The notes under the pieces are model-generated. The model was given only the letters and a program-made list of their open reading frames with translations, had not been told where the DNA came from and searched no databases. A program made the translations under genes and the position numbers. This document shows, in pieces, positions 1-64,000 of a stretch of DNA of 64,000 nt (the stretch's first letter is position 1; the number at the start of each line of letters is the position of its first letter). The stretch lies in assembly GCA_964016885.1 (NCBI GenBank), contig OZ024741.1, forward strand, positions 69,874,001 through 69,938,000, written 5' to 3'. Origin of the DNA: Eledone cirrhosa. Its lineage: Eukaryota.

Positions 1-467
1 AGAAATCGAACGTTGCATCAATCAGGCGACGAACTAGTTCGTTAACCGTTACGATAAGGAGTCCCATGACAGTAATTACCACCTTTTAAAAGATTTGAAG
101 CGTGTAGTTAGAAGTGTAAACAAATGGTTGGCTTAAGAAGTAATAGGACAATTTGAAATTTAAAATGTAGTCGTTCCAATACAAATGAATATAGTAATAG
201 TTAAATCACTATAAATAAAAAATGGAAAAAAAAAGGGACAGAGATGGTTGAGAGAAATTACAAATTTTCTCAATGCTTCTTACTTAAGTCAAGTGGATGT
301 TTACACTCCTTGTTACAGAGCATGTAGAATAATATTAATAGCAATATCAGTAATGGGTGAGATAGCACTGGAAAAGTTAATACTGTGGTGGGAGTGGTTC
401 AAGGATAGAGGTATAATAAACTCACAATACCGAACTGAAAAAATGCGACAGTATACGTGTCTATGAA

Positions 468-648
468 ATAATTGTTTCTACTTTAGGCACAAGGCCAGCA
501 ATTACTCAGTTCATTACTGGTACTTTATTTTATCGACCCCGTAAGGATGAAAGGCAAAGTCAACCTCGGCGGGATTTGAACTCAGATCGTTAAGGGACGT
601 AACTATGCTGGAAAGCATGGCGTCCGACCCTCTACCGATATCGGCACC
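468..648 (-). mobile_element. tRNA-derived SINE with Nin/Deu-type central domain (family 1)
   Basis: Reverse complement has B box GAGTTCAAATCC and the CCTTTCATCCTTACGGGGTCGATAAAATAAAGTACCAGT core; >10 similar copies in the window. Confidence 0.85.
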
Positions 649-840
649 ATGTACGATAATTTTAGTATCAGGCAGTTCCGTTGATCAAACAACTGGAACA
701 CTAATCGTGGAATCGACGGAGGTCCACTTACTTAATATCTGACGTATTAGATATTGTAGCGCAAGTCTTAGTGGAGAGGATGTTGGACTTACCATCATAA
801 CGTTCTTGAGCAAAACACTTCATTTCATGTTGCTCCAGTA

Positions 841-2400
841 TCTTCTTCTTCTTCTTCTTCTTCTTCTTCTTCTTTTTTTTTTTTTCTCACTTATTCCTAG
901 GAGGGTCATGGGGCAGAATCCTCCACACGCCTTCCAGGGGTCCTGTCAGATGCAACTGTTTCCAATTGATCCGGGTGGATCCCCTAGCGTGACCAGCCGA
1001 GCTCATGGATGTTATCCAACCATCTTGTTCGGGGTCTACCCGAGGTCGCCTGCCGGTTGGTTTTGCTTCGTAAAATCTGTTCAGCGATTCTTTCTTAAGA
1101 CATTCTGACCACATGTCCGAAGTTTCGGAGTTATGGTCTCTCAATTCGGAGAAACTACGCACTCTATGAGGTAACGTTACTCCAAACCCATTTCGTCCGC
1201 TTGTATTCGCGATCCGGCCGACTGATATTCTACCCACCAGTCTCATTACCACTGCCAGCCTGGCTGCGCATGTCAATCTTGTTCATAAAAATTATAAACA
1301 GGAGAGGTGACAGTTTGTAGTGATTACAAAGCAACAAGAAGTTCTCTAGTGATACCATACTCCTGCAGAACCTTCCACAATAAATCTCGTGGAACACAGT
1401 CATATGCTTTTCGGAGGTCTACGAAACTACAATACACCTCTTGGCAATACCCTCATGATTTCTCGAAGACCTGCCGCAGTGTGAATATTTAGTTGGTTGT
1501 GCTGCGTCCAGGATGAAAACCATATTGTTCATCAGTTAGCCTGGACTCGACAATATCCCTACACTTAGCTTATATTTTACTGGAGAGGCTTAACAATGAG
1601 ATCGCTCTTCAGTTAGAGCGATCTTTCGTGTCTCCCTTTTTGAAAATTGGGATTAGCACTCCCGATTGTCATTGCTTAAGTGCTTTCCAGAGACATAGGT
1701 CACTCGGTACACACGATTCAGCTAGAGGATACCATGTCCATTTAAGACTTTTAACATCCCAGGCCGAATGTTATTCTCCTCAGAGGCCTTGTCACATTTA
1801 AGCTCTTTAATTGTTCTGGTGATCTCAGCCTCTTAGCTGGTAGTCATCACTCCTAAATGCACCTCACGTACATCAAAAGTGCAAGACGGAGAGCCCATTT
1901 CCAAGCCAAACTTTGTAAGCCTTCTTTTCTCAGATGGTATCTTTAACCTCTTGATTGAACCAAGGGGTTCCCTTGCCACCCAGCACCTCACCAATCCGCT
2001 TTCGCCCACATCATTTTTTATAGTGGAAGCAGTAACTATCGACTTGAACAGTCTGCATTCCGTTTCAACATCCTCAGTTTGCTCAGGGAGTTCTCTGAAT
2101 TTAGATACAATAGTATCTGCATACATCATCTTATTAGACAGCGCTTTCCACTTTATCCTGGAGGTCGACCTTGACCTGGCAGTTTTATGGGGTTTATTGG
2201 CTTTAGATAGCCTCAAGTTGCAGATAACTAGATGGTGATCAGTTGACAGCTCAACCCTTCTCTTAACGCGACCATCCAGCTCAGAATCAAAGATATCAGA
2301 GACAATAGCAAAATCAATTACTGGTCTCTGTCCCTGATTCCCCTTATACCATGTATATTTATGGACGTATTTGTGTTGGAAGAAGGTATTCATAATAGAC
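841..2400 (-). mobile_element. Decayed RTE-clade LINE (APE endonuclease end, RT pieces, 3' end with A/(AAG)n tail)
   Basis: ORF 1833-2393: NTFFQHK..KYTW..IDFAIV..STDHHLV; ORF 887-1276: KPTGRRPR; 3' UTR homologous to 23880-23920; (CTT)n at 842-872. Confidence 0.8.
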
Positions 2401-2930
2401 AGCCGATTATACTCCCAATATGATCCAGAGGGGTGCCTTGTACTCTTAGTCAGTTAACGCCAAGGAAATCAGCTTCAGCCCCGGCCTGATAAACCTCCGG
2501 GTTTGTGACAGACTTTAACTTTAATATATTATAGAAAAAAAAAGAAGCGAATGACTGTCCCAATTCTTTTCGCTTATGTGGATTGATATAGCCCGAAAAT
2601 AATAATCTATAGGAGGATCAGCGAGTGCAGAGTTCTAGAGTGGAAACATTGACTCAGTGGCCAATGAATCTACTCACAACTACACATGTATTGAAGTGTT
2701 TTTTGAAAATGTTCTAATATTGTGGTTATATTTCATTTGTCTTCCTAATTAGTTTGACAGCCCTAAAACTAAGGTTTACGCTATATTTCACATTGATATT
2801 TATACATGGATATATATATATATTTTTCGTAATTTATGTGTAAATATCTAGGTTTGTACATTATACACATACAATCCCCCCCCCCCCACATATATATATA
2901 TATATATACATATACATACATATATATATA

Positions 2931-2975
<45 letters not shown>

Positions 2976-4109
2976 AAAAGGTGAAAGTGAAAATTGAGAG
3001 AGACAAAGATGAACGGCATATATATATATATATATACACATATATATCTTTCGTATATATATACATATATATACATATATATACGAAATTACTCGGAGTG
3101 ACTTGCTTTGCCCCGGTCCCACCGCGCCACCTGTTTTGGCCGCCATATTATACTTATACCTATAAACTCCAGGTTTAGGCATAACTATTAGCTGTATCAT
3201 GCCTGGCACGTAAATAAACCCCTCATGCGTGATTTAATAATATTCGTTTGGTATAGACGATGGCCTGTCGAAATTGTGGAGTTCCCGCTCGCGCTCCCGG
3301 GGCCTAAGGTAGCTACGTTCCTAGAATACTCGGAAAAATTAATTTCCATTTCTTTCGCTGGACGATACCACTCGAGACTGGCTGACTCATGGTGGTGGTG
3401 GTTGGGGGGGGGGGGGTGCTGGCTGGGACTCGCAATCGAAATCTTTACTCTATATCCCATCCTAATATCTTATCGAGATAAATTTTTTCATATAAGACTC
3501 TCTCCGTAAGTTCATTAAATAAATCTCGCTACCTTAACCTTTAATTTTCTAATAACTTATTTTTCAATTTATCATTTTGCAATTTAATATTTTTAATTTA
3601 ATTTAATTTCATCCTATAACTCGCAACATAAGTTTAACGTTCCAATCTTCGGTTTACACATTAGACCATACAGACACCCATTATAGATTCTTTGGAGTAG
3701 CATTTTTTCGCGGCATTTTCTAGCATGAATGTAGTGTGACCCTTACGCTGACTTCTTTCTCCCTTTCTTTCTTCCCCTTTTTCTTTGACGGAGAGGTGGT
3801 AGTGCATTATAAGCCTTCGCCCCCTCACCAGATGTTCATTAGTAGATTCAGTTGCCACCACTATGAGGGCGACTGGCCGAGATAAAGGCAGCTAGTTGGT
3901 CAGTCGTCCTCTTTGTCTCTGTCTCTGATTTTTCGGACCCATAGTTTTTTACATATTCCTTTGTTATATTCCAATACCTGATGATATCACCGGATTCATA
4001 TGGAACCCGGTCATTGAAATGATCATAGTATAATAAACCTTTCAAGTATTTACACCAGTCCAGCCACCTGTTATTTTATTTTATTTATATAATATATATA
4101 TATATATAT

Positions 4110-4169
<60 letters not shown>

Positions 4170-4173
<4 letters not shown>

Positions 4174-5725
4174 GTCTACATATACATAAAGTTATAGATA
4201 TATATGTTGCAATCGGTCACTTTGTGGCTCTATGAAGAATTAATAAATTAAATAATCAGAGCAATATATCATAAATCATGTCTTTAGAATTATTAGATAA
4301 AATATATACCATTTCCTCTCCCAATCAGCATAATTAACCATATAAAAAATCAATTAGACCAAGCTATAAGAATAAAGGCTCTTATGAAGAAATCTCCGAC
4401 AAATAACCGAAAGTGGCCTCTTCGCGGTGGCCTCAATAGAGTATTTATCCAACATTTCGACAGCATGTAGAAACTGACTAAATATACCATCAACTATACA
4501 CAATTATGTGTAAATTCAAACTTAGAAGAAATGTGTACATACTGTAATTATATCTCTACCATGGTTTCATCCGTATTTTTAGACATCCAATTAATAGGAA
4601 ATGCCCAGAGTTCGGATACATCAGGAGACAAACTCAAAATTAGACACTTAGTTTTCCAAAGTGATCGCGCCAAAATTAGATTCAAAAATGGCTAAGAACC
4701 GCAATGTGGCAGTGGTCAAGTTAGAAAGAATGTGATTGGTTGCTTACGGCGGGTAGGCTTGTTGCTAGAAAGCGCAGCCAAATATCGCCAAATTGTATCT
4801 CAACCTAACGGGAGATTATTAAATATAAAGGTTTACATATACATAAAGTTATAGATATATATGTTGCAACCGGTCACTTTGTGGCTCTATGAAGAATTAA
4901 TAAATTAAATAATCAGAGCAATATATCATAAATCATGTCTTTAGAATTATTAGATAAAATAGATACCATTTCCTCTCCCAATCAGCATAATTAACCATAT
5001 AAAAAATCAATTAGAGCAAGCTATAAGAATAAAGGCTCTTATGAATAATAATTCTAAAGACATAATTTATGATATATTGCTCTGATTATTTAATTTATTA
5101 ATTCTTCATAGAGCCACAAAGTGACCGGTTGCAGCATATATATCTATAACTTTATGTATATGTAAACCTTTATATTTAATAATCTCCCGTTAGGTTGAGA
5201 TACAATTTGGCGATATTTGGCTGCGCTTTCTAGCAACAAGCCTACCCGCCGTAAGCAACCAATCACATTTTTTCTAACTTGACCACTGCCACATTGCGGT
5301 TCTTAGCCATTTTGAATCTAATTTTGGCGCGATCACTTTGGAAAACTAAGTGTCTAATTTTGAGTTTGTCTCCTGATGAATCCGAACTCTGGGCATTTCC
5401 TATTAATTGGATGTCTAAAAATACGGATGAAACCATGGTAGAGATATAATTACGGTATGTACACATTTCTTCTAAGTTTGAATTTACACCTAATTGTGTA
5501 TGGTTGATGGTATATTTGGTCAGTTTCTACATGCTATCGAAATGTTGGATAAATACTCTATTGGGGTCACCGCGAAGAGGTCACTTTCGGTTATTTGTCG
5601 GAGATTTCTTCATAAGAGCCTTTATTCTTATAGCTTGGTCTAATTGATTTTTTATATGGTTAATTATGCTGATTGGGAGAGGAAATGGTATATATTTTAT
5701 CTAATAGTTCTAAAGACATGATTTA

Positions 5726-5730
<5 letters not shown>
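4170..5730. repeat. Array A: head-to-head tandem/inverted array of a 657-bp HHR-containing unit in (TA)n
   Basis: AAGGT(C/T)TACAT recurs at 4171 and 4828; orientation flips at ~5046; flanked by (TA)n. Confidence 0.9.
5367..5446 (+). ncRNA. Type I hammerhead ribozyme with long stem II
   Basis: TGTCTC-CTGATGA-ATCCG..CGGAT-GAAA-CCATGG-TA-GAGATA; stems I and II pair, stem III is palindromic, GUA site. The minus copy at ~4551-4630 has CTGATGT. Confidence 0.8.
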
Positions 5731-5783
<53 letters not shown>

Positions 5784-6019
5784 GTGTGTGTGAGTGTGTG
5801 TATGTATGTGTCTCTGTGTGTGTGGTGTGTATGTGCTTATATATATATATATATTACACGTTTTGGTTGGTAACGGAAGTTATTTTGAGTTGTTCTGTGC
5901 GCATGTTCCAAGATCACGAGCGCAAGCAATATATATATATATATAGTTGAAAGGGGCAAACAAATACAGGGGTCAATTGTACATAGTTGTATTAGGTTCG
6001 CGCTTGGTGGTGGAGGTGG

Positions 6020-6055
6020 TTTCGACGTTTCGGACTTAAGTCTTTCACCAGGAAA
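6020..6055 (-). ncRNA. Degenerate minimal HHR in a pLTR-like remnant (~5945-6150)
   Basis: rc TTTC-CTGGTGA-AAGACTTAAGTCC-GAAACGTC-GAAA; core has an A6G change; a related remnant is at ~14170-14450. Confidence 0.5.
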
Positions 6056-6195
6056 GTTGAGAGGAACTCCGAGAGGGAGTAAGGAGGGTTGTAAGGAGGG
6101 AAGTTAACAAGAAGAAAACGAAAGAACGGAGAAATAAAACAAATAAAAACAGAATATATGTGTGTATTTGTGTGTGAGTGTATATATATATATAT

Positions 6196-6594
6196 GGTGG
6201 TTGCCAACTCGTTTTCGAGTACGGCCACTACTTTATATCCATGTAGGAGAACCCCTACCGATGCGCTGAACGAGTGTGACTTTTTAGTCCAGCCAGCGAC
6301 TTGAAAGCTCTGGTACAAACACTACACTTGTGACAATTACTGACACATAGTGCTGGGCCCATGGTACCATGTGACGACAAGTGCAGAGAGATCTTCATAT
6401 ATAAAGCAATGCCTGTGCCGTGAAGCTTTTATAGTGAGCAAAGGCACTGCACAGTCCCACTCTCTTAACCAAGATGATATTTACCAAAAAGAAGAACAAG
6501 TCAACATCATTGGATACCATCAGGGTTGCAGGTGTTATATCAGAGTTTTCCTTCTCCTAGAATTCTGCCTTGACTAGGCTAAGGGATCATCTCT
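6196..6594 (-). mobile_element. Non-autonomous RTE-related retroposon (5'-truncated)
   Basis: Near-identical in reverse to ~19050-19457; contains the RTE-5'UTR-like CTAGGAGAAGGAAAACTCTG. Confidence 0.6.
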
Positions 6595-6620
6595 CATATA
6601 TAGACACACACACACATGTA

Positions 6621-6724
6621 TACAGGATGCCTCCAAAAATGTGTACACACTTTGATTACTTGTACAGGCAATATTTATTAGAATGCACAGCGTTTGTGTA
6701 TACAATTTTTGGGGACACCCTGTA
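6621..6724. mobile_element. Tc1/mariner MITE
   Basis: TACAGGATGCCTCCAAAAA / TTTTTGGGGACACCCTGTA inverted termini with TA flanks. Confidence 0.7.
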
Positions 6725-6789
6725 TATATATATATATATATATATATGAAAAAAGTCAACGAGGAAAAACGACACAGTAGAACGATACA

Positions 6790-7483
6790 GTACAACGATT
6801 ATTTATATTACTTTAACGCTTAATGTAGTTGATAATACTCCTTGCAAACTTTGGAGCGTTATCAACGAAATAACTGGAAGACAGAAAGTTAAGTTAAAAG
6901 CTGAAAACCCAAAGGAAAGAGTAAAATTATGAAAGGAGCATTTTGCTAAGTTACTTGGACAACGTCTCTTGAAGGTTGAAGGAAATATTGTCAAAGTATT
7001 TGACCCAGTGCCTAGTGATGTTGAGGATTTTACAATGCACGAGTTGAAAGATACAATCAAGTCGACACAAAACAACAAAGCTACAGGCTTGGATAATATA
7101 TCAGCAGAAGTATGGAAAGTATGCATGAACGTTGAGTTGCTTGAAATCTGCCAAAAGGCCTTTAAAGGAGATGTACTGAAAATCTGGAAATCTAGAGAAA
7201 AGGAGGAATAGCGCCTCTACAATAACAGAGGAATTACTTTGTCAGTAGTTGCAGCTAAAATCTACAACAAAATGCTACTAAACAGAATAAGACCTCATCT
7301 AGACCAGAAAATCAGATACAATCAAAGTGGCTTCTGTCAGAATAGATCGACTGCCTCACAAATATTGACACTGCGGAGGCTACAAGAAGGCGCCAGATCA
7401 AATAACCCGATAAAGCTGTACTAACTTTCATTGACTTCAAAAAGGCTTTTGATACCTTCCATAGAAGAAACCTTATGTCAATG
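6790..7483 (+). mobile_element. RTE/RTE-X LINE reverse transcriptase fragment (pseudo)
   Basis: KATGLDNISAEVWK, AKIYNKMLLNRI, NQSGF..RST, FIDFKKAFD across frames. Confidence 0.75.
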
Positions 7484-7864
7484 GAAAGGGGGGGGGGCAT
7501 AGTAATGACCAGGCGTTACCCAACCAAATTGAAAATTACAATAGTCAAGGAAAACACGTCTTCATAATCCAACAAAATATATTTTTACTATATATACGAG
7601 TATGCACAAACATATGCATACACATCCATGGACAAACATATATCACTTAATTTCTTAAAAACATAGATATATGTACGGAAATGTGTGTCTTGATACCTAC
7701 ACATATATGTTGTTGTTGGAATCGCCGGAAATCGAACTCACAATCTTACGATCGTAACCCGAACTCCATGAGCACTAAACCATGTGCCCTCATACTTCCA
7801 TACATAAATAGATACATACATACATACATAATTACAATAACACACACACACACACATATATATA

Positions 7865-8062
7865 CACGAGAGTCGGCTGAAAAGAATATAGGCTGCCCAA
7901 GATACTTTCATGGAATGACCAAATGGGGTTATTTTTGCACATAATCCCTGGAAAGAAATAATGCAGTTATTAATAAGAGAGGAAATTAATTCATACAAAA
8001 TTTCACAGCTTTAGCATCACTCCTTCATAGTCAGCCTATGAACTGTTCAGCCTACCCTCGTA
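7865..8062. mobile_element. Mariner-type MITE (~200 bp)
   Basis: TIR consensus CGAGGGTCGGCCGAAAAGTTCATAGG; sister copies at 21637-21837 and 60017-60218. Confidence 0.75.
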
Positions 8063-8509
8063 TATATATATATATATAGGCGGGGAGTACGTTGCTCTGA
8101 GGATCACCAACAGTGTGAAACAGAATCTGTCAGCTTCTCTCCCTTCTTTTGCCGGAAAAAGAAGTAAGTGACATAGTCACTACTTTAAAAATGATAGCGC
8201 AAAGTCTTCAACATGTTTTTAATTAAACATACGGTATATTGCCAAATATACTATACATACATTCATGTATACATCGCTATTTCAGAGCACCAATCCTAAT
8301 ATATATATATATATATGAAAAGAGGGAGAAAGAGACGATTATTAGGAAGAAAAATATTTTTTTTTCCTTCTTTGTTTCTCTCTCTCTCTTTTCTGGGTTA
8401 GAAAATGATTAAAACGAAATGTTTTACTTTGTGTGAAGTGTTAAGGTATTAGTTGATTTATTTATTATTTAACAATGGCATTTATTTATCTATTTATATA
8501 TTTAATAAT

Positions 8510-8554
8510 TGTCTATTACTGCTTTCAGCATTTTTATGCATTATCAAATGATAG
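8510..8554 (-). ncRNA. Degenerate HHR in the PLE 3' UTR/pLTR
   Basis: rc TTGATAA-T-GCAT-AAAA-ATGC-T-GAAA-GCAG-TA-ATAG; two core changes. Confidence 0.45.
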
Positions 8555-8960
8555 TGAAATGTATTAGTGTGGTATCACACATGTTAAAGAGAGGGTGCAG
8601 AAAGAATAATGTTATTTACAAACAAGGTTTATGAAGTGAAAAGAAAAAAGAAAAAAGAAAAAAAACCGGCATAATGTAGAGCATAAAAAGTCAATGTGGA
8701 AGAAAAAATAATATTATTTACAAGCATAGTTCTTGAAGTTAAGCAGATCAAAATGTGTTAATATAGCAAGAGTGCTTAGTTGATCCATGATTCCTTGATG
8801 GAGGCAAATGGTGAACTGAGGTTTGATATGATTTCCCTTTTTAGAGAGTTAATATGCAGGGGGAAGCAATTCTTGCTGGATGATATTTAATTATTTAAGA
8901 AAAATTAGGTAGGGTGTGAGGGAGTTAACTCTTGTAAATGTTTGATTGTTTGTTGCAGTT

Positions 8961-11283
8961 TTAGATTGGTCCGATTTTTAGAGCATTAAGTAGGGGTTGG
9001 AATTTGTTAATTAAATATGTTTCCTTATTGGTACGTTGGATGAAAGTAGCGTTGTCTATGAATTTGTAAATGGGGAAAATTTTAAAGTTTGGATGTTGGT
9101 TGTGAACACAATTGGCGATATGTTCACTAAATGCAATCTTTCTGTATTCCTGTATTTTAATTTGTGATTTATGGACGGTCATACGTTGACGGAGGCAGTT
9201 TTTTGTCTGTCCTATGTAGTGCTCTTGACAACCTGAGCAGGTCAAAACATAGATTAGGTTTTTAGATGCACATGTAAAGTTGTGTTCAATTGTGAAATGT
9301 TGTCCTTGTTTAAAATGGAATGTTGAACCTTCTATTAGATTTATGCATATGCCACAGTTGGGCCTTCCGCATTTTGTTACTGTAGGGTTTATTGTGAGGG
9401 TTTGTTGGATTTTGGATTGTGTGAGGATGTTTTTTATGGATTTAGGTTGTCTTTTGCTCTTTATGATGTTGTGTGTTTGGAGGATTCTTGGGTCTCTTTT
9501 TAGTAAAGGAATGTTCTGGAGGATGGTGTCGAATGCCTCATTGTTGAGGGGGTTGTGTGTGGAGATTTATAGTAGAGTTTTTTGTTGTGGTTCATTCTTG
9601 GATTTGGGGTGTCTGAGTTCCTGGATGTCTAGTTTTAGGGCACGTTGGAATCCATTGTTGATTAGGGAAGGTGGGTAGTTTCTGCTGATAAGTGTGTTTT
9701 TTAATTCTTTTAGTCGTGTGTAACATGTGTATTTATCTGAAACTATTGTGCAGATCCTTCTGGCTAGGTTATAAGGAATTGCCATTTTGGTGTGCTACGG
9801 TGGCACGAGTTGAATGGAAGGTATTGTTTGGAGTCTGCGAGTTTGTAGTATATGTCTGTTTCTATTTTGTTGCTTGTTTTCTTGATGAGAACTTCGAGGA
9901 AAGGGAGTTGTTCATGGCTGTAAACCATTGTGAATTGTATGTTTGTGTTGAGCCCATTCAGAAGGGTTTTAAACTCAAACAGTCTATCTATACTTTCGTG
10001 CCAGAGGATGAAGAAGTCGTCCAGATATCTCTTCCAGTTCTTTTCTATGTGTTGGTAGAAGTGGTTGCTGTATTTGTCTAGAACTTTGCGGTAGAGAGTG
10101 GTTTCCAAATATCCCATGACAAGGTTGGCGTATGAGGGGGCCACTTTCGTGCCCATGGCAGTCCCAGATTTCTGTCTGTAGTATTTGGCATTGAATTGTT
10201 TTCCAAGATGAATTTGAGTCCCCCCAACACAAATTCTTTAGGGATGCGCTGTGGGAGTTCACTAGGGAAATTTTCCATCCAGAATTGTATTGCCTCTATA
10301 CCTAGGTTGTGTGGGATATTGGAATATAAATTGATGACATCAAAGGTTACTAGTAGGGTATGTTCATTATTGAGTGTTGTTGGGAGGTGGTTGAGCATGT
10401 CAAGTTCGTCCCTTATGAAGCTTTTTATGTGTTTTAGGAAAGGTTTAAGCAGAATATCTAGGAAGTTGCTTAGGCGGTGGGTTTCACATGTGGTGCCTGC
10501 TATTATGGGTCTTAATTTAAGGTCATCAGGAGGGGCTATATTGATGTAAACGTCTGTGGCTTGCTTGCAGGCCCTACTTATTACTTCGCTTTTGTGTGTC
10601 TTGAGGATACCGTAGAAGAGGCTGGTTCTGCTTTTGAAATTTGTGATGTAGTTGTATTCCTTGTCTGTAAAGCCTTCTTTGTAAAGGGTTGTTAGGGATT
10701 TTAGGTTTCTCATTATTTTCTGTTGTGTGTAGTGTTGGGCCTTTTCATAATATGTTTGGTTTTCTAGAGTTGAGAGTACTAGAGTTGTGTAATAATCTGT
10801 CTCCATAAGGACTACTGCACCCCCTTTATCTGCCTCTTTGATTGTTAGGGTTTTGTCGTTTGTTAGACTGTTAAGACCATTCCATTCTTTTTTGCTTAGG
10901 TTTGGTTTTTGTTTATGTCTGTGTAGGTGATGGTATGGGTAATTAGTAATGTGTTCGCAGAATTGATCGAGGAATTTATTCTTGCCTTTTGGTGGGGTGT
11001 AGTTGCTTCTATTTCTGGCTATTGAGTCATCCTCATTGTATTTGTCGTATAGTTGTTCGCTGAGTCTTAGTTTTCTACAGAATTCTGCAATATCTTCCTT
11101 CATTTCGGGGTAGTTTGGTTGTTGGGGAGTTGGTGTAAATTTTAGACCTTTGGAGAGTATGTTGATTTGGTCTATTGTTAATTCTTTAGAGATTAAATTA
11201 ACAATTTTTATTGCATTTTGTGTCTCCTGTGTGTTTTGTGTTATCTTGTAATCCTGTGTCTGTGTGCTGTGTCTAAAAAATGA
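8961..11283 (-). pseudogene. PLE RT + GIY-YIG endonuclease ORF, disrupted
   Basis: Frame open from 11283; frameshifts near 10195 and 9795; in-frame TAA at 9567-9569. Confidence 0.88.
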
Positions 11284-12829
11284 TTACGCAAGTTGTGATG
11301 GCTGTTGAAGTTTGGATGTCTCTTATAGTTGTATTGGCCCCTGCTGTTGTTGTAAGATGGTGTGTAGCTGTGGTGGTTGTTGAGTTTAGGTTGTATCGTG
11401 TGGTTGTATTGAGCCCTGCTGATGTTGTTGTAGGGTGTGTAGATTTGATGGACGTGGTTATAGGGTGTGAAGTTGTGGTGGTTGTTGAAGTTGGGTTGTA
11501 TCGTATGGTTGTGTTGAGCACTGCTGTTGTTGTAGGGTGTGTAGACTTGTTGGTAGTTGTAGTAGGGTTGTCTTGTGTGGTCATATTGAGTCCTGTTGTT
11601 GCTGTTATATGGTATGTAGCTATGGTGGTTGTAGTGGTTAGGGTGTCTCGTGTGGTTGTATTGTCCCTTGCTGGTGTTGTAGTAGGATGTAGTTAGTGGG
11701 GGAGGGTAGATTAGGGTTTCCTTATAGCTGGTGTATGGTTGTGAGGCCCTGTGTGCCATGTGTGGTAGTTGTGTATTTTGGGTTCTATGATGGAAGTAAT
11801 GATGGCTGTGGGTTTGTTGTGTGGGGATGTTAGGGGGTTTGTAAGTGTGGGGATTTTATGGTTTCTCCTGGTGGGAGAGAAGTTGTAGTGTCTATCTTGT
11901 AGCTGATGTTTCTCTATTACTATATTTGTTGCTTGGGAGTCCGTGTGGTAGTTGTGTGGAGGATGTAGGAGGTAGGGGCGAGGTGATGCCTTCTTTTGTT
12001 GGTATGTGGGGAGGTATTGTTTTTTTGTTGTTGTTGGTTGTTGTGTGGTGTTTGGGTGTTGATTGAGTTTTCTTGTTATTATGGTTTTAATGAAGGGGTT
12101 CTTGGATATGTGTACTTTTTGGAAAAGTGTTTCATAGTTAGAGAACCAGGTTTCGTTTATTTCCAAGCGTTGAAGGGATTTTAATTCTTCCTTATTACAG
12201 TCCTCTAACCATAATTTTGAAATATTTTCTTGGGTGGTGTCTTTGGTTATATTGATAATTGCTAGATTAATCTCATCGTCGATTGATTTGATCCTATCTT
12301 CATTTGCTTGGGCTCTCAATTTAAGGAGTTCAATTTCGGTTTTTATGATATCAAGTGCCATTCTTTCCCTGAGGCGTCTTTGTGTCTCTGGTTCGTTTGG
12401 GATGGATTTAATTTGTAGTTTGCGGGGGATGATTAATGGGGAAGAGTTAATCCATTTTTCATAGATCTCCGCTTTGTTATTGTTTTGTATCATCTTCCAA
12501 AAGGAGAATTTCCTGTTATTAAGAGATGTGTGCCATTGTGGTATTAATTTGTTTTTTATTTGGTAAGTTGTAAGTATATTAGTGTCATGTGTTTTTTCGT
12601 TCGTTTGAATAGGGTTTGTGTTGTTATTCAGGTGTGTTTTTATTGTTTCACATAAGTTGTTGATATTGTCGTTGATTTCATAGGATGTGTATTTGGGGAT
12701 TGTTTCTTCATTTGTAGAGTTTAGTTTGTTGGTGAGTATTGACAAATTAGAGTTTATTTTTTGTAGTTCTTGGAGTATCTCTTGATTGATGCTAATGAGA
12801 GTGGAGTCTGTTTTTGTTTTAGTAGACAT
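11241..12829 (-). pseudogene. Putative PLE upstream ORF1 (coiled-coil N part, His/Tyr/Asn-rich repeats), split by one frameshift
   Basis: Overlapping ORFs 11711-12829 (372 aa) and 11241-11759 (172 aa) directly 5' of the RT frame, same strand. Confidence 0.6.
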
Positions 12830-12990
12830 TTTCTGTGTCTCGAGTGGGAGTGAATAATAATAATAATTTAAGAATAAACAGGGGCTGTGTAGTGGCTGGA
12901 TAAGGTGTACTTATAAAAAGAGGAAAGCAAGAACAGGATAACATTTTCCTTCATCAGTTGTCTGCTGGGGGTCTTGGACATTTCAACGCA

Positions 12991-13254
<264 letters not shown>

Positions 13255-13448
13255 TAAAGTTATATGATTTCGAATACGAAAACAGATAATTATAGGCGAA
13301 GAAGTCATACAGCTAAAAAAATACGAGATTTATTACGTATACAAGGCTACATACAATTTTATAGAAAAGTATGAAATCCTAATATGAACGATTATGAATT
13401 CACGTAGAGCAATAAATAAATAAATAAATAAATAAATATATATATATA

Positions 13449-13498
<50 letters not shown>

Positions 13499-14017
13499 TG
13501 CCATAAATGTGTATAGCACTTAACTGGTTTTACCTTTACGGTTCATTACATATCTGAATGTGCCCTCATACCTCTATACATACATACATACAAACATACA
13601 TACATACATACATACATACATACATACATACATACATACATACATACATACATACATACATACATACATAATTACAGCAGTATTTCTTACTAAGAAGACA
13701 TTTCGCCGACGAAACAAAAGCTTGATTTATAGATATGTTCTAAATGGAAACTTTAGTTTTTACTAAAAGTCTTTATCACCTTTTTCTTTTCCTTTCAATT
13801 CTACTCATTTTTTTAAAACTAAAAATTGATTTGTTGCTTATAGAAGTGGGAATATGGTTGGTATATCATGTTGCCATTTTCATGCTACAAACTTGCATGA
13901 ATATATTCCTTCAATGTCTCAATACGCAACCATACACACGCACGCATACACAGACACATACACATATACACACATACACACACAAACACACACAAAGACA
14001 CACACATATACACACAT

Positions 14018-14048
<31 letters not shown>

Positions 14049-14499
14049 GTTAAACCTAGACACACTCCAAAAACATCATTCCAACATGATCAACAATACC
14101 ACATACGCCCCCCCCCCACCTACTGCATGTGCTAGTTTTTTGCTCTCCTGTCACAGAATACAGTTTTTTTTACACTTCCCAACATTTCCGACGACTTCTT
14201 GTCAGTTCGAGGCTATTTATCCCTCTCTAAACACGTGCCGTTTTGCCTATTTTTCTCTTTTTGATTCTTTTCTTTCCGCACTTTCTTCTATTCTTTTCTC
14301 ATTTTTCAAAGAAGGGCCTACTCCGAAACGTCACAATTAACTATTTTTCGCTTCACTAAAGCGTCAACCTAATAGCTTCAATATGTATGATATACCACCT
14401 GGCCGATTTTGCTTTTGGTTTTTTCGTTCACTATTTCACTATTTATACATAATACATACATACTTACTTACATACATCATATATATATTTTAAAATGTG

Positions 14500-15595
14500 T
14501 GAGATCCTTGGTACAGTTAGGTATATTTGAAAAAAAGGAAGACAATGACTTCACTTGTAGTTCTAAATAATTTGATTTAATTTTATAATATTATAATATT
14601 ATGAGTTGGTAGATCTAGTAAGTTCTTTGTTAACTTCGGTGGGAAGAATTTTAAAGATTCCTGGCTAACTTTCCCAGAGAACTTTCTCGCATTCGTCGAT
14701 GGCGGTGGGGATTGTCAAACTGAGATCAGGTTGTGTTGTGATGTGTGACTCTATATATATAAGAGAGATTTGGATGTGTCTGGGGGGTGGTGTGCGGTGT
14801 TAATGAGTGTGGGAGTGAAGGAGTGTTGATGAATATATATATGTATACATTATATAAATATAAAATTAAGGGTGATTTTCCGAATGGGGGGGGGGGGGGA
14901 GAAACCACAGTATAATAAGGGCGATACATGCGAGGATCCACCAGATGTCTAATTCCGATGGGTTCCCAGGAATTCGGGCCTTCACCGTTTTTCTTCCGAT
15001 GTAAGAGGTGAGCATCATGAATTAATCCATTTTACAGGGAACCGCAGAGTATTTCTTTGCAAGGACCTCGCTTTCGAAGAACACTGAGGTGCTTCTAAGT
15101 TGCTTGACCCTTGCAACGTGTTGTATGTTTAGTATCAAGCCCTTCAGAGTTGTCTCCTCGTGGGATTGTGGGGCTTTTTTGACTTGTTGCCAATACATCT
15201 GTAAGTTATGGGTTTTTTCCAGTCGCTGCCAACACCTCAGGCGGAACACTTATATTGGCTCAGGTTTTCTCAACTGTTACAAGCTTGGCTGCTTGAGCCA
15301 AACATTCTTCCTTTCTTGTTTAGTTTATATGGAACAGTTTCAATGTATTCGCACCCCTGGCTGCGAATGTGCTTTTGTTGTTGTTGTCCTTGTCGTTGTT
15401 GTCGTCGACATTGTTGGTGTTCCTGTTGCTGCTGTTATCGTTGTCGTCGACGTCATCATCGTTTTGTTTTTGTTGTTGTCACTGTTGCTGTTGTTACCAC
15501 ATTTGCTGCTGCTGTCGTTTTTGTTGCCCTTGCCGTTATTATTGTTGTTGCTGTTGTTGATATTTTTGTTGCAGCTGTTGCTGTTGTTACTGTTG

Positions 15596-15627
<32 letters not shown>

Positions 15628-15678
15628 GACCTTCCTGGTGATGTCTATAGTGGTGCTAGTGAATGTTGTAGTGGTGAT
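14500..15678 (-). mobile_element. Possible decayed LINE ORF1-like region with (ACA)n low-complexity stretch
   Basis: Short protein-like minus-strand frames (e.g. TSVFFESEVLAKKYS) preceded by Thr/Gln-type triplets; no diagnostic motif. Confidence 0.25.
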
Positions 15679-15679
15679 G

Positions 15680-15880
15680 AAGGCCAGTAACTTTTTGGGG
15701 GAGGGGGAAAGTCGATTAAATCGACCCCAATACGTTACTGGTGCTTTATTTTATCGACCCCGTAAGGATGAAAGACAAAGTTAACCTCGGTGGGATTTGA
15801 ACTCAGATCATAAAGGGACGTAACTCTATGCTGCAAAGCATCGTTTCCGACTCTCTACCGATACTGCCAATCCACCGGCC
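15680..15880 (-). mobile_element. SINE family 1 copy
   Basis: A box TGGCAGTATCGG, B box GTTCAAATC, Nin core. Confidence 0.85.
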
Positions 15881-15935
<55 letters not shown>

Positions 15936-15936
<1 letters not shown>

Positions 15937-16743
15937 GAGAAAACTGAATTTAGAGATCCACAGACATGGAACTGGTTGAGAAGAGGAGACCTCAAAAAGG
16001 CTACAGAAGGAATGCTAATGGCTGCGCAGGAGCAGGCCCTCAAAACGAAGTGGTTGAAGCACCATATTTACAAGGAGGAGGCTAGCCCACTGTGCAGGAT
16101 CTGTGGAGAGAGAGGGGAGACTGTGGCTCACATTGTATCCGAGTGTAAACACCTAGCCCAGACCCACTATAAGGGCTGGAGACATGATGTGATGGGCAGG
16201 GTGATCCACTGGCACCTGTGCAAAGTAAACAATTTACCACATTCTGAGAAATGGTATGAGCATAGGCCAGAGGCGGTGATGGAGAACGATCAGGTGAAGG
16301 TGCTGTGGGATTTTAGGATACAGACGGACAAGAAACTGGAACACAATAGACCTGACCTGGTGGTTGTGGACAAAGAAAAAAGATCGTGTCTGATTGTGGA
16401 CGTGGCCTGCCCATTCGACACGAGAGTGCAAGAGAAGGAGAGGGAGAAAATTAACCGATACCAGGACCTAAAGTGGGAGGTGAAAAGGATTTGGAACTGC
16501 CATGAAGTCAAAGTGATCCCGATTGTCATAGGCGCACTGGGGACTATCTCCAAAAGTTTCCAGGGATGGTTAAAGAAAATCGGCCCCTTCACGATTTTTG
16601 GAACGCTTCAAAAGGCATGCTTGCTGGGAACAGCAAGAACCCTCCAATACGTCCTGAATATCTGAGGCTGCATGTAGTGGCTTGATATTCATTTCAACAA
16701 ACTTTCCAGTTAAATAACATCAATGATTGAGACTCAAAGAACA
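15936..16743 (+). mobile_element. 5'-truncated R4/Dong-like non-LTR retrotransposon (zinc knuckle + restriction-like endonuclease) in (TAA)n
   Basis: CRIC..HIVSEC, RHD, RPDLVV, IVDVACP, EKINRY; ORF intact to the stop at 16665; (TAA)n on both sides. Confidence 0.88.
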
Positions 16744-16757
16744 ATAATAATAATAAT

Positions 16758-16942
16758 AATTGTTTCTACTTTTGGCACAAGGCCAGCAATTACCCAGTGT
16801 ATTACTGGTACTTTATTTTATCGACCCCGTAAGGATGAAAGGCAAAGTTAACCTCGGCGGGATTTGAACTCATAATGGAAAAGGCCGTAACTCTTTGCGT
16901 CATAGCATGGCGTCCAACCCTCTACCGATAGTGCCAATCCAC
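16758..16942 (-). mobile_element. SINE family 1 copy
   Basis: Same A/B boxes and core; its (TTA)n tail abuts the R4-like element. Confidence 0.85.
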
Positions 16943-17385
16943 TAATAATAATAATATTAATTATGGTTTAGTAATGCGGCAAAAGAACTCTCTGAGAAAG
17001 AAAAAGTAATAATAATAATAATAATGATAATAATGGTGTTGCTGGTAGTGTAAAAGAGTTTAGAAGGATCAAGGAGCTGTATGTATGATGTTCAGTTTTC
17101 GAGAAATTGAATATTTTACACTTAAATTCTCTTTAAAACCTCATCACAGCAATAGAAAGCTCGTATATAAAATAAGTAGATTATCATATTTTTCTTCTTT
17201 GTAGTTTTATTTCAGTTTTCAATTAAGAATATTTTTTTCTTTCTTCTAAAATTAGAGCTAAAAAATTTCACACATATAGACTCACACACACGCACGCATA
17301 CATACACACACACGCACGCACATGCACACACACACACTCACGTATACACACACATGCAAATGTGACTTTCTACTTATTTTTTCAT

Positions 17386-17416
<31 letters not shown>

Positions 17417-17590
17417 AATATATATATTTTATATATATACATTATATATATATATATAAAATAAATATATAAATTTATATTATATATATATATATAATAT
17501 AATTATATAAATTTATATTATATATATATATATAATATAAATTAATATATTTTTTATTATATATATATAATATAAATTAATATATTTATA

Positions 17591-17690
<100 letters not shown>

Positions 17691-17796
17691 CATTCTGCTG
17701 TACGTCTGTATACATATATGTATGTACGTATACATACTTATATTTAAGTAACAGCCGTACTAAGAGTGGGAAATGAAATTTCGTTTCATTTTTTCC

Positions 17797-17801
<5 letters not shown>
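17691..17801 (+). repeat. Solo 5'-truncated fragment of the array B unit in (TA)n
   Basis: Matches 32282-32392 and ends at the same TTTTTTCCGTTTA. Confidence 0.9.
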
Positions 17802-17858
<57 letters not shown>

Positions 17859-18420
17859 GTACCTAGACATATATATATTCCTAATCTTGTAAAATATAAC
17901 ATCTCCCGTGTTGGTCTGAATTTTTCTGACGAGGAATTTCGGCTCTGGAATCATATTCGTTGATAGAATTTCATGTAGAGTTTGAATGTATGTATGTATG
18001 TATGTATGTATGTATGTATGTATGTATGTATGTATGTATGTATGTATGTATGTATGTATGTATGTATGTATGTATCTATGTATGTATGTATGCATGTGTA
18101 GATATGGATGTTATTGTATGTGTGAATGTGTATGTTTTGGTATGTATGGATGTATGTATGTATGTATGTATGTATGTATATACATATATATATATATAAA
18201 TTACATACACAAATACAGACACATATATATAATTACATGATTATTAATGGTGACTGTTTACTTCAAGGTTTCACCCATACTGGCGTCTACTACATGTGGA
18301 TATGAACCTTCGTTTGTACGTTTGTAAGCATGTATGTCTGTATGTATGTATGTATGTATGTACGTTTGTAAGCATGTATGTCTGTATGTATGTATGTATG
18401 TATGTATGTATGTCTGTATG

Positions 18421-18751
18421 CAAAGGGCGGAGGAACTCAGCAGAACCAACGGCTATCCAAATAGTACTTTTCTTTTTACACCTGGGAGTGAAAAGCCTCC
18501 CAGTTGTTGTCACAAGAGAGGAAAACATGCGGCTTCGGAAGCATCCGATGATGTTGGGTAGTGTTTTCCATGCTCAGAGAGTGGGATTGGTCGAGTGCAA
18601 GGCCTTTCCCCACTTAAAAAACCTTAAAACCTCAGGCGTTGCTTGTCAGGATCTGTTATAGGTTCGTGTTACTGGCCGTAGCCTAAAAGTGCACCGAATT
18701 CTATAATCTGACAAGCGATTGCAATACTCTTAGCAAAGTTTGCAGCCACTA
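18421..18751 (+). mobile_element. Non-autonomous RTE-related retroposon, diverged subfamily, (TGTA)n tail
   Basis: GAGAGTGGGA.TGG..TGCA..GCCTTT core and TGCAGCCAC 3' end shared with 18847-19457. Confidence 0.55.
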
Positions 18752-18813
18752 TGTATGTATGTATGTATGTATGTATGTATGTATGTATGTATGTATGTAT
18801 GTATGTATGTATG

Positions 18814-18844
<31 letters not shown>

Positions 18845-18846
18845 TA

Positions 18847-19457
18847 TGTCAGGTCACCAGTTGGTGCTATTGGTAACATGTATTCCAGTACAACCTGTCT
18901 CATGGTCGGGTCGTTGGCGACTAAACTGGCAACCCCACCAAGGTTTCTTGGTGAGGAGGGTGACTTTGGACATCCTGGAGGACTAAAAACAAAACCTGTC
19001 AAAGGGCAAAGGAGCTCTTAAGAGTCAATGGCCATCCAAAATCACCGGGAGAGATGACCCCTTAGCCTTTGTCAAGGCAGAATTCTAGGAGATGGAAAAC
19101 TCTGATATAACACCTGCAACCCTGATGGTATCCAATGATGTTGACATGTTCTTCTTTTTGGTAAATATCATCTTGGTTAAGAGAGTGGGACTGGCTTTGT
19201 GCAGTGCCTTTGCTCACTATAAAAGCTTCACGGCACAGGCATTGCTTTATATCTGGAGATCTCTCTGCACTTGTCGTCACATGGTACCATGGGCCCAGCA
19301 CTATGTGTCAATAATTGTCACAGGTGTAGTGTTTGCACCAGAGTTTTCAAGTCGCTGGCTGGACTAAAAAGTCACACTCGTTCAGCGCATCGGTAGGGGG
19401 TTCTCCTACATGGATATAAAGTAGTGGCTGTACTCGAAAACGAGTTGGCAGCCACCA
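18847..19457 (+). mobile_element. Non-autonomous RTE-related retroposon with (TGTA)n tail
   Basis: GCGACTAAACTGGCAACCCC and CTAGGAGATGGAAAACTCTG motifs; ends GTTGGCAGCCACCA; no coding capacity. Confidence 0.6.
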
Positions 19458-19704
19458 TGTATGTATGTATGTATGTATGTATGTATGTATGTATGTATGT
19501 ATGTATGTATGTATGTATGTATGTATGCATGCGTGTGTGTATGTGTGTATGTAAGTACTGGTGGGGGGGGGGGCTGCACAGTTTTCTGCCTAAAAAATAG
19601 CATTTATAAGGTACTTTTCTATACTAGGATTCAGAGGAAATTATTTATCCAAGGTGCCGTGCAGTGGGCTCGATCTCGGGATAGCTTATTAACGTTAGAG
19701 TGAA

Positions 19705-19940
19705 TGTAGCATGGCCGGATGGTTATAAAGTTCGTTTGGAAGTCCGCCAGATTGACTGTACTTTTAATTCAATAGGCCAGCCTCGTCACACAGTGCTACG
19801 CTGATTCTCCCTGAGAATTATATTATGGATACACGTGTCTGTGGAAGGCTCAGCCACTCATATGTTAGTTTCATGAGTAGGCTGTTCCGTTGATCGAACA
19901 GCTGGAACAATCGTCGTAGAAACCAACGGAGATCCATTCC
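19705..19940 (+). mobile_element. Old SINE-like repeat (family 3)
   Basis: ACACGTGTCTGTGGA..GTTCCGTTGATC..CTGGAAC motif also at ~660-727, 22445-22540, 46978-47050. Confidence 0.5.
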
Positions 19941-21095
19941 ATTCTTAACAACACGGTGATGCCTACGTCAATTAATGTTTTTTATATCGTAGCACAAATA
20001 GTTATTTCTAACTTCTGAATAAGACCACAAAGAAGCTAAGGCTTTCGGCTATTGAATAGACCCTTATTTCACTGGCATTTATTTTATCGTCGCATTACTT
20101 ATGAAATGTAAAGACAACATTAGTTGGATCTGAAATCCGAGCGTAATAAAGCCAATGTCACCACTATCATTCATCATCATCATCGGTTTTATGAAGACTG
20201 GAGTTTATTCCGCTTTTGTGTGGCATTACGCGACTGAGAGTACAAGATTGTGACCTGGACTAAAAGCCAGTCCGTCATACGGCTAATCCCCAGCTGTTGT
20301 TAGCTCTCATTTTTATCTGAGTAAAAACTGGAACAACGTGAAAGGAATATCATTGCTCAAGAACACAACAACGCGTCGCCTGGTCTGGAGATCGAACGCG
20401 CGACCTTACGGTCGTGGGTTTAAAGTCATAATCTACAGTCAAGCATTGAATGCAGTGCATGACTTACTGTTACTGTTTAGATCACTTTTTTGTCTTGGCT
20501 TGTTGTTTAACTCAAGGGACAGCCTTAATAAAGCGAGCTTATATATGACCAAAAGCGCTCTAGCCGTGACTAACGTGTTTTGTTTCTTCTTTCGACATAG
20601 CGTAGTCCTTCCTTTTTGTTTTAAAGGTGTGATTAGAGAGAAATTTGGTTGTTCTTTCTAGCAGGATGAGCAACCGTGTATTAGTTCTCTCGTTGCCTCG
20701 ACGTATTTGTCTTTAAATAAACTGGCGTGTGTTTGGGTATTTTTTCTGGAAGTTATTTCCCTTCTTGTTTTTAACAATTTCAGCTTTTTGTAGATGTTTA
20801 CATAAACTATATCTCTAGGGACTCAATATTTAGAAAAGCGCTTAGAATTTTTCTCCTTCAGCACGATATTTTTTTTCAATCACAGCACGATATTTTGTGT
20901 ACAACTGGCAACTGGCACCATACGTTATTAAGACATAAGATATTTCTCACCATATATTCTACATTAACGTTTTACTCTCATCTATTTTTCAAGCTAAAAA
21001 GACTTTAATTCTTCTTATTCAAAAATGTCCACTGGGGTCAGCAGAAACACGATTTTAATCATTTTTCCATTGTCAACGTTGAATACCATTCTGTT

Positions 21096-21136
<41 letters not shown>

Positions 21137-21636
21137 TATATATATATATATATATATATGAAAAGATTCAGGACCCCGACGGCTGAGCTTCGGCCGTTTC
21201 GACAGCTAAATCCGAACTATATATAGTGAAGGATGAAGTCATGGCTATCATGACCTCCCAGGTGCGAACCCACTACGTAACATCTTTGACAAGCGTCATT
21301 GAATTATAATGTAGGCATAGAACCATCAAATTTTGGGGAAGGGTAAAATTGATTAAGTCTTGACTGTACTTGACTGTTGCTTTATTTTATCATCTGCAGA
21401 ATGGTGAAAGGCAAAAATTGACTTTGAACTGAGATTGTAAAGAACGAGAAGAAATACTGAGTATTTTATCTGACAATTCACCACCCTTTTTGACAAGTGT
21501 CCTTAACCATAACCCCTGGTTCACCCTAAATTTAGTAGATGAAAACTGTGTAGAAGCTCGTCGGGTGGATACATACATTTAAACTCAAAAGTTTAGCTTT
21601 GTCACATATTGTGACATGCTGATTCAGCTAGGGAGT

Positions 21637-21837
21637 TACGGAGGTCGGCCGAAAAGTTCATAGGTAGTCTATGAAGGAGTAATGCTAGAACTGTGAAATC
21701 TTGCATGCATTAATCTCAACTCTTCTTACTAATAACTGCATTGTTTCTTTACAGGGACTATGTTGAGAAATAAACCTCATTTGGTCATTCCAGAGAGTGT
21801 ATTGGTCAACCTATGAACTTTTCGGTTGACCCTCGTA
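21637..21837. mobile_element. Mariner-type MITE
   Basis: Inverted termini GGTCGGCCGAAAAGTTCATAGG / CCTATGAACTTTTCGGTTGACC, TA flanks. Confidence 0.8.
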
Positions 21838-22277
21838 AGTGTGCAATAACTTTACTCCATAAAATACTGCATCTCATAAAGTATCTATACAAATAAGATA
21901 AAGTTGCAGTGGAACTATGTCAGCGACCAGGTCAGAAACAGAGCCTCAAAAATTTAAAACCCCAAAATATAAATGCTTAGTATAAAGTGAATTTAACAAT
22001 TTTTGTTACAGTGTAAATTGCTTTAGTTTCAACAGATGATCTCAGATCAAGTCACTTGCCGAAGAAATACAACTGTGAAATTCGGGGTGTTTTAACAAAG
22101 CTAACAGAACTATATGGAGCATTGTTATGTGTTGCCTAAAGAAGATAACAACTGTGTAACAACTTAATTTTATAAAACACTGCATCTATATAAACAAGAT
22201 AGAGTTGAAGATGAACTATGTCAGTGATCAGAGTATCTTTGTCAGCCTATGAACTTTTCAGCCGACTCTAATATAGC

Positions 22278-22439
22278 TGTTTCTACTTTTAAAGTACCAT
22301 TACTGGTACTTTATTTTATCGACCCCGTAAGGATGAAAGGCAAAGTTAACCTCGGCAGGATTTGAACTCAGACCGTAAAGGGACGTAACTATGCTGGAAA
22401 GCATGGCGTCCGACTCTCTACCGATACTGTTAATTCACC
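22278..22439 (-). mobile_element. SINE family 1 copy
   Basis: Nin core and B box. Confidence 0.8.
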
Positions 22440-22881
22440 AAGTGCATATACATCTGTGGAATATTAATTAATTCACCAGCTGGAAGTTCAGTTGATCGAA
22501 CCACTGAGTGATCATCGTCGAAACCGACAGAGGATCCATCATATTGTGGAGTAGATGATTCTCAAGTTTGATAAATTATTTTAGGAGCAATACATATTTT
22601 TAAAGGATACATTTCTTTCGTTTTCCCCGCATTTTCTTCTGATTAAGCGTTTTTTTTGTTTTCTTCGTTTTCAAATATAGTAAGCAGGTGTTTATACAAA
22701 TGTGATTAATATCAAACTATTTAGTATTATATGTCGCGAGTTAACTCTTGCAAGACAACAAATTGGCAGTCATTAGAATCTCGGTTAGGATATTTTGCGG
22801 CATTCGTTCCGGCTTGCTACACTCTAAGTTCCAATCTCGCTTTACCATTCATTCTTTTGAGGTGGATAAATAAAGTATGTA

Positions 22882-23060
22882 GGCGGCGAATTGGTAAAGT
22901 TGTTGGAACGTTGGAAATAATGCTTTGTAGTATTCGCTCGGTTCCCTGCTCTCTGAGTTCAAATCCCGCCGAGGTGAACTTTGCCTTCATCCATTCGAAG
23001 TCGATAGAAAAGTAACAGTCTAATACTGGGTCGATTCTTCTTCTATATCTCTTTCTCATT
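22882..23060 (+). mobile_element. SINE family 2 (older, truncated)
   Basis: GGCGGCGAATTGG head, GAGTTCAAATCC, diverged Nin core. Confidence 0.7.
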
Positions 23061-23424
23061 TCATTCTTTGTGTGTATGTGTGTATGTGTGTATGTTTAGT
23101 TTCGTAAGTAATAAAATGTGCTGACAACATGAGTTGTATTACATGTGGCCCAATGTATTTAATTACAAAAACAACCAAATTACTAACTGGAAATACTATA
23201 AAACTTTATAATAGTTATATCAGAAGAGCTTTTGGGAACGTATCAGTGGCATTAAGACCGAGTGTGTTTTTGTTGTTTGTTTTGTTATAAATTAATCAGC
23301 TGGTGAGGGAGTGGGGCAATATCTATTACCTTCGCAGTTCCTACCAAACCAGACCAAACCTGATCACAAGACCGACTTTAGGCGGTGCCGGGCCCAATTT
23401 GATGTTACATATATATTGATGTCT

Positions 23425-23993
23425 AATTTAAGAAGGCCAGAAAGATAAGCGTAAAAGCCAAAGTCGCTATCTTCAATTCCGTATTCGTGCCACCCTTACC
23501 TATGGTCACGAATATTTGGTAATGACCGAAAGAATATGATCGCGAATACAAGAGGCAGAAATATGGTTCCTCCGAAGGGTCTTTGGAGTAATGTTACTCG
23601 ATAAAGTACGTAACTCGGAGATGAGAGAGTCACTCCAGGTAGAGTCGCTACTTCTCTGAATTGAGAGATCCCGGCTCCGATACTACAAACATGTGAGAAT
23701 GTCTAAGGAAAGAATCGCGGGACATATTTTACGGGCAAAACCAACGGGCAGGAGAGCCAGGGGTAAACCTCCAGCAAGATGGTTGGATAACATCAATGAG
23801 CGTGGCGGGTCTCGCTTGGGGATCCAGCCGGATCAGTTGGAAACGGTTGCTTCTGACAGGACCCGCTGGAAGAATTGTTTGAGGACTCTGTCCCACGACC
23901 TTCTCAGGCATAAGTGGGAGAAGAAGAAGAAGAAGAAGAAGAAGAAGAAGAAGAAGAAGAAGAAGAAGAAGAAGAAGAAGAAGAAGAAGAAGA
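23425..23993 (+). mobile_element. RTE-clade LINE 3' fragment with (AAG)n tail
   Basis: LTYGHE, FLRRVFGV..DKVRN, KPTGRRARGKPPARWLDNI; same family as 841-2400. Confidence 0.85.
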
Positions 23994-24639
23994 CAGAAAT
24001 TTGAGGGAAGAGCAAACTTGATGAAATCAACTCCAGTACTTGACTGGCAATTTATTTTATCAATCCCGGAAGGATGAAAAGCTACGTTGATCTTAGCAGG
24101 ATTTGAATTCAGGATGTAAAGAATCAGAACAAATATCGCAATGATATCTTATCCGACTGACGCTCTAGCAATTTTGTCAATTCGCCACCTTTGAGTTTTA
24201 CATATATATTGTGTGTACTTGGTAAGCCGAGGGGTCTAATTGGGAGCAATTAGTCCAATTTGCTTAAGTCCGACCTAGTCATACCAGACATAACTAGACC
24301 CCCAGGGACCGTCTTCAGGGGTGCAGGGTCGAAATGGGTGTTACATAGAAATTTCAATGTGTTGGTGTGTTTATTTGCGAAACCGAGAGTGAGGCTGAAA
24401 TTTCAAGAACATTTCTGGAGGTAGAAAAATTAAGATGTCGGCGGAAAGAGACCGGACCGAGTATGTGGTCCGAATGGTGCTTATCACGTAGTGAACTTCG
24501 AGTAACATCTTGCAGCCTTTCGATATCAGCCCACGCATGAATACTCCTGCTTCTATGATAAAGAAAAAAAACCATCTGTCGATATTTGAAAATATTCATA
24601 CGTAAATTAAAATCTTCAATTATACTTTTATATAAGAAC

Positions 24640-25320
24640 TTTTAAATATTTTTGTAGAATGGCTGACTTACCTACATTTCGATGTGGAAATGTTTACCCG
24701 AAATACGTTCGAAATTTGTTACAAGACAAACTCGAAAATAAACAGGCGGCACATAATGGGAACCAGCAGTCCGGGAAAAAGCTACATATTGCGTTCTATA
24801 AGAAATGGATTCATGAATTGTAGAAGGATGCGCTGCCAAACATCCGATAACTTCTCATTCAGCAGTTGTATTGATAAGACATTAATATACACTGACGAAA
24901 TGCGGTTCACCACAAACAACATAGAAGAAGCCAAATGTATACACGAAAGCTCTCCAACACAAGTCAACATAAAACATTATCCGGAAAGAATATTTAAAAG
25001 AACGCCATATCTCAGTACTAGCAATACAGAGCCATGGAACATTGTAATGAATGAAAAGAATGCCATTCTCCACAGGATATATTTCTATGAAACTTTCAAA
25101 CCAATGCCAAAACTTAAAGAATGGGGGATGGTAGAACTGAATCCCTTAATGTGGCTAACAGTTTGGAAAGACTACATTAATAAGTTCATTGCTAAAAAAT
25201 ATACCAAATATACATGACCAGCGAAACTCAGAAACCAACAAAACGATTCCTATATGATGATCTACAATCACCAGAAAAGAAAAGAAAAATATCAGAAGTT
25301 AGGAAACAACTTGAATTCAA
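24640..25320 (+). pseudogene. Endogenous parvoviral NS1 (SF3 helicase) fragment
   Basis: Walker A GTSSPGKS, Walker B LIYTDE, B' KCIHES..VNIKH, motif C TPYLSTSN in ORF 24684-25217; basic PEKKRK downstream in another frame. Confidence 0.75.
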
Positions 25321-26128
25321 ATTACAGACTAAAAGTAATGTCAGTTAGACCCAGACCGACCTGCATAATCAAGTGTAAATCAAGGCCGAGATTTCCATGT
25401 GTGACTCATTAAACACACCAACAAACTCACCAACAAGATCAGAAAATGAAAATGAAGCACTGAATGGCAACGACTGGAACCCCAGTCATACACTTAGTTG
25501 TATTAAATAAACTAGATCACCCTTATAATTTATTCATGCATTTCTTATAGGCATTAGGAACGAACTTGAGGTGAAATAATGTAAAAATAGAAACGGAATC
25601 TTGCTGAATGCCAACCTCCGTTTCACAAGATTAAGCAGGAACTATTTCTTAGAAATTTCTAACATATACATATAGTTATATATCTAGATGATAGATAGAT
25701 AAACAGACAGGTAGATAAATAGATGAATGGATGGTTCGACAGTGAGTGGGTTAGTTAGAGTTTTGGTATTTGAAGATGAAGTAGCATGTGTAGAATTATG
25801 GTTTGAGAGCGTATTGGATGGAAAGAACCAACAACTCCTGAAGAGTAGATGACATTAGTAGATGTAGAAAGAGTTGAAGTAGTAAAGGGAAGGCACAAAT
25901 GAACAATCTGGTAAGAAGAGCTGATGATACATACCAAACAGTAAGGTGCGGATGAAATTATTTATGAAATTGACTGTGAGAATAACTTGAAGGTAACATA
26001 AATACCATAACACTAGACCGTAAAATACCATTACACCACACCATGACATACCATAGATCTTTATACACAATACGTTTAATGTAGAGCAACTAACGATATG
26101 ATATATAATTAAAAGATAGTATACGGAA

Positions 26129-26763
26129 CAGCGGTCGCCAACCGGTGGTCCGAGAGAAAATTTTGGTGGTTCGCAGAAAAATGTGGACATTATTTTCAAT
26201 TTTTATGTTTTATTAATAATTGTTTCTACTTAGGCACAAGGCCAGCAATTATCCAGTACATTACTGGTACTTTATTTTATCGACCCCGTAAGGATGAAAG
26301 GCAAAGTTAACCTCGACGGGATTTGAACTCAGACCGTAAAGGGACGTAACTATGCTGGAAAGCATGGCGTCCGACTCTCTACCGATACTGCCAATCCACC
26401 GCCCTTATGTTTTATTAATAATAAAACAAAAATAATATCCTGTTAAGATATATTTTATAACACCCCTACAAAATGTTTCCCCTCAGTAAAAAACTAACAT
26501 CCATGAAAATAATTTTACACATGTATATCATCTATCGACAATATGACACATGTACGCTTCAGATTTATAATTTTGTTATAATTAAATAAGCATTTATAAT
26601 TTGTTATATTTAATAGGTGCATTTCATATTAATAAAATGGAAGTTCTCTGATCATTATTTTACAAATGTATTTATCTTTTTAAAAAACTTCATGTTAGTG
26701 GTCCGCGGGGTTTACAATCATGAATTTAGTGGTCCGTGACGTCCGAACGGTTGGCGACCACTG
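26129..26763. mobile_element. hAT (Charlie-like) MITE with a nested SINE
   Basis: TIR CAGCGGTCGCCAACCG / CGGTTGGCGACCACTG; 8-bp flanks ATACGGAA/ATATAGAA. Confidence 0.8.
26221..26404 (-). mobile_element. SINE family 1 copy with 18-bp TSD
   Basis: TTATGTTTTATTAATAAT at 26203-26220 and 26405-26422. Confidence 0.9.
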
Positions 26764-26934
26764 ATATAGAACACAAATGCTTTTGCGGTCTAGGCCTAGG
26801 CCCAGAGCCCATCACCCTCCCCTTCTCCTTCCCATTCTTCTGTGACCCTAGAACCCGTACCCTTACCTTCATTTTCCGTTTTTAAATATCAGTAGTGTTG
26901 TTGTTATTTGAAATAGATTTGTTTATGATCTTTT

Positions 26935-27150
26935 GATTGACAGTATCGGTAGAGCGTCAGACACCATGCTTTGCAGCATAGAGTTATGACCCTTTACATT
27001 CTGAGTTCAAGTCCCACCGAAGTTAGCTTTGCCTTTCATTCTTACTTTGTCGATAAAATAAAGTACCAGTGAGTACTGGGGTCGGTTTAATCAACTTTCC
27101 CCTACTTTTCAAATTGCTGGCCTTGTGCCAAATGTAGAAACAATTATTAA
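26935..27150 (+). mobile_element. SINE family 1 copy
   Basis: A/B boxes, Nin core, GTAGAAACAATTATTA end. Confidence 0.8.
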
Positions 27151-27264
27151 TAAATTATTGATTCTATATATAAAAAAAAATATAATCAAAAATATAAAAA
27201 CAACAACAACAATTAATGTAATATATAGCGAGAAAGTAAGTATTGACGACCTAATGATTTATAG

Positions 27265-28117
27265 AAACCTTTCTAAAGATTTCTATTTCCAATAGTCGAT
27301 ATGGGGCTGTTGAGTGATTCGAACCTTTCTAAAGATTTCTATTTCAAATAGTCGATATGGGGCTGTTGAGTGATTCGAACCTTTCTAAAGATTTCTATTT
27401 CCAATAGTCGATATGGGGCTGTTGAGTGATTCGAACCTTTCTAAAGATTTCTATTTCCAATAGTCGATATGGGGCTGTTGAGTGATTCGAACCTTTCTAA
27501 AGATTTCTATTTCAAATAGTCGATATGGGGCTGTTGAGTGATTCGAACCTTTCTAAAGATTTCTATTTCCAATAGTCGATATGGGGCTGTTGAGTGATTC
27601 GAACCTTTCTAAAGATTTCTATTTCAAATAGTCGATATGGGGCTGTTGAGTGATTCGAACCTTTCTAAAGATTTCTATTTCAAATAGTCGATATGGGGCT
27701 GTTGAGTGATTCGAACCTTTCTAAAGATTTCTATTTCCAATAGTCGATATGGGGCTGTTGAGTGATTCGAACCTTTCTAAAGATTTCTATTTCAAATAGT
27801 CGATATGGGGCTGTTGAGTGATTCGAACCTTTCTAAAGATTTCTATTTCCAATAGTCGATATGGGGCTGTTGAGTGATTCGAACCTTTCTAAAGATTTCT
27901 ATTTCCAATAGTCGATATGGGGCTGTTGAGTGATTCGAACCTTTCTAAAGATTTCTATTTCAAATAGTCGATATGGGGCTGTTGAGTGATTCGAACCTTT
28001 CTAAAGATTTCTATTTCAAATAGTCGATATGGGGCTGTTGGGTGATTCGAACCTTTCTAAAGATTTCTATTTCCAATAGTCGATATGGGGCTGTTCAACT
28101 CGAGTTGAGTGATTCGA
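27265..28117. repeat. 56-bp minisatellite, 15 units
   Basis: GAACCTTTCTAAAGATTTCTATTTC(C/A)AATAGTCGATATGGGGCTGTTGAGTGATTC in direct tandem, no spacers. Confidence 0.97.
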
Positions 28118-28572
28118 AAAGTAGGTACATGAAAACTGAAAATGGTACTGGAAAGCCAGGGGGAAGAGCGTTATTAGAACACAAGGAGTTGTGAGGAAGG
28201 AAATAGCTGCAGGTTTAACTGACTGTCCCTTTTAGTTATTCAATAAAATTAAAAAAATATTAAGATTAAATTTTTTAATGTATAATTTTGGATCAAATTT
28301 ACAATGATGATAAAATATCCTCCTCCTCCTCCTCCTCCTCCTCCTCCTCCTCCTCCTCACCATCGTCATCATCATCATCACCACCATCCTCCTCCTTATC
28401 ATCATCACCTTCTTCTTCTTCTTCTTCTTCTTCTTCTTGTATAATGTACAACGCTATCTTAGTGCTACTGTCACTATAGAGAAATGTATATATATATTGT
28501 ATTTATATGAAATCATTTGTAGACAGAAAAACATGGGACATCTTAAATGGCTACGGAGACATTGCTTATATA

Positions 28573-28861
28573 CAAGGCCAGCGCCAGACTATCTGGCACC
28601 CTAGGCAAGGTTAGATTCTGCCCAACCACCCCCCAGCCACCCCCAGGAAAATATCAATTTCAAAATTTATAAACAATAAATTAAAAAAAAAATTTCAACA
28701 TTTCTTTTTCCCTGTATGAAATAAACCAGGATAAAAATGATCCTCAATAAAACTGAGATTTGATTATATATTTTTCAAAATTGTTAATTTGGAGAAATGC
28801 ACCCCTGACATCAGCGCCCTAGGTGGCTGCCTAGTTTGCCTATATGGTAGCGCCGGCTGTG
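28573..28861. mobile_element. hAT MITE
   Basis: Imperfect TIR CAAGGCCAGCGC / GCGCCGGCTGTG; perfect 8-bp TSD CTTATATA. Confidence 0.8.
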
Positions 28862-29220
28862 CTTATATATCGACTATTACTAGTGGTTAAAGAATATCCG
28901 ATATACTGATTTGCCAATCTAATTGTCTCTTGGCACTTAGTTTCTATATTCTGTAACAGGGTACAGCATTGAAACAAAAACAAAAACTTTTAATGTGACA
29001 GTAACACGCATACACATATACACATATACACGCACACATAAACACATACACACAACAAATGTGAATACAATATATATATATATATATAATTATTGAGTCC
29101 AGTCATTACAATGAAGCCATGCCAGGAACGTATGTTTCGTTGGCGTGGTGAACCAACTTTTTCAATCTGTGCCGGTGGAATTCAACCGAAAATTGTTTAG
29201 TTAAAGGAAAGGATATATAT

Positions 29221-29347
<127 letters not shown>

Positions 29348-29469
29348 CTTACATAATGCATATACATAATAACAATGTTTGATTTGTTTGTAAACAAACA
29401 GCCCGATTTTAAGCTGTACCGAGCCGGTGATCCATCGTTACTTGTTTGTTCAACACTGTGGCTTTGAGG

Positions 29470-29512
29470 ACAATCAACATATTTCTGGGTCATTACCCTT
29501 CATCAGGACTGT
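29470..29512 (-). ncRNA. Type I HHR in a diverged relative of the array B unit
   Basis: rc ACAGTC-CTGATGA-A-GGGT-AATG-ACCC-A-GAAA-TATG-TT-GATTGT. Confidence 0.7.
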
Positions 29513-29660
29513 ATACCTCTACCAGTCCATTGAACGGTTGAAAATATAGTATTTTTGCTAGGGTGAGAAATAAAATTCTAATTTATGGGAGCTTCCAACA
29601 GAAATGGTCGCATTCTTTAAGGGTATGTCAATATTTATTTATAAAACTGATCTATATTAT

Positions 29661-29723
29661 ATTTTATCTGATGAAAGCACACCATAATTTAACTTGGTGT
29701 CCTTGAAATATGTGTAATGAAAT
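29661..29723 (+). ncRNA. Type I HHR (separate family)
   Basis: ATTTTAT-CTGATGA-AAGCACACCA..TGGTGTCCTT-GAAA-TATGTG-TA-ATGAAAT; stem I extends via ATAAAAC/GTTTTAT. Confidence 0.7.
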
Positions 29724-29904
29724 AAATATGGTTTTATAAATATAGTTTCCATTTGTTAATATATCGTATATATATATATATATATTAGAAACACGAGGAA
29801 GTTTCGTTTACATATATTATATATATATATATATATGTATGTATATATATATATATATATATACATATTAAGTTATATTGGAATTTATAAATATATATAT
29901 ATAT

Positions 29905-32392
29905 TATAAGTATGTACACGTACATACATATATGTATACAGACGTACAGTAGTATGTATATATATATACATACATGCACACATATATATATGTATGTATG
30001 GATTCACCGAACATTTATTATAATGCTCGGTGTGTTTGTAAACAAACATCCCGTATTAAGCCGTAGTGTCTAGTAACCATCGCTGCTCGTTTTTTCAACA
30101 CTGATAAAGGAACGCTGTACTAGTTTCAAGCTTATTAGCTATCGTCAGCAACGTATACCTTCCTGCCAGATTGTTGAACGTATATACTTACCTTATGCAT
30201 ATTAACGCCTGAGTAGCCCAATTTGCATATCGAGTGGGTTAATCAGCCGGGTGGACCGAAAACGATAAACGGAAAAAAATGAAACGAAATTTCATTTCCC
30301 ACTCTTAGTACGGCTGTTACTTAAATATAAGTAGGTACACGTACATACATATATGTATACAGACGTACAGTAGTATGTATATATATATATACATACATGC
30401 ACACATATATATATGTACGTATGGATTCACCGAACATTTATTATAATGCTCGGTGTGTTTGTAAACAAATATCCCGTATTAAGCCGTAGTGTCTAGTAAT
30501 CATCGTTGCTCGTTTGTTCAACACTGACAAAGGAACGCTGTACTAGTTTCAAGCTTATTAGCTATCGTCAGCAACGTATACCTTCCTGCCAGATTGTTGA
30601 ACGTATATACTTACCTTATGCATATTAACAGCTGAGTAGCCCAATTTGCATATCGAGTGGGTTAGTCGGCCGGGTGCACCGAAAACGATAAACGGAAAAA
30701 ATGAAACGAAATTTCATTTCCCACTCTTAGTACGGCTGTTACTTAAATATAAGTATGTACTCAGCCGTTAATATGCATAAGGTAAGTATATACGTTCAAC
30801 AATCTGGCAGGAAGGTATACGTTGCTGACGATAGCTAATAAGCTTGAAACTAGTACAGCGTTCCTTTGTCAGTGTTGAACAAACGAGCAACGATGGTTGC
30901 TAGAGACTACGGCTTAATAAGGGATCTTTGTTTACAAACACACCGAGCATTATAATAAATGTTCGGTGAATCCATACGTACATATATATATGTGTGCATG
31001 TATGTATATATATATATACATACTACTGTACGTCTGTATACATATATGTATGTACGTGTACATACTTATATTTAAGTAACAGCCGTACTAAGAGTGGGAA
31101 ATGAAATTTCGTTTCATTTTTTCCGTTTATCGTTTTCGGTGCACCCGGCCGATTAACCCACTCGATATGAAAATTGGGCTACTCAGGCGTTAATATGCAT
31201 AAGGTAAGTATATACGTTCAACAATCTGCCAGGAAGGTATACGTTGCTGACGATAGCTAATAAGCTTGAAACTAGTACAGCGTTCCTTTGTCAGTGTTGA
31301 ACAAACGAGCAACGATGGTTACTAGACACTACGGCTTAATACGGGATGTTTGTTTACAAACACACCGAGCATTATAATAAATGTTCGGTGAATCCATACG
31401 TACATATATATATGTGTGCATGTATGTATATATATATATACATACTACTGTACGTCTGTATACATATATGTATGTACGTGTACATACTTATATTTAAGTA
31501 ACAGCCGTACTAAGAGTGGGAAATGAAATTTCGTTTCATTTTTTCCGTTTATCGTTTTCGGTGCACCCGGCCGATTAACCCACTCGATATGAAAATTGGG
31601 CTACTCAGGCGTTAATATGCATAAGGTAAGTATATACGTTCAACAATCTGCCAGGAAGGTATACGTTGCTGACGATAGCTAATAAGCTTGAAACTAGTAC
31701 AGCGTTCCTTTGTCAGTGTGAACAAACGAGCAACGATGGTTGCTAGACACTACGGCTTAATACGGGATGCTTGTTTACAAACACACCGAGCATTATAATA
31801 AATGTTCGGTGAATCCATACGTACATATATATATGTGTGCATGTATGTATATATATATACATACTACTGTACGTCTGTATACATATATGTATGTACGTGT
31901 ACATACTTATATTTAAGTAACAGCCGTACTAAGAGTGGGAAATGAAATTTCGTTTCATTTTTTCCGTTTATCGTTTTCGGTGCACCCGGCCGATTAACCC
32001 ACTCGATGTACAAATTGGGCTACTCAGCCGTTAATATGCATAAGGTAAGTATATACGTTCAACAATCTGGCAGGAAGGTATACGTTGCTGACGATAGCTA
32101 ATAAGCTTGAAACTAGTACAGCGTTCCTTTGTCAGTGTTGAACAAACGAGCAACGATGGTTACTAGACACTACGGCTTAATACGGGATGTTTGTTTACAA
32201 ACACACCGAGCATTATAATAAATGTTCGGTGAATCCATACGTACATATATATATGTGTGCATGTATGTATATATATATATACATACTACTGTACGTCTCT
32301 ATACATATATGTATGTACGTGTACATACTTATATTTAAGTAACAGCCGTACTAAGAGTGGGAAATGAAATTTCGTTTCATTTTTTCCGTTTA
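29905..32392. repeat. Array B: head-to-head array of a ~421-bp HHR unit (2 minus + ~3.9 plus units)
   Basis: Inversion at 30758-30760 (TAC microhomology); HHR cores at 30142 and 30565 (-), 30825, 31247, 31669, 32088 (+). Confidence 0.95.
30819..30861 (+). ncRNA. Type I HHR, array B representative (6 copies)
   Basis: ACGTTG-CTGACGA-T-AGCT-AATA-AGCT-T-GAAA-CTAG-TA-CAGCGT; stem I extends (AGGA/TCCT, TGGCA/TGTCA, GTTCAACA/TGTTGAAC). Confidence 0.82.
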
Positions 32393-32881
32393 TATATATA
32401 TATTAACATATATACACATGTCTGCATATATATATATATAAAGTGAGTTATATTTCGTCTTAATATCATATGGCAAAACACCATTTGATTGGTTTGTTCT
32501 TCAGCTACCTCCAAATAAGGTAATAGAACTCAATTTACTATTGACTTTGAATAAAATTTTCATTGCTTTTGACAACGGCTGACGATATACACGTAGGTAA
32601 ATATATTCCTTATTTGATATTTTGTAACTAACCTTACATAGATAGATAACGAAATATGCGTACGATGTATTATTATCACGTAGAAACGATCGTAAAGCAA
32701 TGAAGTATATTTCTAATGACCTGAATTTTTATTTCATTGTTTTAACTTATATCATGACTCTGTTTTCCTTTTGATATTTTATTGTTTTCCGGGATTTATT
32801 TTAACCTACAACATTTTCAACATATGGATTACATTGAGTTCTTCATGCAGACTAGACCCCACAATAAACCGTGGATATTTC

Positions 32882-32924
<43 letters not shown>

Positions 32925-33099
32925 CTAATATATTTTCTTTTTAATGAAAATCTCCTTATCTAAATATTATGGAGAGCTTACGTACATTATCCCGGGGAAG
33001 TCGTTTAATAACGTATTTTGCTCTTAGTTAGAAACATCCATTAACTGTAACAAAATCTCGTTATAGCATTTATGCGGCTAGAAAAATGTCTGTTTGTAT

Positions 33100-33188
<89 letters not shown>

Positions 33189-33197
33189 GTATATATA

Positions 33198-33288
<91 letters not shown>

Positions 33289-33307
33289 ATATATATATAT
33301 ATATATA

Positions 33308-33954
<647 letters not shown>

Positions 33955-33955
33955 C

Positions 33956-33986
<31 letters not shown>

Positions 33987-34366
33987 ATATAGTAATAATA
34001 ATAAATTTGAAGACTAAAATCCAAAGAGGGCTCGATAAAGATAAATATATATATATATATATATAGTGCTCAGTCCATGGGACTGTATATATATATATAT
34101 ATATATACATTGGCAGACTGGGTCTAAAGATATTGATTGCCAGGAGATGACAAAGGGGCCCACCCGCAACTACAATACTATCATTTAATTAATAAAATTT
34201 TAAAGAAATCCTCTCCATTTCTGTGTATGCAATTGACCGTAAAATTGTAAAGTAAAAATACGGATTATACAATATATTAAAAATTTCTTACTTTCTCCAA
34301 GAGAAAAGATCTTGTGACATTTACACATCCACAAAATAGCAGTAATGAGCTTTCGTCTTTCATACT

Positions 34367-34403
<37 letters not shown>

Positions 34404-34418
34404 TAGATAGATAGATAG

Positions 34419-34507
<89 letters not shown>

Positions 34508-34571
34508 AGCAAATTATAAACGTAAACATGTAAGTATGTTTTTGAAACGGTGCGCGACTTTGAAATTAAAA

Positions 34572-34781
34572 ATTAGAAACTATAAGCTTTCACCGTATTT
34601 TAGACTAGAGAAATTTCTAGCCTGATAGTGGGGTTTATAACCCTAGGAGAAATGGAAAAAGATGAGTGTTGCCGTACATGGCAACACTCATCTTTTTCTA
34701 TTTCTCCGAGGGTTATAAACCCCACTATCAGGCTAAAAATTTCTCTAGTCTAAAATACGGTGAAAGCTTATAGTTTCTAAT
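34572..34781. repeat. ~210-bp near-perfect palindrome next to (TA)n
   Basis: ~100-bp arms centred on GTTGCC-GTACAT-GGCAAC. Confidence 0.9.
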
Positions 34782-34796
34782 ATATATATATATATA

Positions 34797-35260
34797 TGAT
34801 GATGATGGCTGCAACTCGATTTCGAGTAATACAATCGCTTGATACTTAAGCATGAGCATCATGGACGTGGCTTTTTAGTCCTGCTAGGAATTTGCTTATG
34901 GCCAGCCATGCCAAGCATCACAAAAATGTCATATATCAAGCGATGCCTGTGCTTGAAGCTTTTTTAAGTGGAGAAAGGCTTTGCATGGGGCCAATCCCAC
35001 TCTCTGAACATCGAATACATTTACCCAAAAAGTAGAACTGGTCTAAATCATTGGAGGCAAACGAAGTCGCAGGTTTTATATCAGAGTGACCTTCACCTAG
35101 AGAGATGTTTTAATGAAGACAAGGAGTCTCTCGGTACACACAAAAAATACTTTAGGGGATAGCCTTTGATCCTCCTGAGTTCCTCCGCTTCTTGACGGAT
35201 TTTGTTTTTCATCCTGCAGAATGTCCCAAATTACCCTCCTCACCTGAAGAGCGACCTGAC

Positions 35261-35262
<2 letters not shown>
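34797..35262 (-). mobile_element. Non-autonomous RTE-related retroposon, diverged
   Basis: Homologous in reverse to 18847-19457 (TGTCAGGTC start, GAGTTGCAGCCA end, (CAT)n tail). Confidence 0.55.
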
Positions 35263-35346
<84 letters not shown>

Positions 35347-35351
35347 CACAC

Positions 35352-35399
<48 letters not shown>

Positions 35400-35512
35400 C
35401 CAAGAAGAAAAATAAAATTTCGTTTGTGTAGGTCAAATCAAGTACTCACTAAGAAGTTGTTTAACTAACTGCTTTGCTTAATTTGTTTTATTTTAATTTT
35501 ATTATTATTTTA

Positions 35513-37901
35513 TTAAACAATTAAGTTAAAGATGTACATCCATATATGTATACTGAAATACTAGTATGTATATGAATACACACACGTATACATATGTAGA
35601 TGTACCAAGTTTTTTCACTGGTCACTTTACTGTGAGTGGCCAGCTATTCTGTATGTAAACACACAGACAAACCGGTTTTTAGAGTCATACTGGTTTTTGA
35701 GGAAACACCTTTCCTCTATTCTCCAGAAAGCCAGACAAGGAATATTGAACTAGTTTCGTTGTTGTTACAACTCATCAGCAATATTTACCTATCTTCCGGC
35801 CTCTCTAGAGAATCGTAAAAGCACATATCGTTATATGCTTTTTCTATGAAAATTAGTAGTGGGCATACTAATTTGCATAGAGTGTGAGTAAGTACCGGTT
35901 CAACGGAGACGATAAAAACAAATAACGAAACGAAATTAAATTTTGTTTCATTTGTAACTCACTTTTGTATGACTGACGCTTAAACAATTAAGTTAAAGAT
36001 GTACATCCATATATGTATACTGAAATACTAGTATGTATATGAATACACACACGTATACATATGTAGATGTACCAAGTTTTTTCACTGGTCACTTTACTGT
36101 GAGTGGCCAGCTATTCTGTATGTAAACACACAGACAAACCGGTTTTTAGAGTCATACTGGTTTTTGAGGAAACACCTTTCCTCTATTCTCCAGAAAGCCA
36201 GACAAGGAATATTGAACTAGTTTCGTTGTTGTTACAACTCATCAGCAATATTTACCTATCTTCCGGCCTCTCTAGAGAATCGTAAAAGCACATATCGTTA
36301 TATGCTTTTTCTATGAAAAGTGACCAGTGAAAAAACTTGGTACATCTACATATGTATACGTGTGTGTATTCATATACATACTAGTATTTCAGTATACATA
36401 TATGGATGTACATCTTTAACTTAATTGTTTAAGCGTCAGTCATACAAAAGTGAGTTACAAATGAAACAAAATTTAATTTCGTTTCGTTATTTGTTTTTAT
36501 CGTCTCCGTTGAACCGGTACTTACTCACACTCTATGCAAATTAGTATGCCCACTACTAATTTTCATAGAAAAAGCATATAACGATATGTGCTTTTACGAT
36601 TCTCTAGAGAGGCCGGAAGATAGGTAAATATTGCTGATGAGTTGTAACAACAACGAAACTAGTTCAATATTCCTTGTCTGGCTTTCTGGAGAATAGAGGA
36701 AAGGTGTTTCCTCAAAAACCAGTATGACTCTAAAAACCGGTTTGTCTGTGTGTTTACATACAGAATAGCTGGCCACTCACAGTAAAGTGACCAGTGAAAA
36801 AACTTGGTACATCTACATATGTATACGTGTGTGTATTCATATACATACTAGTATTTCAGTATACATATATGGATGTACATCTTTAACTTAATTGTTTAAG
36901 CGTCAGTCATACAAAAGTGAGTTACAAATGAAACAAAATTTAATTTCGTTTCGTTATTTGTTTTTATCGTCTCCGTTGAACCGGTACTTACTCACACTCT
37001 ATGCAAATTAGTATGCCCACTACTAATTTTCATAGAAAAAGCATATAACGATATGTGCTTTTACGATTCTCTAGAGAGGCCGGAAGATAGGTAAATATTG
37101 CTGATGAGTTGTAACAACAACGAAACTAGTTCAATATTCCTTGTCTGGCTTTCTGGAGAATAGAGGAAAGGTGTTTCCTCAAAAACCAGTATGACTCTAA
37201 AAACCGGTTTGTCTGTGTGTTTACATACAGAATAGCTGGCCACTCACAGTAAAGTGACCAGTGAAAAAACTTGGTACATCTACATATGTATACGTGTGTG
37301 TATTCATATACATACTAGTATTTCAGTATACATATATGGATGTACATCTTTAACTTAATTGTTTAAGCGTCAGTCATACAAAAGTGAGTTACAAATGAAA
37401 CAAAATTTAATTTCGTTTCGTTATTTGTTTTTATCGTCTCCGTTGAACCGGTACTTACTCACACTCTATGCAAATTAGTATGCCCACTACTAATTTTCAT
37501 AGAAAAAGCATATAACGATATGTGCTTTTACGATTCTCTAGAGAGGCCGGAAGATAGGTAAATATTGCTGATGAGTTGTAACAACAACGAAACTAGTTCA
37601 ATATTCCTTGTCTGGCTTTCTGGAGAATAGAGGAAAGGTGTTTCCTCAAAAACCAGTATGACTCTAAAAACCGGTTTGTCTGTGTGTTTACATACAGAAT
37701 AGCTGGCCACTCACAGTAAAGTGACCAGTGAAAAAACTTGGTACATCTACATATGTATACGTGTGTGTATTCATATACATACTAGTATTTCAGTATACAT
37801 ATATGGATGTACATCTTTAACTTAATTGTTTAAGCGTCAGTCATACAAAAGTGAGTTACAAATGAAACAAAATTTAATTTCGTTTCGTTATTTGTTTTTA
37901 T
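35513..37901. repeat. Array C: head-to-head array of a 467-bp HHR unit (1.7 minus + 3.4 plus units)
   Basis: Exact 467 period; inversion at 36317-36319 (AAA); direct repeat TTATTATTTTATT at 35502-35514 and 37898-37910. Confidence 0.96.
36627..36671 (+). ncRNA. Type I HHR, array C representative (also 37094-37138 and 37561-37605 +; 35741-35785 and 36208-36252 -)
   Basis: AATATTG-CTGATGA-GTTGT-AACA-ACAAC-GAAA-CTAG-TT-CAATATT: canonical core, perfect stems I and II, palindromic stem III, GUU site. Confidence 0.92.
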
Positions 37902-38466
37902 TATTTTATTGTTTCTGATATTTTCTTCTAAAGTACTATCATATACAATTGTTTATTTTAAAGTGTTTTTAATTATTTAAAAATCTTCCATCATAATTTT
38001 ATATAAGAACACTTGTTAAGTTATGATCTAAAGACCAAATAAATAACGAAAAAGTGAATTATTTTACTGCTGTTGTTGGACCTTCGTCTGCGAAGCTGAA
38101 GGACGACTGGAACTTCTACGTTGTATCTTCTACTAGTTGGCAAAAAGAGAAGCACAATTCTTCTTGGAGCGAGGGGTTTGATCTCTGAACAGCCTGCGCC
38201 ATTTAAAATTAGCAGTTACACAATTATATAATCAGCAGTTTTACTACTACACCACTGAGACTGTTCAAATTGCTAAACATTTTAAAAGTTATATTGTAAA
38301 TATTAACCTTTCGAATTTCTATAGTCTTACCTACTTTACACTTACGTTCGGATTTGCTTATATATATATATATAGTTGTAAGGTTGCAATAAATGCGCCC
38401 GTAGGCGGTATGCCGTTTGAGCACTCGATGCTCAGGCAGAGCAGAGTATATGCCTTGAAAACGATA

Positions 38467-38560
38467 AACATATTTGAGGACCTTGCAAGTGCAAAGTCAG
38501 GTTCGATCTATAATAGATCCTGCCTTGAGCTCATCGTCGGAGAAACATATGTAATATGTT
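38467..38560 (+). ncRNA. Degenerate HHR with long stem II
   Basis: AACATAT-TTGAGGA..hairpin (GATCTA/TAGATC)..GAAA-CATATG-TA-ATATGTT. Confidence 0.55.
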
Positions 38561-38847
38561 ATTAAATTGTGCTTTAATGCACCACTGATTCCTCGTTATC
38601 TATAATAAAAATAATAATAATAATAATAAATAATATATATATATGTGTGTGTTTGGGCGCGTCCCAACGCAAATGACCGTAATAACAATAGTTTAATCAT
38701 AATATATATATATGTATTATTTATTTATGTTCATAAATGGAACAAAATTGCTACATGAGGTTTCAAGGCCCAATATTATCATATCTTCAGTGCGTGTGTG
38801 TGTGTGGTACGTGTGGTGTGTGTAGAGTGTATGTGTTCGAGCATCCA

Positions 38848-38883
<36 letters not shown>

Positions 38884-39074
38884 CGCGCGCGCATGTGTGT
38901 GTGTGTGTGTGTGAATAGTTGACACACTCACGCACTCATACACGTAAAAAACGATTTGGTTTCAATACACAAATTGCTATGTGAATGTCATTAATGTATT
39001 TATTTATTTTGCATTGCTTTAATACAACTGGCCAACCTTTTGGATCTTATTATTGCCAGAATAATAATTAATCA

Positions 39075-39597
39075 GGCGGCGAATTGACAGAATGGTTAGA
39101 ATGTCAGATAGGCTGCTATGCGTTGTTCATTCCGCCTCCCTCTGCTTTCAGTTCAAAATCTTCTGAGGTGAACTTTACCTCGAAGTCGATAAAAAGTACC
39201 AGTGAAGTATTGGGGTCGATTATTCCTCTATGTTTCTTTCTCACTTCTCTCATTCCTTCTCATTGTCTCTTTCTCTCAACTTCCCATTCTCTTTCTCTCA
39301 ACTTCCCATTCTCTTCTCTCAACTTCCCATTCTCTTTCTCTCAACTTCCCATTCTCTTTCTCTCAACTTCCCATTCTCTTTCTTCTGTCAACTTCCCATT
39401 CTCTTTCTCTCAACTTCCCATTCTCTTTCTCTCAACTTCCCATTCTCTTTCTCTCAACTTCCCATTCTCTTTCTTCTGTCAACTTCTCATTTTCTTTCTC
39501 TCAACTTCCCATTTTCTTTCTCTCAACTTCCCATTCTCTTTCTTCTGTCAACTTCCCATTTTCTTTCCCTCAATTTCCCATTTTCTTTCTCTGAATT

Positions 39598-39687
<90 letters not shown>

Positions 39688-39812
39688 GGAGGAGATCGAC
39701 TATGTTCAGACCAGGAGAGTGATGACCTTCACCAGGTTTAAAGTGCCCGAGACACGCTGTATGTAATTTCGGCTCCCTTCGACTCCATCTGGAGTTACGG
39801 GTCCATACATAC
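39075..39812 (+). mobile_element. SINE family 2 with internal ~22-bp tandem expansion and (CT)n
   Basis: tRNA head plus Nin core; TCTCAACTTCCCATTCTCTTTC repeats ~39272-39590; 3' part shared with 55705-56024 and 57005-57372. Confidence 0.7.
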
Positions 39813-40335
39813 ATATCATACATGCAATAATTAATCTTTTATCAGGACATGAACATCTAAGAATCTAGACACTTTCCGTTACTATTTATTCCTTCTCTCT
39901 GTATTTTTGCTGTCTGTTATTAAACATTTCTGTATTTTTGTGAACTTACAATTAATTTTATAGTTTTTCTTGCGACTATGATTTACAACTAAAAATATAA
40001 ATAATAAAACCATCTAACAAAATAAATAGAAAAAAAAAAATGAAAAAATACATCTATACTCATTTAAATGGATAGAGGAAAGAATAAAGAAAAGGTTGTT
40101 CTGGAGATCCATTTTGGATAGCGAGGAATAATCTGTGTCAACGTAACATAGTTTTATATGATGGAAACTAAGACTATGTGAATGTTATCTGCTTTTGTTT
40201 TGTTTTGTTTTGTTACAATCAATTCTCAGATATAAGAGAAATATATGACTCTTGCATTTCACATAAAATATGGACGAATTACTTCGAAATAATCGGAGGA
40301 TATTTTGATATTTTGTAGATAAAATTCTGAATATA

Positions 40336-40377
<42 letters not shown>

Positions 40378-40454
40378 CAAACATATACACACATATATAT
40401 ATATATATGTGTGTGTGTGTGTAATATTTTTTTATACGTCTATATATATAAATG

Positions 40455-40543
<89 letters not shown>

Positions 40544-40617
40544 TTATATATATGTATATATATATATATAAAAGGCATAAATCGAAGATGTAGCCGCAGT
40601 AGAGCAGATACTAATCG

Positions 40618-40707
<90 letters not shown>

Positions 40708-40895
40708 GCTGTATGGTTTATTACATTTGCTATCAGTTATAACTATCATAAATGTGTGAGTATAAATTACAAAAGAAATCATAAAAAACATAACAAAAAA
40801 CAACAGAATTTGCTGTAGTAATGGCGATATATAGATACTGGCAACATACAGTTGTCTTAAGTAAATACAGGGATATGTACACACACAATTCTACA

Positions 40896-40938
<43 letters not shown>

Positions 40939-40972
40939 CATAATTATATATATATATATATATATACATACA

Positions 40973-41016
<44 letters not shown>

Positions 41017-41050
41017 TATATACATATATATAATTATATATACATATATA

Positions 41051-41090
<40 letters not shown>

Positions 41091-41120
41091 CATACATAAT
41101 TATATATATGTATATATAAT

Positions 41121-41152
<32 letters not shown>

Positions 41153-41190
41153 TATACATACATACATAATTATATATATGTATATATAAT

Positions 41191-41222
<32 letters not shown>

Positions 41223-41254
41223 TACATACATACATAATTATATATATGTATATA

Positions 41255-41326
<72 letters not shown>

Positions 41327-41545
41327 CATAATTATATATATGTATATATAATTATACATAGTATATATATACACACACACACATATATATATAAACACAC
41401 ACACACACATATATATATGTAATCTGAGTTTTTCGAATATTGATAATAATATTCGATTCGTTTGCATAATTGCAAACAGCCTCTTTTTTAAGCCATGTCA
41501 GTAGAATGAGCCCCTCATTCTTGCTCTTGTGTTGGCATGTAAACA

Positions 41546-41595
41546 GAACTGTAGACACTAATGTTTCTGGGTATCACTCTTCATCAGTGCAGTTC
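41546..41595 (-). ncRNA. Type I HHR in a solo element (~41419-41760)
   Basis: rc GAACTGCA-CTGATGA-A-GAGT-GAT-ACCC-A-GAAA-CATTAGTG-TC-TACAGTTC. Confidence 0.68.
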
Positions 41596-41759
41596 ACTTT
41601 TCACCTGCCAACTGTCAGAGCTAGGGAAAATATATGATATTTTCTAAAATATAGAGTGACTGATCTGCCTGATTTGCATATTAGCAGACAGGCTGATCAG
41701 TCCGATCTGCATATTAGCAGATCCACGGATCAGCCAGATTTGCATATCAGCAGACAGGC

Positions 41760-43372
41760 CAACCTAAAGGCCAACCCCTCCTCAACGCGGCAGAGCGGTG
41801 GCAACGAGTAATGTCAAAGCTATGCCGTCGGGAACTTCGGTTCCTGGTAGGGCCACCCAAGGCGGATTGGTCTGGCACCCAGCGGTATTAGGGCCGCAAC
41901 CCGGAAAAAAAGTCTCTGATGAAAATCCAAGAGGTGTCTGTTCCGGCAACCCGCGGTTTCAGGTCGTTTCTGTCCCTGCGTCTGTGGAGAATCTGCGGCA
42001 AACAGGACGTTTTTTCTCCTGGTTCGGGATATACATGCGGGGTTTTGGGGGACCGCTTGTGAATTCACTACTCCCATGACACTTCTTCCATGAATCCTAC
42101 AAATAAGAACTATTAATACGAATTGCCTCCCCGCTACGAACGCAATGCAAAACAACAACACTCCTACCGCTATGGCTCTACAGACTACTCCCGCAGTAGT
42201 CCCGTTCTTCAGACGAAGGAAGGAATTGAGGGTGGCGTGCTGGAACGTCCGAACACTTCGTGACGACGGTGTCCAGGCACTTACAATGAAGGCTCTGCAC
42301 AGGTACTGCGTTTGTGTCGCTTGCCTTTCAGAGGTTCGCTCCCCGATGTTGGTCATCTTCCGATCAAAGTTCCTGGCGAGGACAACTCCTATCACTTGTA
42401 CCATAGTGGCGTGACTGACAACAGTGGCCTTCACGGGGTCGCTGTAGCGCTCAGCCCCGACGCGCAAGCGGCTCTGCTGGCGTGTGGCAGCCGATCTCAC
42501 ACCGACTCGCGCTGGTTCGATTCAAGGGTCAAATCTCCAACGTCACGTAATTGCCGTCTACGCTCCCACACTCAATGCGGACGAGGCGGACAAGATGCAG
42601 TTCTATGCCGATCTCCAAACAACCGTGGATGGCGTCCCCTCCAGTGATGTTCTCATTGTCGCTGGGGACTGGAATGCGCGGACAGGGCCGGCTGATGATA
42701 CAACACGGCATATTTTAGGACGCTTCGCCCTGGGCGTACGCTGTGACAATGGTGAACGGCTCGTATCCTTCGCGGATGCCAATCGTCTTATCGTCACCAA
42801 CACCCGGTTCCAACATCTTCGGCGTCACCTCGTCACGTGGCGATCCAATGACGGAAGAACTGCCAATCAGATTGACTACATCCTGGTCAGATCTCGTTGG
42901 GCCAGCTCAGTGATGGACTCGCGTGCATATCGAGGGGCTGATACGGGCAGTGAGCATGGGTTAAGACCATACTCTTGTTCGAGCAACCCTTCGTCTGCGG
43001 CTGCAGGCGAAACCTCCTCCCAACCGCCAGAAAAAGATCGACATCTCGCGACTCAAGCTCGATGCTGGAAATGCTTTCCGCCTAGAGCTGCGAAGCCGAT
43101 TCCAAATGCTGAGTAACGAAGTGGAACAGCAACCGGAGCAGGAGTGGAACGCGCTCAGGGCGGCGACGGTTGAGGTGGCCGGAGAGCATCTTGGGTCGAC
43201 CCAAAGACGCCATCGTGACTGGATCTCCGGCGGCACTCGCGGAGAGGGAGAGAGTGGCCCGACTCGAGGGTGCACCCAATCTTCAAGATCTCCGACGTCG
43301 CACATCTCGGGATATCGGGCCGTTCGGAATGCACACTGGCGCGAGTTTGCGGAGCAGACGGAGAGGGCAGCA
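41760..43372 (+). mobile_element. GC-rich RTE-clade LINE, 5' part (5' UTR + APE endonuclease), frameshifted, RT missing
   Basis: ACWNVRTL, LSEVR, VYAPT, AGDWNARTG, NGERL, TNTRFQH, TWRS.DG..NQIDYILV. Confidence 0.88.
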
Positions 43373-43379
43373 AAGAATG

Positions 43380-45545
43380 TTTCAACAGCATTAAGTGTTT
43401 TATACAACAGTGCCATTCTGGTAACATACTAATGATGGGAGACTTCAACATACCCTTTGTTGATCGGTCTACAAACAATTTGGAACCAGGTACTTTCACC
43501 TCAACCGCTAACAAAGCAGCAGTAGAGTCACTTCTCGCCTTTATAGATGAGTTTTTCCTGTCCTAACTTGTTCTTGCGCCAACAAGATATCAGAAAAAAC
43601 ATTTGGACTTAGTGTTTAGTAACCACACTAATATTATAGACAATATTACAGTAGAAAAAACCCTTCTCTCAGACTACGACATGTTTCTCTGTAACCTAGG
43701 ATTCCTCCAGCTGAAAGCTAAACTCAATGACTTTTCTTCAGCCATTTGATAACATGAATCGTCAAAATGTCAATTGGGATGTATTCACTAATTATCTATT
43801 TCATGTTGATTGGTCTTTCATACACGCACACATCTCCACCAATATCAAAACATCTTGGCAGATATTTGTAGACACTGTTACAAAAATATGTGCACATCAA
43901 GATCTGTGAACAAAACTAAGTGCAGCATCTCCCAAAACAGAAAAGAACTATTATCAGAAAAATAAAAAGAATAAACAAAAAAAAACTAAAATTCTGCCAA
44001 CAGTAACACATTCGACTGCCATTGCACTGGTTGAATAACAATAATATAATCTCCAACAAAGCATGAAGACCACCACCAATAACAAAAGAACAGCTGGGTA
44101 GGAATGGGCCATTGAGAAAATTAAACTCAATCGCAAAGTATTCTTTCCATTTGCGAAAAAATACAAGGTCTGTCTCCACTGTTAGCCCTCTCATTGATGA
44201 AAATGGCACTCTCCAAGACAATGCCAAAACCATGGGTAAGATACTGTAGAAATAACACTGCTCCGTTTTCAGTAATCCTGATATGGCCGATCTGGGCTGT
44301 ATCAGTGATGTTGATCCCCAACACACTATACTGAACATAACGTTTGGTGTCCTTCATATCTTAGCTGCAATAAACGAAATTAAACAATTCAGCAGTAGGC
44401 CCCGATAGGTTCCCTGCTGGTGCCTTGAAGGTGTGTTGACACCAACTTGCCTAACGCAGCTCCCCCATCACTTTGATGACATTCTAAGAGCTTTGGAAGA
44501 GGACTCCAACACTAATGTCATATACCTTAATTTCAGCAAGACCTTTGACAGGGTTCATCATAACATTGTACTGAAAAAATTATTGAACATTGTTGTCTCT
44601 GATGAGTTACTGCAATAGATCAAATGTCTCCTGACAAACAAGGAGTACAATCAAGCCCAGCCAAAGTTGGTAGTGGCGTCCCATAAGACACTGTGTTATG
44701 CCCACTTCTGTTCATTATTTATATCGACGTTATCAAGCACAACAACATAAGATTCTTTGCTGATGATTCCAAGCTCAAGAAGGTCATCAATGGAGTGGAA
44801 TACCGGACATGCCTTCAATCAAAACGACTTGTTGTTATACAATGGGTGGAAAAGAACAATATGCTGCTGAACGAGGATAAATTCGAACTAATCCACTTTG
44901 GAAAAGAGGATGCACTGAAACTATCATACTCTCACCTCTCCAGTGAAACCTTCGTGACATCCAACAACATCAGAGATCTGGGAATAATTGTTGATAACAA
45001 CATAAGCTGGGCCACTCATAAACAGCAAAGTTGATATGGCCCACAGAATGTGTTCCTAGATTCTTAGAACTTTCCAGTCGATAGATAGCCACACCATTAT
45101 CCTTCTCTTCTCTATTTTTTCCCAGCCCCATCTTGAATGCTGTTGCTCACTGTGGTCTCCCCACGTGAAACAAAATATCATAAAAATTGAAGCAGCTCAA
45201 AGGTCAATCACAAAAACGATAGACGGCATGACAAGCCTTGATTATTGGAATCGACGAGAAAAGCTCAAACTCTACTCTTTCCACCGCCGCCAGGAGCGTT
45301 TCATTATCTGCATGATGTGGAAAATATTCCATCAGCATTACCCAAATAATGTTTGCATCACTTTAAGATACACACAAGACTTGGGCCCCGTGCTATCTGC
45401 CCACAACGAAAATCAAACTCGCATCTCACAACAACATTATCGAACAATTATTTCACGTCAACTGGTCTCACTCTCTTTAACATTACACCAAAACACATAA
45501 AAACAGAAACAGATCCCATAAAATTCAAAAAAGGCACAAAATACT
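43380..45545 (+). mobile_element. Decayed CR1/L2-group LINE
   Basis: MGDFNIP, LDLVF, IYLNFSKTFDRVHH, PLLFIIYI, FADDSKL, RDLGIIVD, IEAAQRS. Confidence 0.85.
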
Positions 45546-45939
45546 AGCGTATATATATAAGATTTTTCAAAAAATGTTTAGCATGGTTAATACGAAAAAT
45601 AATGGAAATAAAATATTTATAAATATAAAAAGAAAACAGAAAAAAATTGTATTTTAATGGTAAATATAAATCAAAAGACTGTAAAAAAAGATTTCCATTT
45701 ATTTACACTATCTTTAAACTTATTTTAACCACTGGAATTTTTTACATAGTCAATCAATCTGCAAGAAATAGCAGCCAAAATTTCCGTCATGTCATTGTCT
45801 ACTCTATTTTGAAAATGCTGTCAAACGATAAATACAGATTTATTCATTAACAATGGCTAGAACGATGAGTCGATGTGACTGGAACCATTGACAGAGATGT
45901 AATCTTTTAAACTCTTTTTTGTTTAAGGGTACACTAAAT

Positions 45940-46127
45940 AATTGTTTCTACTTTAGGCACAAGGCCAGCAATTACCCAGTGCATTACTGGTACTTTATTT
46001 TATCGACCTCGTAAGGATGAAAGGCAAAGTCAACCTCGGCGGGATTTGAACTCAGATCGTAAAGGGACGTAACTATGCTGGAAAGCATGGCGTACGACCC
46101 TCTACCGATACTGCCAATCCACCGCCT
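45940..46127 (-). mobile_element. SINE family 1 copy
   Basis: Full-length; TAAATAAT on both flanks. Confidence 0.88.
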
Positions 46128-47099
46128 TAAATAATATAGTCTTATATACACTATGACTGGCTGACTAAGGCGGGATAGTCACTGCTGGAATGCCTTTGAT
46201 CATGAATCTGATCAATGAGGTATGACGAAAGGCTAAGCAACAGCAACAACAACATATTATTAACTCTTTTGTTCAGAATTAATTACTGTAGAATATGAAA
46301 GGATTTATTAAAATCATTATTTCAATTTTAAGAGGTTACTATTGTAATGTTTTTATATAATATACAAATATCCAGGAAATGGTATCAAATAAAAATAAAA
46401 CACACTACTAAAGGGAACAGAAAAGGAAGAAGAGAAAAAAAAATGAAAAGGAGAAAAAGAAAGAAGGATCAAGCAGCGAAAGAAAGGAAGAGGGAAGGAA
46501 AGTCACTATACTTCGGTCTGAGCGGTACCTCAGCGGACAAAACGGCAAAAGCGTTACCGTGGAGAATGGCCGGAGGCTAACAAAAGTTTCTCGTATTGGA
46601 AGATTTTAATTTAAATAGGAAATATTTAAAATTGGTGGTTTTATTTCATAGAAACGGAGTTTTTGACTGGTTGGTATAAAAAAGCTTCATTTGGTAAAAT
46701 ATGGTCTACATACGTATTTATGGCAATAAAAAAAATGTAATTGTTACCTATTTCCCTATGAGTGAAATTTTAAATAAGTTAAGTCCCGAAACACTTGTTT
46801 GAGGAGTTGTTCTTATCTGAAGATCTGCTATCCAGCTCTGCTGAGAGTTTCTTACCACCAGTGAAAAATATTGTTTCTCTTTTCTGTTAATTACGTTAAT
46901 GAACTTGTGAGTGAAATTCAGTGGATGGAAATTATATGCAAGTCAGAAATTATGTGTAATCAAAGGTTGGTCTTTTGGTACACGTGTCTATGAAATACAT
47001 AGCCACCACTTACACGTTCATTTAATGAGTAAGCTGTTTAGTTGATCAAACACGAGTTCATCATGTCAGCCGATCGATCATTTAATGATCGATCAATCA

Positions 47100-47130
<31 letters not shown>

Positions 47131-47136
47131 CTGTAG

Positions 47137-47331
47137 CAGACCTGCCAACCTCTAAAACCCCAATGGGGGAGTACCGTGAAAAAAGTGCCCCCAAACGGGG
47201 GAGAAATGAGGCAAAATGGGGAGATTTTACATAATGAAAGCCATACCCATTTTCACAAGAGAAGACATCTCTCACCCACCCCAAAGTGGGTGGAAGATCT
47301 CCCCGTTGGACGGAGAGAGTTGACATGTCTG
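47137..47331. mobile_element. Probable MITE
   Basis: CAGACCTGCCAAC / GTTGACATGTCTG termini; flanks CTGTAG/CTATAG. Confidence 0.5.
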
Positions 47332-48858
47332 CTATAGTATGACATAAAAGATTTCTGGTAAGTCAAGTGAGCACCCGAATACAATTTTCTCTGGTGCAGC
47401 CGAATACAGTTTTCTCTGGTTAGTTGCATCTGTATACTTTGATTAAATTGTAACACAAAACAATAACTTTTATACAATTTATTTTACCAGTTTCTCAAAA
47501 GTGGTATATTTCAATTAATTTATTATACAAAAAACATGCAATCTATTGAATACCAGACAGTCAGTGGAATTCATTCCAAACAAACTTCTTATACACAATT
47601 TGCATTCATACATTATATATAAAGTACACACTATTCCTATAATCAATACTTTTATACAAGCTGACATATACGAAGCTAATGTATACTGAAACACAATGAT
47701 CAACCCACACACGGATTTATGTGTTCATTTGAGGTGACGTTCATGCCTTCCACAACAGCTTTAACAGTGAAATGAAAAACAAGGATAGTTTCAACAGAGT
47801 AAAACTAAATCAGGTCGTAAGTTCGGCTCGTCAAAATCTTATCTCTTCTTCCGCAGAGCTACTTCCTATTGTTACGACTATTAGATTAAAAAACAAACAA
47901 ACAAAACAAACAAAACAAAAACAAAACAATGAGGCGAACAAGTTTAGAGTATTTTCAGCGAATATATTGTACATTTCGACGTCTTATAATAATGGAATCC
48001 GTGTAATAAACTATTGCAACACACTAATAACTCAGTTGAACCACTAATGAAATCAAACTGTCACATGGCTGAGACAGGGTAACGTAACAACAAGCGGGGA
48101 AAATATACAGCACAAGCGTTTTAAGGCCATATTCCCTGCTAGAATAGAGGTGAGCGTTGTGGGCCCAATGATAGACGTAATGGTCACCGTGGGCTCCTTT
48201 TTTTAGAGGTGTTTTACTGTCAGATGCCCTTCTTGCAACCAAGCTTTGCCATTTAGTCGCCTCATACGACTCGCAGGGATATGGTGTATCTATTCAAAGC
48301 TTGATACATACAAAAAAATGTTTTAAAAAATTATGAAATACGAAAATATCACTAAAAATATGTAACACAAAGATAACATTAAAATATTTGAGACATTCTA
48401 GAATAACAGCTAGTAGCTTGTCGGTGGGTAGCGACTCACTGGTGGGCTATTGAAAGTTTTTCTGTGAGCCCAAGGCTTTTTTGCAAATTGTTATATGTAA
48501 GATATTATACATGTGATCTACAGGCAAAACTTAAAAAAAAAAATAAAAAAATAAAATAAAAAAAATAAAAAGTGAATTATTAAAAAAAAAAAAAGTTGCT
48601 ACCACCTTCTCTGGGAATTAAAATATAAGACAATATACATAAAATGCTGTCATCTAGTAAAACAGGGTTTGTTACTTAAAACTAACTATCTAGATAGCAC
48701 AAGTGTAGTAGTGAATCATTTGAAAAAGATAGTTAAATATAAGAGTAACATTATCTTACATTTACATAACAGAGAAAATAACATTGAATAACATACATTT
48801 GAATATTTTGAAAGATATGACATATCATTTCAAATACAAGTTTTATAGCAATTCAAAC

Positions 48859-48902
<44 letters not shown>

Positions 48903-48972
48903 TACACACACATATACATAATACACACATACACACATATATATACATATGTATTTACACACACATATACAT

Positions 48973-49050
<78 letters not shown>

Positions 49051-49182
49051 AACACACACACACACACATAAATATATATATATATATAGTATTAGCCAGA
49101 TGAAAAGTTAAAGCAAACAATTTCTGGTTTCACCCTTCTGAAAAATCTAATCTGTACTAATAATAAATATTTGCTCTACAGG

Positions 49183-53238
<4,056 letters not shown>

Positions 53239-54018
53239 TTAGACTATTAAACAAAGTAACGGGTAATTCTAGAATCAACAATTTTATATGACTGCTGGTA
53301 TTGTACATGTTTTTGTTTATTTTTTTTTTGTTTGAAAAAAGTAGACATTTCTTCCTTCCTTTGTTTTTTTTCTTTCTTATTTTGTATATAAAAGTTTAAG
53401 AAAATGTTAAGTTTGTTGGGTTAGTTTGCTGGTTGATTTCGTTGCTTTAAGTTTGGTTTACTTAGATGGTTTTGCTCAATACTTATCAGTTTATATAAAG
53501 TCCACCAATGTGTCATCAACAATTAGATAGGTTCATTATGTAAGAAACATTTATGATAAAAAGTATAAATTCCGGCTTTGTTCAACTACTTACATTCTCT
53601 TGAGATGGGTTTTGTCCCTCCCCATCATTTAAATTTTGTTTTTCCTCATGGAAATTTCAATGTTCAGCATTTTATTAACAAAGAATAACAATCAGTTTTA
53701 CGAGAAAAAAGTATTTTAGCATAAAAAAAAAAGATTCATTTGGAATATATCATATATACTAAAACGAGGGGCTTTATGTATATATATATATATTTGCAGT
53801 TATTTTCCACGATAAATAAATAATTATTAAAATTTTCCAGCTTATATTGATGCTGGTGTTGTTATATTATTTATAAAATGTTATAAAACTGATGTGTTTA
53901 TATTACAGTTGCATGAAAATGGTTTTAAACAGACTTCAAATTTCGTCTGTTATACCTACTGTCTATATAAAATAAGTTGATGGAAATTACATTCCAGACA
54001 AACACATTCAATGATTTT

Positions 54019-54486
54019 TCATAAGCAATAAAATTCGTGTATTACAACTGAACATGTTAAGCATTCAACGACACAACACCAGTTAAATTTGCAATTGCAT
54101 CGCTCATTGGAAATCCTCTGCTGAGTTCTGTAACCACGCCCACAACACAGTAGGTCACAACCGTCAATCGCTTTCGAAGTTAAGTTGCATAACCGGCCAT
54201 GAGTGCCTGGAATGCCGATCGTAGGGATAGGTTCACAGAAGTCTGGAGATACCATCAAATAAACCAAGTCCTCCTGTGTGTGAGGCTTGAATTTGGGATT
54301 CATTGGAACTAATAATTTCTTAGTTCCTTTATTCTTCTTACGAACTTCTGTCGCTCCGTCGAATTTCTCTTTTATTATCTCACCAACTTCCCGAAACGAA
54401 CGAATCGCTCGCCAGCAGGTTCGCATTTCACATGTACCCGACACTCCATGGCATTTACACTGAATTTTCATATGGTTCTCAATTGC
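54019..54486 (-). CDS. Wnt4: Last coding exon of a Wnt4 orthologue
   Basis: [66 protein letters not shown]; phase-0 acceptor TTTTGTAG|GCA at 54487/54486; TGA at 54019-54021. Confidence 0.93.
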
Positions 54487-55704
54487 CTACAAAATATAAA
54501 ATTTAAAAATGTATTAGATTCATATTTCTATGAAATAATGTTCGTTAATATTGTGGCAAAGAAGGAAAGTTCAAAGCAACAACAGTTTTTAATGCCGTAA
54601 TAGGCACCCAAACCCACTTTTTACAAAAAGAAAGAAAAAAATGCTTAGTCATATTTGGAAGAGTGCCAGCTATTGAAAATGTTAAATTTGCCACCAGAAG
54701 ACAAACATTTCACATTCTTTATTCCTTCTGCAAATCAACAAAATAATATTTTCGAATTCTAGTGCCCCCATCATATTTTTTTTACTGTTTAGTTGAGGAG
54801 AGAAACGACAGTGCCCCCAACTCTTTCCAGGGTCTCCAAGACTAGTGGGAAAGCAGGAGGAATGTATCCTTATTTAAGAGACATTGCCTGAATTCTTGCA
54901 ACAGACAGGGCTCCGCTAATGATACTCATCAGTCAATTGGTATTGTTAAATCGGATGATAGATCAAGTCTACCGCCGATATCCATTTAATATCTACTTTT
55001 GAATCTAAAGGAATAAAACATTGTAGTAAAACCAATGTGTTTAATTGGTTTTCCAATTTTCAACAATATATTAAAGCGAGCTGCATCTTACATTGTCAAC
55101 AGGCTTATCAAATCACCGTTAATTGTTAAACGTGCCTATGTACGTCGATGTTTTAAAGGAAATAAAACATCAGCTTCCCTGGAGGTTGAGAAATTTCAAG
55201 AAAATAATAATAGCGGTAAGGGTTAGGGTTTTCTATTAAAAAATGTGGCAACATGACGTTAAATGTTTTACAGTTGTTTTTTAAATGAAAAATATAAAAA
55301 TATTTTTTAACTGCGTTTGTTCAAAACCTGCACTATTCAAAACCTACTAGGAAGCGGGTTCCTTCTATTTTTCTTTTTATAGAACTACGTACAGACAAAG
55401 TATATTTTATTAACCATAATTACAGAATATTTTACACTGTTGAAAGAGAGCGAAAAAAAAAAATAATACCGATTATGTTACAAAGTCTAACTCTTTACGG
55501 TTTAAAAAATGTTTGTCTTATAACTGATTATGATAGATATAAAAACAAAACAAATTAAAACAAGATATGAAAGTGATATACTTTTAGATTTTAATAAAAA
55601 CTTATTTGATTTGGTTCAAATGATTGATGATTTTATAATTGAAAAACAAAAACAAAACAAACAAACAAACAAAACAAAACAAAAATCAGTAATCTTTAGT
55701 ATGG

Positions 55705-56024
55705 TATGGTCGTATGGTCCCGTAACTCCTTATAGAGTTGCAGGGGCGCCGTATTGACATAGGGCGTTTTTGGGGGACATTTTAAGCCTGGCGGAGCCCA
55801 TCCCTCTCCAGGCTTAAGTACAGCAGATTTCTTCCAAAGAAAGATAGAAAGTAAGAGAGAGAGGAAATGAGAAAGAGATATAGAGGAAGAATCGATCCCA
55901 GTACTAGACTGGTACTTTTTATCGACCTCGAAAGGAAGAAAGGCAAAGTTGTCCTCGGCGGGATTAGAAAGAATACCACAAGGCATTCTATCGGACGTTC
56001 TAACGACTCTCCCAATTCGCCGCC
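55705..56024 (-). mobile_element. SINE family 2 copy
   Basis: Homologous to 39075-39812 without the expansion. Confidence 0.65.
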
Positions 56025-56250
56025 TAAGCTTTAGTGTAAACGAGGTTAATGTCTGGATAACTTCTACTTCTGTTGTTACCGTTACTGCTAATGCTGTGGA
56101 AATTATGTTTTTTGTTACACGTATCTGTGGAATATTCAGCCACCTACACGTTAATTTACGAGCTAATCGAACAATCGAATACATATATATCCTTTGTACG
56201 AAACAACGAATTTGTTGATTGAATCTGCCAGAATATTACTGGCTCTCATT

Positions 56251-56434
56251 GTGGATTGGCAGTATCGGTAGAGGGTCGGACGCCATGCTTTCCAGCATAG
56301 TTACGTCCCTTTACGATCTGAGTTCAAATCCTGCCGAGGTTGACTTTGCCTTTCATCTTTACGGGGTCGATAAAATAAAGTACCAGTAATGCACTGGGTA
56401 ATTGCTGGCCTTGTGCCTAAAGTAGAAACAATTA
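56251..56434 (+). mobile_element. SINE family 1 copy
   Basis: A/B boxes and Nin core. Confidence 0.88.
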
Positions 56435-56696
56435 TATCTACACCAGGAGGATGAAACATTAAGCCTGGCCTAGCAAGATTTGTAAAGAAAGCTTAGCAGG
56501 ACACGTATAAATGTTCATCGTCGAAATTGACCGACTATCCATCACAGCCAATGCTTCTGTATATGAATCAGGTGAAGGTGAGTGTTTACATATTTTTATC
56601 ATGTTTGCTTTAAAATAATTGTTGCGTGCACACTCTCACACACTTTCCATAGTTGTTACAGAGTATTAATATTTCGGCGTTGCTCCCACGACTCTA

Positions 56697-56736
<40 letters not shown>

Positions 56737-57004
56737 TCTTAACATCCCCTTTCTGTGAGACCACCACCAGCAGCAGCAGTAGCATCTATCCCCCCCCCCT
56801 CTCACACACACACACACATTTGCTATCCCCAACAGAAGTGAGATGTCACGATAATTTAGACGTCTAGAGAAAATCAAAAGCCAAACAACATAGAAAAGAA
56901 ATATACAGAAGAAATAGAAAATAGAAAAGGTCTCTCAATCCTTAATCAAATCAATAATGAAACAATAGAGAAAAAGGAAGGGGAGATAAATAATACAGAA
57001 ATAT

Positions 57005-57372
57005 ATGTATGGATCCGTAATTCTTAATGGATTCTTAGGAGCACCGTAGTGGCATACGGCGTGTCTCGCGCATTTTAATGTGGCGGGACTTGGCCTCCAA
57101 GCATGAATGAAACCAATTTCTTCCAGAGAAGGAAAGAAAGAAAAATGAGAGAGAGAGGGGGGAGGGAGCGAGCGAGCGAGAGAGGAAGTGAGAAAGAGAT
57201 ATAGAAGAAAAAAAAAAAAAATCAACCCAGTACTGGACTGATATTTTTTTATTGACTTCGAAAGGATGAAGGACAAAACTGACCTCAGCAGATTTTAACA
57301 CTGAGTGCAGGGAGCCGAAACAAAAATCGCAAAAACAGTCTACCCGATATTCTAATGACTGCCAAATTGACC
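57005..57372 (-). mobile_element. SINE family 2 copy
   Basis: Homologous to 55705-56024. Confidence 0.6.
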
Positions 57373-59284
57373 GTCTACAACTGAAATATAACTTAACAAA
57401 AAAAAAAAAAACAGAAAAGAACAATCCCAAATCAAAGAACGCATATAACAACAGGTCCTTGCTAAATTGTAAAGGACCTGTCCGTATGAAAAATGACGAC
57501 AATTCTTTGTAGAAAACAGTCTGATTCCAACCCCAAACGATTTTAATTAAAAACATTGTAAAAAAAGTAAAAATTATCATAAAAATGAATGCTGCACCAA
57601 CCGGAAGAGATGCTGAAGAATTTTTGAGAAAAAATATGAGCAACAAAGGAATCACTACTGGAAAAAGCTGGTCAAAACAATTAAGTTAGCAAACAATATA
57701 TGTAGCCAAGACATCAGATTTTGAAGCGTTGAAAATATAAAATTAATGTAAAGGATGATCTGCTCATGTGCAGATATATCATAAAATAGTCGATCTCTCG
57801 GTTACGTATATTGTTTGTTTACTTACGGATGTCTGTCTGTCGGTCTGTTTGCCTGTCTGCTGACATTTGAACAGCTGTTGTTCAGCTATCTACTTGAAAA
57901 GACGGTAAATAGTTGTCGCGGTCCTTAACTTAATGGTTTAAAGCGCCTAGCTGGTATCTAGGAGATATAAGCCTCAATTCCTCATAGCAGCCGATGACAA
58001 CTTCTGTTTTCGTCCTTTAAGAGTCTTAACCCTATTTTATAAGCTATTTTATAGCGTCTCTGCGCATGAGCATATCATCCTTAAGTCAGCATTTGAACAA
58101 TCGGGTGAAGCCATAACAACAAAAGAAGTGGCCTAGGCATGTAAAAAATGGAAGGCATCAGGACATAAAATATTTAACCCAGACGCCTGATTAAAATGCA
58201 GGGTGAGGCATAAGTAACCGGGCAGTCAATGCATTTTTACTGCAAGGTTCACAGATAACTTTTTGAACATTCGCTTATTTGTGTGTGATCAGCAATGGCT
58301 ATATTTTTTAACTACTTTTGTTTGATGTATTTATAATTTCATACTGTATATCAAGAATGTTAGTAAATATTGTCATTTGGAATATAAATGTTAGACAGCC
58401 CGATTACTTATGACTCACCCTTTATTTAACCGATACATAAGGGGCTGGCAGAGAAATTTAAAGAGATAATATCAACTGTCTCTGTTCAAAAGTCGTTGTT
58501 TTAACTTTTATTGTTTGTCTGTTTAGGAGCTATTTTGTCCTGTTAGATTGCAGTATTTTGTGTGGGGCTGTAGCTGTGTAGTGGGATACCATTACCAAAA
58601 TTGAAGTGTTACAGTGCATGAAAAAAAAATGGAATTATATAAACAAAAAAACAACTACAGTTAGTTGTCTTACATATTTAAATCCCAATAGTTCAGTGAA
58701 TGCCCAAGAGTGAAATAAACCCAAAATGAAATAATGTTTCCTTCACATTCCTAGAGAAATCTCGGAGCAAATTTAAGCAAGTAATAATTATAATAATTCT
58801 TTCTAAAATTTGCACAAGGCCAGCAACGATGAAAACAAAGTTGACCTAGGTGGGATTTGAACTCAGATGGCAAAGACCCAGAGCAAATACCACGAAGAAT
58901 TTGTCCGACTCTCTAACGACTCTGCCAATCCACTGGCCGAAAACCCCCAAAACATCATACGGTTGCAGTGGGATTTGAACCCTTGCCCTCAAATACCCTC
59001 GCTGAATATGTCGTAAAAACCTGATAGTCTATTGACTGAGATATGAAGGCAGCGTTAACAGCAACAACAATAATCGTTTCTGATTTAGGCAAAAGGCCAA
59101 GAATTTGGTGGGAGGAGAAAGTTGTTTAAATAGACATCAATACGTTACTATTACTTTATTTTATCGATACCGTAAGGATGAAAGGTAAAGCTGACCTCCG
59201 AGAGATTGTTGTGGACGCTACCCCTGGAGGGAAATTAGCCATTAATTTATGCAATAAAGCATGTTGTCCAACGCTCATAATGAT

Positions 59285-59500
59285 GATTTCTAGTATAGGC
59301 ACAAGGCCAGTAATTTGGGGGGAGGGGAAAGTTGATTAAATCTGCCCCAGTACGTTACTGGTGCTTTATTTTATTGACTCCGTAAGGATGAAAGGCAAAG
59401 TTAACCTCGGCGGGATTTGAACTCAGACCGTAAAGGGCGGTAACTCTATGCTGCAAAGTATGGTGTCCGACTCTCTACCGATACTGCCAATCCACCGCCC
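59285..59500 (-). mobile_element. SINE family 1 copy (further partial copies at ~58800-58935 and ~59075-59275)
   Basis: A/B boxes and Nin core. Confidence 0.85.
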
Positions 59501-60016
59501 TATACATGCAACAGCAACAATAATAATAATGTTATTATGCTTAACAATGTATTATAACAAACTCTGTAATAACATTTCTTTCCACCCCAACAAAAACATA
59601 TAACATACAATAGCATTCTGAGCATTCTCATATTGTATGGTTCATATGTTGTGTTGTATCCACTGAGGATTGTAGAATAAGTATTTCACAGTGACAAACA
59701 ACGTATATATGTGTTACTTGTGGCTGTCTTAACAGTATTGTATTCCCTCTCTTCCGAGCAAAGCAATGCACTACAGTTCCTATATACACAAGCATAGCTT
59801 ACACAGATTAACACTAGACCACTAGATATTGCAAGGCTGTGTGCTGGAGCCTCTATTACATAACTACAACTTACATAGATTTGTATTGGACCTTAAATCC
59901 GGTGGACTGCCGTGTAAAGCAACTCACCACAGTCACTTTATATGGCACACATAGATTAACACTGAGCCACTAAACCCAATGGTACCCAAGCAAAACTATT
60001 CACTGGTGCTTCTAGA

Positions 60017-60218
60017 CACAAGGGTCGACTTAAAAATGTATAGGCTGATTATGAAGGAATGATGCTAGAGCTTTGAAATCTTGTATGCTTTAATTTCAAC
60101 TCTTCTTATTAATAATTGCTTTGTTTCTTTCTCGAGGATATGCTGAAAAATATACCTCATTTGGTCGTTCCATGCGAGTATCTAGGTCAGCCTATGAATT
60201 TTTCAGCCGACCCTCGTA
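60017..60218. mobile_element. Mariner-type MITE
   Basis: Same family as 21637-21837. Confidence 0.7.
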
Positions 60219-60796
60219 CACAACCACAACATACATAGATTAGTATTGGTCTTTAAGAACAGGTGGGCTCCCGGGAAACTACCCAGTATGCCCTTGATTT
60301 GAGGTGTTACCTTATCTCTCGTGTGAGGTAATGTGTTGATAAATAAATGTAAACCAACAAATTAGATTGGCCTACATCTAAAATAGGGGTGGATGCCAAC
60401 ACAGGTGGTCTATTATAAAAATGTAAAAAACAAAAACAAAACAACACAAACACCAAATAAATAAAACAACGCAACAACAACAAACACTACCCCACAAAAG
60501 AAAATAACAACAAAAAACAAAATGGCGGTTGTGTTGATTAATTCTGCAGCTGCTACTGATGACGGTGGTCCAGTATCTTTAACAAGCATTCCATTTCTGT
60601 TCCGTCTTCCAGTGGATAATTTACCATATGTGTGTATGAAAAATGTATATGGGTGTATATATGTATATGGGTGTATAAATGTATATGGGTGTATATATGT
60701 ATATATGTATGTGCATGTATGTATATGTGTGTATGCGTGTGTTTATGAATCGACATACATACAGACAAACATATATACACACATGCATAAATATAT

Positions 60797-60875
<79 letters not shown>

Positions 60876-60876
<1 letters not shown>

Positions 60877-60922
60877 TTGCTGATGGTTTCTCCCGAATGA
60901 AACAGTTCTAGTCCTGTAGAAG
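60876..60922 (+). ncRNA. Possible degenerate HHR
   Basis: CTGATGG-T-TTC-TCCC-GAA-T-GAAA-CAG..CTG-TA; A9G change and weak stem I. Confidence 0.35.
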
Positions 60923-61163
60923 CCATTAGCCATTTCTATATTTCTATATATATATATTGTTATACTTGGGGAGGGTCATATTTGTGTAATATTGCCAGAA
61001 TTAATAACAGAACACACTCACTGTTTGGTTGGTTTTCGCTTCTCGCTTCTGTGTCTTTTATATCTGCGATCTAACTTACTCGGTCCTCAATGTTGCCATT
61101 GACTGACCGACGGTCAAAAATAATACAGATACAATATAGACACAAACACATATATATAGTTTA

Positions 61164-61203
61164 TCATAAATCTTTCGTTGCACATCTGCAACATCGTCAG
61201 TGG
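61164..61203 (-). ncRNA. HHR-like motif in the PLE 3' UTR
   Basis: rc CTGACGA-T-GTTGCA-GATG-TGCAAC-GAAA-GATT-TA; strong stem II, weak stems I and III. Confidence 0.62.
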
Positions 61204-61451
61204 TGCTATCTTTTCCTCCTGTTGTATTGTATGTCTACGCCATTTTTATTCAGTCTGTCTATATATTTATTTATTTCTTTGCTTGTTTGTTTATTTTATT
61301 TTGTCTTCTTTGCGCATGCGTTTGCGTGTGTGTATAGTGTTTTGTTTGCTGTGTGATGGGTGACTAGTGTGTGTTTATGTGCTTGTTGTTATTGTGCTTG
61401 TGTATGTATTTATTTATTTATTTATTTATTTATTTTATTTTATTTACTTAT

Positions 61452-62650
61452 TTATACTTCTCTTAGGTCAGTGTTGTTTGTTTGGGTGTTGTTGTTATTC
61501 CATTCATTCTTTCTGTTTAGTCTTGGTCTTCTAATTTCTACTTCACTGGCCTCTCTGATTTGCCTATCTGCTGGGTCATTTCTATGTTTAGATATTATTC
61601 TAATTTCTATGTTGTCTATGTTACCGTCATGTTGTTGTCTAGCATGTTCGTATAGTACTGACCCGTTTTTTCGTCCTTTTAGTTTCCCCCAGTGTTGGTC
61701 TATCCTTTCACTTATGCTACGAGCTGTCTCACCTATGTATGTTGTTGTCATGTTTCTGCAAGTACCCTCTGTACATCTTATGCTATAGACTACGTTTCTA
61801 GTTTTACAGTTTATCCGGGGGTTTACCTTACATATGATACATTTCCTATTGGTGCAGTGGGTTTTCTTAAAAGGGTAGGTTTTGCTGATCAGGGATTTTA
61901 TGGTGGTTCCTGGCTTTTCTACCACCTTAATTTTTAAGTGGGTCTTTCTCAGGGCCTTTCTACACTGGTTAGCTAATTTCCCTCCAGGGGTAGCGCCCAC
62001 AAACATGACACTCTGGTATCTCTGGTTGTCGTACCATGAGGTGGCTTTCCCTATCTTATGTCTAGCCCTATCTAAGCTATTCCATGATTTGCTCCTGTAT
62101 AATGGGCAAATTCCTTTCATGTCCAGTTCTATGAGGGTCTTATACTTCTCCATGGCTCCTTCGTATACTCTGACCCTGTCTCTTTGGTTGTAGCCAGAGA
62201 ACTGCATGCGGTTGATGAAGTGTTGGATGTGTTTTTCCATTTCTGTTGGGTCGCACATGCGGGACACATTCTTCATCACTCGTACTAAATCTGCGATCAG
62301 AATATTAAACTTAGCACTACTGGACATTGCTGAGTTTTTGAGTATCAGGTATTTAGAGGCCATGGGTTTAGCATAGTGTGAGTGGAGAATATGGGCTCTC
62401 TCGTCTATAGTGCTAATCCAGAGTTCTGTGTCTAATACAGGTAGTTTATTGTTAGGGTGTTTGGAGAGGAAGTCGATAGTTAGAGTTATACTCTGGTGTA
62501 TGGAATTAGCTATCTGCTGGATGCTTTCCATCGTGCTATGTTCTAAATCAAACTTGTTAGTGCTCTCTAGTGGGGGTGTTCTTATAACTATATTGATATC
62601 GTCTACATAACGAGAGTACATGATGTAACTATCGACTTCCCCTCCAAACA
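61452..62650 (-). CDS. PLE RT C-terminal part + GIY-YIG endonuclease (5'-truncated, frame intact)
   Basis: RYVDD, LPVLD, KPMAS, SGY, CTNRKCIIC, NVVYSIRC..YIGETAR..RIDQH..EH..H..RQIREA. Confidence 0.88.
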
Positions 62651-63656
62651 CCCTAACAATAAACTACCTGTATTAGACACAGCACTCTGGATTAACACTA
62701 TAGACGAGAGAGCCCATATTCTCCACTCACACTATGCTAAACCCATGGCCTCCAATTACCTGATACTCAAAAACTCAGCAATGTCCAGTAGTGCTAAGTT
62801 TAATATTCTGATCGCAGATTTGGTACGAGTGATGAAGAATGTGTCCCGCATGTGCGACCCAACAGAAATGGAAAAACACATCCAACACTTCATCAACCGC
62901 ATGCAGTTCTCTGGCTACAACCAAAGAGACAGAGTCAGAGTATACGAAGGAGCCATGGAAAAGTATAAGACCCTCATAGAACTGGACATGAAAGGAATTT
63001 GCCCACTATACAGGAGCAAATCATGGAATAGCTTAGATAGGGCTAGACATAAGATAGGGAAAGCCACCTCATGGTACGACAACCAGAGATACCAGAGTGT
63101 CATGTTTGTGGACGCTACCCCTGGAGGGAAATTAGCTAACCAGTGTAGAAAGGCCCTGAGAAAGACCCACTTAAAAATTAAGGTGGTAGAAAAGCCAGGA
63201 ACCACCATAAAATCCCTGATCAGCAAAACCTACCCTTTTAAGAAAACCCACTGCACCAATAGGAAATGTATCATATGTAAGGTAAACCCCCGGATAAACT
63301 GTAAAACTAGAAACGTAGTCTATAGCATAAGATGTACAGAGGGTACTTGCAGAAACATGACAACAACATACATAGGTGAGACAGCTCGTAGCATAAGTGA
63401 AAGGATAGACCAACACTGGGGGGAACTAAAAGGACGAAAAAACGGGTCAGTACTATACGAACATGCTAGACAACAACATGACGGTAACATAGACAACATA
63501 GAAATTAGAATAATATCTAAACATAGAAATGACCCAGCAGATAGGCAAATCAGAGAGGCCAGTGAAGTAGAAATTAGAAGACCAAGACTAAACAGAAAGA
63601 ATGAATGGAATAACAACAACACCCAAACAAACAACACTGACCTAAGAGAAGTATAA
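62643..63656 (+). CDS. Inverted second copy of the PLE thumb + GIY-YIG region (5'-truncated)
   Basis: ORF 62745-63656 nearly identical to the minus arm (K/N, G/D, K/E differences). Confidence 0.88.
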   Translation, partial: SKHPNNKLPVLDTALWINTIDERAHILHSHYAKPMASNYLILKNSAMSSSAKFNILIADLVRVMKNVSRMCDPTEMEKHIQHFINRMQFSGYNQRDRVRVYEGAMEKYKTLIELDMKGICPLYRSKSWNSLDRARHKIGKATSWYDNQRYQSVMFVDATPGGKLANQCRKALRKTHLKIKVVEKPGTTIKSLISKTYPFKKTHCTNRKCIICKVNPRINCKTRNVVYSIRCTEGTCRNMTTTYIGETARSISERIDQHWGELKGRKNGSVLYEHARQQHDGNIDNIEIRIISKHRNDPADRQIREASEVEIRRPRLNRKNEWNNNNTQTNNTDLREV

Positions 63657-64000
63657 ATAAGTAAATAAAATAAAATAAATAAATAAATAAATACATACAC
63701 AAGCACAATAACAACAAGCACATAAACACACACTAGTCACCCATCACACAGCAAACAAAACACTATACACACACGCAAACGCATGCGCAAAGAAGACAAA
63801 ATAAAATAAACAAACAAGCAAAGAAATAAATAAATATATAGACAGACTGAATAAAAATGGCGTAGACATACAATACAACAGGAGGAAAAGATAGCATAAA
63901 CTATATATATGTGTTTGTGTCTATATTGTATCTGTATTATTTTTGACCGTCGGTCAGTCAATGGCAACATTGAGGACCGAGTAAGTTAGATTACCGATAT

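Follow-up and report, generated by a model that had tools for sequence, protein, structure and literature searches.

A two-armed hammerhead array and the machinery that may have inserted it

The locus considered here, array C, lies in a 64-kb window (the whole stretch of DNA that was analysed) and poses a plain question: what kind of event places two opposed arms of one 467-nt unit, with a hammerhead motif in every unit, between the two copies of a single short target duplication? The answer proposed, from comparison of the locus with its siblings in the genome, is that array C is probably a non-LTR retrozyme inserted by the enzyme of a Penelope-like element (PLE), that the target was primed on both sides, and that the template was probably one circular RNA monomer.

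Architecture of array C and its hammerheads

The arms of array C, listed in Table 1, point outward, overlap by three nucleotides (AAA) and are 100% identical to one 467-nt unit. The flanking duplication, TTATTATTTTATT, has two bases in common with the left arm and four in common with the right, and its exact matches in the 64-kb window are only two, at 35502 and 37898. The first-pass annotation had described two arms of identical units with an exact 467-nt period, five hammerheads and a 13-bp duplication around the whole inverted structure, and on each of these points it was right: there are no mismatches to the single unit, three hammerhead cores lie on the plus strand and two on the minus strand, and the duplication occurs exactly twice in the window. 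It had also put the junction of the RNA at GUU (36664/36665), where the sequence does read GUU|C, the cut itself being a prediction.

Table 1 Features of array C. Positions are those of the window. Unit phase is counted from the cleavage site, phase 1 being the base after the predicted cut.
Feature	Position	Strand	Remarks
Target duplication, left copy	35502..35514	.	13 nt; final 2 nt also belong to the left arm
Left arm	35513..36319	-	807 nt, 1.73 units; outer end at site A, phase 235
Type I hammerhead, identical copy, left arm	35719..35812	-	core 35754-35778
Complete monomer	35748..36214	-	between predicted cuts
Type I hammerhead, identical copy, left arm	36186..36279	-	core 36221-36245
Inner junction	36317..36319	.	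3-nt microhomology AAA; phases 363 and 120
Right arm	36317..37901	+	1,585 nt, 3.39 units; outer end at site B, phase 303
ATGCAAAT word in hairpin	36534..36541	+	once per unit; in most aligned monomers of related families
Type I hammerhead, extended stem I	36600..36693	+	core 36634-36658; predicted cut after GUU, 36664
Complete 467-nt monomer	36665..37131	+	between two predicted cuts
Type I hammerhead, identical copy	37067..37160	+	core 37101; predicted cut after 37131
Complete monomer	37132..37598	+	between predicted cuts
Type I hammerhead, identical copy	37534..37627	+	core 37568; predicted cut after 37598
68-nt "tail"	37834..37901	+	stretch from site A to site B; terminal on the right end only
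Target duplication, right copy	37898..37910	.	leading 4 nt also belong to the right arm

The units, joined head to tail, have a GC content of 161/467, and array C could, if cut as predicted, release three full monomers. No stop-to-stop ORF of 120 aa runs across the array, which is without an ORF encoding RT and GIY-YIG, and the arm ends displayed lead into another unit, the opposed arm or flanking DNA. Around array C lies an older repeat that it interrupts; paralogues of that repeat continue from the left flank into the right one, which shows that the two flanks belong together, and they are too diverged to give the size of the duplication. A search of the assembly for a second copy of the locus, as an empty site, returned none, and run X1 passes over the left flank as a repeat. 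Elsewhere the window holds an exon of a Wnt gene (54019-54486, minus strand; Pfam wnt, E 4.7e-61), a 56-bp tandem array (27266-28095; 14.8 copies, 98% matches) and a 193-aa open frame, helicase-like by eye (24636-25217).

The hammerhead had been called canonical and perfect, a description that survives in part. The stem I pairings appear, together with stem II, in the predicted fold (z -4.7), and there the perfection ends: the match to Rfam HH9 (37.7 bits, E 1.2e-6) falls below the gathering score of 52, no Rfam family is matched at the gathering threshold, and stem III in the monomer amounts to 2 bp with a 2-nt loop, which does not form in the minimum-energy folds of either the monomer or two copies. 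Nor was a dimer fold through the ACUAGU palindrome recovered as the minimum-energy structure. (The miRNA matches in the sub-threshold Rfam search were rejected as microsatellite noise.) The hammerhead of array C belongs to the short-stem-III kind and is predicted to cleave as a dimer; dimeric cleavage of hammerheads with a weak helix III is described in the available part of PMC7761336. The stems are supported by covariation in six hammerheads from related families, where both partners have changed in 6 of 14 pairs and pairing holds in 92.9% of cells, as against 46% at most in any slid control; with six sequences, few and related, this counts as support and not as a probability. The 467-nt circle as a whole is predicted, and only predicted, to fold at -145.3 kcal/mol (z -9.6 against 60 shuffles).

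The word ATGCAAAT in a hairpin of the unit may be an octamer, a promoter word of the snRNA type; a literature search on that idea turned up no relevant paper. At one locus (G000:C1:30.83 Mb; L286, L287) three array-wide A>G changes lie within this conserved word, which would thereby be lost from all copies.

Start sites, target and junctions in the family

Array C belongs to a large family. Exact counts in the 3.0-Gb genome give 6,113 cores of the 467-nt family and 2,444 site-B end junctions, and hammerhead motifs of this group number 39,227 against 1 for the control. Array C, with 0 variants in 2,360 aligned positions, is by its sequence a very young copy of a family inserted at thousands of places in the genome. 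Run X2 has almost none of the alleles that it carries at phases 265, 271 and 349, so that it falls in a very young sub-lineage; among the 31 non-mosaic loci of top identity, seven, array C included, show no fixed difference from its unit. The first-pass annotation had ranked it as the best candidate for an active element, a putative rank for one among thousands of insertions. Runs X4, X5 and X6, of unrecorded kind and hence not taken as a sign of expression, yield clean head-to-tail or cyclic contigs over the unit, one of them, in X4, being 497 nt long with GUC at the triplet.

The comparisons that follow rest mainly on 34 elements, including array C, taken from regions around the best 150 of 300 matches; the set is selected for high identity and may count loci twice where unplaced contigs duplicate chromosomal loci. 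Their outer arm ends are fixed, 34 of 66 lying at site A (phase 227-236) and 28 at site B (301-304), so that two sites some 69 nt from each other account for 62 of the 66. The inner ends of these 66 arms are scattered, with no significant departure from uniformity (KS p 0.08) and no enrichment at the cleavage site (5/66, p 0.61). An A end on one side is combined with a B end on the other in 27 of the 34 elements. Thirty loci, taken in genome order and anchored on site B, comprised 14 scored A plus B, 6 in which the inverted arm was cut by the edge of the locus, 3 uninformative, 1 with another inverted end and 6 with no inverted arm. The two-armed form is common, not universal.

Targets are AT-rich and rich in (TA)n. 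Sixteen of the 34 flank pairs are pure (TA)n and hence uninformative and 4 have no duplication; at 13 of the 14 informative sites the duplication measures 12-14 nt. Short-read contigs from runs X1 and X2, which are one sample and possibly the assembly's own, have loose (TA)n ends at both site A and site B. Where the arms meet, 21 of the 30 two-arm junctions (one three-armed locus is omitted) show an overlap of 0-4 nt, 7 contain filler and 2 are palindromic, and the mean overlap in the 21 without filler is 1.6 nt as against 0.76 by chance (p 0.001). In one filler (L044) the first bases of the monomer are repeated several times, as if the enzyme had stuttered at a cleaved RNA end.

Arms reach 12.7 units among the top matches and 30.7 in one older array (G000:C1:5738093-5752746; L166, L167), in whose single arm variants recur at spacings of 2 to 7 units, with a compensatory stem II pair and the look of a higher-order structure. 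A 422-nt family ends at sites homologous to A and B. It has a member in the window, array B (29905-32393), with a homologous 422-nt unit, the same two-armed layout, homologous A and B ends, a GUA triplet and 98-99% identity.

Non-integer arm lengths, previously read as the signal of rolling-circle copying, prove nothing alone. The informative signal is that outer ends are fixed while inner ends scatter, and this points to PLE machinery, of which the first-pass annotation said nothing. The footprint of the insertion suggests the PLEs as a class of candidate partner only. A young coding PLE of this genome (copies 98-99% identical, open frames up to 1,217 codons) shares with the retrozyme arrays its divergent arms, its one-sided tail, which in the PLE measures about 45-60 nt, and its (TA)n flanks. 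Among named proteins, the one nearest to a PLE protein of the genome carries the label Octopus vulgaris (72% identical), which makes the host probably an octopod. The end sequences of the young PLE bear no resemblance to the 467-nt unit, the displayed 3' regions of eight PLE families (900 nt per copy) contain no match to it other than microsatellite, and a search for a partner at 110 PLE loci (60 loci of two PLE families and 50 GIY-YIG loci) turned up nothing but separate insertions of retrozymes and matches to (TA)n.

PLE sequences are present in the window itself: an inverted pair of 3' fragments of the young coding family (61452-63656), with a tail that is the start of its own ORF, and an older, broken element with GIY-YIG and RT matches (8961-12910, minus strand). 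Hammerhead-like cores of other sequence types occur at 3978, 5373, 25921, 29482, 29668, 41564 and 61173, and cores of similar other types lie near PLE loci.

The reaction that would account for this anatomy begins with transcription of an array and cutting by its hammerheads, probably as dimers via the ACUAGU palindrome, the monomers then being ligated into circles. A PLE endonuclease, judging from the footprint, would cut AT-rich DNA, usually (TA)n, with a stagger of 12-13 nt. Of the two 3' ends so exposed, one would start at site A (phase 229-235) and its partner at site B (302-303), in both cases with a match of a few bases to the target; the geometry of the A and B starts is read directly from the arm ends, and the priming chemistry is what I infer. 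Both enzymes would circle the template for a variable distance, after which the two cDNA 3' ends would join by 0-4 nt of microhomology or a short filler and template each other, so that the joined cDNAs would end as a head-to-head array inside one duplication.

The nature of the template

Was that template one circle? If a single RNA molecule served both arms, then the arms should carry the same haplotype, and they do so at 30 of 31 loci, compared with a shuffled mean of 8.5 and maximum of 15 (since a site had to be covered by two or more arms to enter the test, short arms covered singly are under-tested). Across the 34 elements there is no variant that one arm has fixed and its counterpart lacks. 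Among the 31 non-mosaic loci there are 18 haplotypes, several of them fixed in 10-19 copies.

Changes private to a locus and found throughout its array have a direction as well. With variants polarised in 69 loci and read in the RNA sense, such changes comprise 10 A>G and 1 T>C (p 0.006); counted by locus the excess is 7 to 1, with a two-sided p, worked out by hand, of about 0.07. Variants in single units are symmetric (A>G 11, T>C 15), and a test for editing among shared minor alleles was null (15 versus 16). Eight of the 10 A>G sites have a predicted pairing of at least 0.87, where A positions as a whole average 0.60. At the locus at 30.83 Mb on G000:C1, the 18 complete units do not differ from one another; they carry an insertion of 1 nt and a cluster of three A>G changes, which lies in a predicted hairpin and is present in 19 of 19 copies. 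The sequence pattern suggests A-to-I editing as the cause of the A>G excess.

An unlikely alternative, though the one that fares best, keeps the same two-sided priming by a PLE and does away with the circle at this insertion, the template being an uncut linear multimer transcribed from a donor array, or a pair of transcripts from one donor. A homogeneous donor would equally give identical arms and scar-free joints between units; unprocessed RNA predominates as the substrate in vitro, according to the part of PMC11167929 available; and mosaic arrays with recurring unit variants exist (L032, L057, L048 and the 30.7-unit arm), unit order differing between the arms in L032 and L057. The mosaics are evidence that templates of several units, or rearrangement at a later stage, occur as well. 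Copying from linear RNA can make an array shorter and never longer, yet arrays that are both long and uniform, with 17-19 copies per site, are found in many different haplotypes, and the clustered A>G changes in 19/19 copies require a bottleneck of a single monomer at some generation. A private change could come from a uniform donor that was not sampled, in which case the single-monomer step would be moved one generation earlier and not removed.

Template jumping, in which the enzyme hops between or round cleaved linear monomers in place of a closed circle, has in its favour the stuttered filler at the inner end in L044, and hops between different monomers could make mosaics. Against it, 230 of 233 passes through the cleavage site are without difference within 10 nt and only 3 differ, inner ends are not enriched there, and most arrays hold one haplotype, all of which makes such hopping a distant prospect. 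More improbable still is amplification or fold-back at the DNA level (unequal exchange, hairpin self-priming) of a single-unit or short insertion, or an artefact of assembly, for which one may cite the two palindromic junctions of 30, a type read as self-priming in the accessible part of PMC3846280, the higher-order patterns of the 30-unit array and the use of assembled sequence with no spanning long read, and against which stand arms that end at different fixed sites while keeping a 12-14 nt duplication, a strand bias of A>G not expected from DNA processes, haplotypes that are locus-specific where polishing would make the copies converge on a single family sequence, and short-read contigs that show both types of end.

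The earlier idea of a recent retrozyme insertion copied from both ends is thus supported by the duplication, the shared haplotype and the fixed ends, and rolling-circle copying of one monomer, which it also proposed, stands as the most likely template reading. A fuller version of the circular reading is put forward tentatively, as a real possibility that falls somewhat short of an even bet: one ADAR-edited circular RNA would be read at the same time by two RTs, those of a Penelope dimer, which would set out from two fixed sites and run many laps each, with the cDNAs templating each other. If this were true, each insertion would be a multi-pass record of one RNA molecule, and retrozyme arrays and the inverted copy and tail of PLEs would be explained by one reaction.

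Array C beside known retrozymes and Penelope-like elements

By every structural test run, array C is a non-LTR retrozyme, one known here from DNA alone, whereas RNA and circles have been shown for published retrozymes in the portions of that literature at hand. Its units are non-coding, head to tail and below 50% GC, a type I hammerhead is present in each, and copies of the family are dispersed with duplications longer than 4 bp; all of this, with a single type I hammerhead to each low-GC unit, holds also for the metazoan non-LTR retrozymes in the available text of PMC7229834, PMC7761336 and 10.64898/2026.07.22.740005. A plant LTR retrozyme, with type III hammerheads in LTRs and a 4-bp duplication, was rejected as a class on account of the type I motif, the 13-nt duplication and the tandem units, and an autonomous or truncated PLE was rejected on account of the missing RT and GIY-YIG ORF. 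The published accounts, in the sections available, describe tandem arrays and nothing of two opposed arms, two fixed start sites, locus-wide haplotypes or marks of editing.

PLEs as mobilisers of retrozymes, with the circle as template for cDNA, are proposed in the available parts of PMC7229834, PMC7761336 and 10.64898/2026.07.22.740005. The last of these, in the portion at hand, reports that 24 of 57 Xenopus families have pLTR homology when compared with repeat entries, 21 of 22 of them PLEs; homology of this sort was absent for the 467-nt unit among the PLE loci sampled here.

To the side of PLE insertion array C brings an inverted truncated copy with a one-sided tail, two start sites and an AT-rich or (TA)n target. 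PLE insertions are described in the accessible text of 10.1101/2021.04.23.441226 and PMC3846280 as having a partial tandem, an inverted 5'-truncated copy, a tail on one end, a target duplication and AT-rich or (TA)n targets. The anole PLE, in the available part of PMC11167929, acts on both strands by cutting and extension, its tail is the stretch between two internal sites at which the RT starts, and in vitro it needs no hammerhead cleavage and uses mainly unprocessed RNA. Endonuclease-positive PLE insertions, so far as these accounts go, share with array C the tandem plus inverted copy, the one-end tail, the duplication and the AT-rich target. The retrozyme insertion differs from them, as described there, in having no ORF and, on either side, arms that hold many complete units; the tail of the 467-nt family is about 69 nt as against 30-40 bp; and its inner junction is mostly microhomology at random phase and not a palindrome.

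Twin priming by L1, in which both target strands prime cDNA and an inversion with microhomology arises inside one duplication, offers a further parallel. Array C differs from it in having no poly(A) tail and in a second start that is a fixed site, and L1 splits one linear RNA while the arms of array C instead overlap in sequence.

The two-armed, two-site anatomy was not found for any retrozyme in the literature surveyed, which included few subscription papers and, in part only, sources whose Figure S9 (PMC7229834) and tables (the preprint) may bear on it. Published work, in the parts available, proposes without showing it that animal retrozymes are moved by PLEs and that RNA circles are copied, and it calls the tandem, inverted and tailed form of PLEs unexplained. 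On both matters the 467-nt family gives genomic evidence in its exact start sites, the stagger of the cut, the chemistry of the junctions and the marks of single molecules. Its 467-nt RNA, combined with (TA)n as target and with an intact ORF of a PLE in this genome, such as that of 1,217 codons at about 340.21 Mb on G000:C4, would make a defined in vitro test.
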